From Opisthocomus hoazin (Eukaryota): a stretch of 64,000 nucleotides of DNA. Position numbers and translations under genes: made by a program. The DNA lies in NCBI RefSeq assembly GCF_030867145.1, contig NC_134414.1, positions 22,806,810 through 22,870,809 of the forward strand, read 5' to 3'. Position 1 is the first letter of the stretch; every line of letters begins with the position of its first letter. This document shows, piece by piece, positions 1-64,000 of the stretch. Under the pieces are notes generated by a model. The model did no database searches. It saw nothing but the letters and a program-made list of their open reading frames with translations, and was not told the origin of the DNA.

Positions 1-339
1 GCATTCAAAAACTATTCTGAGAAACAGCTCATCAGAAAGAAAAGCAACTGTTTGTTTTACTCTTTTATACCTAAAAAATGTTCTTTGAAACAAGGCCTTC
101 CATCATAGCACCTACTGATCAAGTTACAAGTACAGCTGGCCTTCTATAAGAACAGGATAGTATTCCTTCTACAGTAGCACTCAACTTTCAGGCACCGAAG
201 TGATGCAGCATTTATCTTTGACTAATCAAGTAGTTATAAAATGAAGAACACTGAATACACTTTCAGATTTTAACTGAAAACTGAGATTAAATTCTTCAGT
301 TTACTCAAAGTACATCATGTGCTTGCTTTCTCAACTTAC

Positions 340-466
340 CAAGAACTGCTGTCTGGCCAGATACCATGCTAAGTAGCTTCTGCTGCTCTTCCATTAGCCT
401 TTGAAGTTGCTCCATCTGTTGTTTCTTTAGCTGCTCCTGTTTCTGTTGTTGCAATTCCTTCAGCTT
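340..466 (-). CDS. CENPJ: CENPJ (CPAP) coding exon 2. It translates to [42 protein letters not shown] plus one base (phase 1 end). Acceptor AG is at 467-468 and the donor is GTAAGT (minus strand) at 339-338.
   Basis: Read on the minus strand. The coiled-coil segment matches the human CENPJ N-terminus recalled as [37 protein letters not shown]. The phase is compatible with the upstream exon. Confidence 0.65.
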
Positions 467-2512
467 CTCAAACAAAAAAATAAATGTATCAGAGGCCAGG
501 TTTACTTAACATGTACCACAGGATTAGTGTCAAGACAACAGGTATTTCTTGTTTTAAAGATATTCCATTAGGAAAGTGTAACATGAAGAAAATTAAGAAT
601 ATGAAATGCTATGCTAAATAACATTTTTGTTTTTTTTTTTTAATCTATGAATGCCCATGCTATTTCCAATCTGCCCAATTAACAGTTCCGGTAGTCTTTA
701 ATCAACCAATCTGCAAACAATAGGAATCAGAACACTCATTTCTACTGCATGTGAAGAAAAAAAAAAAAAATTGAATTCTGCTCTTTTAACATTAACTTCT
801 ACTATACTATGTTTTCAATAAAATGTGAAATACTTCACAGTAATTAAAGCTTTAGAAAAAGTGCGTGGCTTGGGGTTTTTTTCCCCCCCTCTCCAAGATC
901 TCGGTTACAATGAACAGTACTGATACAAAGGACCAAAAGAGGGAGAAAAGAGCATCAGAGAACATTAAGACTCATGAAGCTGCCTGAAAAAAATAATTAA
1001 AATACTGATTCAATTCAGTAATCCAGTCTTCATTTTCTTGCGCAGCAGGAGTCCCTAGCCCTGCCTCAAGACCAGCCCCGAGGGCCATATGAAGGCATCC
1101 TGCACCCTACCAAAGCACAGCAATGGGTGGTGGGCCTCCGTGCCCATCTCTGTATCTCCAACACATACATATGTGTCTAGTTCCAGCTCCTCCAAAGGAA
1201 AGACAGGTGCCCTGACGAAATCCTTCCACAGATTAACAACTGGACCACACCTTTGATCTAACAGGTAAGAAAAATTTCCCTTGAATTTCCTTAAAATTCC
1301 TGTGAAAACAGAAGTAAGGCACTATATGTGTGTAGAAGCTGAGCTAATGATCAATATCCAAAGATCACCTAAGTCTTAACTCCAACCCCTTCACTTAATT
1401 TATTAAAGAAATCATACTTCTACCTGTTCTAATAATATCCTCAGAAAACCAAACTGAAAAAAATCTCATACATCCAAAACTACATTCGTCACTACAGCCA
1501 TCAGATTTATTATATTAGATTGTCAGTAACTTTCTAAAACAGATTTAACAATTCCTCTTAAGATAACATTAAACTAGCTAGTATCTGTCATTTAGCCACT
1601 GTTTGATAATGCTGACTATACTGAAAAAGTACATAAATATTTTCCTATCATGTAAAATACAGGTGAAAACTTTTATAGCACCAGATAAGTTGTGGAATTC
1701 TACTCTAGAGACTTACATGCACACACACTCCATTTGAGTGAACAGACAGGGATTTGTGCAGAGGTAGCTGCTAGCAGAGCCCACAAGGAGGTAACCAAGT
1801 TCTTAATCCTTAACAGCAAGATCTATTAAAGTGCCTCTGAACGCTTTCAGCTAACATAATTTACATTTAGTAATTGGGAAGAGCCACAAGCAAACGTATA
1901 ACCCGCTATAGTGGATTAAATGACATGCTTGCATTGGAAAAAAAACAACAACATCATAGCGTTGTAATTCCTGGCCTTTTTGTCCCAATGTCTCTGATAC
2001 TTCATCACACACAACACTAACATCTCTCTATCTAAACAGAACCCGGTATATGGGTGTACATACCTACTTTGAGAAGTAACAGCAGATGTTACTATAGATA
2101 CAAGAACATACAGCTTCACCATGTTGTGAATATGTGTGAAGTACTACCACTGTAATGACCAGCACCTCATTTCCACAGCTTCAGGTGAAGAAACAACGGA
2201 ACACTGTAAAACTCTGTGCACGTTTCCAGGTAAAAAGATTTTAAGAACAAATGCACTGCCACCAAATGCAATTTCATTTTAAACTGGAACCTGTGCCAGC
2301 AGGAAACAACAGAAGTTAGACTCTCAGTAATTGGACATCATGAGGAGGACACCAACTTCTACGAATGCGTAACTGTGACGTAGGACTTACTCTTTAAGCT
2401 CCCTGTGTTCTATATGTTGCAAAGATTTTTATTACTTCCAGGTATGACAAATCACATGCAGGAACAAAATAAACCTTAATGGATGTACATCAAGGAATTC
2501 TAGAACTTTTAC

Positions 2513-2890
2513 CTGTTCAAGCTTTTGTAAGAGCGGATCGCTGCGATCGGATTTATTCCAACCATCCACTTCACCACGGACAAGGTCTGTTTTAGAGGTT
2601 TCTACGTTACATGCTGCTGCTGGAAAAGATGTTTCAGTGGTATATTGCTGAAGTGTACATGAGCTGCCAGACTCTTCACACAAGGAGTCATCACTTACAG
2701 AACAGTTGTCTGAAAGATGCAACACTTCAGCAGGGAAAGCTGTGATGTTTTCAGGTCCAGATAACAGATTTTCTTTGTTGATTTTCAAACCAGTAAAACT
2801 AGGATCTAATAAGACTCCAGCACGGGAACTATCGGACATCCAATGTGCAATGAAATTTTGTTCACTACTCAGATCTTCAACAGTGGGCAT
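2513..2890 (-). CDS. CENPJ: CENPJ (CPAP) first coding exon. The ATG is at 2890-2888 (minus strand). It encodes MPTVEDLSSEQNFIAHWMSDSSRAGVLLDPSF...DPLLQKLEQ (126 codons). The donor is CAG|GTAAAA at 2512-2511.
   Basis: This is part of six-frame ORF 2432..2935 (minus). The N-terminus matches the human CENPJ start recalled as [35 protein letters not shown]...DPLFKKLEQ. A consensus donor stops the exon before the ORF stop. Confidence 0.65.
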
Positions 2891-3649
2891 CTTGTAAGTT
2901 GTATTCCAATTTATTTGCTGATGTAGCATTAACATAACAATATTATGTTATGTAGTGTCAGGACAGTAAAACTTTCAAAGTTCCAGGTATTTGGTGTGGA
3001 TGGTTACCTACTTTTAGCACCTAGAAATTAAACACATAAAAATAAGAGAGTAACTTTTTTTTTTTACTTGGGATTCTGTTATTGTAGATTTCTTATTTTG
3101 TTTATGAATACAGTAGGTTGGTTTTAAGTCCCAATCTACTTTTTGCCTGGGCAACAGTAACAATTTAGACAACTAATAACAAGCACTTTCTGTGCAGGAA
3201 GTCAACATAATCCAACTTTTAATCTTATTGTTTATATAAGTGCAGCTAATATTATCTCAGATGATATAAAGCTGTGTATAATATTCTCTTCAGTAGCACA
3301 GACCGGGATTCTGAATTTTCCGGTTCCTGCAACAAGAGTTGATTTGGGGAGCTGAGAGAGAGACTTCCCGCACAGGACCTTTACGTTAATGCAGTTTCAA
3401 ATATGTCCACCTAAATACAAACATTTACTGCACATATTTCAATTATCTTTTTCGTGTCACTATCATGGCACTTATTATTTTCATGTCTTCCTTAGTTTCT
3501 CCCAACCAGCTTTCTTTAAATCCATCCAAAAAAAAAAACCTCAGAAGGCTGACAAAGTTTCAGTGAAAACCAAATCCCTACAAGCATCATAAAACACGAA
3601 TAAATTCAGGTAGATAGAGGACCCGAGGCGGTTTCCTCACTTAGGAAGA

Positions 3650-5060
3650 AAAAGAGAACTGCTGCCGATGACAACGTGGCAGCCAGAGCCCGACCACTCC
3701 ACCCTGGCACCTCGAACCAGTCCCAGGGCAGTCAGCTCTCTGCCTGCGCAGACGGTGTGTCCCGGGAACACGGAGGAACGACGGGGCCAGGGGACAAAGG
3801 GCAGACAACCACATCAGCCCAAGCTTCGGCAGTCCTGCTGACCAGGAATTAACTTCTTAAAGCCTCCTCCTTCCTGAGGAGCCACCTCTCACCTAATTCT
3901 CCCGCTGTGAAAAGGCTTACACTGTCAACCAAAGTTTGAAACCCTGACTAGGAGAAACAGCGAAATACCCTTAGAAAATCGGTTTATTTCAACTGCCTTC
4001 TGTTCTGAGACGCCACTGGAAGCTTCCCAGCGAGGCACAGGTTCCCGCACGGGCAGACTCAAGCCTGCGGGGTTCACACGCCCTTTCCCCCGTCGCCTTT
4101 CCGAGACCCTTTCGAGGCTGCCCGCCAGTCTGAAGCTTCCCCTATAGCCTACGGCAGCAGCACCTTCGTGCCGCCCGGAAGAGCCGGCAGGGCTGAAGCT
4201 GACCCGCCCGGGCCCCCGAGATCGCGGGCGGGGAGACGAGCACAGCCGCGCTGGGGAGCGCGGCTGTGCTCGTCTCCCCGCCCGCGACCTCGGGGGCCCG
4301 GGCCCGGCGCTATCCTTCCCCCACGGCCGCACCGCGACGCCCTCGCAGAGGACGACCCGACGGCGCCCGAAACACCCTCACCGCGACCGCTCCGACCCGC
4401 GGCCCCTCGCAGGCAGTCCGGGCACCGCTCCTCAGGCCCCGTCCGCAGCAACGCTCCGCTCAAGCGGCCACCCCGCTCCTTCTATTACAAACCTGCCGCC
4501 ATCGCGCAGCCTCCCGGCGCCACCGACGGGGCGGCGCCCCGGCGCCGAGCATGCTGGGAGTTGTAGTCCCAAGCCGCCGCCCTCCTCGCCGGGCTGCGAG
4601 GAGGTGCTGTGGCGCTCGAACTACAGCTCCCGGGAGGAGCGGCGAAAAGGCCGTTGATGGGCGTCAACAGCGAAGCAGCTCGCCCTCAGTCGCTGCTGCC
4701 CCGGTTCCTGTCGGAGGGCATCAGGGGCGGGAAGAGGCGGCGGGTACCGAAGCGGAAGCAGCTGGGCCTGCCCCTCGCTCCTGAGGACGGCCCACGGGTG
4801 GAAGCGGCTCCCGGGTCCTCCCCGCGTCGCCGCTGGTGGCCCGTTTGGGAGAGGGGGTTTCGCTCCCGAAAGGCGGAAGGCCTCGCCGCGCGGTGCTCTT
4901 CAGCGGCTGTCGCGACACGGTGCGTGAGGAGGTTCCTGTCCAGGGAGCTGTCCGCAGGCCTTCCGGGGTGCGGCGTTTTCTGCGGGGGCGAGCCTTTGGG
5001 CATTTAGTGTGCTTTTATTGCGGCTGGTTACACCCTTTTAATCTTTAAATAGCTGCAGTG
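3650..5060. promoter_or_regulatory. CpG island, a likely bidirectional promoter for CENPJ (minus, coding begins 2890) and PARP4 (plus, non-coding exon 1 presumed here; the ATG exon begins 10635). It is very GC- and CpG-rich. The many overlapping ORFs on both strands are compositional artefacts.
   Basis: CpG density and GC content change abruptly relative to the flanking AT-rich DNA. The island lies between two divergently oriented genes. The PARP4 ATG exon is preceded by a splice acceptor (ttctcttttaacag|GAGG), which implies an upstream non-coding exon. Confidence 0.6.
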
Positions 5061-8000
5061 AGGGAGGAACGGGAAGACAAACGGCAGATGGCATCCGCTG
5101 GCTTTCTGGCGTTTTGTGCTTCAGGCATGTTCGGTCTCACCGAGCGAAATCGTTGTTGTTCTCTGAACTCCAGTAAGCGGCAGAGCGTCGTGCCTCAGCA
5201 ACTTGTGGTGCGTCCCAGGCTGTGACCAGCTTCTGCAGCTGTCGTGGGCAGGTACAAAACCGAGATCTAGGCTGTGTAAACTCAGGGCAGCCCTCCCTTT
5301 CGGTTGACTGCTGCTCGTTTTAACTTCCGCGGTTACTTTCTGTAGTTTGCAGGACTCTTCGTGCTAAACTTTCCGTTCTCCTTCCTGCACGTTGGTTTTG
5401 CCCGTTATGAATATATTGTCTACGTGGTTGTCCTCAGACTGGATTCTGTGTTAACAGTGGGAAGCTACTGTGCTCAAAAGCACAAGGATCCTTTTTTAGT
5501 CCCTTTGATATCCTCGGTAGGAAAATACAAGTAGGGGTTTGTTTTCAGCTTACCTGCACACTGAAGTCCTTACAGGACTACAGACTGTTTGTGGTCTATT
5601 GTAGGATGATAAAAATTTTTTTTTGTCTCCCTCTCTGTGCTAAAAATAAAATCCATTGCTAATGATGGTGTTGAATTTGTGGTTTGATCATGAACTACAA
5701 GCTCATGTACATGTGTGAAATCCTTTTGAGGCTATTGGAGTCTTACAAATCTCCACCAGCATAAATTAAAATTGTAAGAATTAAGCCAGTGATAATTGTC
5801 AGCAGTTCCACTTTGCATAACTTCCTTATCTGTTGCTGCAACAGCACGGTATTCTGGTTATAAAAGTGTCTATCAGCATTTAATTCTCAACACACATATT
5901 AAATACAATGGTTTTCTATTTTAATTTTGGAAATTTTGCCATTCAAAAAGAGTAAAGCCAAACACTTCAGAAGTTTGATCCTCTAGGGAAATAAGAGAGG
6001 CTGCTATTCAGTGGTAGCATTCATTAGCAATGAAAGAGAATAAAATCTTCACTCAAGGGAGAGAAAAACTGCAGGGGACAGACTCTGAACAAGTTCTAAC
6101 TGTTTTTCCTGCTCTCTGTCAGGTGTTTCAAAGTTCACCTGTGCTTCAGCAGTGACAATTTCCTCCTCCTCCTAAGTGCAGTGAGGGTTAGTGCTCCTTA
6201 TTGTGCAATAGAGTGCACTTTTTGATTTGTTTGATGGGGGTTGCTGTCCCTTTAGGCATTTTACAGGGAGGTGTGAGTGTGTCCTAGCCCTTCCTACCTA
6301 CAACGTCTGGGCTCTCCAGTTGTACCTCACGCCGCTGGAGAAGCAGGAAGATCCTTAGGGGAGGGCAGCTGCCTGAGCAGGTAAACAATATGGCTCCCTC
6401 AAAATCTAAAGAGAGGAGTGGGATCAGGGGTCATTTAATACCTCTCGTGCTGGGAACAGGGACGAGGGGTGTCTTTGCAGACAGGCTCAGAGGAGATGAA
6501 TCCCTCAAGTTTAAGCATTCCTTTCTGCTTGCTGGCTGACCTACAGTTTATTTACAGAGCAGTTCTCAGAAGACTTTTTTTCTCAGTTCTTAGCAACTTG
6601 ATTTCATAAGCAAATGTAAGATCAAATACTTTTGTGGAGTTTTGCACCACATGTAGCTACCAATTTCAGTTGCTTCCGGTGTTTTGTGGGTGTATAGGCA
6701 TGATGCTTTCAGTTGGTTGTATGTATTTTGTTGCCTTCTAATAAACTTTTCGTTATGGCTATGCAAATAGAGTTTGTTATTTCCTGAGGTGACAACTTCT
6801 GGTGATACTTTAGCAGTATCCAGTATCCACTTTAGAGAATATATTGAGAAAACTAGTGCACACAGCGCTCTAGTGAAGAGGGAGGCAGTGTCCAGAGCTA
6901 TAGTGTGGTTATTAAAAGAAAGCCTTTGGCAGTGGCATGTTTGCCCTTATACATGCCTCAAATTAATCTATCTCATTTGTGACAAGATTCAAAATAAAGT
7001 TGATAAAAGCAGCTTAAAATATGACTTTATACCACAAAGTAGAGCTGCTTAAAGGTACGGTTTCCCACAGAGCCGAGGTATAACAAGGCTGCACCATAAA
7101 AGATTTTTATCACCTGAGATAACTTAATATCTTGTGAAAACCCCTTGGTTAAAATACGGAGAGTTGTTTTTTCTGTGTGAGAGTACTTTTATGCCAAAAG
7201 CACTGCTAATGCCATGAAGTACAAGAGCCACATACTACAGGTATATCATGACCTCACACGCCCTTTGACCTGCTGTCCGCCTGCCCTAAATGCACAGTGT
7301 AACTGTTACAGAGTTGCCAGATCTATCAGACCTAGAGTGCAGCAGATGATTCGGGTCCTTCCTATAGATTACCTTTCTGAGATAAAATTAGACTGACGTG
7401 TATAAAATTGTGTCTGGTAATGTTGATTTTCCAGGTTTTCATGAAACCTCAAATTCAAATGAATTATGTTCCTCTCTCCTTGACTAACTACTTCTCTTTT
7501 TTTAGCCAGTAATTTAAGTTATTCCACAGTAGCTGGCCATCTGATTACTTTTTTATTGCACTGGAGAGCAACTTTACTTGCATACATTGAAAATCAAATA
7601 GGCCATAGAGTAAGAAATGTAGTATAGGTTGCATACTCTAAATCTCTCCATGAAATTACATCAGGCTAATGTGTTTTATTTTGCTTTGTTTTAATATGAA
7701 ACCTTATCCTAATCATCTGCTCTCGACTTTGGTCCTTGATAAATTAATCAAACAATAATCTTGTATTAGATTGTGAAGTGCTTTTGTCAGTGCCATATAA
7801 ACATTTCCTCTGCATTGTTACTGTCTCTTGGTTTATTCTCTTTCCACACTGTAGTGGAATCTTTCTGCAGTATTGATGTAAAGGTTTTGTTGACCTTGTA
7901 AAGGCTTTGGTGCAGTTTGACCAATGCTGATTTTTAAGCCTGAAGAACCTATTGGGTAATTAAATTATTTGGGTTTAGTTGTAAGAAAATAGTAAAGAAA

Positions 8001-8329
8001 CTGTTCTAATAAATTGTATCCTGATTTGCACGTACATGAATACTAAATGCAAGCAAGTAGTTCAAACAGCATCTGCTTTCCTTTTTGCAGTCTTTAATGT
8101 AGGTGTTGTTTATTATTACTATTTTTTTATTATTTTATTTATTATTATTTTATTTGTTCTGCCTCATCCTGTGAGTCCAGGATGATTTTGGAGAGGTCAA
8201 GTATTCTAGAGTATCTGTTTTGTCCAGTTATCTCACAAATACAACTATTTGGTGTTAAGTCACTGTGGAAAATTTAAATCATCAAGTAGTTTTTCCAGAA
8301 ATACAAACAGATAGAGTAGAAACAAAGTC

Positions 8330-9228
8330 CTTACCCTCAGCAAGTTTGCTGATGACGCAAAACTGGGAGGGGTGGCTGATACACCGGAAGGCTGTGCTGC
8401 CATTCAGCAAGATATGGACAGGCTGGAGACTTGGGCAGAGAGGAACCTGGTGAAGTTCAACAAGGGCAAGTGCAGGGTCCTGCACCTGGGGAGGAACAAC
8501 CCCATGCACCAATACAGGCTCAGGGCTGACCTGCTGGGAAGCAGCTCTGTAGAGAGGGACCTGGGAGTGCTGGTGGATGACAAGTTGACCATGAGCCAGC
8601 AGTGTGCCCTGGCTGCCAAGAAAGCCAATGGGATCCTGGGGTGCATTAATAAGAATGTGGCCAGCAGGTTGAGAGAGGTTCTCCGTCCCCTCTACACTGC
8701 CCTAGTGAGGCCCCATCTAGAATACTGTGTCCAGTTCTGGGCTCCCCAGTTCAAGAAGGACAAGGAACTACTGGAGAGTGTCCAGCGGAGGGCTATGAGG
8801 ATGGTGAGGGGACTGGAGCATCTCCCCTACGAGGAGAGGCTGAGGGAGCTGGGCTTGTTCAGCCTGAAGAAGAGAAGGCTGAGAGGGGACCTTATAAATA
8901 CCTATAAATATCTGAAGGGTGGGTGTCAGGAGGATGGGGCCAGACTCTTTTCAGTGGTGCCCAGCGACAGGACAAGGGGCAATGGGCACAAACTGAAGCA
9001 GAGGAAGTTCCATCTGAACATGAGGAAGAACTTCTTCCCTCTGAGGGTGACGGAGCCCTGGAACAGGTTGCCCAGGGAGGTTGTGGAGTCTCCTTCTCTG
9101 GAGATATTCAAAACCTGCCTGAATGAGGTCCTGTGCAACCTGCTCAAGGTGACCCAGCTTTGGCAGGGCGGTTGTACTAAATGATCCCCAGAGGTCCCTT
9201 CCGACTCATACCATTCTGTGAGTCTGTG
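8330..9228 (+). mobile_element. CR1 LINE 3' portion (C-terminal part of the ORF2 reverse transcriptase plus the 3' UTR tail ending ccattctgtgagtctgtga), located in PARP4 intron 1.
   Basis: ORF 8372..9184 is a typical CR1 ORF2 C-terminus ([59 protein letters not shown]...). The CCATTCTGTGA-type terminal motif is present. Confidence 0.85.
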
Positions 9229-10643
9229 ACACTGATACTAACCCTCTGGAAGAGATATGGACATGGTGTACTGAGATCCAAAGAAGCACTGGTGAAAAGA
9301 ACTTATGACCTGAATATTTTGTTGTACAAGTGTATGTTCTCTTCATGCTCGTTGCTGTAGCATTAGTAGTGTATCTGCATTAGCAGTTTGGCTTGGAGCA
9401 GCGATGCAATTTTAAGCCAGATCTTTTGGTTGTTAAGAGCTGCCTTACATGAAGTTCTCAAAGTGGCTTTGAGGTGTACCCTCTGAATGTCTTCCAGAGA
9501 AAACTAAGTGGGGTGCTGTGCTTCAAATAAGCTTAGTGGGAACATTGGTTTTGGCTTCTGTCTGAACCCACCCAGTCATAATGCCCTCTAGCTCGCACTT
9601 AACACTCATTTACCACTGAAGGGCTCTGAAAGCCCATGACATGCTGAGGAGCTCATATGCTAGATAAAGAGCTCAGTGCTCTGTGTAGTGTTCTCATTTA
9701 CGCTGTAGTTATTATTCTCATCAGTTATTTTAAAATACCTTTATACTCATAGTCATCCAGGAGAACAAATATACGTTGCTGATACATTTTAGTCACTTAA
9801 ACCAGACCCTGCCATTGTATTTTTTTGTCATAAATTCTACTCCTGTTTAAATAAAACTTTACTAGCCTCTTATATCTTAGCATAGTTTGTCACAAATGAC
9901 ATGCAGCCAATTTTCATTCAAGTTATTTTACACACAGTTTAGGTTGACACTGCTGAGAACAGAAGCAGTTGCTCCACTTCCATCTCTCCCCTACCTCTCC
10001 TTTGCTTCCACTGCTACCCTATTCCTTCTTGTAAATCTTTGTTGTAGGCCAGAGAGTGAATTCAGTCAGAAAACAGATCTAGATTAAAACTAGCCTTTTG
10101 GGTTTTGGGGTTTTGTTGTTGAGGGTGGAGAGGTTTGCTGTGTTGGCTTTAATCTGGGTCAGTTCTTTTTACATGTTGTGGGATGGGTTTTTTTTATATT
10201 TATTATTTTTATATTATAAATCAGTGAGTGGAAGCATGAAAAGCAGTTTACGTTCTTGAAAAAAACAGTTATTTTATAATGGTACGGTGTGAAAGGGGAA
10301 CTGAAAGAGAAGTTGTTCCAGTCTAAATTAAGATAATTCCACATTACTAACAGTGGGTATGAGCAGCAGGAGATCAGCACAAGAGTTTGGTGCTTAGTTC
10401 AAGCCACGACTGAAACTGTAGGTCATGCTGAATTTTCCACGCAATTAAAAAAAAAAAATTTAACAAAACTGATCAGGAGATATTCTGGGTAGATTTGATT
10501 GCCATGCTGATAAAATGGCATTTGTTTTAGAACTTCCTAGAGCTGCAAAGAATACATTTGGTGAGAGACTACTTAGGTGGACAGTGGGAATGAGTTTTCT
10601 CAGCCAAAAAAAAAAAAATTTTCTCTTTTAACAGGAGGAAACA

Positions 10644-10769
10644 ATGGCAATCTTTGCAAACTGTGTGTTCTTTCTTAAAGTGAAATACTTGCCCATTCAG
10701 GAGAAGAACAGACTGAAAGCATCCATAAAAAATAATGGTGGAGTAATTAATTTTGTGCTTAATCACAAG
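10644..10769 (+). CDS. PARP4: PARP4 first coding exon, MAIFANCVFFLKVKYLPIQEKNRLKASIKNNGGVINFVLNHK (start of the BRCT domain). The acceptor is at 10633-34 and the donor GTAAGT at 10770.
   Basis: Matches the human PARP4 N-terminus recalled as MVMGIFANCIFCLKVKYLPQQQKKKLQTDIKENGGKFSFSLNPQ. Ends in phase 0 at a consensus donor. Confidence 0.8.
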
Positions 10770-11878
10770 GTAAGTTCCGGATTTATTTCTGATATCTCAG
10801 TAGGAAAATATTCAGTGATGCAAGTGTTGTAGAGTGTTAATCTTGCCTCATGTCGAGAAAGAAGAACTGTAGAGATTATGTCTCTATTCAATATTTAAAC
10901 GGAAATATTCAGTTTACATTTTTAATGCATCTGGCTCTGTAGTACTGAAATGTCACATAAAAAATTAAGAGCAATATTCTCCCTCCACAAAAGAACCAGG
11001 GAGATTTTTTTCCTGGGTAAAATTGCCATGCTGTTTTTCTTCTCTCATCATCAGAGAAGGGAAACTGAATAAAGAGATGCATCACTAAACTGTGTTTTGG
11101 TTATGTTATTGTTAATGCAAGCATTTGATTACAGAGTAGGGAAAAGACGGTTGTAGAACTAGAAGTCTGTGATATTGCATTTTTTTATTTAATACAGTTT
11201 TTTATTTTTAATATATGTTGAACATGCAGCGTGGATAAATCAAGGAGCCTGTTTGCATGATATGCACAGCAGTGAAATCTGGGCTGTGTTTATGCTGGTA
11301 CGTTACATGCCTGGCAATGCTCGCAGGGACTGTGGCCAGCTGGCATGGCTTGGCCCACACCTATACTAGTGAACTCTCGTGGTCCTCAGGACTGAGTGTT
11401 CCTATCCAAACTACCTAAAGGGAATGGTCGTGATGGTGTTCTGTCTCCTAAGCCATGCCTGGAAACTAGGAGGATGTGAGTTGGCAGAAGCTTGAAGTGT
11501 GCCAAGGAACATGCTAATGCCTTAGCAATAGGTATTCCCATGCCAGTGACAGGGAATTATCTAACATTATCTAACTTAGTAGTGAAGGCATAATACCTTG
11601 TTACTTCTGCCACATGGAAGTGACATTTTTGTCCTTCTTCCCATAGGTAGCAGTTAGGGCAAGCTCATAAATATTGCGATATTACTTACTTCTGATCCAC
11701 CTTGGGGAGAAAGTAATGCATTGTATTATGATTTCAATTTTTTGGTTTCTCTATATAAGTTTTTTTAATTTTGAGAAGAATATGATTAAGTGAATTAATC
11801 AAATTAATTTAAAAGAATATATAAATATATAAACTAATACATAAATAAATATAGAGGTTAACTAAATAAAGAACCTTA

Positions 11879-12668
11879 TGAGGTTCAACAAGGCCAAGTG
11901 CAAGAGTCCTGCACCTGGGTCGGGACAGCCCCCAGTATCAATACAGGCTGGGGAATGAAGGGATTGAGAGCAGCCCTGCCGAGAAGGACTTGGGGGTACT
12001 GGTGGATGAAAAGCTGGACATGAGCCACCAATGTGCGCTGGCAGCCCAGAAGGCCAGCCCTATCCTGGGCTGCATCAAGAGCAGCATGGCCAGCAGGTTG
12101 AGGGAGGGGATTCTGCCCTTCTGCTCCACTCTGGTGAGACCCCACCTGGAGTCCTGCGTTCAGCTCTGGGGCCCCCAGTACAGGAAAGACACCGACCTGT
12201 TGGAGTGGGTCCAGAGGAGGCCACAAAAATGATCCAAGGGCTGGAGCACCTCTGCTATGAGGAAAGACTGAGAGAATTGGGGCTGTTCAGCCTGGAGAAG
12301 AGAAGGCTCCGAGGAGACCTTATGGCAGCCTTTCGATGCTTAAAAGGCGGCTTACAAGGAAGATGGGGGCAAACTTTTTAGCAGGGCCTGTTGTGATAGG
12401 ACAAGGGACAATGGTTTTAAACTAAGGGAGGGTAGATTTAGACTAGATAGAAGGAAGCAAATTTTTACAATGAGGGTGGTGAAACACTGGCACACGTTGC
12501 CCAGAGAGGTGTTAGATGCCCCATCCCTGGAAACATTGAAGGCCAGGTTGGACGGGGCTCTGAACAAGCTGATTGAGTTGAAGATGTCCCTGCTTACTGC
12601 AGGGGGAAGTTGGACTACGTGACCTTTAAAGGTTCCTTCCAGCCCAAACCATTCTGTGATTATGTGAC
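11879..12668 (+). mobile_element. CR1 LINE 3' fragment (diverged ORF2 C-terminus plus tail ending ccattctgtgattatgtga) in the PARP4 intron.
   Basis: ORFs 11990..12232 and 12031..12381 carry CR1 ORF2-like peptides ([42 protein letters not shown]... and ...[28 protein letters not shown]...). The terminal motif is CR1-like. Confidence 0.8.
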
Positions 12669-14291
12669 TAATTTCTTCGTCTCACTCCTGTGTAAAGTTT
12701 CCTAATATAACTTTGGGTGAGTTACTTTAAATCCTACTGCTATATATAGCTCCCATAGGTGACTGTCATTTTACAAACAGCAAAAATTGTAGACATCGTC
12801 CTCAAGGTTCTGCAGTATAAATTGTGCATAACATAAGGTGTTGACATTAAAGGAAAATTAAAGGAGTGTGTGAAGAAAAGGAATATTGTGGGTACGTTAT
12901 CATCTTGTTCAGAGGCCAGCAGTTTCCTGGTGACTCTGACAATGCACATATTTTTAGGAGAGAAAGTGAAGAACTGAAGAACAACATCAAGAGTATTCCA
13001 AAGGTGTGACAGATTTCTTTGTGCGGTGAATTCAGGAGTTTCCAACATGTGTTGACACATCTCTTCGTGGTGGCTGTGATCTTGTAAAGAAGCAATGGGT
13101 GGACAATAATGAAGGCTTACATTTATCCCATCAAACTGCTGATCTCCATATATGATTTAGATTAAAAAAAGGTCAAGGAAATTGCCTCATTAAAAACAAT
13201 AAGCTTTAAAAAAGGTTTTGCTTAAAAAAATTTATTATTGAAAATAGCAAATTAACTAAGAGTTAATGCAGTACAAATTTCTATTAATTGAAATCTGTAT
13301 TTTGAATCATCTTTATAAATATAGTGGGAAGAGAGATGTTTCGATACGTAAATTTTGTGAGCTCTAGGATGCTGAGAACAGCTAACAAGTGGTCAACCTG
13401 TTCAGGGTAAATCGTACCCAAGCTTCAGAATTTAACATTATGATTAAAGATTAAAAAGAACCTCAGAGCAGATCTGGGCTCAGTGCTGCTGTATCAGGGA
13501 CGAGCTGTTGTTTTTTTAAAACTGTACTTTTGTCATATGGGACAAATAAAAGTATGTGCATTTGTCATCCTGTTTCCGAGTAAAATAGATCTAATTGCCT
13601 TCTGATGTAATAACCTTTCATTTATATGTGTCTGTCAGTTCTTGCATGCTTCATGTTAGCTGTTTGAGGTGCAGAATCCACTGCCTTTTACTTATGACCA
13701 TTTTATTTGATATGAGTTCTCTAAACATTTTTAATTTCTCCTAACTATACCAGATGTTTTAACTTTCAGTGTATATATGATTCCAGGAAAACAATGTGTG
13801 ATTCTTTATAAGGCTGCCAAAACATATAATGATTATTCAGCAGTCTGCCCAGCTTTTTTTTTTTTTTTTTTTAACTCTCTTACCTCAAATAGCTTTGAGT
13901 TTGTACCACGTTGACCACAACACAACTTGGTCCATTATTGGACCTCCTATGTGCTGCTAAAAGCTCTGCAGAACATTAGGCACCTGGTCACCTTCGTATC
14001 TTCGTAGTTACTGTAGAAAGGTGGACACACTCTGAAGATACCCATATTTTAGTGGAGCTGAACTGTCACCTGAAAGAGACCTGCTCTCTCTGTTGTCTAT
14101 GGATGAAGTGCGGAGGTACCTTATTTCTAAATTAGATGTTTCAATTAAAATATGGTCCAAAAAGATTGAGTGTTCTTAAATGTTTCCTTTGGACTCTAGG
14201 ATTGTACCAATATGAATTGCAAATAAACAGTATTTGGATTAATATCATAGTTATGTGTGCATAGCAACTGTAATTGTAACCTGTCTTTCAG

Positions 14292-14487
14292 AGTACACAT
14301 GTTCTTGTGGATAATGCTGATGTCCTCAGCTGTCGTGATCTAAAAAATATTCAGAAGTATCAGCTCCCTGTTTTACGTGTGGATTTCGTTTGGAAATCAG
14401 TTCAAAGGGGGAAGCTTTTACAGATTGATGCATACAAGGTTAATAAATCACAAGACAACACTTCTGACCCGAGGTCAGCCAGACAGG
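14292..14487 (+). CDS. PARP4: PARP4 coding exon (BRCT domain), STHVLVDNADVLSCRDLKNIQKYQLPVLRVDFVWKSVQRGKLLQIDAYKVNKSQDNTSDPRSARQ plus G. Ends in phase 1 at donor GTAGGT (14488).
   Basis: Matches human CTHIILDNADVLSQYQLNSIQKNHVHIANPDFIWKSIREKRLL (recalled). The acceptor is ttcag at 14290-91. Confidence 0.8.
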
Positions 14488-15949
14488 GTAGGTGTATTTG
14501 ACATAGTTTATTCATCTATCAGTAACTTTGGGAAAGAATGTTTTAGAAGATGAGTATTTAGAATCAGCTTTTAAGAAATCAACAACCGTGGAAACTGGCA
14601 ATAATGTTGATTAAAAAAACAGAATTTTTTTGAAAAGAAATCCTAGTTCCATTCTGATTAGTCTTCCCATAGATTTTTTTTTCTTTTAATGAAACTTCAA
14701 ATAAGACTTATGGTTGGAAATGTGGGTAAAATATTAAAAATAACAGAAAAGCTATTCCAATGACTGTGTTTATTTGGCTCCACTGGAAAAAAAATGACAG
14801 TAACCTGGAAGTTTTAGTTAATTTCAACAGAATGCAGGGGGTTTTCAGTGCCTTTGTATGAGGAAATGTTATGTTTTGAAGTCGAAATTATGAGAAAATA
14901 AGATAGCTAGAGAACATGGGCTAGAAATATTTCATGCAACGTAATTAAAATAGAAGAACTTCAAGCATTCCAATACATAACGTGATTCAGATGCAAATGA
15001 CTATAACTCTGTGTAGAAGGAAAAAAGACAAATGTTTATTTTAATGCTGTGAGACAAGCCAAAGATCACGAAAAAGGGGTGCGAAAGATAATTCTATTTA
15101 ATGTGTACAGGCAGCAAAAAATTATCATCCTGAAAGTTACTAGTGTTTCATTTCTCCTTTTTCTCTTCCTAGTAACTACACTTTTTGTTTCTTTTTACTT
15201 TTGCATCGCTTGGATTTTGCTAGGTTCTAGTCTTTAAGTATTTCTAAAAGTAATTACTTTTGACATAATACATTTTACTTTATGAACATTGTCATGTCAT
15301 GAATTAGTACAATTTTCAGAACTATGTAAAAGATTAAGAATCAGGACCCCTGCATCGTATATTTGCTGTGTCATTGAGTCTGGTGGATAAATTTGGTTTT
15401 GCACAGCAGAGACCATGGGCATGCATGGCTGAAGCTGGGTAGATCCATTCAGTAGCAATCCTAAGAAGTTTTAAGATCAAAGTAAAACTACATTCATACA
15501 CTATATCTATACGGCTTTAAAAAAAAAAGGCAAATCAAGCAACCGAACAAAAGCACGCAAAACCAATGTGAGCCGTGGAGGGATAGTTCTCAGGCTCTGT
15601 GGTCAAGTGCCACAGCGTAGCTCTCAGCTACATACCCTAATTCTTTCTCCTCTTCCTGTCACAGAAGTCAGGGTGGCAAAGTGCCTGGAGGGAATAAGCA
15701 CTGGCATAGTCCAGGGCAGTACTAATTCTAGCAGTGAGGCAACTGCAGCAGTTGCCCTTCAACACTTGACTCCATATCCTGCCAGTATTCAGTATGGCTG
15801 AATAAAATGTGACCTTAGAAGCTGTCAACTTGTTTCAGTCTTTAAGAAATGTATGCATATTAAGTAGTAGTATTGTTTTTACCAACTATTTGTAAGTTGA
15901 ATTGGAGAAACCAGATATTATACCAAGTACATATATGTTTTGATTGCAG

Positions 15950-16073
15950 ATGTGGAAGACCTGTCATCTTCTGAAAATAAAAATGCCACAAAGAAAAATG
16001 AAAATAATGATTACAGCCTTACTGTTATTAAAGACAGTGAGAGCAGAATTAAGTCCGACATGGGGACTCCTAG
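15950..16073 (+). CDS. PARP4: PARP4 coding exon, acidic linker DVEDLSSSENKNATKKNENNDYSLTVIKDSESRIKSDMGTP plus AG. Starts in phase 1 and ends in phase 2.
   Basis: This is the only open frame between acceptor ttgattgcag (15948-49) and donor GTAAAA (16074). The phase links the flanking exons. Confidence 0.7.
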
Positions 16074-17169
16074 GTAAAATAAAATTAAATTAAATTAAAT
16101 CTGTATTTTGATACATCTGTGTTAATATCTTTGTAAATTAGAGGAAAAAAAAAAAAACAAAACAAGAAAGCCTATTTCCCACTCTGTTTCAGTGATGTCT
16201 GGAGATGGGTCTTACCATCTTAACAATGTAGTGGAAGATAAAATTCTTTCTTCATTTTCTGTGTTCTGTGTGTATGAATTTATAACAGTTTGGGGATTTT
16301 TTTAACGCTCAGATCTGACTGCGGAAATTGATTTTACGTTTTTCCATCTCAGTGTACACCTACAGTCCTGCTCCCTAATACATGCAAAGCTTGTAGCAGC
16401 TCAGGAGGCATTAGTATGGCTCAAGCTTTATGATTTTCTGGTTGGAGCTCTGTTTATCATGACAATTTTTTTCTTTTCTTTGTTCATATGGGTTTTTGCA
16501 ATCCAGTCCATGTCATTGTTTTTAGAAGTGCTGAACATCTCTTTCTCTTAGGAAAATTCTTGAGGGAGCTGAAAATCAAGATAACAGAAACTGCTCTTAG
16601 CTGACAGGGAAATAGTATTGTTATAACTGTTTCTAATTACTGAGTTAAAGAAACAAAACCATCTCCAGCACTCTTAAATCTATTAACAAGATGCTGTTCA
16701 GTCGTAGGGTAGTCGTAGTCATTTAGTTACTCTGTGGGAATGTACTAGAAGTTACACTTGGTCTAAAAGTGCTAATGCTGAAGGATGTGACCACAAGTAT
16801 ATATCCTAATGTGAAACTCAGGAATAAGGGAGGAGTTAGCTTCAGACAGCACAGGTAGCTGACCAAGCTATAAAAAAGTTACATGTAACCAGGCAATGAA
16901 AATACGTTTGTTGTGTTGCTTCCATAGTTTTTCTAAAGAACGAAGTTTGAAATCTAGTCTTCAGGTTCACACTAGACATTCTGGCCTGTTAGTGCAGCAG
17001 CTTATCTGGGTGTTATTTAATTTCTCAAAACTTTTTTCATTGTTATTTTGCTGCTGAAAAATAGATTTGTCTTCTTATATTAGTTTTTACTTTAGCGTGA
17101 TGTTGCAGCCTATTACAGTACAGTATTTACTGGGCATATTTGATTTTAATTACTCTGATTCCATTCCAG

Positions 17170-17248
17170 ATTTTACAGTGAAAATGATCAAGATATTCCT
17201 TTTTTCCCCCAAGATTTTGAAGTTGCAAAATACAGTGTCCTTGAAAAA
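17170..17248 (+). CDS. PARP4: PARP4 coding exon, (R)FYSENDQDIPFFPQDFEVAKYSVLEK. Donor is GTAAGC at 17249.
   Basis: Matches human PHLPQDFEVAKYNTLEKV (recalled). Phase-consistent. Confidence 0.75.
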
Positions 17249-17817
17249 GTAAGCCCTTCTGTTACTGTGAGAGGATATAGGAGGATCAGTAGATGAATAA
17301 AAGGTTTACAGTTTTATACACATCAGCAGTAACTCTTTTATGTTATCATGTACTGCAATGCAAAGAGGAGTATTGAAAAGTACTTCAATGCTTTCTGTCT
17401 TTCAGTGCAGCCTAATTCTACTCAAATAAAACTTCTCTATTATCACTGTAGTTGTCTCGCCAAAGTATTGCAGTATAACAATATGTTTGCTTCTGACAAA
17501 ATACATGTTGTCATGGGTGATATGTGTTAAATCTAATTTAAATTTTAAATATTTTTATTAAAAATCTTTCAAAACACAAAAATGGTGGAAATGTGCAGCA
17601 ATCAGTACAGTGAAGCCCTGAGAGGGGCTTCTGCTTGTTACTGTGATACAAATAATGAATAATTCTACTTCTTTTCTTAGCCAGTCATAATGTGCAATTC
17701 TAAATGTGGTGAAAAAAGAAGTCAGACAAGGGGAAGTACTTGACGTAATATTATGTGAATGAAACATACTTAAGCAATAAATTGAGGGTTGGGGTCTTTA
17801 TTTATCTCTCCATTTAG

Positions 17818-17931
17818 ATTAACTCCAAGGAAAGCAAAGATTTTGTAGTTATTGAATTACAGTGTTCCGATGGTCGTTACAAGTTTCCATTTCGACTATA
17901 CGCAAACTTCAGTGCATCAAATGGAACAAAG
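17818..17931 (+). CDS. PARP4: PARP4 coding exon, INSKESKDFVVIELQCSDGRYKFPFRLYANFSASNGTK. Donor is GTATGA at 17932.
   Basis: Matches human EAVVVELQCS... (recalled). Phase 0 at both ends. Confidence 0.75.
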
Positions 17932-18679
17932 GTATGAACCACTCATTGACATTACCTGTTTGTTTCTTTATGCATGTTGAACGTACCTATTGCAGAGCAA
18001 TTCAGATGCTTTTCATTCTTATTTGCATGCGAATCCTTAGATATAGATAATAGCGGGTCATTCTGTTAAACTTTATCATAAAAAGTTTGATTTATAGTTG
18101 GCTCCTCTACTCTGTGTGTTTGCTTACAACTTGCTCAAAAGAACTGTTTTGGGACTTGGCAGCAACACAGCATGGTCCTGGATGCACCTGCTTTATATAC
18201 TCACATATATTTTCATGGAAATATCTCAACTGTGTAATGACATGTTGAAATGCTATAGTGAGTGATATTCTGGACATACTATTGAGACACAGCAAAGCTT
18301 GTCTTGAGGGCAGCCTAAATGCATTTCTCAGCATACAGGTCACGTGTGTGCTCTGGTATAGAACTTGCAGATTGTGTCATTGTGACATTAGATTTGAGTC
18401 AAAGGCGCTGTATCAGGGATGAATTTCAAATAGTTCAATTGATAGAACAAGTTATTCCAGCACACATATAGATGAGTCTGTCTTGCCACTGTGGGGTTTG
18501 TATATGGAGCCCTGTGCTTGTTCTTTGTGTCCCATGAACCCTCATGATAGCATTGCCTTGGTGGAAGCCTGTTAACCCAGAAGTTAAGTGTGGATTGCCA
18601 GCTGTTAGAGCAGTGTCTGACAAAATTGATTAAGTCTCTATAGAGTTTCTTTGACTAACTTTACTCTTTCAATTTACAG

Positions 18680-18826
18680 GATAATAAGCAATTAATAACT
18701 AATACTGCTGAAGAAATAAGAGAAAAGTACAAGACTTTTATTGCAGACCTGAAGAGCCAGGATTACATGCTCAGAGAAACTTTGCCACCAGAAGCAGAAT
18801 CTTTAGCTTCTACAAAATTGCAAGAG
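18680..18826 (+). CDS. PARP4: PARP4 coding exon, DNKQLITNTAEEIREKYKTFIADLKSQDYMLRETLPPEAESLASTKLQE. There is no in-phase GT donor. The best model is a GC donor, GAG|GCTTGT at 18827-28 (a GC-AG intron).
   Basis: Acceptor tttacag is at 18678-79. The frame is open for 49 codons and must end in phase 0 to join the next exon (LLLEE...), whose human counterpart is QLQALLLEEV (recalled). Confidence 0.6.
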
Positions 18827-19933
18827 GCTTGTACAATTTGCATGTTTACACTTTTCTGTCCTTTATGATTTGTTTTAGTTTTCAGTTTTCTGAATGTGGT
18901 AAACATTGCCTAGAATTTTTGTGAGAATGGATTGTCAGAATTATTCTGCACACTATACAGATGTCACTGGCTTAGTGTAGATCATATTGGATCAGTAACA
19001 GGACTCCCCCCAATGGCAATAGCAGTTGGATTCTTCTTAAAGTACTCTTCAGGAAATATTTTACTGCTGTGGTTGTAGGGTGACAGACATTTTTTTCCCA
19101 TTTACTTTCTCACTGTACTTTATCTACTTATCTTTTCTACCATGGTTAGCTTCTATGTAGGGCACAACAGGCACACAGATTATATCCAGCAATGTTGAAA
19201 GGCCCACATATGTTCTCTAGTGATCTCAGAAGCTGTGTGGTTGATGTGGTATAAACAAGTAATGTAGAATGTCCAAAATTGTGTGAGAATTGTTTAATGG
19301 CATGAAGTTTGATAGCAGCTTCTGGAGTTGTAGAACAGTGAGAAGAAGCTCAAGTAAATGCTTGAACAATGTTCCTCAGAAGAAGATGAGAAAATCTGTT
19401 TTTGCAACTCATTTCTGTGTATGAATTGCACTGATTTTCATGGCCTTTCTGTTCTGTAGCTTTGCTGCTCCAATTTTCTTAGTTTCACAGGAATAATGTC
19501 TTTCCCACCAGAGCTTTCTGAACTAGAGATCTAGTGTGGTCTGTTAGCCATTTTGAACCATCTGTTCTTCTACCAATTGTGCAACAAAGGAAATGACTGG
19601 GATCTGCAGACTATTAGTCTGTCTACCTGTTAGTACAATGTATTGATAAAGATATCAAGCAAATCAATATCTGTCACCTCCAAGACTTTATGTCTCAGTT
19701 TTCAAGAGAGGTCATGGCCACCTGCCTGCTGTGCTCTCCACTTGAAGGAATTTATAAAAGCAAACCTTTCCTTCAGTTTGATGGGACTGAAGGAATTATA
19801 CTAAGCATGAATGAGCATTGCACACAGCATTGTTTATGAGAGTAGGAAAATTTAATTATCTGTGTGCCAATTATCTTCACTGCCATGACTTGCATCTTTG
19901 TCTTTTCACTGAATTGTGTTTATTTTACTACAG

Positions 19934-20071
19934 TTACTTCTAGAAGAAGCCATCCATTCAAGTGCTGTATGTCAGGAAGTTAGTGATTTTGTGGAATTGA
20001 TCTGGGCAGAAGCTATTGGCCACCTGGATAGTTTACTACTTGGATCAGTAAACAACATAAGCCTAAATGAT
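19934..20071 (+). CDS. PARP4: PARP4 coding exon (start of the PARP regulatory region), LLLEEAIHSSAVCQEVSDFVELIWAEAIGHLDSLLLGSVNNISLND. Donor is GTAAGT at 20072.
   Basis: Matches human ALLLEEVMNSSTLSQEVSDLVEMIWAEALGHLEHMLLKPVNRISLND (recalled). Confidence 0.8.
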
Positions 20072-22179
20072 GTAAGTTAATTTTTGTTACTCTATGAGGA
20101 TGAATACGTAAATGCTGTTAGAAGTCAATTTTTCCCAGCAAACCCATATGTCGTGTTTCAGATTGGGATTGTTAGTTACACTTTTGGTACTCCTGCACTT
20201 CAACAAATCCATGCTTCAGAAATTTTGATCTGAAATTTTGCTTTAGAATCACAACACTAAAAACACGCTGTACTCCCTAAAGCAGATGGGTGTCTTTTCC
20301 ATTTTATAGCGATTTACACAGTTCTTATGGGAGGATCCCTTCCACGAGATAAGTCATTTAAGAAGGCAGTCACAGAAGACAGTGCATAACAGCAAGTTGC
20401 TGTCTCCTGCCAGTATATTTCAACCATACTTCAGTCAGTCATTCTCTTGTAATGGAAGAATAGCTTTAATTATAGTCTCTGTCTGCATTATCAGATGACA
20501 CGTGTAATTAACACACAGCTACTCTGTAAGGCCTTCAGATATTACAGCTGTTATTAAAAATAACTGCCTAGCCACTGCTTTGTTAACTCTGGCTCATTTA
20601 TTCCCAGTTTCCCACATACCTCAATTATTTTGCTTTGCTCCATAGACTTTTGAGAGGTTAATGTTTATTCATGTAATTTAAGTTCATATCACTTAACAAA
20701 CAGCCAACAAAATGGGTGTTTAAGACGTGTTTTGTCTCTCTTATCACTGAAGGCAAAACTACCTGAAGATTATGTTGGTTTTAAATTGGAATAGCTTTGC
20801 CAGTAGAAGGTCCCCAATTCTGGAATGACTTTGGCCTAATCTTATTACATAAAACTCACTTTTGATGCCCTTTAATTAATATATGGTAGAAGAATATTGC
20901 TTTCACTTTTTAATGTGGAAATAATACACATTTATGTAGGTTCTGGTGATTAAGTAGTACATTAGTAATATTGTATACGTGTACTCAGAGACAGTAGTGA
21001 GTGCATTGCATAAATCAGCAAAGACATAAAGGAAATGCTGTTTGTGGTAAATGTGTTTTATGAGGTGCAATTGTTTGGATATTTAGATTCCTAACATATT
21101 TCAGGTAGATGAAATTTGGTAAATATTTGATAAATAATATTCAATCATTGGTAGCTTTTGCAAGGGCTGAACCGTAGACCTAAAAGACTATCTCAATGCA
21201 TCAGTCTGTAAGGATATGATAAAAATGTTTTCACTAACTCTTCCCACTTACAATTAATCTGCAAGAGAAATAATAAGTACAAAAAAAAATCTCTGGATTT
21301 TTGAAACACAATAATGAAGAAGTGGGTTGCTGATCAGGTAGATTAACCCTCCATTTTTTTCCTAAAGGCATTTGTGAGGCAGAGAACAGCCTTGGATCAA
21401 TATTGAACTGCAGTAAGACGTTGCTATACAACCTCTAATGTCAACATTTTACTAGCTGTTGCCTGTGCCATTAGTAGGCATGGTGGTGTTGGGCAGATGA
21501 TTGGACTTCAGCATCTTAGAGGTCTTTTCAAACCTGTGATTCTATATGATTCTGTGGTTTGTGTAAATTAAAAAGCATTTTGCCTTTTCCTCTTGCCTTG
21601 AGAAGACATAATAGTATATTCTGTGAAAAATTTCCAATTGAGAAGGAGTATACAGATACACAAAAATCTATAGCCTGTCTGTCTGGACAAACTGTCTAAA
21701 ATTAATCATTACTTTCATTTCATCTGGAGGTTGCACTTTATAAATAGGACTTCTACTCTGCTTTGTGTATTTTAGGATAAACTAGTGCACTTAGAAATTT
21801 GGTAAGAAATTTGTTATCCTTTACTTTCTATTATTTCATCAATGCATTAAAGCTGACAGTATGAATCGGCAAGATGTTAAGGAGCATTATCTTTCAATCT
21901 GATTCATATTCTGTTTTATTTCAGAGAGGTTATTTTAATGTCTCTTAGTTCTGCTTCTGGTACTTTGCAAGTAGCCCAGTGAAAGGGAAAAGTAATATCC
22001 AGCTTTTAAGTAGTGCTTTCATATCCGACCTGCAAGAAAATATTTTGTGGATATTGCACTAACAGGAGTTAAAGTTTTATTTCAGTGTGGAATTAAATAA
22101 TCCATTTCAATATTCATTGCTTTGTGCTCTTTCTGCAATTTTGCAATAATTTTCAGTTTAATAATCTCTTCTTTTAAAG

Positions 22180-22353
22180 GTGAGCAAAGCAGAAGGTATT
22201 TTACTCCAAGTAAAGAATGCACTGGATGAGGGAGCTGACAATGTGGCGCTACAAGAGATGATGATGGAATTCTATCGAGTTATACGTCACAAAGCTGAAA
22301 TAGACTACGAAGTGTCCAAAAAGCTGTTATCTAGAAAACAGGACCTATGTCAG
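22180..22353 (+). CDS. PARP4: PARP4 coding exon, VSKAEGILLQVKNALDEGADNVALQEMMMEFYRVIRHKAEIDYEVSKKLLSRKQDLCQ. Donor is GTAACT at 22354.
   Basis: ORF 22180..22374. Matches human VSKAEGILLLVKAALKNGETAEQLQKMMTEFYRLIPHKG...KADLCQ (recalled). Confidence 0.85.
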
Positions 22354-23099
22354 GTAACTTTTCCAGATTGCTAGTGAGCCCTGATCTGCACGATGCTACA
22401 TCAGTTTTGAACATGCTCACTAGATAAATTGCCGGGATACTTTGCACAGCTAATCACAGGCTGTCAGTTCAAAAAAAAAATAATTTATTGGGATCTTATG
22501 GATAGAGTAACGCTCATGGGGGGAATTCAGTGTGTTGAACAGGAGGACCAGTTGCTGTCCATATGGTGACAGGAGTTTCCATTGCAGTCATTGTCGTGAT
22601 GGCATCTTCAGCTGGATCAAATGAGAATCACGGAACTGCTGTTATTATCCAGCTGACCCTAGCAACTACTCCAGCATATGCCTAATCAGTTTCTGTTGAT
22701 TATCTTAAACTATATACAAAATATATCTAAGCTATTTTAACTACATACAAAGACTGTTCTGCGTACCACTTCCTTTTCTGCATATGCAGGAACAGTTTAT
22801 AGAGACTATTTAAAATTACCAATCTATGTACAATGTGATCTGTTCATACATCTATAGCACAAACTGCTGCTTGAGGGAGTTCCCTGGGCAGCCTGGATTG
22901 TTAGTGCAAGAAGTTAACGGATAAGATCTATCAGTTTGTGTAAGCACAGCTGCCCTGGACATCTCCAAGGACCTCCCCAACAGCTCCCCCTCAGCTCCTG
23001 TGACTTAATTAGTCAGTTCCTTCATTTTTAAGCTGGCTAGGAGTTCAGTCAATCGGGAGTTCAATTACTCTGCTGCAACTCAGTCCCTTGTTTCATCTT

Positions 23100-23660
23100 T
23101 GCAGAAACTAGCTGGGAACTTTTCAGCCTGCCAGGGGGATTGCCAATGAGATGTGCTGAGTCTGCACAGACACAGCGATTGCACCAGCAGCAAGGGCTGG
23201 CTGCTCCGTAAGGGCAAGCGGATGGGGCTGGGGGTGAAAGTGAGCAAGGGCAGGGCAGTTACACCACTGGCAGGGGCTCAGTCCCACGGTACCCACATAG
23301 GAAGAGCAGAGCAGGTGACAGTGACTGGTGGTGATAGTAGCCAGGGTCAGTCCAGATTGACTCCTCATTATGGCTTGTCTGGCAGGTCCAAGGTCGAACC
23401 AGGAACTCGAGTCCAGAGGATGTGGGTCAGAACCAGGGAAGTGGAGGCTGGATGCAGGCATATCGGCAACATAGCTCAGCCAGGAGACCAAGGGCAAGAG
23501 CCTAAGCTCAAAGGCATCTCTTGAGCAAAGGAAGGGCAGTTATCTGCTGAGTCTTCTCACAGCTCTCTTTCAGGGCTCTACAGCTGCTCTGCCAAAGCTG
23601 GCCCTGAGCCCAAGCAGCCAGGCCCTCTGGAGAGGTGAGAAGCAGTCAGGGGTCTGACAG
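23100..23660. repeat. GC-rich block embedded in an AT-rich PARP4 intron with overlapping ORFs on both strands. It is probably a repeat- or retroelement-derived fragment, possibly LTR-like. Its identity is unknown.
   Basis: The composition shifts sharply. It is flanked at 22860-23000 by a sequence resembling avian interspersed repeats (ctccaaggacctccccaacagctcc). No homology to a vertebrate coding sequence was recognised. Confidence 0.3.
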
Positions 23661-24419
23661 CTATATCACTCTTGTAACTACAGAGAAAACTCAAATTTCC
23701 TCCTTGTATTGCGATTGTAATGTAAATTTCCTGGATTCTGCTAGAGATAGCTCTTTGCACTGGCAAAGGATATCCAGAAGTCAGTCTTCTGTAAGATATA
23801 AAATATAAAGGGAGGGGAGAGGTAAGGAGGCTCCTTACTCTTCTAAATGGAGAAGTGTTAATAGTGCCTTTAAATCTGGAAATCTTTTGATAATTAAAAC
23901 CTTTTCATATTTCTGATATAACAAAAAATTCCTATGGCTCATAACGCTTTCCCACAGCTTAGTGAACTGTACAATCTTTTTTGAAGTTAGATGTCCTTCT
24001 TTCTCCTGCTCTGAGAAACTTACACGGGTGCCTTGTGCTACTGCCCTAGCTGGATACTGAAGTCAGGGACAATGTGATGGATTTTAACAAGTAAGGATCA
24101 CCTCATAAGCAAAATCAAAATGGTAACCAAGCACAAATACTGGTTTGTGGAGTTGTTATGAGCAGACTCCGTCCAAAGCTTGGAGTTGTACAGTAGCAGT
24201 TTAATGCTATTTCTCAAATATGTTTGTCTTCTGAATTGTTTTCATGGCATGCTAGAGCTGTTTGCTCTTGTTCCAAACTGTATCTAACAAGTGGAAGTGA
24301 TCTTTGAAGTATTCCATTTCATTGTTACTACACTGTAACTTTATATAATTAGTCTGGTTTGCATGTTTGCTTAATTAAAATGTATCAAGTATTCATAAAT
24401 TTTTGTCTGTATTTTCTAG

Positions 24420-24580
24420 CTAATCAGAGACATGCTTAATATACATGAAACAAATATGTCAAGCCGAAACCCATCGTCTTTGGCCAAATACCGGGCCCTG
24501 AGGTGCAAGATTGAAGCTGTTGATTCAACGAGTCATGAATTTCTCAATGTTAAACAACAAGTGTTAAAAAACAATTACAA
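24420..24580 (+). CDS. PARP4: PARP4 coding exon (PARP catalytic domain), LIRDMLNIHETNMSSRNPSSLAKYRALRCKIEAVDSTSHEFLNVKQQVLKNNY plus AA. Donor is GTGAGT at 24581.
   Basis: Matches human LIRDMVNVCETNLSKPNPPSLAKYRALRCKIEHVEQNTEEFLRVRKEVLQNHH (recalled). Confidence 0.85.
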
Positions 24581-26497
24581 GTGAGTGTTTAGTAGTTACA
24601 CAATTATTTCAGTAATATTCAAGGTATAGTGCACAGAATACCTCTAAAGAGGACTGAATTGTCAGGTTCTGTTACTGTGCAGTGTTGATTGCACTAATAG
24701 GATTGCAGAGCTGACATATTTGCCATAACCTATATATTGCTCAAGTATGTAGGGAGCACTGTGCCAGGAACACGTGAACTTCTGTTTGTCTGCAGCGAAG
24801 TTCAGTAGTTGACTTTCACTTGGCATTTTATCTAAATTTTTAAGTCATTTAAAATTCATAGAACAGTAGTTTATGTAACTCAATTCCACCTTACAGTTCT
24901 TTATGATAGAAACAATTGAGTAAAGTTTTGGGGAATTTGCTATTATGTGAACCCACAGGACTGCTCTTTGTAGACAGCAGTTGTCTATGTTAGGGCCTAT
25001 AATATAAGTCATAAACTAACTAATTATAAGCACAGGGTTTTCCCCAAAGACTCTGTCTTTACTCTTACACAATAGATAAGCATAATGACATTGCAAGAAC
25101 TGGAGCATATTTAGCCCCTTTCAGTCTCTGCATTTGCAATCTTAGTTTTTAATCTAAAAACAATTTTAAAAAACTTCAACTGCAGTAGAAGCATGCTGAA
25201 GGGTCAGGGTCCAAGTAAGGTTCTTAAAAAAAAAAAAAACAAACCAAAAAAACCCTTCATATAAAAAAGTTCATATAGCAACTTCGTAAATTAGGACATA
25301 ATATATCTCTAGTCCTCAACAAAAGAAACCACACAGTTTGAGTAAAGTGTTCAAAATTACGGAAGAGGCTAGGTCCTATGTACCGATATTATTTTAGCAT
25401 TTAGGAACTCAAAACTTGACTGAAACTTATTGAATCCTGAAAGTGTGTTTGGTTTGTAAATGGGTCTTTTTGGTTTTACTTTCCAGGTATTACCTGCTTT
25501 CAGTATCTAAATGTAAAATGGTGATCCTTAAGTCCTCTTCTCAGTTGCTTTGTAAATCCAGAGGTTCCTCACTGTGTGACAGTTAGGAATCCTAGAATCC
25601 TAAAATTATCTTCTGGGTATTTCATAGGGTATCACTATCTTTCCACTATTAAGCAACTCAGTCCTTAGTCCAGAGTCTGTCGTCTGAGGAAGTATATTCT
25701 GAGCCTGCATACACAGCAGACTGCTTAAGCAGAGGGAAGCTGGTGAGCACACTGTTCTCCACTCAGACCTTTACACAATAGTTAAGTAGAGCATTCAGCT
25801 GGCAAAGATAAAGGTAAGAAGAAATAAAGAGAGAATCTGAATCTTTTGTTTAGTGTCATCACAGGAAGGGAAGGACACGAATCTTCATGACAGCCCTGTC
25901 CAGTAAATTTTACTCCATGTAAAATGCATAAATCCTGATGGAGGTGTGATTGAAACCCAAGTTTTCGTCCTCTCAAGTGTATTTCTTAGTTGGGAAGTCT
26001 TTATTAATTGGGAGTTACTACTTCGAGACAGCCTAAACTGTGATGCTAAGATGTTTGTAGTTGAGCCAAGACAGTGAGGTCTCTGAGTATTCTCTGCAAA
26101 AGAATTTTTAGTACAAGATAAATTTGCTGGCAGTAATTGATATACTTACAGACTCTGAGCTAGTTAGAGTTATATGGGGCTTTGTGTGTCACGTCTTTGA
26201 ATTTAGATCTTGAAATGTCAAATAAGGTAAGTTCATATGACTTTTAAGTGTGAAAACACAGTTTCGGTTTCTCCCTAAATGTCTGAACAGGTCTTGAACT
26301 TAGTCATTAAGTTTTTAGTGTCTGTGATGATTGTTCTCTTATATTATTTTCTTTAATAATTGCCACCCAAATTGCTAAAAAAAAAGTTGAACATTACTTT
26401 GAGATTCAGAATAAGACTTTCTCTTTTAGCAGTGTATTGATCTTAAAAGCACTTTCTAATGCAAGAGATCTGAAAGATGATTTAAAATTTCTTGCAG

Positions 26498-26635
26498 TGA
26501 CTGTCCAGTGAGAATTTTACAAGTGTTTAGGGTTGGCAGAAGAAGTGAAACAGCAGAATTTGTGAGCAGTCTTGGCAACATTCGATCTCTATTCCATGCA
26601 TCATCTGTGCGCAACTTCATGGGAATTCTTTCAAG
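26498..26635 (+). CDS. PARP4: PARP4 coding exon, (N)DCPVRILQVFRVGRRSETAEFVSSLGNIRSLFHASSVRNFMGILS plus AG. It contains H-A-S at the position of the PARP H-G-S motif.
   Basis: Matches human SPVDVLQIFRVGRVNETTEFLSKLGNVRPLLHGSPVQNIVGILC (recalled). Acceptor is cttgcag at 26496-97 and donor GTAAAA at 26636. Confidence 0.8.
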
Positions 26636-27917
26636 GTAAAAATTTACATTCCGTTTTTGTGACATTTAGTCCGGCTTACCTATATTCTTAAATATATTTT
26701 TACTTTTAATTTTTTTATGAAGTGCTTCTGCATTATATTTAACCTAGTTTTTATGGTTATCATTTATATGAACATCCGTATACTTCTACAGACCTCTGGA
26801 AGGAAAATCAGTCTTTTGTAATGATAAATTTAATTACTCTCATAGTAGATTAGAATTGAGATGCAACTATTTGGATATGATGGTGAGGAGTGTGGTTTAA
26901 ATCCAGATGAAAGATGACAAAATTGAGAGAGCAAGACAGCAATGGCTGTGTGGAAAATTAATTCTGTTTTAGGAAAGAATTGCATTGACGATGTCCTCCT
27001 TTCACTTCTATACATTATTTCCCCATGACTATTTTATTTGGCATATATTTAGATAATTTCCTGGAATAACAGAATATCTGGTTCTGTGATTGAATATCCT
27101 GGCTGCACTCAAGCATGGTAATAATGGTAAAATAATATAACCCCTAGTAGCCTGACATGTTTAAATCCTCATCACAGTGTGTATGCAGTGAATACCAGCC
27201 ACTGAAAATTGAAGGATATTTTAAAAAACGTATCTGATACATAACACCGTTTGAATTTAAACACCTCAAAAGTCATACTAGCATTCTGTTTTCCTCATAG
27301 TGAAGATTTTAATTGTAAGTTATGAAACTGTTGAACTTAAATAAGTATTGTGTCTTTTTACATTCTTTATATATAAAATATTTTCCGTAGGCATCAATCA
27401 GTAGTAAATCAGATGTCTCATAAACAGTCTAAAGATGGTAGCTCTACACTTCATAGGTTTGCAAATCAAACACTGGAAAAGTTTCCAAGTATCCATTCCC
27501 CAGCATTCTACCTTTAAAATTCATACTTTATTTTTCTTAGATACAAAAATTTTGTAGAGCTTTTTTGAAATTAAATACAGCACGGTTGCTGAAAATGTAG
27601 AACTACTCATCTAATAACCAGAAAATTATTCGAATGTTTGGCAAGTAATCTGGAAAATGTGTTGGTTTTGTGCTAAATGAAGAAAAGTGAACAGTCTTTA
27701 TTGCTTATGTAATCAGTGTCTTTGTAATTAATATGACTTTGGGATTCATTGTTTTATGAATAGACTTTATTTTCCTTGAGTGTTTATGGATGGTTTCTGT
27801 AAAGTGTATTTTGTTTTAATCCTCTGTGGTTCGTAATTGCACCATGTGTATTAGCACACATGCTAGATGCAAAAGTATTTTGTACTTCATTCATTGTGTG
27901 ACCTTCTTTTTCTCTAG

Positions 27918-28016
27918 AGGACTTCTGATGCCAAAAGTGGTTGTTGAAGATCATGGCCTGGAAAGAACTGACATTGGAAATCTGGGCAGTGGCATTTACT
28001 TCAGTGATTCTGTTAG
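27918..28016 (+). CDS. PARP4: PARP4 coding exon, (R)GLLMPKVVVEDHGLERTDIGNLGSGIYFSDSV plus AG (catalytic Tyr in GIYFSD).
   Basis: Matches human RGLLLPKVVEDRGVQRTDVGNLGSGIYFSDSL (recalled). Donor is AG|GTCTGA at 28017. Confidence 0.8.
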
Positions 28017-28215
28017 GTCTGAATAATGACAATATCTCTTTACTTTATCCTTTGTATGTGTATTCTTTTTACTGTTCAAATGAAGTAAATATAATTTAAT
28101 TATAAAGTTTATTCCTGTCCATCTGTTCAGAAGTACTTGTGTGTCCTTAAACTCCTATGATGTTTACATTAATATAATTTTTAATAAAATGTGTATGATC
28201 TTTCTTTACATATAG

Positions 28216-28399
28216 TGCCAGTATTAAGTATTCTTCACCCAGTGAAATGGATGGAACCCGGCTCCTGGCAGTTTGTGATGTGGCACTTGGATACTGCTTA
28301 GATTTGTATGAACGAGATTATTCATTAAATAATGCACCATCAGGTTATGACAGTGTGCATGGAGTCCGTAAAACAGCAGATGTCTCTTCAGACTTTGAG
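28216..28399 (+). CDS. PARP4: PARP4 coding exon, (S)ASIKYSSPSEMDGTRLLAVCDVALGYCLDLYERDYSLNNAPSGYDSVHGVRKTADVSSDFE. Donor is GTACTG at 28400.
   Basis: Matches human STSIKYSHPGETDGTRLLLICDVALGKCMDLHEKDFSLTEAPPGYDSVHGVSQTASVTTDFE (recalled). Confidence 0.85.
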
Positions 28400-29154
28400 G
28401 TACTGATCCTGCAGTACTGCACTCTTGAAAAGGCACCAGATTTTGCATTTATTGTAACACTGATATATAACAGAATGAATGTAACTGGCATTTCGATTCA
28501 GACACTAAATCAGTAGAGAGTAATGCATAAAATCACTTTTGTCTGTCTTGCAGCCTGTAAAGTGCATATAAAGCCTCTAAGCCTCTGAATTGCTATTTGT
28601 AAAGAATTATTGCAAGAAAATGATACTTAAAAGATAAGATGTAAATATTATATTTTATTCTGAGTCGTATATTTATCTGGTCTGTGATACTTAAATTGTT
28701 ATTTGGAAGCTATATTCTACTTTGTATGAAATAAGAAATCACTGCCATGGAAGTTTCATTGTTTGGTAAATAAATCCAGCTAATAAAAAATCCCTCTCTT
28801 TATAGGTTGGTACTCTAAAGCAGGTATGATAGCTGTAGTGGCATGCTAACAGATACAGTTGCTCTCTAGATGTCCGTTGGTTTTTTACTTCTTTTGTTCT
28901 TAGATACTCTGAGGAATGATTGTTCTTTATGGATGAGAGGAAATACAAGGTGTATGGAGAATACAAAGTGAGAAGATAAGAAATGCAAGTGGTGGTTATA
29001 CAGAGAGATTAGGGGAGTGAAAATAAAAGCTGTCAGATATTATGTTTCAAAAATCATGTGTCATTTAGGTTCACCTCTTAATCAATTTGCATTGTTTTAG
29101 GTATTATCTGCAGCTTTGTTTTTATTATAAAATACCTTTCTCTGTTTTTAACAG

Positions 29155-29317
29155 GATGATGAATTTGTTGTATATAGCACCTGTCAGGTTAAAATCAGAT
29201 ATGTTGTTAAGTTTTGCCTTGCTGAAGATGAAATAAAACGATTTCAGCCTGCAGTTGGGGCGGAACCGGAGCAAGATAACAATAAGCCAAAGTCACAATG
29301 TAATTTACAGCATGAGA
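29155..29317 (+). CDS. PARP4: PARP4 coding exon (end of the catalytic domain, catalytic Glu in DDEFVVY), DDEFVVYSTCQVKIRYVVKFCLAEDEIKRFQPAVGAEPEQDNNKPKSQCNLQHE plus A. Donor is GTAAGA at 29318.
   Basis: Matches human DDEFVVYKTNQVKMKYIIKFSMPGDQIKDFHPSDHTELEE (recalled). Confidence 0.8.
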
Positions 29318-29855
29318 GTAAGAAATGTTTTCTGTTTGTATATTGACTTGCTTCCAGAGTTTCCTAAATACTTATCAGAACCCTTTTTAGAGAACTTGTG
29401 TGAAGATAACGTAATAAAAAATAATTTGTAGTGTATTTGCGGAGGTTACCAAATTAGTGATTACCATGCGGCATCTGTGTAGCATCTGTTCAACAGATTT
29501 CTTATAGACATAATTACCAGCAGCAGTTGCAACTCCTCTTGCACAGTGTGTTTCTGGAGAAGCACAGGAAGCACTTGTGTGCATAAATGATCAGATGGTC
29601 TTTAAATAATTCAAATGCAAGGTTCTAAACAAAGACCTTGTAAGACCTTAAAGAACTATCATGAACTCATGATCCCTTAGACAGACAGCCTACAGCTCAG
29701 CAATACAACTCAAGTATTCATAACGGAAACTGAGTGTTACTCTTGTGTTATGAATTGCGTAAATAAACATGGGCCATTGATACAGGATTAATTTTCTTTC
29801 CCCAAGGTATATTTCAAAAAATATCTTTTTAATCTTTTGTAAACTCTTTGTTTAG

Positions 29856-29980
29856 GCTATGCATTACCAAGTGCAAATCTTTTGAATCCTGTAAAAACTG
29901 GTCTTCAGGACAGACTGGGAAATCCTGTCCCTCTGGAAGGTGTTTATATCAAGGGGAGGATAATAGACTTTGTAGCACAG
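29856..29980 (+). CDS. PARP4: PARP4 coding exon, (S)YALPSANLLNPVKTGLQDRLGNPVPLEGVYIKGRIIDFVAQ. Donor is GTAGAG at 29981.
   Basis: Matches human AGLQDASGNLVPLEDVHIKGRIIDTVAQ (recalled). Confidence 0.8.
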
Positions 29981-31467
29981 GTAGAGTATGCTATTTATTG
30001 TCCTTTTCCGTAACTTAGCCCTGAAAAATTAATCTGTTTGTTAAACAGTGTTTTAGTCCTATATCATGACCTAAGTCTTTCTGCCCTACGTCAAAAATGC
30101 TATTTAGTGTGCAGTTAATTGGAAAAAAAAAAGTCAATTCAGTCTCTCAGTGAAGGAAAGTCCTGAAACTGAGCGGAAACAGGTTTTTATCCTTAGACAT
30201 GTATAGTCAAACAAATGCCAAAAGCTCTGTGGACACTGAAAGGCTTGGCTTTATTTTTAAGTTTGTTTTCTGCCTATATGTAATTAAGTCACTATTGTAG
30301 AGAAACTTTGTGCAGTAGTGTACGCATTCTGTTCCCTTTAAACGACCTTCTTGGTGACCTGCTTGCCAGCTGAATTAAAAACCAGTGAGAAATACCTAGG
30401 ATGATTAAAGGTTTGTGGAAGTGGTTTTGTGTTTTGGTTTTGGACAACCTAAATTAGCTGTCAAAAGTAAAATGTCAGTGAATGCAAAAGAACTTGCTAT
30501 TCTAACCTGAAAATCAGCTAATAAAAGTTAGCTAAGTGTCGCAGAAAGAGTGGCGGACTTCACTCATGCGAGAGAAGCACCAATGTATTTTATTGATATA
30601 AGACAGTGAGTTATCAAAGTTCAGTGGTAAATGCAACAGTGGTTTACCAAGATTTGATGGCAAGGTACACTTGATTATTTACTGCATAGAGGACAGGGTC
30701 AGACAAAATTGTTGGGGAGACTCTCCCGTTGAGTCTTGAGGTTCAGAGAGGACCCTCTTGCATTCTAAACTCCTTCTCAGAGAGGAGTCTTGGTGCCACT
30801 GGATCCAGACTTAGTCCCAGACTTGGTCAACAGTTTATGTCTAAAGGATTACATATGCGCAATCAATCCCTTGTATCACTTAGCTAAGATTACGAATCTT
30901 TACATGGGAAGTAAACAGGAGAGCAGATGCAAGAAGAAATTCAGGTGCAATCTGCTACCTCAGAGACAGAAATTCTGTCATTAGAAGATGGATACTATAC
31001 AGTTAAAAGCAACAGGCTCTTCCAAACATCCCTTTTAGTATATAGTAAAAATAGACCAATTTTTTTGTGGAGGTTTACTCTTCCTTGTTGTTTAGTCCTT
31101 ACTAGCTTTAAGCTATTACAGACACACTGCAGTGGTTACTTCTTTTGTAGGCAGTAGCTTGACAGCTCCAACTCTGCCAGTATATCAGATAACCTTTACA
31201 AGGTCACAGTTTACTCTTCTTCTGGAAGAGATTTGATTAATGATTTAGAGATTAAAAGTTATTCAGCTCCTTGCATGCTTCTGGAGATACTATTTGTCAA
31301 CCAATGATGAATGTTATACCTTAATTTCTACGGTACAAATAGAAGTCCCAGTTGTGGCGTACCTATTGACGTTTTGCAGCGCAGAGCAGTTATGCTGTTA
31401 CACTTAAAGTACTGATGTTTTAATCACATTTTAACATTACAGTTAACACAAAAAATACTCATTTCAG

Positions 31468-31599
31468 GTAGTAATATTTCAGACCTACACCAATCAAAAC
31501 AGTAAACCAATTGAAGCTACATATGTCTTTCCTTTGGATGATAAAGCTGCTGTTTGTGGATTTGAAGCTTTTATCAATGGAAAACACGTCATTGGAGAG
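31468..31599 (+). CDS. PARP4: PARP4 coding exon (start of the VIT domain), VVIFQTYTNQNSKPIEATYVFPLDDKAAVCGFEAFINGKHVIGE.
   Basis: Matches human VIVFQTYTNKSHVPIEAKYIFPLDDKAAVCGFEAFINGKHIVGE (recalled). Acceptor is tttcag (31466-67) and donor GTAAAA (31600). Confidence 0.9.
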
Positions 31600-31824
31600 G
31601 TAAAATCTTATTGTACTTTGCCTTTGGTGCAGCTCCTTCAATCTCAAGATCTGAAAGCACTTAATTAGCAATGAAGATGTGCAACACTAATTTTGATTTC
31701 TTTCATGTCCTTTGTTGTTACCACTTGACTAGATTTCAAGGTGATCATGTCATTTAAGAGAATGTTCGTTAAGCTTTTCTGTCTGTAGAGATGAAATGAC
31801 TTATTTTGGAACAATCTTTCATAG

Positions 31825-31911
31825 GTTAAAGAAAAGAAACAAGCGCATAGGGAATATCGGAAAGCTATCAGTCAGGGTGATGGAGCTTATCTAATGGACC
31901 AAGATGCACCG
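31825..31911 (+). CDS. PARP4: PARP4 coding exon (VIT), VKEKKQAHREYRKAISQGDGAYLMDQDAP. Donor is GTATGT at 31912.
   Basis: Matches human IKEKEEAQQEYLEAVTQGHGAYLMSQDAP (recalled). Confidence 0.85.
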
Positions 31912-32366
31912 GTATGTTGAATATTGTGGTTTAGTATCTACTTGAAAATTTTGCATTTCTCCCATTACAGATCGTTTGATGAATCATGTCTTTGTTGGGA
32001 AGCTCCTTTTTACTAAAACTTACTTGGACCGTAAATTTGATGATTTTTAAAAATAACTATTGTTTCTTTAAACATGTGCTGTGGCTTACATAAAACAAAT
32101 ATTTGTCTTTCAAGTGGTTTCCTTTTTTTTGTAAAGATTGATTTATTCAGTTACAACTCATCGTTTTTTGTCAGAAATTAAGGAATTATAGAAAGTTTGA
32201 CATTTCATATTATAGTCCTATTTTTCCTTACACTTCGCCAAAACCAAATAGTAGTTTCTGTGTTAGCATTTAGTTTCAGTGTGCCTAAACATCAATTAAA
32301 TTATTGTTTTGGAAAACATAGGCTTTAATGATGTCATTTGGCTAGTTTGTATTTTTTGTTTTTTAG

Positions 32367-32531
32367 GATATCTTTGTAATAAGTGTTGGAAACTTACCTC
32401 CAAATTCTACAGTTCTGATCAAAATCACCTATATCGCTGAACTGAGTTTTCAGCATGGTTGTATCACCTTTCATATGCCTGCTTCTGTGTCACCATGGCA
32501 ACAGGAGAAAGCATTAAATGAAAACACGCAG
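32367..32531 (+). CDS. PARP4: PARP4 coding exon (VIT), DIFVISVGNLPPNSTVLIKITYIAELSFQHGCITFHMPASVSPWQQEKALNENTQ. Donor is GTTTGT at 32532.
   Basis: Matches human DVFTVSVGNLPPKAKVLIKITYITELSILGTVGVFFMPATVAPWQQDKALNENLQ (recalled). Confidence 0.9.
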
Positions 32532-33367
32532 GTTTGTTAAAATAGAATTTTAAAATCTCCTTGTTTTGAAGCAAAAGTTCTGCGCCTAGGGGACTGTAGT
32601 ATCTCAAGAGGCTTCAGTAAGTTTATGATTGTTTTCATGTCTTCTCTTTTGTTAGAAGATAATTGTTTCTAACCGTTCTTGTCAGCAATGTGAACACAAA
32701 CTTAGGAATGCTGTGATTGGTAGATGGCTCTAACTATCTCAGGATGTATTTGCTCCTGCCGGACTTAGAAAGCTGACTTGACTTGTCACATGTTAGATCT
32801 CATAGTTTATGTGCTGTTTCTGTGCTGCTGTTCCGCCTTTGGCTTGCAAGGATGTTGTATTATCTCCATCATGAAATAGCAGCCGAGTGCCTGCTGAACA
32901 CTCAGCTATTATCCTTCTCTGCTTCAGGGACAACATTGCCCATCTGTGTGTTTGGATGCCCTTGATGGCTCCTGAATTCTCCATGTTGGAGGGGAGGTCA
33001 TCTCTGTGTTTAAATGCTGGCAAAGAGCTAGAGGTGGTCCTTGCAGTCCTGGTCCCTGTGAGATTGTATAGCTGTATCATGTGTCTGACTGTTCAACAAT
33101 CACGCCTTCTGCTTCAGAGCTGTATTACACTGTGTTCTGAAGTTCACTGTGTCCTTGGGAGAGAAACCTGTGCGGATTCATCTGAATTTTAGCTGCTGTG
33201 ATGCTCAGATAACAAAGCTATATGATCAAGTGAAGTAAAGACGGTTCCATGCAATCCCAACTTAGTGATACAATAAGACAAATGAGCTCCAGGGTGATAA
33301 AAGTGTCAGGAATGGCATACAAATATTTCATAACTAGTGCAGTTAAAATATTTTTTTTTCTTTGTAG

Positions 33368-33414
33368 GATACAATAAAAAAGGTTTGCGTTAAACAACTA
33401 AAACCACAGAAGAA
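33368..33414 (+). CDS. PARP4: PARP4 short coding exon, DTIKKVCVKQLKPQK plus AA. Donor is GTAAGT at 33415.
   Basis: Matches human DTVEKICIKEIGTKQ (recalled). Acceptor is tttgtag at 33366-67. Confidence 0.75.
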
Positions 33415-34179
33415 GTAAGTTGCTTTCATTAATATTGTTACCTGCTTTATTTTATTAGTACCTTAAAAGATTAAGTTAAAACATTTAATTTAAAATTTTT
33501 CTATTTATATGGAATATTTGATGGTAAGTTGCATTATCAAGTTTAATTTCATCTTTCACTCTAATCTGTTGTTATCCTTAGATAGGTAACGTCATAGGGG
33601 AATAACTTTTAATTCTTACCTTCTTTTTCTTCACTAAATACTTCCTTTTGATTCACAAACATTTCTGTTATTAAGGATTATATATAAATTCCCAAGTCAC
33701 AAAATTTAATGAGACCACGATCTTCATTTTTTTTCAGTATCGCTGCACTTAACCTTTTTTTGCATTTGCATTTTAAATAAAACTTTTCAATTGTCTGAAA
33801 CTGTGATGTTGCTGGTGAAGTAAGACTTCTTGGAAACTGAATATTATAATTTTATTCCCAGTAACATTTCTGCATATGGCTTTTCTCAACCAGAATAACA
33901 AGCAGTGCAGGTAATAGTAGCAGTAAATGTGTCAAAACTTAATGCTATTCATATTTCCATATTGAAAACCATGAAAAGTGCTTTTTTAAAAAGTTATATT
34001 TTTTAAAGTTATATTTAATCTTGAAATAGTGTTTCCTATTATTAACTTGCTTTTATTCAGTACAATTAGTACTGGTTAGTGAAAATACTGTACTGATTGG
34101 CTAAAGATTTGATGCTATTTCTGCCATATATCACGAATAAGTTAACAAGTTCATACACATTGTAGAATCATACACTCAT

Positions 34180-34325
34180 AGAATGTTTTTGGTTGGAAGA
34201 GACCTTTAAAGATCACCTAGTCCAACCTCCCTGCCATTGGCAGGGACATCTTTCACTAGACCAGGTTGCTGAAAGCCCCGTCCAACCTGGCCTTGAACAC
34301 TTGAACACCTTGACCTCTACACATC
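34180..34325 (-). mobile_element. Short CR1 3'-end fragment in inverse orientation (reverse complement of the ...GGTTGGACTAGGTGATCTTTAAAGGTCTCTTCCAACC...CATTCTATGA tail).
   Basis: The sequence tcatagaatgtttttggttggaagagacctttaaagatcacctagtccaacc is the reverse complement of the canonical CR1 3' end seen elsewhere in this window. Confidence 0.6.
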
Positions 34326-35740
34326 CAGTTGTAGAAAAAGTATTTTAAATAATACAGTTTAATTTCTAATGTTAAGGGAATATTCAAGTAGAAAATATGA
34401 CTGAAAATTGGGAAACACTTAAGAATAGTTATTGCGTGAGGATGGAAATCAGGTATCTCTATGTCTTTCCAGCTTGAGGTTCTAGAGGGAACGGTACAAA
34501 GATGTCCAAGTTAGCTGCAAATTTGCCAATACTATATACATAACATAATAAGATTTTCTAGCTGCAGGCTGGTTCTCTCTGCAGATCCTTTCGGGCTGTG
34601 CATATGTATTGCATGTTTTATCCATAAGCGTCATAAGTATAATGGAGATACGGCTGTAAATAGAAAATAATTGCTCATATGATATGCAGAATATACACAG
34701 ATTCATGGTACATTAATAATAATTGAGGTTAGGACTTGGAATAGTCAAGGACATTTATTAAAATGGGCCCATGTAACAAAAGTGCTGTAAGACTGACACA
34801 TGCAAGGCTGCACATAGATGAAATGATTGCAGCCCTACGCATCTACTTTTTGGGAGATTACATCCTGGACTACAGCAACTACCTATAACCCAGGGTTTGT
34901 TGTGCACCCAGTGAGTCAACAACCTGGAATGAACAACTATTGTGATATTGTGTCAAAAATGGCTAATGCAGTCCTAAAATATACAAACCCATAAGTAGTG
35001 AAGACAGAAGAGTATTTTACTTTGTCAGGTGAGACTGAAATTGGCAAAATACCAGTCTGGAGGCCTTAAAAAAAATGAAGAGCAAACCAAAACATAAAAA
35101 AACCTCAAACCCAACAACAACAAAAAAAACAGCCTCAAGGCCACACACATTGACCTCTCTCTGCAGACTGAGAGGTGATTCCATGATGTTGTGTGGTATC
35201 TTGTGCCTTTTATCTTGTTTTGTAGGATTGCACCTATCAAATTGCTTTTTCATGTCATTACAGAAATAAAGTAATGAGCAAAGACTGGAAATTAAAGCTG
35301 AATAAGAAAAAAGTACATGAAGTTTTAGCAGTGAGGTTTGGAGCAGTGAGCCAGGGACAACGATGAACTTGCCTTCACTAAAATCCAGTTTGACTGCCTG
35401 TTATGAAGCTTTGCTTTAGAAAATAAAACATTAGGTTAAATGAAGAGATAATTGGCTAAAATGTTGTCATGTGCTATAGAGGAGATCAAGTCAAATGACC
35501 TCTTGATCTCTTCTAACCTTTTAAACTATGAATACACATAGTGAATCAGCATGGTTATTCTTTGGGTATCCTAGGGACAGAAATTTGTCTAAGTAGTTCA
35601 GTATTCTCCACTTTCATCCAAACAGTTAAAAAGGACAGGAAACATAGCTTGTTCTCACAGAGATGTCATGGCATGCAGATTATACATCATCTTCCTTGGA
35701 GTGCCGTTCAGGTTTTTCTTTTTCTTTTCTATTTGTTTAG

Positions 35741-35822
35741 TGGATTTTCTGTGGATATGTCTATTGAGATGCCATCTAGTATTGAACGCATACGTAGTTG
35801 GACACATAAACTTAAAATAAAG
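35741..35822 (+). CDS. PARP4: PARP4 coding exon (end of VIT), (N)GFSVDMSIEMPSSIERIRSWTHKLKIK. Donor is GTAAAT at 35823.
   Basis: Matches human SFSLTMSIEMPYVIEFIFSDTHELKQK (recalled). Confidence 0.8.
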
Positions 35823-36239
35823 GTAAATTAATTTCACTGTAGCTATGCCTCTGCCTTGGCAGTTCTGCTGTGTATTTAAAATGGAACTTTTATACTAGAA
35901 AGCACTTGTGGTAGGTCTGTCTGGCTTTGTGCACTGTTCGTTCGGCAGACAGCTTGGTCCTCTGTTTCTCTTGGATGAAAATTTCTGTTGCGCTTGAAGC
36001 TTTTCTGTTTTGATTGTCTTCTTACCTAAAAATACATTCAGGAAAGTGAGTGCTGTTTTAAAGAATGTAATATGTAAATAGAAACAGTACCTTGTAAACT
36101 TTCTATCACCTTTTTGGCAAAAACCCTTGGGACTACCTATTAAATATGCTGTCGTCATTCCCTGTCCTTACAAAGTAAGTAATATTCACTGCATTGTTAT
36201 TAAATTAATATTTAAGTGCCTATTTTTCCCTTTTTCTAG

Positions 36240-36377
36240 CAAACAGACTGCAAGGCTGTAATTAAGACTGTGGAGAACAGCTTCTTGGACATTAGTGGCT
36301 TTGTTCTAGATATCTGGATTTCTCAGATCTACCTACCTCGAATGTGGGTAGAGAAGCATCCCAACAAAATGAGTGAG
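36240..36377 (+). CDS. PARP4: PARP4 coding exon, QTDCKAVIKTVENSFLDISGFVLDIWISQIYLPRMWVEKHPNKMSE. Donor is GTACTG at 36378.
   Basis: Matches human RTDCKAVISTMEGSSLDSSGFSLHIGLSAAYLPRMWVEKHPEKESE (recalled). Confidence 0.85.
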
Positions 36378-38035
36378 GTACTGCATAACTTGCACTGTTC
36401 GTGAGGTAATACTGAATATGCTAAAACATAATAAAGAGGAATAATTTAGTTTTGATGGGTGAAAGATGAAGAGCAATTTCACACCATGTGCAGTGGTCAA
36501 TTTGATCTGTTTTATTAAGCTGCGAATTCTCCAGAAATTAGTTTTCAGTTGCATAGAGTCTTGCTGCTTTTGTTTTGTCCTTTGCCTTGTAAGAAACTAA
36601 ATGTCTCAACACAGTGTCCAACCATTTCTGTTAAAACACTTTTTTCTAACTGTTGTGCTGCTATTTATATTTCATAGAAATGTGACCACAGTGTTTGATA
36701 CAGATGTTGCATTTGCAGCAGTGGAAATGAACAAATAAATCATGGCTGAGGCTGGGACTACGTAGCTTCAGAGTCATGCAATCGCTTTACTACTTCTACT
36801 AAGCAGAATTTTAAACCATTAAATTTGTAGGGCTGTATTTACAGCTTAGAAATATTTACAGACTCTGTCAGTGGTTTATTTTAAGGCATCTGGCCTTCCC
36901 AGGAGATTTTGCATTCTGTTGTAGTTATTACTGCTGCAGTGATTGTTCTCAAAAGCATTTGAATCTTTTCACTAATAAATGAAAAAGACATAGCTAATAC
37001 TTCTAGCACTGTGGATCACCCAAAACCAGAATCCAGTCACAGAAGAGCTCATTATCACTGCTGGAAAACATTAATAAAAGGTTAGGTAGGAAAGGAAGGA
37101 ACCTCTTTTAACTTCACCCGGAGTAACTCCTTGCCTGAGAAATACATTTAAAACTTAAAAGTGTATCTTAAAATGTGGGATTCAAGGTTATTAGAAGCTG
37201 TTTCTTTCTCCCACATTTTTTGTGAAGTCCCTGGCGCTTTTGGTTATTTTCAGTTTCTTTTTTAAATTTTTTTTTTCCTTAGGTAAGAATCAGTGCAGCA
37301 GAGGTGAAATGTAGAATCTTGGTGTTACCAATCTGCCAATGTAATGTTGAAATTTATTAAAATAGGTAAAATGACAGATAAGATTGTTTTCTTCCCGACA
37401 ATGATGTCTTTTATTTTTCTTCCCTTTAATCATAGTTGCTCAGTTTAAATGTATTAGTTTAGGGATTTCTTTCTAATGATTGCAATAATACTGGTATACC
37501 CTCAAGGAAAGGAGCAAGGAGGAGATTCCCATTTGTGTTTCCAAACTGCAAACCTTTCCTTCCCTAACACTTTTTTCAAGCATTTCATTGTTCTGCTTTT
37601 GAAAACCTTTGTTTTTTATAGCACCTCTCTTCATAGCAAGGACAGTGTGCACTTCTGATTTGCATATTTTTTTAGTTCTAGTGCTTCTCACAAACTGATG
37701 GTGGCGGTGATTGTAAAAGGTGATCTCTGTGATTTTTTTTTTTTTTAACTTGTAGAAGAGAATCTATTGTTGTTTGCAGAAAAGTGAATCAGATAGGAAT
37801 ATGAAACCACAAAATTCCTTTTTCAGTTTTTCATGTGAGACCTGGGATATAGGTAAATGACAGGGAAGTTGCACTTTTCAGGCATTAAGAGTAAATGACA
37901 TGTATTTGTTAAAACTTTGAAATATGGCTATATTCTGCTCTCATTCCATAATAAGAAAATTGGAGGTGCTTGGGTACATTTCTGATAAAATGGTATTTGT
38001 CCGCTGTGCTGATGATTTTGTTTCTCTCTCTGTAG

Positions 38036-38231
38036 GCTTGTATGCTTGTATTCCAACCGGAGTTTGAAACAGCACACGAAGAAGTGCATCTGTCCAGTGA
38101 AATTATTATTTTATTAGATTGCTCGAATTCTATGGCAGGTTCAGCTCTACACCAAGCAAAGCAGATTGCTTTACGTGCTTTGGAACTATTTTGTTTCAGA
38201 CAAAGAGTGAACATAGTCAAATTTGGCACAA
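38036..38231 (+). CDS. PARP4: PARP4 coding exon (start of the vWA domain, with MIDAS-like motif DCSNS), ACMLVFQPEFETAHEEVHLSSEIIILLDCSNSMAGSALHQAKQIALRALELFCFRQRVNIVKFGT plus A. Donor is GTGAGT at 38232.
   Basis: ORF 38042..38260. Matches human ACMLVFQPDLDVDLPDLASESEVIICLDCSSSMEGVTFLQAKQIALHALSLVGEKQKVNIIQFGT (recalled). Confidence 0.85.
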
Positions 38232-38469
38232 GTGAGTTTCTCTATTACCTTTTTACGTGAGAGCTACCTTTCACCTTCTTGCTATGGCTTAATTTTATGC
38301 ACGTCATTACTGTCAAACCAGCATAATACACTGAACTGCAGCCAGGAACGTGTAACTGTGTGGAATATTTCTGCTGTGATATTCCAGTCATAAAACTTAA
38401 ACTTGTGTTTCCATATTGTTGCTACATGCTTAATATTTTAATACTCTTAATGTCAATGTTTATTCACAG

Positions 38470-38540
38470 ATTTCACAGAATTTTCTTCTTGTTCAATGAA
38501 CATTGTAAATGATTTGGCATCACAGAAGGAGTTTATTACA
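38470..38540 (+). CDS. PARP4: PARP4 coding exon (vWA), (N)FTEFSSCSMNIVNDLASQKEFIT. Donor is GTAAGT at 38541.
   Basis: Matches human GYKELFSYPKHITSNTMAAEFIMS (recalled). The phase-1 entry from the previous exon gives an open frame. Confidence 0.7.
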
Positions 38541-39940
38541 GTAAGTAAATCACTTTGGTTGTATTCTAAAGAATGCTTCTTTGTATGCGATGCTTATAAT
38601 TGCAAAACTCTGTTATGCAACTTTTCCTCTTTCTTTGTTTTTCTTTAGGCCAGCTTCGAAGATTTTTCTGTAGTTTAGTCTGTTTTCCCTAGTAACAAGC
38701 ACAGCCACATCTGAATATTAATTCCAGTTTGGTTTTAAGTCATTACTTAAGTTGTTATTTTGAAGCTGAGCAGCTATCAGTGTTAGGACATTTTTCAATG
38801 TTTCCCCCTAAATTTATCTTTTGGAGTTTCATACCTCTCATTGCTGGCTCACAGCAGAAAGAGCGGAAATGATTGACTTCCTTCTGGAAATCTAGAATTT
38901 GTAAGTGAAAGCAGCACTTAGGCCAGAGGACTTTCAGTGAAAAGGAAGATGCTTTTGGTGCCAAAAGATCAGATGTAGCCTACTTAGGACAGCAGGTTTT
39001 GCTTAGTACTGTATCTTGTCAGTGCCAGAAGTTAGTAGGCTTCTCATCTGTAACTAAAGGTCCTTGATGCTAGATAATGCATAAGATTCTAACACAATGG
39101 ATGTCTTGGATGTGAATAGTCCTTTTTAAATGGTAGCCCAGTGTTCAGCAGCAGTCAGGAAGGTAAACACTTACCTAGCTACATAAATCTGTATTGCTAT
39201 GGCATCCTGAGTACTGTATGCGCTTCTGGTCACTGCACTTCAAAGAGACGAGCTAGAGAGACAAAAACCAAAGGTGGCCAGATGCATGGAAGACCTGCTG
39301 TACAAGGAGAGGATTTGTTCTCATTTTTTTTAACCTCTGTTGAATCCTTACGCAGTAATCTCTTTTCCAGGATAAACAGAGGAAAAGAGGAATAGGGGGA
39401 TGATTACTTTCTGTGTCTCACCTCTTAAGGATCACAGGACACCCAGCAAAACAAGCAATCAGCAGTTATAAAGCAAAAACCAAACAGTCCTTTCCATGCA
39501 TAATAAGTAGTGGAACTTTTTGTCATGCTTGATGTTGAGGCTAAACTGTAATTCAGTTCAGGAAGTGCAGTAGGCAAATTAAGAGCTCTCAGTAGCTTTT
39601 AGATGCAATAGTCTGGATGAAAACTCCAGTTCAATAAGTCCCCAAACCACTGATTACTGCAAGCTCTGAAAACAATATAGGAGTAGAACTGACCATTTTT
39701 CTTACCTGTTTTGCCTATGCCTTTTGCCTAAGCCAGAGAAAATACAGGACTAGATGGACCTTAAGCTCTGTCTTTAACAGTAATTATAAAGAGGAGGAAG
39801 AAATAAAGCTTAAGAATTAATTATTTATATTTGTAAACCAGGAGTCATATATAATGAAATAAAGGTTAAATTATACATTATATGCTATTTTAGGAAAAAA
39901 AAAATAAATTAAAACTAAATTGTAATACTTTACTTTTCAG

Positions 39941-40128
39941 TCTGCTACCGCGACATTGGGAAACACTGACTTATGGAAGACCTTACGTTACTTAAGTCTG
40001 CTATTTCCTTCTCAAGGATACCGTAACATTCTTCTTATATCAGATGGACACATTCAGAATGAGAGTGTGACCTTCCAGATTGTGAAAGATAATGTCCACC
40101 ATACAAGGTTATTTACATGTGGTGTTGG
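39941..40128 (+). CDS. PARP4: PARP4 coding exon (vWA), SATATLGNTDLWKTLRYLSLLFPSQGYRNILLISDGHIQNESVTFQIVKDNVHHTRLFTCGV plus GG. Donor is GTAAGT at 40129.
   Basis: Matches human ATPTMGNTDFWKTLRYLSLLYPARGSRNILLVSDGHLQDESLTLQLVKRSRPHTRLFACGI (recalled). Confidence 0.9.
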
Positions 40129-42174
40129 GTAAGTACAATAAGTTAGGTAGCAATTGCATTTGTTTAAAATCACTGATAATTTATTTGAAGTGAGAGGTTA
40201 ATAAACTGAGAACTGTCAGGTGCCTGAGTACTGTCTTAAATACATGTGTATGTTTAGAGTAAATGCAGAAATGTTTGTCTACCATTAAAAGTGGAATGGA
40301 AGATCTGTAAGGCATTTCAAAGGTAAGATGCCTACAATAACATTAATTCCATGTCCATGTAGTCTTACCTATTCATATCTTTCTTCGTTACAACTATACT
40401 ATTTAAGAATATAATTGGAAAATACATCAGTTACATTTTGAAACTTTGCATTTCATGTTTTGATATAGTCTCATTTTAGTAGTGCAATTTCAGTGCAACA
40501 TTAGTAGGTGTATAATTTTATTATTTAATTTTCATTTGCTTTGTAAGGTAATTACTTATAGACTTCTCAAAGATTAGAGGAACAGGAAAAACCTCACTGA
40601 AATTCATTTCAATGTAGTTTGACTGTTTTCAGTAACAATAAACTAGAAAGATATGTACATGACTGAAATACTTAAAAAAAAAAAAAAGGGAGGGGTTATA
40701 GTTAAATATTTCAGGTTGTGAGGCATAAATGGGAAAGGGTCAGGGAGGTGTTAGGTTCTTACCAGATCCTGGGAGGACTGGCAAGGATAAATCAAAATAA
40801 AGATCAGCGGTGAGGGTCACATTCTTCTAGGACTGTTTTTTTTTAATGACACTTTAACCATAGCTCCCGCAGTATTCCCCAGATCTCACAGCTGTGGGCC
40901 CTCGCCCAGCACTGGGCATGCACACCCTTTAGGCCCCGTACCAGACATCCCAGTGCTTTTCCAGAGTAATCATATGCTATGACTGTAATAGAATTTGCAT
41001 CCACACACAATAAAGAAGATGGTATATGTCCATTAGCAGCACACTGACACCATTTTCAACACATTTACATTGCTGTTATGTTCATGTTCAGCATATTTAC
41101 ATTCATTGATTATGGGTTATTGATATGATGGACCCAGGCCAGGCGATGGATTGCCTCAGTGCTGGTAGTCTGAGAGGTTATGGCTTTTAATGGTTCCTCT
41201 AGAGCACTAACATTAATGTGCTGATGTGCAACAATCTGCTTTCAGTAGGCAGGATCTGTATTTAACGTGTTACATTGATAAAGTAATAATGGTGAAGAGG
41301 TGTAAAAGAGAAGTTCGCTCTGGTTCGTACTCTTGTGTAGACAAAGACGGTGTTTTCTAGAAGGCTGAATTAATAGAGAATAATACACCTGTTTTATCTG
41401 TGATCATTCTCTGCAGGTAAATGAAAAAAAAATTACTAAATAGTGCAAGATTTGTACTTTACAGAATTGTGCAAGGCAGCAAAATCTATAAAAATATTTT
41501 TAAAAGAGCAGTAAACTTTCAACCCAAGATACCTTGTGTTCTTAGCACAGATACAAGTGTACTATTTAATTTTGCCTTGAGGGCTTTTGGTGAGGATTCA
41601 CTAGGTCAGTAAGACAGTGGTATGGTCCTGTTGAGGAATGAGTCTGCTTTCTGTCCAGCAAAGATTCAAGACATTCTGTGCTGTTTCTTGCCCAGAAGAA
41701 TTCTCACCTGCTTAACTTTAATCCTCTATGAAGCTCTCATTGGTATATATAGCTGTGAAGTAGCTTCATAGTGGTCTGACTGTTGGTGAGCAGAGCCTGC
41801 TGTTCTGTCAGACTAATAAGTGTTACCATATCAGTTATATCCATGTTGTTCAGACAGTAACATTCCCTAGCTGACACTTGACTTAGCCATAAGATAGCTG
41901 TGTCCATGCTAAATAGCTCTGCTGAGATTAAGGTTAATTAGTTCAAGATCAGGCTCATTTTGATGCAATCTTATTGGTGTTTGAACCTAAGTTAATTTCT
42001 CTGCACAGCTCTGCACTGTGACATGTAAAAACTCGTGTACCTTGTAATTCCCTCAAATATTGTTAGGAAATCTCTAATACAGCAGCACAGTCATTGGCTC
42101 AGTTGCTTTCAGTTGGCCTGTCCCCTGAAAAAGGGATAGAATTTTTAAAATTCAGGTTCAAAAAGCTTTCAGTA

Positions 42175-42440
42175 CTAATTAAATCACAGAATCACAGAAT
42201 CACAGAATAGTAGGGGTTGGAAGGGACCTCTGTGGGTCATCTAGTCCAACCCCCCTGCCGAAGCAGGGTCACCTACAGCAGGCTGCACAGGATCTTGTCC
42301 AGGCGGGTCTTGAATATCTCCAGAGAAGGAGACTCCACAACCTCCCTGGGCAGCCTGTTCCAGTGCTCCGTCACCCTCAGAGGGAAGAAGTTCTTCCTCA
42401 TGTTCAGACGGAACTTCCTGTGCCTCAGTTTGTGCCCATT
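42175..42440 (-). mobile_element. CR1 3'-end fragment in inverse orientation. Its (ATTCTGTG)n terminal microsatellite appears as tcacagaatcacagaatcacagaat, and it lies immediately upstream of a PARP4 exon.
   Basis: ORF 42273..42542 (minus strand) reads ...[55 protein letters not shown], a CR1 ORF2 C-terminus. It is the reverse complement of the motif at 8900-9180. Confidence 0.8.
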
Positions 42441-42521
42441 TGTTTTAAAAACAAAATATTTAGAAAGAGCATCAGGTGAACAGTTTAATTCCATAATTAC
42501 ATAAAGAATTTTTTTTGTTAG

Positions 42522-42621
42522 TTCCACAGCAAATCGACACATGCTGAGATCTTTGTCCCAGTATGGTGCTGGAGCATTTGAATACTTTGACCAGAAATCA
42601 AAGTGTAACTGGGAGGCAAAG
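42522..42621 (+). CDS. PARP4: PARP4 coding exon (vWA), (G)[33 protein letters not shown]. Donor is GTACAT at 42622.
   Basis: Matches human GSTANRHVLRILSQCGAGVFEYFNAKSKHSWRKQ (recalled). Confidence 0.85.
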
Positions 42622-43891
42622 GTACATTTATAAATCTTGAATATATTCGGTATGTGATCATTGTCCGATATATCAATATCTGATACTGCATATCTTCAGT
42701 ATCTGAAAATGAGAGTTACTGCTTTTCACGGCATCACATAGCTTTGCTATTACAATAAGATGGTTCAAGAAGCACTTGATACAAGGTGGAAGGAGAGATG
42801 CTTGTCTATTAAGCCTTCTTTTATTTTTAATATAAATTGATACCAAGTGAGAAAGAGAACTATTTGGTTTGAGTATGGCAAAGGTGCCTTATATTCAGCA
42901 GGAACACGTGTGCTATAGGAAGAGATATGAGAGCTGTAGACGACCCTTAGTTCTTTGATAAGGGAGGGAATTTGTCACTGCAGTTGCCCTACCTTCTCAT
43001 TCAGATTGGTCACTGAATGTGTAAAAGAAAACAAGGAAGCCATGACTTATTTTATTTTTTCTATTGAGAGAGCTCCTGTACTTTTCTTGGTAAGTGTAAT
43101 AACACCAACTTGGAAAAAGTTTAAGAAATTAGAAGCTATATAAATAATTATCCCTGAATGGAAAAATGGGGCTTTATTTCTGCCATAGGTCATAGTCCAT
43201 CTACAACATTGTCCTACATACTCATCCTAGTGATGCCTGTAGCAATTGTATTCTGTAACTTTTGGCTGTTGATACATCTAGAAGTTTCAGGCAATGTAGG
43301 ACCCCATGTGCAATGCTTTTCTGCTTCCCTGTTATGTGTCTACAGCACTATCCTATGCCTTGAATCTGATCCCTCTGGGAACAGTGATAGTAGAGAAGGT
43401 GCTGCAGCAAGGCTAGTATCTGGCATATTTTTTCCTGGGGGAATGGATGAAAGCATTGATTTATGCTCTTGCTATTCTGGCTGTCATTTGGCTGATATAG
43501 GCAGAACTATTCAGAGCTGGCTGTGGAGATGTGCAGAACTGTTGATAGTTCTCAAAGTTCACAGGCAGGCTATGGTGCTAAGTGTAGCAGGCCATATGCC
43601 CCAGCCTGTTTGGCAGCCCTGTGAATAGAAATTTTACTCTCAGATTTCAACTTTCACTTAAAAGAAGTATCATTATTACAGAAGCCAGTACAATAATGGC
43701 TAATTCTGCTTAGTACCTCCAAACATTAGACTCATTTTTACCAGTAATAGTAGGTGACTTATTTTAGTTGTTAAAAAAAAGAAATTAGTTCCATTCACTT
43801 GGGAAATGTGTTATTTTTTATCAAGAGATTTAAATTTTCCTTTGAAAGCCTACTAACAAACAGAGCTAATGTGTTTTGCTTCTTTACACAG

Positions 43892-44062
43892 ATACAGAGC
43901 CAGGTATCTAGAATATTTTCTCCAGGATGCAGTTCAGTTTCTATTAAATGGCAACAGTTTAATACAGGTGCACCAGAGCCAATGCAGGCTCCTGCTCAAA
44001 TACAGTCTTTATTTAACAATGAGAGACTTCTTGTCTATGGATTCATCCCTCACTGTACTCAG
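43892..44062 (+). CDS. PARP4: PARP4 coding exon, IQSQVSRIFSPGCSSVSIKWQQFNTGAPEPMQAPAQIQSLFNNERLLVYGFIPHCTQ. Donor is GTAAAG at 44063.
   Basis: Part of ORF 43799..44110. Matches human IEDQMTRLCSPSCHSVSVKWQQLNPDVPEALQAPAQVPSLFLNDRLLVYGFIPHCTQ (recalled). Confidence 0.9.
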
Positions 44063-44460
44063 GTAAAGACTGGAATACACATGCACTGCTGGATAGAAAT
44101 TCACATGTAAAACAATCTCAAAGGACATATATTGTATTATGTATTCTCTGTGCAGCATGCATTTAGCTTCTTTTTCTTTGCTAAATGTAATCAAGTTAGT
44201 ATGTAATTGTCATTCTTAGTCTTCCTTCTAAGTAGTAGAGAGGAAAATTTACCTAATTTAATGTTCCTATCATTGTGCTTTGATAAATTCAGGATTCCTT
44301 TACTTGTGACTGTCCCCCTGTTGTAAGGATAAATATTTATAAACCTAGACATGCAGAGACTTAGAGATTTGAGTTATATTCAGGAGACAGAACAGCATGC
44401 ACGTGTGCTGGTAACATAGCATGGGAGAGAAGGAAACAGTATTATTTTTTTTTCTTTTAG

Positions 44461-44541
44461 GCCACCTTAAAAGCAGTAATAAATGACGAAGAGCTACAGA
44501 CCATGGTGTCAACTACTGAACTACAGAAGACGACAGGAACA
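44461..44541 (+). CDS. PARP4: PARP4 coding exon, ATLKAVINDEELQTMVSTTELQKTTGT. Donor is GTGAGT at 44542.
   Basis: Matches human ATLCALIQEKEFRTMVSTTELQKTTGT (recalled). Confidence 0.85.
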
Positions 44542-46411
44542 GTGAGTTTGGCCAACATTATTTGTACATGCCATAGTGAGATAAGCTGCTTCTAACAACT
44601 ACCTGCTGCTTCCTGCTCTTTTGAAGGAATTGAAACCCCTGTTTTGAGCAGCTCTTGCACTTTTATTTTTGCTTCTGATGTTTTAACACAGACCTTCAGT
44701 TTTCAGACTTTTAAAGGGAAACTTTTATGTAGAAATGTCACCTTTCTCTGTGCTTTCGAACACAAAACTTAAGCTTCTAAGAACAGGAAGCGCTGCTTCT
44801 TATTTTGGCAGCCTGTTTGGGCTCTAGCTTTATCCTTGGGCTGGCTGTTCTTCAGGTGACCTCTGTGAAGAAGCTGCTGCAGCATTCTTTTTCAAGTTGT
44901 AAATTATTCCTATGTGGAACATCTCATCGCTAGTCTGTTATCTCTAGAAATGTATGGAAAAAGAGACAGTAAAGCGTGACTAGCCCTTTCCTCTGCCTCA
45001 GTGACAATGAAATGGGGAGTCTTTATGCAGAGAAAAGCACAGCACCCATCTTGAAAAGGAAAACAAGCTAGAAAGAACCATTTATTAAATCTAACAGGAG
45101 TCTATACTTGAAAAATCAAAAGAATAGTCAACCTTCAGTAATAACTCTGATATGACTGTCAGCCCTTCCCCACTAAGGGAAGCTGATTTGTTTTCAAATA
45201 GAAATTACTTTGCTCCCTATTTAGTGTAATCTACTTTGAAAGCCACTGTTGTGGGTTGGTTTCCATGGACATGTTGGTTGTGTTGGTTTCCATAAGGACA
45301 GTTGATTTCCAGGGACATGCCCTTCTACAGGCAAATAAAATTGGCAAGCAGAAGCAATGTATTTGCTTGCCATAATGAATTTTTGCTTTTACAAAAATAC
45401 CTGTGCTACAAATTCCAAGTGCAGTTAAAAAAAGAAAGTTTTGAAAGGTGTAAACTGAAATGGCAAAATGATTAAAAAAAGGGTCAAAATTAGAAAAAAA
45501 ATATTAATGCTTGATGCTTTAGATGAACTCTGAGAATCCCTATTTGTTTCTTTTGCCAGTCTGCCTTAGCTCAAAAAGTAACTGCTTAAGAGGTTTTATG
45601 CAGAAGTGGCTCTCTTTGGCATCTATCATATTCTTCCAAAAATGAGCCAGTGGGAATGTTTTGGCAATTGGAACTGGAATACAGCTGCGCTTTACCACAT
45701 TGTCCCCACAAAGCTCCCTCTTTTTGTTAGCTTGAACATACCGAAGAGACCAAAATTGTTTTTCTGTTCTATGAAATACTGATTTAGTTCAAAAAAGTAA
45801 TTTCTGGTTAGTACAGTTCAGTATTTCCCTTTTCTGTGTACAACCCCTCAGAGGTCAAAAATTATATGATTATGGTGATATGATGATTTCTTTTAAAGTT
45901 GAACACACTAGACTTATTTTAATTTTCCGCAAAATTCTGTGTTTTTAAGGACAGGATCAATTTACCTAATTTCACCTATATAGATATTGTTTAAATCTGA
46001 GCTAGTTGTCCAGGCTCTGTTTACAGTCACTGGAGAAAACTGTATACATCCAGAAGGGACATTCTTCATACCTGTTTTAGTTAGCTGTTTCAAGTTGGGA
46101 TTAATTGTCTGGGGGAGTTTTTCTGTTTGTTTGCGTGCTTGCTTTTTTTTTCCTCACCCTTGACTCTAGAGAGAATGTGCACAACGAGTAGACTTGCATA
46201 TTTTTTAGTTAGCTAAATTAAGTGAAATAAAATGTACCTTAGGTGCAGGTTGTAATCGCTTTTCAAATGGAAAATTAGCTTGACCCTTCCTTAGAAAATG
46301 GGATTCTGTGTAAATATGGAAGCTAACTGCCTGAAGCTGGACCTCATAAATGAAGCGAAGAATTTAAAAAAAGTTACTACTCTTTTGTCATCAGTTTTAT
46401 TTTCTTTCCAG

Positions 46412-46492
46412 GTGCTGCACAAACTCGCAGCAAAAGCTTTCATTAATGACTATGAAGATGGAATTCTTCATGAGAATGAAACAGAACATGAG
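46412..46492 (+). CDS. PARP4: PARP4 coding exon, VLHKLAAKAFINDYEDGILHENETEHE. Donor is GTTTGA at 46493.
   Basis: Matches human MIHKLAARALIRDYEDGILHENETSHE (recalled). Confidence 0.85.
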
Positions 46493-47281
46493 GTTTGATA
46501 ATCTGAAATAAAAAGTATATGTTTAAAATGCTAAATAGCAAACATTTCAGTGGAATAGAGAAGATTTTCTTGCTTGTTAAACATAACTAGAAGGTTGCAA
46601 TCCTAATACCATTTTAAGGTTAAAGTCACCATATAGTAATATCTCCCCAGATAAGATTTTGAAAAATTTTGGGACAATCTTTTCTTCTTCCCCATTATCA
46701 GAATGTCCTCTGCTGGAATAATGTGTGCATATTTTTCCTAATCTGTACCCTGTCATTGTTGGCCATTGATGATTCTTCTTTTCCTGTAATATCTAATGTT
46801 TTAGTTTCGTGAAGGTCAATACATAATAGTCCAGCAAAAGTCTGTAGCTTTTGTAGAGGATATGGTGGAAGATAATGACCTGTGTTTTACAGATAGACAG
46901 ACTTAATGATGTGAGGATCTGTTGAAAAAAAAGGCTTTTAGCTAGTTAAAAACCTACCATATCATCATCTTATTTGACACTTTAGACTAATTCTTATAAA
47001 ATACAGCTTTGTCTTACACTAGAAGAAGGATAGAAACAAAAGACGAAACAACTAGACAAAATGCATGTTCCTGCCCAAAGCTGAGTGAGGGAGTAGAGAA
47101 AGTTAAAAGGGAGTAGACAGTTAGGCAGGCCAGTATATTCACATGAGCTCTTCCTTTTACATATCCCTATTTAGAGTGCGTAAGTGTGTTTTTAGGAATG
47201 TGTTCCATTTTGACATCAACATTTCTTTTAGCTGATCATGTTTTCTCTGCCTGTTTCTTTTGTTAATACTTAACAATCTAG

Positions 47282-47377
47282 ATGAAGAAACAAATCTTGA
47301 AAAACATGATTATTCACCTCAGCTTGGAGAACTCAATTATAAGCCAGTTTACAAGCTTCATTGCAGTTGAGAAAAGG
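47282..47377 (+). CDS. PARP4: PARP4 coding exon, MKKQILKNMIIHLSLENSIISQFTSFIAVEKR. Donor is GTATGT at 47378.
   Basis: Matches human MKKQTLKSLIIKLSKENSLITQFTSFVAVEKR (recalled). Confidence 0.85.
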
Positions 47378-48319
47378 GTATGTTTTCTATATAATGTCTT
47401 TTTGCCATTAGCTTCTCTGTCAAAAGACTCTAAATTCTGTAACCTTGTACCTATCAAAACCAGTCTTCCTTTTGCTGAACAATGATAATCCTTTTACAAC
47501 AGAGCTAAAACTATTATTTTTTACATTGTTTTGGTTTCTTCTGCAATATAGCAAGTTATTTGCTTTTCTGTCTCTTATATTGCTTGTCGTTACTTTACAG
47601 TCAAAGTTTGTCAATCTGTGTGTTCCTGTTGTGATTTGCTACAAGGGTGTGTAATTCCTGATAGTGCTGTGGGAGCCAGACAAGTCAAAGGAGAAGGCCA
47701 GATGACGAGTACTCTTCAATCCTTGGTGCATAAGCCACAGAACCCTTTCTCATAAAAAGTAAGAATGACGAACTATAGCAAACTGGCCACTCTAGCCATG
47801 GATTGCTGAAGTAATGGATTTTGTATTGGCTGAAGTCATTCTAGGGGAGTCCGTGTCAGGTGGAAGTCACAAGAGAAGCAAAACTTGAAAAATCTCTCTT
47901 TAATATTGAAGTAAACTATGGAACTTTTTCATTTGTTTTCGATATTAGAACAGTGGTAGGAGAAACAAAAGCTTTGCAGCAAATGGCAAGAAATACATAT
48001 AAATGACAACCCTGAAATTCAAGGGTGAGTAAGAAGAGTTTTCAAATGGAAAGCTGTATCATGATAAGCAAGATGGTATCAGTTCGATTAATTATTAGAT
48101 GGGGCACAGAGAATGGGAACTCATCTGACCAAACACATGTGTGTACATTTAGCAATAAATCAGTCACATTTGCATTCCTCTCATGGTCAATGGAAACAAA
48201 TAGCTATTTCTAGAGCTTGATTAATCTCTTCCTTAACTTAAATACCTAAAACAGTTCAGATTAATTTTCTCAAGAGGTCTTTTTCTCAGCACTGATTGTA
48301 GGGGTTACATATAGCCACT

Positions 48320-49645
48320 GTTCCAGGTTCAAGGATCACCTCCTCCAAGCTCAAGAGCAGTCTATCCCAATGAACAGGAAGTCAGGCAAAAATGCCGGGA
48401 GGACTGGCATGGACAAAGATGAACAAGGAGCTCCTGGAAAAACTCAAACATAAAAAGGAAATATACTGACAGTGGAAGCAGGGCCAGGTAGCCTGGAAGG
48501 AATATAAAAAACCTATCTGAGCATGCAGAGACACCGTTAGGAAAGCTGAAGTCCTCATGGAGTTGAATCTGGCAAGGGATGTCAAAGACCACATGAAGGG
48601 CTTCTCTAAGTATGTAACTGGCAAAAGGAAGACTAGGGAAAATATAGGCCTGCTCCTGCATGGGGCAGGGGAACTGGTGACACATGACATGGAAAAGTCT
48701 GCAGTACTGAACGCCTTTGTTGCCTCAGCCTTTACTAGCAAGACCAAGCTTTGGAAATTCAAGGCCCCAGAGAGCAGGGGGGAAAGTTTAGAGCATTGAA
48801 GATGTACCCTTGGTGGAAGATGATCAGGTCATGGAATACTTAAGCGAACTGGACATACGTAAGTCCATGGGCCCTGGTGGGATGCATCCATGTCTGCAGA
48901 GAGAGCTGGCTGATGTCATTGCGAAGCCACTCTCAGAAACCTTTGAATGATCATGGCAATTGGGAGAATTGCCCAAAGACTGGAGGAAAGCCAATGTCAC
49001 TCCAGTCTTCAAAAAGGGCAAGAAGGAGGACACAGGGAACTACAGGCTGGTCAGCCTCACCTTGATCCCTGGGAAGGTGGTGGAGCAGCTAATCCTGGAA
49101 GCCATTTCCAGGCACATGAAGGATAAGAAAGTCATCAGAAGTAGCCAACATGGATTCACCATGGGGAAGTCATGCTTGACCAACTTGATAAACTTTGAAG
49201 ATGAAATGACTAACGTGGTAGATGAGGGGAGAGCAGTGGATATTGTCTATCTGGACTTCAGTAAGGCTCTTGACACTGTCTCCCAAATGATGCTCATACA
49301 GAAGCTGGTGAAGTATGGGCTGGATGAGCAGGCAGTGAGGTGGATTGAAAACTGGCTGAATGGCCAGGCCCAAAGGGTGGTGGTCAGTGGCAGGAAGTCT
49401 AGTTGGAGTCCAGAGGCTACCGATGTACTCCAGGGACCAATACTGGAGCCTGTCCTGTTCAAAATCTTCATTGGTATTCTGGATGATGGGTCAGAGTTGT
49501 ACCTTCAGAAGCAAGTTTGCTAATGATACAAAACTGGGAAGAGTGGCTGATACACCAGAGGGTCATGCTGCCATCCAGAAGTACCTTGATAGGCTGGAGA
49601 AATGGACTGACAGGAACCTTGAGAAGTTCAAAAAGGAGAACTTTT
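48320..49645 (+). mobile_element. CR1 LINE internal fragment (end of the ORF2 endonuclease region through the reverse-transcriptase core) with frameshifts and stops. It has no CR1 3' tail.
   Basis: ORF 48960..49523 has RT motifs (...RLVSLTLIPGKVVEQLILEAISRHMKDKKVIRSSQHGFTMGKSCLTNLINFEDEMTNVVDEGRAVDIVYLDFSKALDTVS...). ORF 49360..49713 reads FANDTKLGRVADTPEGHAAIQKYLDRLEKWTDRNLEKF, which aligns with the CR1 copies at 8330 and 11879. Confidence 0.8.
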
Positions 49646-50927
49646 ACAGCTTTTTGCAGTATCCAAAACAGTTCTTTCATCATCACAATTTGCTATTTCA
49701 TGTGGCATATTAAGTAAAAATAGGCCTGAATGAAGAATTTAATGGAGATGCTGGATAAAACAAGGATACCTTTTCCTATTTTTACTGTTTCGTCTTGGTG
49801 TCAACATTATCATGAAAAAAACAATACCAGTAGCATATGTACATTATAAGAGTAAGATTTTTCTGGAAATACTGCTTTTCTGAGTAACAACTCCAACATT
49901 TGCAATTAAAGATCAAAAGACAGACATGCATTCCAAAAATACCATCTGATTACAAAGCAACTATAAAATGGAATGCTGTGAGGTTACTAGAAATTCCCAG
50001 GTCAAGGACTACTTTTCAGAATAAGATAACTCAACTGGGTCAATTTAAATGTCTTTCTGTAATGCCACCTGAGTATTCCATCTGGTACATAACAGAAGCA
50101 ATATTCAGAAGAAAAAATGTGTTGCAGGTTAGCAAGAGAACACCTGTGTGATTTTGTAAGCTACTTGTTTACGAAGGGTGTCAACAGATTATTATCTGTC
50201 ATTCTGATTTTTATATATCTGTTTTTGCAGTTTTTCAGGAGATTCAGTTTCCCTTTGTCGATATGATGCCTTTCAGGAGAAACAAACTTCTAGAATGTTA
50301 TATTTGAATTACAACTGCAAATATAAGAGCTGTAATCTCATTTCTAGTCTAGGATGACTTTTTTAACCCAGTGGAACAAAACAGGAACAGTGGAACAAAA
50401 GTGGAACTTTTTTGACCCAGGAACAAAACATTGCAGACATCTTAAAGCAAAAGCACCTAGACAACACAGTGCAGTGCCATGTAGAAATACCCAGATTACC
50501 CCATTCAGCTTGGCACTGTATTAGGCTGTGTAATTTGAAGTCTTAACATGATTTTTCAGAATGCAATGTATTTTAAGCACAACTATAATAATGCTTATGT
50601 TTGCTTTCCTTTAAAGGGTGGCAATAGGATTCTGACAAAAAAAACTGCCTAAGATTTGGATTTCTATTTGTTATGTGCATTTGAACAAATCATACATACA
50701 AATATACAATGACCACCTTTATATCTCATGTGACATTAGTTACTCACAATACACTGTCCCTCAATACAGTAAAAAATGTGAAGTTAAATTTACTGGGTAT
50801 TTTTAATGTGCTGCGTTATCTGCTTATTGCCTGTTTTCAACACATCTCAAACTCACAAAGAAAAATGCACTGATTTTCTCATGCCAGGGAATTTTCAGAT
50901 TCGTAACTGTGATGCATTTTAATTTAG

Positions 50928-51077
50928 GATGCTGATGAAACTTGTTCTGCTGATGCTCCAGACATCCTGGAAATCATAGCTGAAGAAGATGTAGATTTTT
51001 TACCTTACATGAACTGGGACCGAACATCAGTGGAATCTGGCTGCTTATTTTCAAAAGGAGCTGCCTTTGGTGGCCCG
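50928..51077 (+). CDS. PARP4: PARP4 coding exon, DADETCSADAPDILEIIAEEDVDFLPYMNWDRTSVESGCLFSKGAAFGGP. Donor is GTAACT at 51078.
   Basis: Matches human ...ELIAKEDVDFLPYMSWQGE (recalled). Phase 0 at both ends. Confidence 0.75.
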
Positions 51078-52450
51078 GTAACTACACTTACTGCTAACGT
51101 TTTTGGTGTATTATCCAGTTGTGGTGCCGCATTGTATGTGTAACCATATAGTAATTGTGAAATCTGTTCAATTTTTAATTATTTTGAATGTAATTAATAT
51201 CACACAAGTATTGTGTGGAATTTTACTATAAACACCAAAATTTGGAGGAACTCGTTCCAAAAATAAAGTGCACTTAAAAAATATCATGAGTGCAGCAGAA
51301 GTTTTGAGAGAGAATATGATAATACAGACTTCTTCTCCCTCCCAGAAGAAACTAACACCTGTTAGAGCATTCTGTCATAACAATATGCTAGTGTAGACGA
51401 AGCTTTAAATTCGACTCTAAGAGACTGGGGGGAGGGAGGGGGATTTTCAAGGAAAATCAAGGCATTTGTCCATAACTAAGTCCCCACTAGCAGAGAGGCA
51501 CAGCCAAAGCAGAGAGACTACTGGGAATGGGGAGAAGCAATACTGGAAGACGAGGACATATTGATAGCATGCAATGGGACAACTGGAATGAGGGGGGAGC
51601 AATGAGAGAAACTTGAACTAGTGAAATTGGATGTTTGTTAGTTACAGTAGCTCTCTCGTGACTTTGGAAACTAAAAGAGATGCCTGCATCAGTTAGCCAG
51701 CAGCTATAATTCTGTCAGTCTGTAAGGTCTTAACAGACTAAAGCTTTACATCAGTTGTGTCGGGGACTCAAGAAAATCATTATTTGTCTATTGAGTCATG
51801 TTGTGCATGACTATGACGTGCATTTAATGTAACTCAGGAACATCATCTCAGCCTGTAGTCTGTACTGTATGAAGACTGTGAGCTATTTAGAACGGTATCT
51901 GGTTGTGCGTTCTGTAACTTAGGTAAACTCATATAAAGCCATTCTCCTGATCCTTTGGCCCAAAAATTCCTAGGCAGAAGAGTACCAGACATCTACATTG
52001 GTGTATGGTGGCAGTATAGCCCAGGCTCACTAGTTTGTATGCAGCAGCTATTGGACCTCAGCTGGTATGTGTGCCAGAATTGCAGCACAAGCAGGATCCA
52101 TGCTTCACTTTGTGTAGATCTGTCTTGTGTGTATGTACAGCAGTATGTTACAGTGGAACTTCCTTGGCTCATAATCATCATTATATTAACCATTTTTATC
52201 TTAATAATGTAAAATACCTTTCTGCTCATATTTTGTCACAGTCAAATTTTCCTCTGAGTGTCCCCAATGTAAGGTACAATAGGGGAAGATATTTTTAGTT
52301 TAACTGATACATTACTTTCATTCTGAACATATGCATGACAGTATAATGGTACGGCACACAATATAAGAAGAACTACTGTTTTGATTAAAACGAGAAAAGT
52401 ATCTTACTAATTCTGGAATTATTTTGTTTCCTTGTCATTTTACTAAACAG

Positions 52451-53137
52451 GCATGTTTCACACAAGTAGACAGTGTTTGTTCACCTAATATCCTAAGTCA
52501 GAAAGAGGAACCTGAAAGCTTCCAGCTTCAACATGAAGAAGTTCCTGTTAGTCCAAAGAGCATCTCACCACAATGCGTGGCGCAGGGCTTTGAACTTGCA
52601 AGTAGTAGTTGGAGTCTCGAATCAAATTTCCATTTTGATAGAGAAATCACAAAGGAGATATCATTTGGAACAAAGTCACCTTCACCATCTAACCTTCTTC
52701 GGCTGGAAGCTGCTGAACCTGTCTCGTTATTTGGTTTTAAACCTAAACCAGGAGGAGGAATTGACCTGACTCAACAAAAATCACTTCAGACACCTGCATG
52801 TACAAAACCAGCTGTTTGTGTGAATATTCCTGAACCTGCTCCTCCTGCTCTCCCTCGCATTTCTTTTCAAGCAGCGGTGGGAGGCGTGAAACCAGTTTAT
52901 TCTTCTTGTGGTGCTCCAATGCAGGGTGTAGGACTGTTTGGTTCAGCTATCCCTCTGTGCGGAAGTTCTGGGAAGACTGATGTTGAAAAACAAGTTATTC
53001 CCAAATTTCGTTTGTTTCAAGCTAATGGAAAAGAAGCATTGTCAGAGTCAAAGTGTAAGAAAAAGGCAAAAAAGGCAGTATTTAAGTGTGATGTTACAGC
53101 TCCTGAAGAAGGATTTGCTGAGAAGTTCGAGGTTGTG
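52451..53137 (+). CDS. PARP4: PARP4 large coding exon (229 codons, ACFTQVDSVCSPNILSQKEEPESFQLQHEEVPVSPKSISPQC...KCDVTAPEEGFAEKFEVV). This is a low-complexity, fast-evolving region and is much shorter than the corresponding human segment. Donor is GTAAGT at 53138.
   Basis: Part of ORF 52424..53170. Acceptor is ctaaacag at 52449-50, and the donor consensus falls before the ORF stop. It sits at the position of the Pro/Ser-rich large exon in human PARP4. Confidence 0.75.
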
Positions 53138-53442
53138 GTAAGTCTTCCATCAGTAGTCTTTTATATATAGGATGCTACATGTCATGTTGAAATCCAAACT
53201 GCATTCAGCTAATGAAAGCTGCCTTAAACATCTGCATTTCAAGGTTCATGGATGTACAGCCAAAAAAGAACATGGTAAGGCTGGTAATGAGGCTGCTTTC
53301 CAATTCAAGAAATCTGAACCTGAAATGCAGAAAGCATTCTTTTTGGTCGGTTGGGTTTTAGTTATGCATTCTCAAAGTGATAAATATTATATTCTGAATT
53401 CTTCACTTGTTCCTTACTACTCTAATAGGTGACTTTAAATGG

Positions 53443-54700
53443 AATTACTTTGTATCATGAAGTAGCTATATGGGCAGTGGTGGTAGAATAAGATTCTTAA
53501 TGAACAGGAACAATCTTCCTCTTTTATGCCAACGCAGAAGATTCAGCAAAGTCTTCTGTTCTGTTCAGTAAACAGGAATGAAATTCCTGAGCTCCAAAAT
53601 CAGGTGCAGTTCCCATCCTCTATTCATGCATTACCTAAAAATAAAATATGAGTAGAAGGAAACAGTATCTTCAGCCCTGCCCTGAAATAAACATTTTGTA
53701 AATGATTTTGTTTTCTTTGCTTTATAAACTGATTGTTGAAAGAGCATGATGACATCAAAGTCATGCTATTTTTTGTTCCTTTCATGGGTAATCCATCATG
53801 CCTAAGTATAAAATCAGAGCCAACAAGTGGTGGTAACATCTCCAGAGTCAAATTTTACTCTGGATTTGCCCAGTGTAAGGTACAACAAGGTAAGAATTTT
53901 TTATTTTAAATATTAGATTTTTATTCCCATTTTGAACATGCAAATGTCAGTATAATTACAATGTGCATAAGACATACAGTTCTGATTAAAAAGAGAAAAA
54001 ATGTCTCACTAACTCTGGAATTATTTCATTCCTTGTAATTTTTCTAAACAAGAACTTTCTCCAGCTGTAGCTGATGTTTGTACAAATGTTTTCCTAAGTG
54101 GGAGAGAATGAACCTTTTTCAACCAGAAAAAGAGGTTTCTTTTTAAAAAGAGGAGTGGTTTTAAAATTTGAAATGCAATTACTTTGCATCATGATGTAGT
54201 AGCTGTATGGGTAATGGTGGTAAGATTCTTGCTGAACATTATCCTCTCCAGGAACAATCAAGGCACTGTATAACAACAAAGAAAGAAAAGAATCAACAGA
54301 GAATTGGGTTGGCTACTGTAAACTGGAAAGAACTTTTTGCGCTTCAAAATCAGGTACAATACCCATAGTCTATTTGTGCATTACTTAGAAATAAAATATA
54401 GGTAGAAGAAAAAAATATTTATAGTTTGATCTTGTCCTGAGATAGAGTAAAATACATTTATAAAACGTTCATAAACAGATTTTACAAGTGTATGATGACA
54501 TCAGTCATGCTATTTTATTGCTTTCACGGGCAACTCAACAATGGATATATAAGAAACAGTATAAAATCAAGGCCAGCAAGTAGTAATACACCTCCAGAAC
54601 CTTTTTACAGCCTCCATCAGTTTGCAGCTTGGGGACTTCCTGTGACAAGTATAAAAAGATATAGGGGAAGCTAAGTGGAAGAAGTGTGCAAATAATGCAT
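53443..54700. repeat. Tandem local duplication in a PARP4 intron. Units B (about 53443-54174) and C (about 54175-54700) are degenerate copies of the ~730-bp unit whose first copy (about 52150-53442) contains the large exon. Unit B keeps only the acceptor region plus the first ~60 bp of the exon.
   Basis: Direct read-through alignments support this: 53443-53530 with 54175-54260, 53700-53870 with 54470-54610, and 52255-52500 with 53860-54110 (for example gtcaaattttcctctgagtgtccccaatgtaaggtacaat against gtcaaattttactctggatttgcccagtgtaaggtacaac). Confidence 0.65.
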
Positions 54701-56246
54701 ATTATGCAAGAAAATAAAAAGTAGTCAGGTTTTAGAAGATTGGATTGAGAGATGGTGCAGCAAGAACCTCCCCTGGCCAGTGAGACCAATTGCTCGGGAA
54801 ACTGAATGAGACTGCACTGTCCAAGAATCCTGCAGGTAGGAGTCAGAGCAGGTAATGTTTAGCTTTGTTGGTTTTGGTATGTTCTTGTGGTGGGAGAAGT
54901 CCCTGTTCCGCATAAAGCATCGCCAGTTTCATGAGCGTACCAACTGAAGGGGTGAAGTTGTGATCAACGATCAGATTGTGGGTGTCACAGTCAGTATCTA
55001 TCAGTAATAAACAGAAGGAGGTTTTCAAGAGTATTATATGATCCAAGTGAAGAAGCCACCATGGGATGCCCTCAGTGGAGACTCCTGATGTTTACTGGCA
55101 GATTGGCCATTCAGCATGGTGGTATGTTGAATTCTCTTTTGCTGGGGGTACACTAGATCTAGTAAGCCTCCCAGGTGTACCAGCTTCGTGTTCCTATATG
55201 CCGCAGAGTCCACCTAGTATTTGCATCCTCCTGGCTCTTTTTTTTAAAGCAGTACTTCATTCTGTGTGTAATTAACTTTATGTATGAAGTTCGTATGCGA
55301 AAGTAGTAAAGTATAGCCAACCTCAGCATTAAGAAAAGATACGTATTTTTCCTATATTTTTGACAGGACACTTTTATCAAATTATTTCTGAATATTGAAC
55401 CATTACAATATGCCACGTATACAATGGGGATTAGAGTAGTAAACTTGTGGCTGACTCTTGTGGGAATTAACTTCCAACGTGCAGTTCAAGACTTCTTTTT
55501 CAACAGAGTTGTCAATTGTTTAATTTTAAAAATAAAAGTTTCTCATGTTTTTTTACACTAATTAAACTTAATGTTCTGCAGATTTTCACTTTTTACTTAA
55601 TTTGGATAATTACTATCTAAACATCCTTTAAAAATCATGTACTATCTTCTCAATTACCTTAAATGAATGGTTATAAATTTTTGTCTGCAGTTAAGAGTTT
55701 TCTAAGACATAAAGCTGCAAGAACAGATAGAGTTTCAGAAGTATTTGATGTTGAAAAACTTGAACATCCTGTTGAAAGCCTGTCTTCCATCTGACCTGAG
55801 GGTAGCAAACCATTTGGCAGATAATTTTAATCATGAGAGTTGTCTAATCTTTGGCAGGGAAAGTCAGATAAAATAGGATTGGTTTTGTTAATACTGCATT
55901 TAACAACATATATAGTAAACGTAATAATTGTAAAGAGACTTTCCATTCTCAGCAGAAGAGAGGGATCCTTTATTGTTTCTTTTGAGTAAGAGGAATACTT
56001 ATTTTTCAGCACATTTAAAATTATTTTCAGAAGGAATTTGTCTGAAATAAATTTGAAAAGGCTAGTGGTATATCAAGGGTTTTTGAAGTTTAGTATTTGA
56101 ATCACCTAAACTGATGATGTGGATTTCAGGTTTTGTGTTTGTGTAAGCTTATTTAAATTAATTCTCGTGTGTCTGTTTTGTTTTTGCCAAATACATTTGC
56201 AGTGTCCTGAACGTTTGGCTTATCCATATCTTCATTTATTCCGTAG

Positions 56247-56349
56247 GATGGCTCTTGGAATCTCAGTCCACAGTTGGGAGAATTCTTGAAATTTGATGTT
56301 GATAATTTAATTAACAATTTCCTTATTAGAAAAGGCATTCAATCACTTG
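56247..56349 (+). CDS. PARP4: PARP4 coding exon, DGSWNLSPQLGEFLKFDVDNLINNFLIRKGIQSL plus G. Donor is GTAAAT at 56350.
   Basis: Matches human EDGFWKLTPELGLILNLNTNGLHSFLKQKGIQSLG (recalled). Acceptor is ttccgtag at 56245-46. Confidence 0.8.
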
Positions 56350-56866
56350 GTAAATACTTTTCTGTCATTAAAAAGCAGTATATTATGTTACATTTCCTAT
56401 CTGTATGCGTTATTACTCTGTATGTCTAGTGGAACTCTCAATAAGATATGCTCAGAATTTAAACGGAGCTCTTAAAGTTTTCAAAAGTGCCTGGTTTTAA
56501 TACTACAGTTTTTTCTCAGCTTCTCTCACAATATAGTGTCCTGACTGCTAAGCACATCTCCTGGAGAAATGTGGGGAGGATGTGAGGTAGTTGAAATAGC
56601 AATAGAGGTTCTTTTATCTCAATTATTGTATCTGCTATATTAATATCTACTGAAGTAAAAAAGGGAGGGAAAGTCTCTCCTAGGAGAGAGGTAGAAATCA
56701 CGTCTGCTTTTCACATTTCAAATAATATAAATAATATTTATATAATTCTTTCCCCCCACAGACACACTGTCTGCAGCATTCAGTATGCACTCTGCCTATA
56801 GACGGAGTCTTTGTCAATTGGTGCTCTTCGCTGGCAGCATATCAGAAAAAAAAGGGGGGGGGGGGG

Positions 56867-56885
56867 GAATTCCTTCTTTCTAAAT
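56867..56885. repeat. Homopolymer tract A8G14 in a PARP4 intron.
   Basis: The sequence aaaaaaaaggggggggggggggaa is directly visible. Confidence 0.9.
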
Positions 56886-57218
56886 TATTAGTGGGTGCAA
56901 TGCTTCATCAAACGGCAAAAATCTTTCAAGTTTCACATTCTTGCATGTATTACAATCAAAGTAGATTAGAACCCAAGCAAATACAAACTGCAGAAATCCC
57001 AACAAAGCATTACCAAGTTTAAGTTTGAAAGACAGGAGCATGTTTGTCAAATCACTAATGTGAATACTCTTAATAGTAGTGATTGTATGGTGAAACAATT
57101 AAATAGCATTAGGACAACTGATGTTTTAAAGTGATATGGAGTACTTTGCAGAAAGTACCTTTTCTGTTGTCAGAAATCATTTAAATAGTAATACCACTTC
57201 ACTTTTCTTCTTCCTTAG

Positions 57219-57351
57219 GCCCAAATGGAAAAGAAAAGCTGCTGCAGTTGATCGCTACTCTTCTTGTGCTACAGTTCATACGCTGCAGGAAGGAATTTAA
57301 AGGGATAGTTTTCAAAACACTGATGAAACTGGATGATTCATCTAATTCAAG
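57219..57351 (+). CDS. PARP4: PARP4 coding exon, (G)PNGKEKLLQLIATLLVLQFIRCRKEFKGIVFKTLMKLDDSSNS plus AG. Donor is GTGTGC at 57352.
   Basis: Matches human VKGRECLLDLIATMLVLQFIRTRLEKEGIVFKSLMKMDDPSIS (recalled). Confidence 0.85.
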
Positions 57352-58725
57352 GTGTGCTTTTAAATAAGATCTTATAATTTAATGTGGTAATATAACCCTT
57401 CTCAACATACAGAAGATTAATTTCATTATGGAGAGTTGATGACTATACTACAGGATATGGCTGTAGAAAAGGGAATGGAAAGTATTAATCATATTGGTGG
57501 CACATGGTTTCTTTTAAAAGCATGGATGGAGGAAGGAATACTTTGCAAAATATGATGCAAAAATTGAGAAGTATAGAAAGTAGTAAAAGTTATTTTATAC
57601 TTCTTATTAGAATCATTGAATAATTCAGGTTGGATGTGACCTCTGGAGGTAGTATCTTCCTTAAAGCAGAGCCAACTCAGGTGTTGGAGAATTTTTTCAG
57701 GATCTTGCCCAGCTGAGTTTTAAATATCTTTACGGATGGAGATTCATGAACCTCAGCTTTTTTAAGGGCAACTTTTTCCAGTGTTTAATATAACTTATTT
57801 TAGAAATTAGGAAAAAATGCTGTTGGACTTTTCCTTCATGTAACTTGTGCCTGTTGGCCTGCACCTTATTTAGGGTTGTATTTGTGGCGTGGTGTTCTTC
57901 AAAAGCATACACCATAAAATGTTCTGGACAAGACTTCTGAAATGATTAGAGCAGATGATTCTTCATGGCACAACTTCCGCTCTTTCCTTTAGCTGTGGGG
58001 AACCCTGGTACTGGGTCATTCTGAACACACACCTCCCACACACACTTCTGTATGTCCCAGTGCTCCATTACCTTTTTAATATAGGGTCCCTGCATCTGGA
58101 AATTCCCTTTCTTTGGGAATGAAGTGAATAATTATCAGCTGGCAATTTTTTTGGTATAGAGGAAAGACAAATGTCTTAAAAGAAGCATGAAGGAATAGGC
58201 CTCCAGTGAATCTGGATTGCCCCAGCCGCCAGCAGATTCCTTGTGCCAAAATGGGAGGCTTTATACACTTCATACTTTACAGGGCATGTAGGAACAGGAT
58301 AAAGAAACAGGAGAGCCCTGGAAATCTTCCTCCCTCTTTCGAGACTCCTTGACAGAGGGAAAAATTGGTTGTATAATTTTGGCTACTCTAGTCAGGAATA
58401 CAAATAAAATTGCATTGACTGCTGGATGAAAGCCATTCTAACATATGTGAACGTACAAAGGAGGAGTCAAGTTTGCCTTCATGAAATGTGTAGTACTTCA
58501 CTGCGGTGATTGGAATAGTGCAAATAAATGCAAGTAATGATTATGAGGCTACATACTTCCCATGTGGAAGAGTCCAAAAAGATAGGGTGACTCAGATGAT
58601 GAAGTTTTCTGCATCAAATGATACTTTATACAGGCTGGATCACTGTACTGTAGAAAATTTTCTCTTTTAAATAATTACCGTTAGAAGAAATTATTTTCTT
58701 CTTGCTCCTTCATTTCTACACACAG

Positions 58726-58876
58726 TGGTGTTCACTGGGCTTTTGAGGCGATCAAGAAATCAATAGAGTGGGTAAGAAGAGCTGAGAAGCGATTTCCATC
58801 TATTTGCTATCGACTTGAACTTGGGAAAGACTGGGATTCTGCCACCAAGAAGATACTGGGTATCAAGTTTATCTAA
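58726..58876 (+). CDS. PARP4: PARP4 terminal coding exon, (S)GVHWAFEAIKKSIEWVRRAEKRFPSICYRLELGKDWDSATKKILGIKFI followed by stop TAA at 58874-58876.
   Basis: Matches human NIPWAFEAIKQASEWVRRTEGQYPSICPRLELGNDWDSATKQLLGL (recalled). Acceptor is cacacag at 58724-25. Confidence 0.85.
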
Positions 58877-59302
58877 CGTCAGTTCTCTTTCTACTTACAA
58901 TATTTAATCACATAATCCTTTAAGATACTAGCAGTTAGCTTTCCTTGCAGTTTTACATAAAATGTTTGAATTGAGAACATTTGATCTTATTACCGAATCA
59001 TAATTCTTATAGTCACAGACTTAAAGTTACAGAAATAAGGGGTCTTATAGTTACTAAGTCTTGATTTTACATATATGTAGTATTTTACTTACCTGTAACT
59101 CTGTTAAAAATACATTTTCATTTGTTTTACATTAACCTCTGGTTCATTGCACATTATAAAAGTACTTTTATAATATCTTTGATTTCTCCTAAAACCTTAT
59201 ATACTTCCTTAATGGCACAGTAAAGAAAGCGTAATGTAGTAATTCAGTTAAATATGGCAGGAGGTGTTTTGACAGATACAGGAATGTGATCAACAAAGAA
59301 CT

Positions 59303-59308
59303 AATAAA
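59303..59308 (+). other. Candidate PARP4 polyadenylation signal AATAAA, about 430 nt after the stop codon.
   Basis: This is the first canonical AATAAA hexamer downstream of the stop. It has not been verified. Confidence 0.3.
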
Positions 59309-61214
59309 TATCTGCTAACATATCAGTGTTTTCAGTTGGATGATTTTGTAATTCCTACAGTGTGCCTTGAAATGCAAACAGCAGAACAGTTATTTTTCTC
59401 TTGGGATGCTATTCTTGTTGGTCATAGGTCAATTTCTGAATACATCAGTCAGTTTGTTAGGAGGAGTAAGTTCTCTTTTTCCTGTGGTTACTCTGTATTC
59501 TGATTTTATTCTGATGAAAAACTGATTAGTTTTATTTTATACTGGACCAAACACTGAAGCCTTATAACAAAATCAGACTAAAAGTGATTTATTTTAATTT
59601 AATGGGCTTTTCACGGGTGTTTGAGTGAACACATTACCTCTTCTAAATTAAGGAGCTGCACAGAATCACATTTTGGTAGTTTGTGATGTGAGGAAATGTA
59701 GTTAGAGGCTTGGTACAACTGCTTGCACTGAGGCGGGATACAGTGTGTACAGAACATACTCTACGCTTGCTTGTCCAACCACTGAGAACATTCAGAAGCA
59801 GGAGATTCCACAGCCACTGTAGGTAATGTGTTACGCTGCCCTCGACAACGGAGAATGCTCCCTAGCAGCAACGGGAAAGTGTTGTAAGAGGTTACTAAAG
59901 AAAACTGTGGAGTCTCTTCCATAGATGTTTCTATGAGAATATAAGCAAATGTCTGCCAAAGGGTGGAGTAGATACACTTGATCTTGTAGAGGAGGTTGCT
60001 AAGAGGGATAGGCTGGGGTCCTTCTGCTTCCACCGTGCTCTGAATCCTTGTCATGTGTGTAAGATACTGGCTCTTTTTAGTAAACAATACAAAGGAAAGA
60101 TTTGTACTACACTTTCTATTTGAGAGGAGCTGGGATACCAGTTTCTTAAAAGCAAGAAAGACTCCTTAACGCGGACAATGATAAACTAGCTTCTACATCT
60201 GCTGTGAAGTCTTTGCAGGGTCAAGTGCTGCATTACTAGGGTTACCTTAGAAAGGAAGTGCTGGCACAAATATAAATAAAAGAAATATTTTTTTTTCCCC
60301 TTTCACTGCAGTTAATTATTCAAATAGTTTGGTGTTTTCACTGTTGCAAGGACACATCCCGTGCGGGTATGCATGAGAAGCCCGAGCTTGGAGTGCTGTG
60401 TGTTCCTTAAGGAGTTGTGTCCGAGGCATCTAAACGCTCCCCCTCTCGCAGAGGCAGTTGAGTAAGCAAATACGGGGTGTGGTTTATTTGCTTTTCCTTA
60501 CAAGATTGTCTTTCTTTCCTCCTGCACGTTACATGAAAAAAAAGGCGATCATTTGAACGTGCAAAATACTACGAAATTCAAAGTGGTTGTGTTTCCTCGT
60601 GCGAAACTCCGTCGTCCTGAGGGGTCGGCGTGCCCCTCCCCCGTGCGGTTCCCCACAGCCTCACCCGGCGGGGGGCGAGGAACGCCTTCGCACCGGGGCA
60701 CTGGCCACGCTCTGGGCCGGACCCCCGTCCCCCGGCGGAAAGGTCAGCGGCGTCGGGGTGCCTCGGGGCGCCCCGGTAACCGCCGCCCTCCTCGGGAGGA
60801 GAGGGCCCGCTGAGGCGCCAGGCAGCCGGACCCCTCGCCCGGGGGCCGCGCAGCCTTCCCTCACGCTTTCCCCTCGAGGCAGGGGCCCCCGGGACAGCGC
60901 GCAGACGGGCGGCCCCACCGCTTTCATGGCTCTGCGGCGGGCGTCGGGCCGCAGGGCACGGCAGCGCGGCACCGCCCGCCCCGGGGCGCGCGCACCCTCC
61001 GCAACGCGGGCCCGCCAGGACCCCGCACCCCCCCCGACCCTGCCAGCGGGCCGCCGGGCTCAGGGCACGAGGGCCTCCGGGCGCGGGGCCCCGCCCCTGT
61101 GCGTCATGGGCTGGCGGGGCGCCGATTGGCTGCGGCCGCCGCCTCTCTCCCTCCTGGCCCGGCGGTGGATGTCGCAGCCGCTTTTCACCGTTGTCGTTTG
61201 AAATTCGGCCCAAA

Positions 61215-61454
61215 ATGGCGGCGACGACCGGGAGCGGGGCTGAGGCGGCGGCGGCCAGGCTGGAGGGGGCGGAGGAAGAGGAGGATACGGCGGCCGCGGC
61301 GGAGGAGGATGAGGAGGACGGGGAGGAAGACAGCAGCGGGGCTGGCAAGGCGGCGGGAGCAGCCGGCGGGGAGGCCGGCGGCGGCGGCGGGGAGAGCGAG
61401 GAGGAGGAGGACGTGTTCGAGGTGGAGAAGATCCTTGACGTGAAGACCGAGGGG
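61215..61454 (+). CDS. MPHOSPH8: MPHOSPH8 (MPP8) first coding exon, MAATTGSGAEAAAARLEGAEEEEDTAAAAEEDEEDGEEDSSGAGKAAGAAGGEAGGGGGESEEEEDVFEVEKILDVKTEG (acidic N-terminus plus the start of the chromodomain). Donor is GTGAGC at about 61455. The exact phase is uncertain by 1-2 nt.
   Basis: Part of ORF 61191..61751. The start has a Kozak-like context (caaaATGG). The motif EDVFEVEKILDVKTEG matches the MPP8 chromodomain start (human GEDVFEVEKILDMKTEGGKVLYKVRWKGY, recalled). Confidence 0.7.
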
Positions 61455-61494
61455 GTGAGCGCGCGGCGCTGCCGCCTGTCAGCGCGGCGCCCCG

Positions 61495-61825
61495 GGGCGG
61501 CGGGTCCCGGAGGGAGGGAAAGAGGAAGGGAGGGAGGCAGGCGGCGGGTCCCTGAGGGAGGGAGGCAGGGAGGCGGCGGGTCCCTGAGGGAGGGAGGGAG
61601 GGACGGAGGCAGGCGGCGGGTCCCGGAGGGAGGGAGCCAGGCAGGCAGGCAGGCAGGCGGCGAGTCCCTGAGGGAGGGAGGCAGGGAGGCAGGCAGGCGG
61701 CGGGTCCCGGAGGGAGGGAAGCAGGGAGGCAGGCAGGCGGCGAGTCCCTGAGGGAGGGAGGCAGGGAGGCAGGCAGGCGGCGGGTCCCGGAGGGAGGGAA
61801 GCAGGGAGGGAGGGAGGGCGGGCGG
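61495..61825. repeat. G-rich minisatellite, about 8 tandem units of about 40 bp, consensus close to GCGGCGGGTCCC(G/T)GAGGGAGGGAGGCAGGGAGGCAGGCAG. It lies in MPHOSPH8 intron 1 just after the first donor.
   Basis: The repetition is directly visible. Units alternate between the cccggagggagggaagcagggaggcaggcaggcggcgggt and ccctgagggagggaggcagggaggcaggcaggcggcgagt variants. Confidence 0.85.
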
Positions 61826-64000
61826 CGGCTGCGCCCGGCGGCGGCGGGGCTGGCGGGCGGCCCGGCCGCCCCCTGCCTGGGGCCGTTGGCCGCCCCGGGG
61901 TCGGGTTTCGGGCCGCTCCCCGAGGAGGTGCCCGGCGGCGCGGGGTCGGGAGCGGGCGGCAGGGCGGGCCCCGGCGCGCTCGGCTGCTCTTCCCTCGCTG
62001 TCTGTGCGCGCAGGCGGCGCAGGCAGAGGCTGCTGCTCGGGCAGATTTTCCTGCACGATTCTTTTATAGCTGGACGAGAACCATGCAAAAATAGTGGCTC
62101 CGTTGTAATTGTAACTTAAGCCACGTTGTGCGTAATTTTGTAAGTAAGCTTTTTGACTAAAGAGAATAAATCTAGGGTATCTTCACTAAGTTCGTTGGTT
62201 GTTTTTTATGTCTGCATTGTTAAACTACTTGCTCTTACGGGTGGATTGCAGTAGTGTTTTGATGTAAAGTGCTTGCAGAAATGGACAGGATCGAACATAA
62301 CAGAGAACTTGGAGGTGGTTTCAAAGTATGTGTAGTGAGAGTCTGTTTACTGGCGTATAAAGTATATGAAGACCTCTTAAAATAACTTCCAGTTAAAAAA
62401 AAAACCCTAGCTATAGTGATTTTGGCTTTGTTTAGACAGAAGTATCATACCTTCTTTCTTTGGAAGCAGCCTAGACTGGTTGAAGTTTTTCTAAAAATTA
62501 TTTTTTGTATTTGAGGTTTAGGAAATAAGACAGCTATTTTTTAGTCTGAAAATAAGGGGGTTTTTTAACCTAATTTTTATTTTTCATTTTATGTTTCAGT
62601 CAGGTACATGATAGTATAAAATTCTGCCTGTTCAGTGTAAAACATAAGGGTTTTGGAAACCTTAGGTTGGAGAACCTTCAGATCAAGAATTTCTTATGTA
62701 TTTGTGATGCTGTTGTGAGTAGGCTCTATCTTGGCTGAAATAATCTTGATGGCTTAAGAATGTTATGCTTTAGAGGTAATACAGTATTTGCCTCTATGAA
62801 AGTAAGTGTTGGCTGAAATAATAAGTCAGGCTTCAAAACAAGAGCACTCCATTTCTTCTTTTTCCTTTTTTCCGCCCGCCCCCAAATGATGGAACTTAAA
62901 ATCTGTATACTGGGGGCAGCGTGGGGAGTTGCACCACTCCACACACTTCTGAAGAATACCACAATACATCAAGTACCATCTCTTAGAAATGCCATTGACG
63001 TGCTAGTGAAAAGGTGTCTTATGCTCCTTCTTGCTGTCATCTTCCTCTGAGCAGGCCATTCTGCAGCAGGTTCTGAGCTGTATGCACTCGAGGTTTCCAG
63101 ACCAGGTCAGTGCAGTTAGCTTTACTGTGTGCCTGTGCCTTACCCAGTATGTGTTGGCTGTGGCTTTGTAGCAGGGCTCCAATTGCATCTGGTCACCTTT
63201 CTGTTGCTCTTAAATGGGGGCCGTGCTCCTGTGCTTTGGAAGCACAGGGCAAGAGAGATACTCACTCTCAGGCCTAACTTCTGAAATGTCTGAAGAAAGC
63301 TGTGTGTTACGTTCAGTGGAGTATGTTTTACTTGGTCTGCTTCAGACCAGTGGTTCCTAGCTTGCGGTTTCCCAGGTCTGATGCAACATCCGAGCAGATA
63401 CAGAGTCTGCCACTGTCCAGCACAGCACAAGGCCAGTCGGTGTGTTGCTGTGTCACAGCTGCAGAAGCAGGAGAGCTGGAGAGCACCGCACAGAGAAGCT
63501 CTTGTCATTCGCAGTCCTGGTGTTGCTGGAACTGGTAGTAGTGGTAGCAGGAGAGACAGCACTCCTAGGATGGGATTGGGCTGGTGAGTTAAACCTGCTG
63601 ATAAATGAAACAGTGACGTGTCCTACCTAAGAGATCGAGCAATAACAGTCTGGGAATGTTTCCTCTTGGTACACCTAGAAGGCCTTTCATACTGCACTAA
63701 AACAACAGACTCCAACGCAAATTGTGGCATTGCCCTTTCCATAGGAGTTGGTTCTAGCCCATCACTGGTTCTCGCAGAAGCTACAGCACTATAAAAATGC
63801 TTGGAAGTGTTCCATTATTTGTAAGTGGTAGGAAAGAAATAACAACGTTGAGTAAAATAGTGTTGACGGGTGATTGTAAGGCTGTGAATGTATCTTTAGT
63901 ATGATGATCAATCTCCTGTCTTTACTTCAGCTGCATTTTTGTGTCAGTCTCTACATGCTGGACGTAGAGACATTGAACAGCCAAATAGTTGTAAATTTGC

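Follow-up and report, generated by a model that had tools for sequence, protein, structure and literature searches.

The PARP4 locus of the hoatzin

The window, a 64-kb stretch of DNA, belongs to Opisthocomus hoazin and carries PARP4; the RefSeq protein XP_075274822.1 maps to it at approximately 100% (tblastn). Pfam searches of the exon translations revealed, all on one strand, the domain order BRCT, PARP catalytic, VIT, VWA and C-terminal MVP-interaction region. The BRCT domain matches the human PARP4 BRCT chain 9dev_A (E value of 5e-27), and the C-terminal part aligns with human PARP4 chain 11jf_P. A first-pass annotation of this DNA had correctly recognized PARP4 and a 687-nt exon at 52451-53137, as borne out by the open reading frame, the splice sites and RefSeq, but had taken the source to be a galliform. 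Retroelement fragments lie in the PARP4 introns of the window, for example an RVT_1 match at 48951-49520.

The 687-nt exon, here referred to as E1a, has an AG acceptor, a GTAAGT donor and 229 open codons (Table 1). The exon before it aligns to human PARP4 residues approximately 1186 to 1214. Downstream follow a small exon, E2b, which is 102 nt long and flanked by AG/GT in six species, and then an exon that aligns to human residues 1583 to 1616, the start of the MVP-interaction region. The orthologous open reading frame in the avian contig L011 gave a weak match to PF26156 (PARP4_MVP-ID). In XP_075274822.1, E1a is spliced directly to E2b (...EKFEVV/EQSRHCITT...ALQNQ/DGSWNL, slashes marking exon boundaries), and the hoatzin PARP4 proteins in the cluster comprise only the 1642-amino-acid form.

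Two adjacent copies of a two-exon segment

Self-blastn of the locus aligned 52237-52513 with 53843-54115 (71% identity, E value of 4e-39, offset of 1606) and 53434-53846 with 54168-54598 (67% identity, E value of 3e-47, offset of 734-752). Smith-Waterman alignments gave the two repeat segments scores of 105 and 124, with means of 12 (standard deviation of 1.5-1.7) for shuffled sequences. The similarity is thus far above chance, and it defines two collinear, adjacent copies in the same orientation. Unit boundaries were set against the single-copy emu locus, in addition to self-blastn and Smith-Waterman. A global alignment in which gap extension cost little was dropped, as it strewed spurious matches over the exon body.

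Table 1. Coordinates of the duplicated PARP4 segment, its parts and the neighboring exons within the window
Feature	Position	Strand	Remarks
PARP4 exon before the large exon	50928..51077	+	aa 1202-1251, '...EDVDFLPYMNWD...'; tblastn XP_075274822.1 100%; outside the duplication
Duplication unit, copy A	52241..53846	+	1606 bp; U1 + E1a + A-only intron + D1
U1, intron upstream of the large exon	52241..52450	+	polypyrimidine tract and CAG acceptor; ~73% vs 53847-54050
E1a, functional large PARP4 exon	52451..53137	+	687 nt, aa 1252-1480, phase 0-0; 100% RefSeq match
Intron found only in copy A	53138..53433	+	counterpart deleted from copy B with ~580 nt of exon body
D1, downstream segment of copy A	53434..53846	+	67% vs 54168-54598; own clade in the downstream-segment tree
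psiE2a, paralogous small-exon copy	53508..53603	+	96 nt, 'EQSSSFMPTQKIQQSLLFCSVNRNEIPELQNQ'; skipped in XP_075274822.1
Duplication junction	53843..53848	+	D1 end '...CTCCAGA' joined to 'G TCAAATTTT...', U2 start; emu-flank alignments
Duplication unit, copy B	53847..54598	+	752 bp; U2 + psiE1b + D2
U2, copy of the upstream intron segment	53847..54050	+	alignment; separate U2 clade
psiE1b, remnant of the first ~100-105 nt of the large exon	54051..54146	+
D2, downstream segment of copy B	54168..54598	+	orthologue of the only downstream segment in bobwhite, L005 and L011
E2b, functional small PARP4 exon	54252..54353	+	102 nt, aa 1481-1514, 'EQSRHCITTKKEKNQQRIGLATVNWKELFALQNQ', phase 0-0
Next PARP4 exon	56247..56351	+	aa 1515-1549, 'DGSWNLSPQLGEFL...'; outside the duplication

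These alignments confirm the local tandem duplication that the first-pass annotation had seen in PARP4, including the large linker exon, and they agree with its statement that the second copy realigns with the upstream intron, the acceptor and the exon start while the exon body is missing. The proposed architecture, a triplication of an approximately 730-bp unit, had to be replaced. There are two copies only, of 1606 and 752 bp; an out-of-phase reading had made copies B and C out of the downstream part of copy A and both halves of copy B. Approximately 100 nt of the exon remain in copy B, rather than 60, and the 52-bp apparent spacer at 54116-54167 is likewise exon-derived. The stretch missing from copy B amounts to approximately 870 bp instead of 600 bp and comprises, besides the exon body, approximately 296 bp of intron. 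A search for a counterpart of this intron stretch (53138..53433) in copy B or its flanks scored 15 against a shuffle mean of 13.6, and the stretch is present in emu and all other species compared. The downstream segment of both copies also contains a second PARP4 exon, E2, which had been missed.

Self-blastn of the locus gave no line near an offset of 1460, and when a third upstream or downstream segment was sought on both sides, the scores were 11-15 against shuffle means of 12-13. No further repeat copies were found in the 64-kb window, where the best other match had an E value of 0.02, and no Rfam family matched 51500-55500. Tandem Repeats Finder detected no relevant repeat, as the period is longer than the 500 bp that the program allows and the copies have diverged by approximately 30%.

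Comparison with other birds

We compared the locus with those of emu (L012), bobwhite (L010) and five further Logan contigs (L001, L002, L004, L005 and L011). Emu has a single copy, in which a 496-nt intron separates a 672-nt E1 from an 87-nt E2, and no self-repeat or remnant of a duplication was found there. The emu locus is collinear with the hoatzin locus, both flanks match, and the hoatzin junction resolves into the end of the unit joined to its start. Alignments against the left and right emu flanks revealed microhomology of at most 1-3 nt at the junction and no flanking repeat.

In neighbor-joining trees, which were rooted on emu by assumption, the copies cluster by type (A or B) and not by species. 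Distances from emu to the A copies were 0.15-0.20 for the upstream and 0.24-0.27 for the downstream segment, and those to the B copies were 0.19-0.22 and 0.28-0.30, respectively; both sets are smaller than the distances between A and B copies. For bobwhite, L005 and L011, the upstream segment falls with U1 and the downstream segment with D2.

Copy B is more eroded in bobwhite, L004, L005 and L011 than in hoatzin. These four loci consist of U1, E1 and intron, followed by 37-43 bp of U2, the 3′ part of psiE1b and then D2, and D1 is deleted from 53444 on. Their remnants are nevertheless recognizable, as in L005, where the remnant aligned to its own exon with a score of 28 against a shuffle value of 11.6 ± 1.8. 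A bobwhite-type short form as the ancestral state was considered and rejected, given the tree topology and the U2 and exon 5′ remnants, which lie there in the right order. At its 5′ end (53444), this 542-bp deletion comes within approximately 10 bp of the site that corresponds by homology to the 3′ limit of the deletion in copy B (53434).

Two pseudo-exons in the E1-E2 intron

All species share a 1-nt insertion in psiE1b that produces an in-frame TGA near codon 20. The remnant has also lost the original donor, and a 12-bp deletion in it is specific to the hoatzin clade. The CAG acceptor of U2 is intact in L001 and L002 but has changed to CAA(G) in hoatzin, leaving an AG shifted by 1 nt. The suggestion that the copy B remnant could act as a cryptic exon is weakened by the mutated acceptor, the TGA, the deleted donor, divergence at the intron rate and the RefSeq protein, which skips it, and psiE1b is a weak candidate for such an exon. 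Its sequence is 80% identical to the 5′ end of the emu exon, compared with 71% for the living E1a.

The psiE2a copy is open in hoatzin and retains splice sites (cag/.../gtgcag); however, 16 bp of its polypyrimidine tract are deleted, and R and P stand in place of the conserved Trp and Phe residues of E2. Its orthologue carries a 1-nt deletion leading to a TGA in L001 and a donor changed from GT to GG in L002, so that psiE2a is disabled in two of the three hoatzin-clade species, and it is absent through deletion from L004, L005, L010 and L011. Neither psiE2a nor psiE1b keeps frame and splice sites across species, as paralogous exons in use would, and the pseudo-exon regions have diverged as fast as the introns. 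No annotated product with a second exon copy was found in the hoatzin RefSeq PARP4 or its protein cluster. On the basis of the RefSeq model and the disabling mutations in orthologues, both pseudo-exons are probably skipped in hoatzin, and they appear to be without function.

Evolution of the large exon

Exon 30 of human PARP4 is a single large exon of approximately 360 amino acids that encodes a rapidly evolving disordered region, with a human-rhesus dN/dS of 1.75 (Daugherty et al. 2014, PLoS Genet; PMC4038475). Positive selection on PARP4 is stated there to extend to birds, and a duplication of exon 30 is not mentioned (PMC4038475). Hoatzin E1 resembles this exon in being the largest exon, located between the same conserved flanks (human residues approximately 1214 and 1583), and bird E1 shares with it a dN/dS above 1 and a species-variable length, although the bird region is shorter (224-274 amino acids). 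A phmmer search of E1 against PDB sequences, full-length human PARP4 among them, gave no match; because E1 has no detectable similarity to the human region, the orthology rests on the flanking exons.

The E1 reading frame is open in seven species at lengths of 672-822 nt. The dN/dS was 1.2-2.3, with Fisher P values of 0.015-0.0003 in three hoatzin comparisons (L001, L002 and L004), and exon divergence reached 19-20% against approximately 10% in introns (209/2043 non-exon positions, or 10.2%, between hoatzin and L002). The fast evolution and variable length of E1 are already published. The duplication had been proposed as a hotspot of exon-size evolution; however, E1 length varies by in-frame indels, and, in L002, by a 45-bp internal tandem repeat, and the coding sequence gained nothing from the duplication.

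Origin and fate of the duplication

Collectively, these data are best explained by one intragenic tandem duplication of a PARP4 segment of approximately 1.6-1.7 kb carrying E1 and E2, now a decayed relic, a reading to which we assign a probability of about 0.85. The segment would have comprised the large linker exon, orthologous to human exon 30, and the next small exon. The cross-bird comparison that had been recommended for dating, with a single copy in emu and a duplicated locus in bobwhite, places the event after the emu split and before the separation of hoatzin and bobwhite, probably on the Neognathae stem, a placement that depends on emu, bobwhite and hoatzin. Since the junction shows microhomology of 1-3 nt at most, an origin by a non-homologous or replication-slippage event is suggested.

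From a probable starting order of E1a-E2a-E1b-E2b, each exon has survived in only one copy, so that the protein would have remained unchanged. E1b probably lost its approximately 870 bp (exon body, donor and approximately 296 bp of intron) ahead of the divergence of the neognath lineages compared here, while E2a presumably decayed and was removed outright by the 542-bp deletion in the clade of L004, L005, bobwhite and L011. In the RefSeq model E1a is now spliced to E2b, which restores the original exon set and protein. The sole lasting effect would be a lengthening of the E1-E2 intron from approximately 370-500 to 1114 nt, with two pseudo-exons inside it. The feature is an ordinary evolutionary relic.

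Several other readings of the repeat have to be weighed against this history. A tandem triplication of an approximately 730-bp unit, with the exon body lost from both downstream copies, is very unlikely. Offsets of 734-753 bp do exist for the downstream segment, and D1 followed by U2 superficially resembles one such unit, but the upstream segment with the exon start occurs only twice (offset 1606), as does the downstream segment, searches for a third segment stay at the shuffle level with no alignment at approximately 1460, and the emu-defined units measure 1606 and 752 bp. We consider it equally hard to credit that a short ancestral exon of approximately 60-100 nt was duplicated and that the exon in copy A later grew by approximately 600 nt, the second scenario offered by the first-pass annotation. 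The spread of bird exon lengths and the internal 45-bp expansion in L002 show that this exon can grow; however, in the unduplicated emu the exon is already 672 nt long, with homology over its full extent, and human exon 30 holds approximately 360 amino acids in one exon, so the large exon predates the duplication. The gap in copy B also takes the donor and an intron stretch that emu possesses, as a deletion would. The same comparisons favor the other scenario offered, in which the unit was duplicated and the exon then decayed by deletion in the copy. That the similarity reflects two insertions of an interspersed repeat is extremely unlikely: retroelement fragments such as the RVT_1 match do occur in the PARP4 introns here, but the repeat has no other copy in the 64 kb and no Rfam match, runs through the acceptor into coding sequence, includes a second exon and keeps the order and orientation of emu, which is single-copy at the orthologous site.

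The duplication could also be older than crown birds, with emu having reverted to one copy through unequal crossing-over. Homologous recombination can collapse tandem duplicates, and the emu segments are slightly closer to the A than to the B copies; nevertheless, this is unlikely, as emu retains no remnant, its distances to both copies are smaller than those between A and B, as expected of an outgroup, and an extra and precise event would be needed. It is rather improbable, too, that the duplicated exons are still used in hoatzin, psiE2a as a 32-codon cassette and psiE1b as a cryptic poison exon regulating PARP4 output. For psiE2a, an open frame of phase 0-0, a length divisible by three and the AG and GT sites favor use, and psiE1b has a strong polypyrimidine tract, a CTAAAC branch-like motif, an AG and possible GT donors downstream, such as GTG/GTAAGA near 54212. 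Against this stand the broken psiE2a orthologues in L001 (frameshift and TGA) and L002 (donor GG), the shortened polypyrimidine tract and the R and P replacements in hoatzin itself, the intron-rate divergence and the hoatzin PARP4 proteins of the cluster, all of which are without the pseudo-exons; moreover, 32 stop-free codons are not unusual by chance. Splicing of psiE2a in hoatzin, perhaps in no other species, as an alternative or extra cassette just upstream of the MVP-interaction region, or of psiE1b as a stop-containing poison exon, is judged quite improbable; if true, the duplication would provide control, specific to the lineage, over the isoforms or dosage of a vault protein linked to immunity.

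Relation to known systems and significance

Intragenic tandem exon duplication is a class reportedly surveyed by Kondrashov and Koonin in 2001 and by Letunic, Copley and Bork in 2002. The hoatzin case resembles this class, including its decaying members, in that the copies are adjacent, in the same orientation and contain exons with splice sites, the small exon is of phase 0-0 and a multiple of three, and one copy of each exon is now an intronic pseudo-exon. It differs in that the duplication took in two exons at once and the subsequent losses struck opposite copies (E1 in B and E2 in A), so that the gene is back to exactly its original exon set, and in that PARP4 fixed neither a mutually exclusive nor an additive exon pair. 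Like mutually exclusive exons, psiE2a and E2b are adjacent paralogues of the same phase, both with AG/GT; in contrast to such exons, they differ in length (96 versus 102 nt), the annotated product uses only E2b, and psiE2a is broken in sister species and missing from others.

The importance of the finding is modest: it is a clean and datable two-exon tandem duplication that was undone by the loss of exons from different copies, and it illustrates that introns can lengthen and gain pseudo-exons while the protein is unaltered. The stretches 53508-53603 and 54051-54146 look like exons yet lie outside the known product, which should serve as a warning in annotation. As rare genomic changes, the duplication itself, present or absent, and the two later deletions of 542 bp and approximately 60 bp are possible phylogenetic markers deep in the avian tree. 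[quoted passage not shown]

Gene identity and position of the large exon

The exon translations on the forward strand matched domains in the order BRCT, PARP catalytic, VIT, and VWA, and the N terminus matched human PARP4 BRCT structures (9dev_A, E value of 5 × 10−27). Furthermore, the open reading frame of the large exon (E1) fell into one cluster with the RefSeq protein "PARP4 [Opisthocomus hoazin]" (XP_075274822.1, 1642 amino acids [aa]), which mapped onto the window exon by exon with ~100% identity. These data confirmed the first-pass annotation of the gene as PARP4 but not its galliform host, as the RefSeq mapping identifies the window as hoatzin. The preceding exon (50928 to 51077) aligned to human PARP4 at ~1186 to 1214 and the exon at 56247 to 56351 at 1583 to 1616; no similarity of E1 itself to human PARP4 was detectable. 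[quoted passage not shown] 2014, PMC4038475). It should be noted that the bobwhite protein OXB69769.1 (Colinus virginianus, AWGT02003719.1), labelled "UNVERIFIED_CONTAM: hypothetical protein," is clearly a piece of PARP4 from the bird itself and comprises E1 and the exon that precedes it.

A local repeat of two unequal copies

Self-comparison of positions 50500 to 56500 yielded exactly two off-diagonal alignments, 52237-52513 with 53843-54115 (offset of ~1606, 71% identity, E value of 4 × 10−39) and 53434-53846 with 54168-54598 (offset of 734 to 752, 67% identity, E value of 3 × 10−47). Their Smith-Waterman scores were 105 and 124, where shuffled sequence averaged 12, and both series were recovered by a separate repeat finder; Tandem Repeats Finder and Rfam returned nothing relevant. 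The locus had initially been described as a tandem triplication of a ~730-bp unit. Nothing aligned at an offset near 1460 in this region, candidate third copies, sought as upstream-type sequence beyond 54598 and as downstream-type sequence ahead of 52237, scored 11 to 15 versus 12 to 13 for shuffled sequence, and no further copies occurred within the 64-kb window. The repeat is therefore real and local but consists of two copies, A and B, whose unequal lengths (Table) replace the proposed unit. Positions 52514 to 53433, which span the exon body and the next 296 bp of intron, have no counterpart anywhere nearby.

The initial description had also missed a second exon. In the hoatzin RefSeq protein, as in the emu PARP4 protein fragment P0006, a single small exon (E2) separates the large exon from "DGSWNL...", and RefSeq joins E1 of copy A (E1a) straight to E2 of copy B (E2b). 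Since small-exon copies are found in both downstream segments, D1 (copy A) and D2 (copy B), the duplicated unit held two exons, E1 and E2.

Table. Features of the hoatzin PARP4 locus (window coordinates; psi, decayed exon copy)
Feature	Position	Description
Copy A	52241-53846	1606 bp
E1a	52451-53137	229 codons; CAG acceptor, GTAAGT donor; phase 0-0
psiE2a	53508-53603	paralogous small-exon copy within D1; encodes EQSSSFMPTQKIQQSLLFCSVNRNEIPELQNQ; flanks cag and gtgcag
Copy B	53847-54598	752 bp
psiE1b	54051-54146	counterpart of first ~105 nt of E1
E2b	54252-54353	small exon within D2; encodes EQSRHCITTKKEKNQQRIGLATVNWKELFALQNQ; flanks ctctccag and gtacaa
Retroelement fragment	48951-49520 (+)	PARP4 intron; RVT_1 reverse-transcriptase domain, E value of 5 × 10−16
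CR1-like fragments	~8315-9181, ~12000-12400 (+)	PARP4 introns; look CR1-like by eye; no Pfam hit where searched
GC-rich block	4001-5000	72% GC; long ORFs on both strands
GC-rich block	60001-62000	57-78% GC; long ORFs on both strands

Each copy retains one intact exon

Orthologous bird loci were reached through a profile search with the large exon, and L001, L002, L004, L005, bobwhite L010 (GCA_000599465.2), L011, and emu L012 were compared. E1a is intact in seven species (672 to 822 nt), and E2b is 102 nt long with AG/GT borders in six. In L001, psiE2a has lost 1 nt and contains a TGA; in L002, its GT donor has become GG; and in hoatzin its reading frame is still open and 16 bp of the polypyrimidine tract are gone. 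As psiE1b derives from the start of E1, the apparent 52-bp spacer is exon derived. A 1-nt insertion common to all species creates an in-frame TGA in psiE1b, a 12-bp deletion is limited to the hoatzin clade, the hoatzin acceptor reads CAA(G) in place of CAG, and the original donor was lost in a deletion of ~870 bp. Identity between hoatzin and L001/L002 (91 to 98% in pseudo-exon regions, 87 to 92% in flanking intron) gave no sign of constraint on the pseudo-exons. A contig of JGI metagenome 3300000035, 99.77% identical to positions 49013 to 56854, is hoatzin host DNA; among its differences is a CCT>CTT polymorphism inside psiE2a.

The psiE1b relic is 80% identical to the 5′ end of the emu exon and the living hoatzin exon 71% (n of ~95, P = 0.13, not significant). 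These values fit a relic that evolves at a slower pace than an exon under positive selection, and psiE1b seems to have kept an earlier sequence state of this fast-evolving exon. Altogether, the feature is a relic of a known kind, old and apparently neutral, of minor use as a phylogenetic marker and an annotation caveat.

Age and origin of the duplication

Both copies are present in L001 and L002, whose introns are ~90% identical to hoatzin, and they cluster by type and not by species (A-A and B-B, 85 to 93% identity; A-B, 73 to 80%). L004, L005, bobwhite, and L011 share a further eroded copy B: upstream segment U1, E1, and intron to 53443 are followed by 37 to 43 bp of the copy B upstream segment U2 (53986 to 54022/28) and then by 54083 through D2. 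These loci have lost 542 bp, comprising D1 and the 5′ portion of U2, as well as ~60 bp that held the pseudo-acceptor; in L005, the remnant can still be aligned to that locus's own exon (score of 28 versus 11.6 ± 1.8). The emu locus is a single unit (E1, 672 nt; intron, 496 nt; E2, 87 nt) without an internal repeat. In neighbour-joining trees rooted on emu, which is an assumption, the four species of the eroded type clustered with U1 by their upstream segments and with D2 by their downstream segments, the pattern predicted if a single duplication occurred and the two exons were then lost from opposite copies. Under this rooting, the single emu unit and the copy-type trees would place the duplication after the emu split and before the hoatzin/bobwhite split. 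That emu once had the second copy and secondarily lost it is regarded as improbable.

Two routes to the unequal exons had been proposed, deletion from the copy or expansion in copy A. The long exon is ancestral, because unduplicated emu has it and, in humans, a single exon of ~360 aa covers this region; the exon body was deleted from copy B, and expansion is discarded. At the junction (…CTCCAGA/G/TCAAATTTT…), comparison with the emu flanks revealed at most 1 to 3 nt of microhomology, which suggests a non-homologous origin of the duplication.

The 542-bp deletion has its 5′ breakpoint after 53443. The older copy B deletion has its 3′ breakpoint at a homologous position (53434/54168) no more than ~10 bp away. 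This closeness (53434 to 53444/54168) may be coincidental or may mark a fragile, A/T-rich site (TTTAAATGGA).

Exon length and rate

The proposal that duplication made the locus a hotspot of exon-size evolution was not supported. E1 length differs through in-frame indels, and the 822 nt of L002 (618 to 1439), versus 687 in hoatzin, reflect ~3 added in-frame 45-bp (15-aa) tandem units ("SVAPMQGxxFGSAxx"), a separate, internal route to length change. Pairwise dN/dS of E1 was 1.2 to 2.3 (Fisher P of 0.015 to 0.0003 in the three hoatzin comparisons tested), and hoatzin diverged from L001/L002 by 19 to 20% in the exon versus ~10% in surrounding noncoding sequence, about twofold (P ≤ 10−7). These rates are in line with the positive selection published for PARP4 exon 30; such rate and length features are thus known from earlier work on PARP4, and the duplication contributed to neither.

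Other features of the window

The two GC-rich blocks, which had no Pfam match, are presumably CpG islands. One lies several kilobases upstream of where the mapped PARP4 coding exons begin; the other, just beyond the 3′ end of the gene (last coding exon ending at 58873), may represent a neighbouring gene's promoter or first exon.
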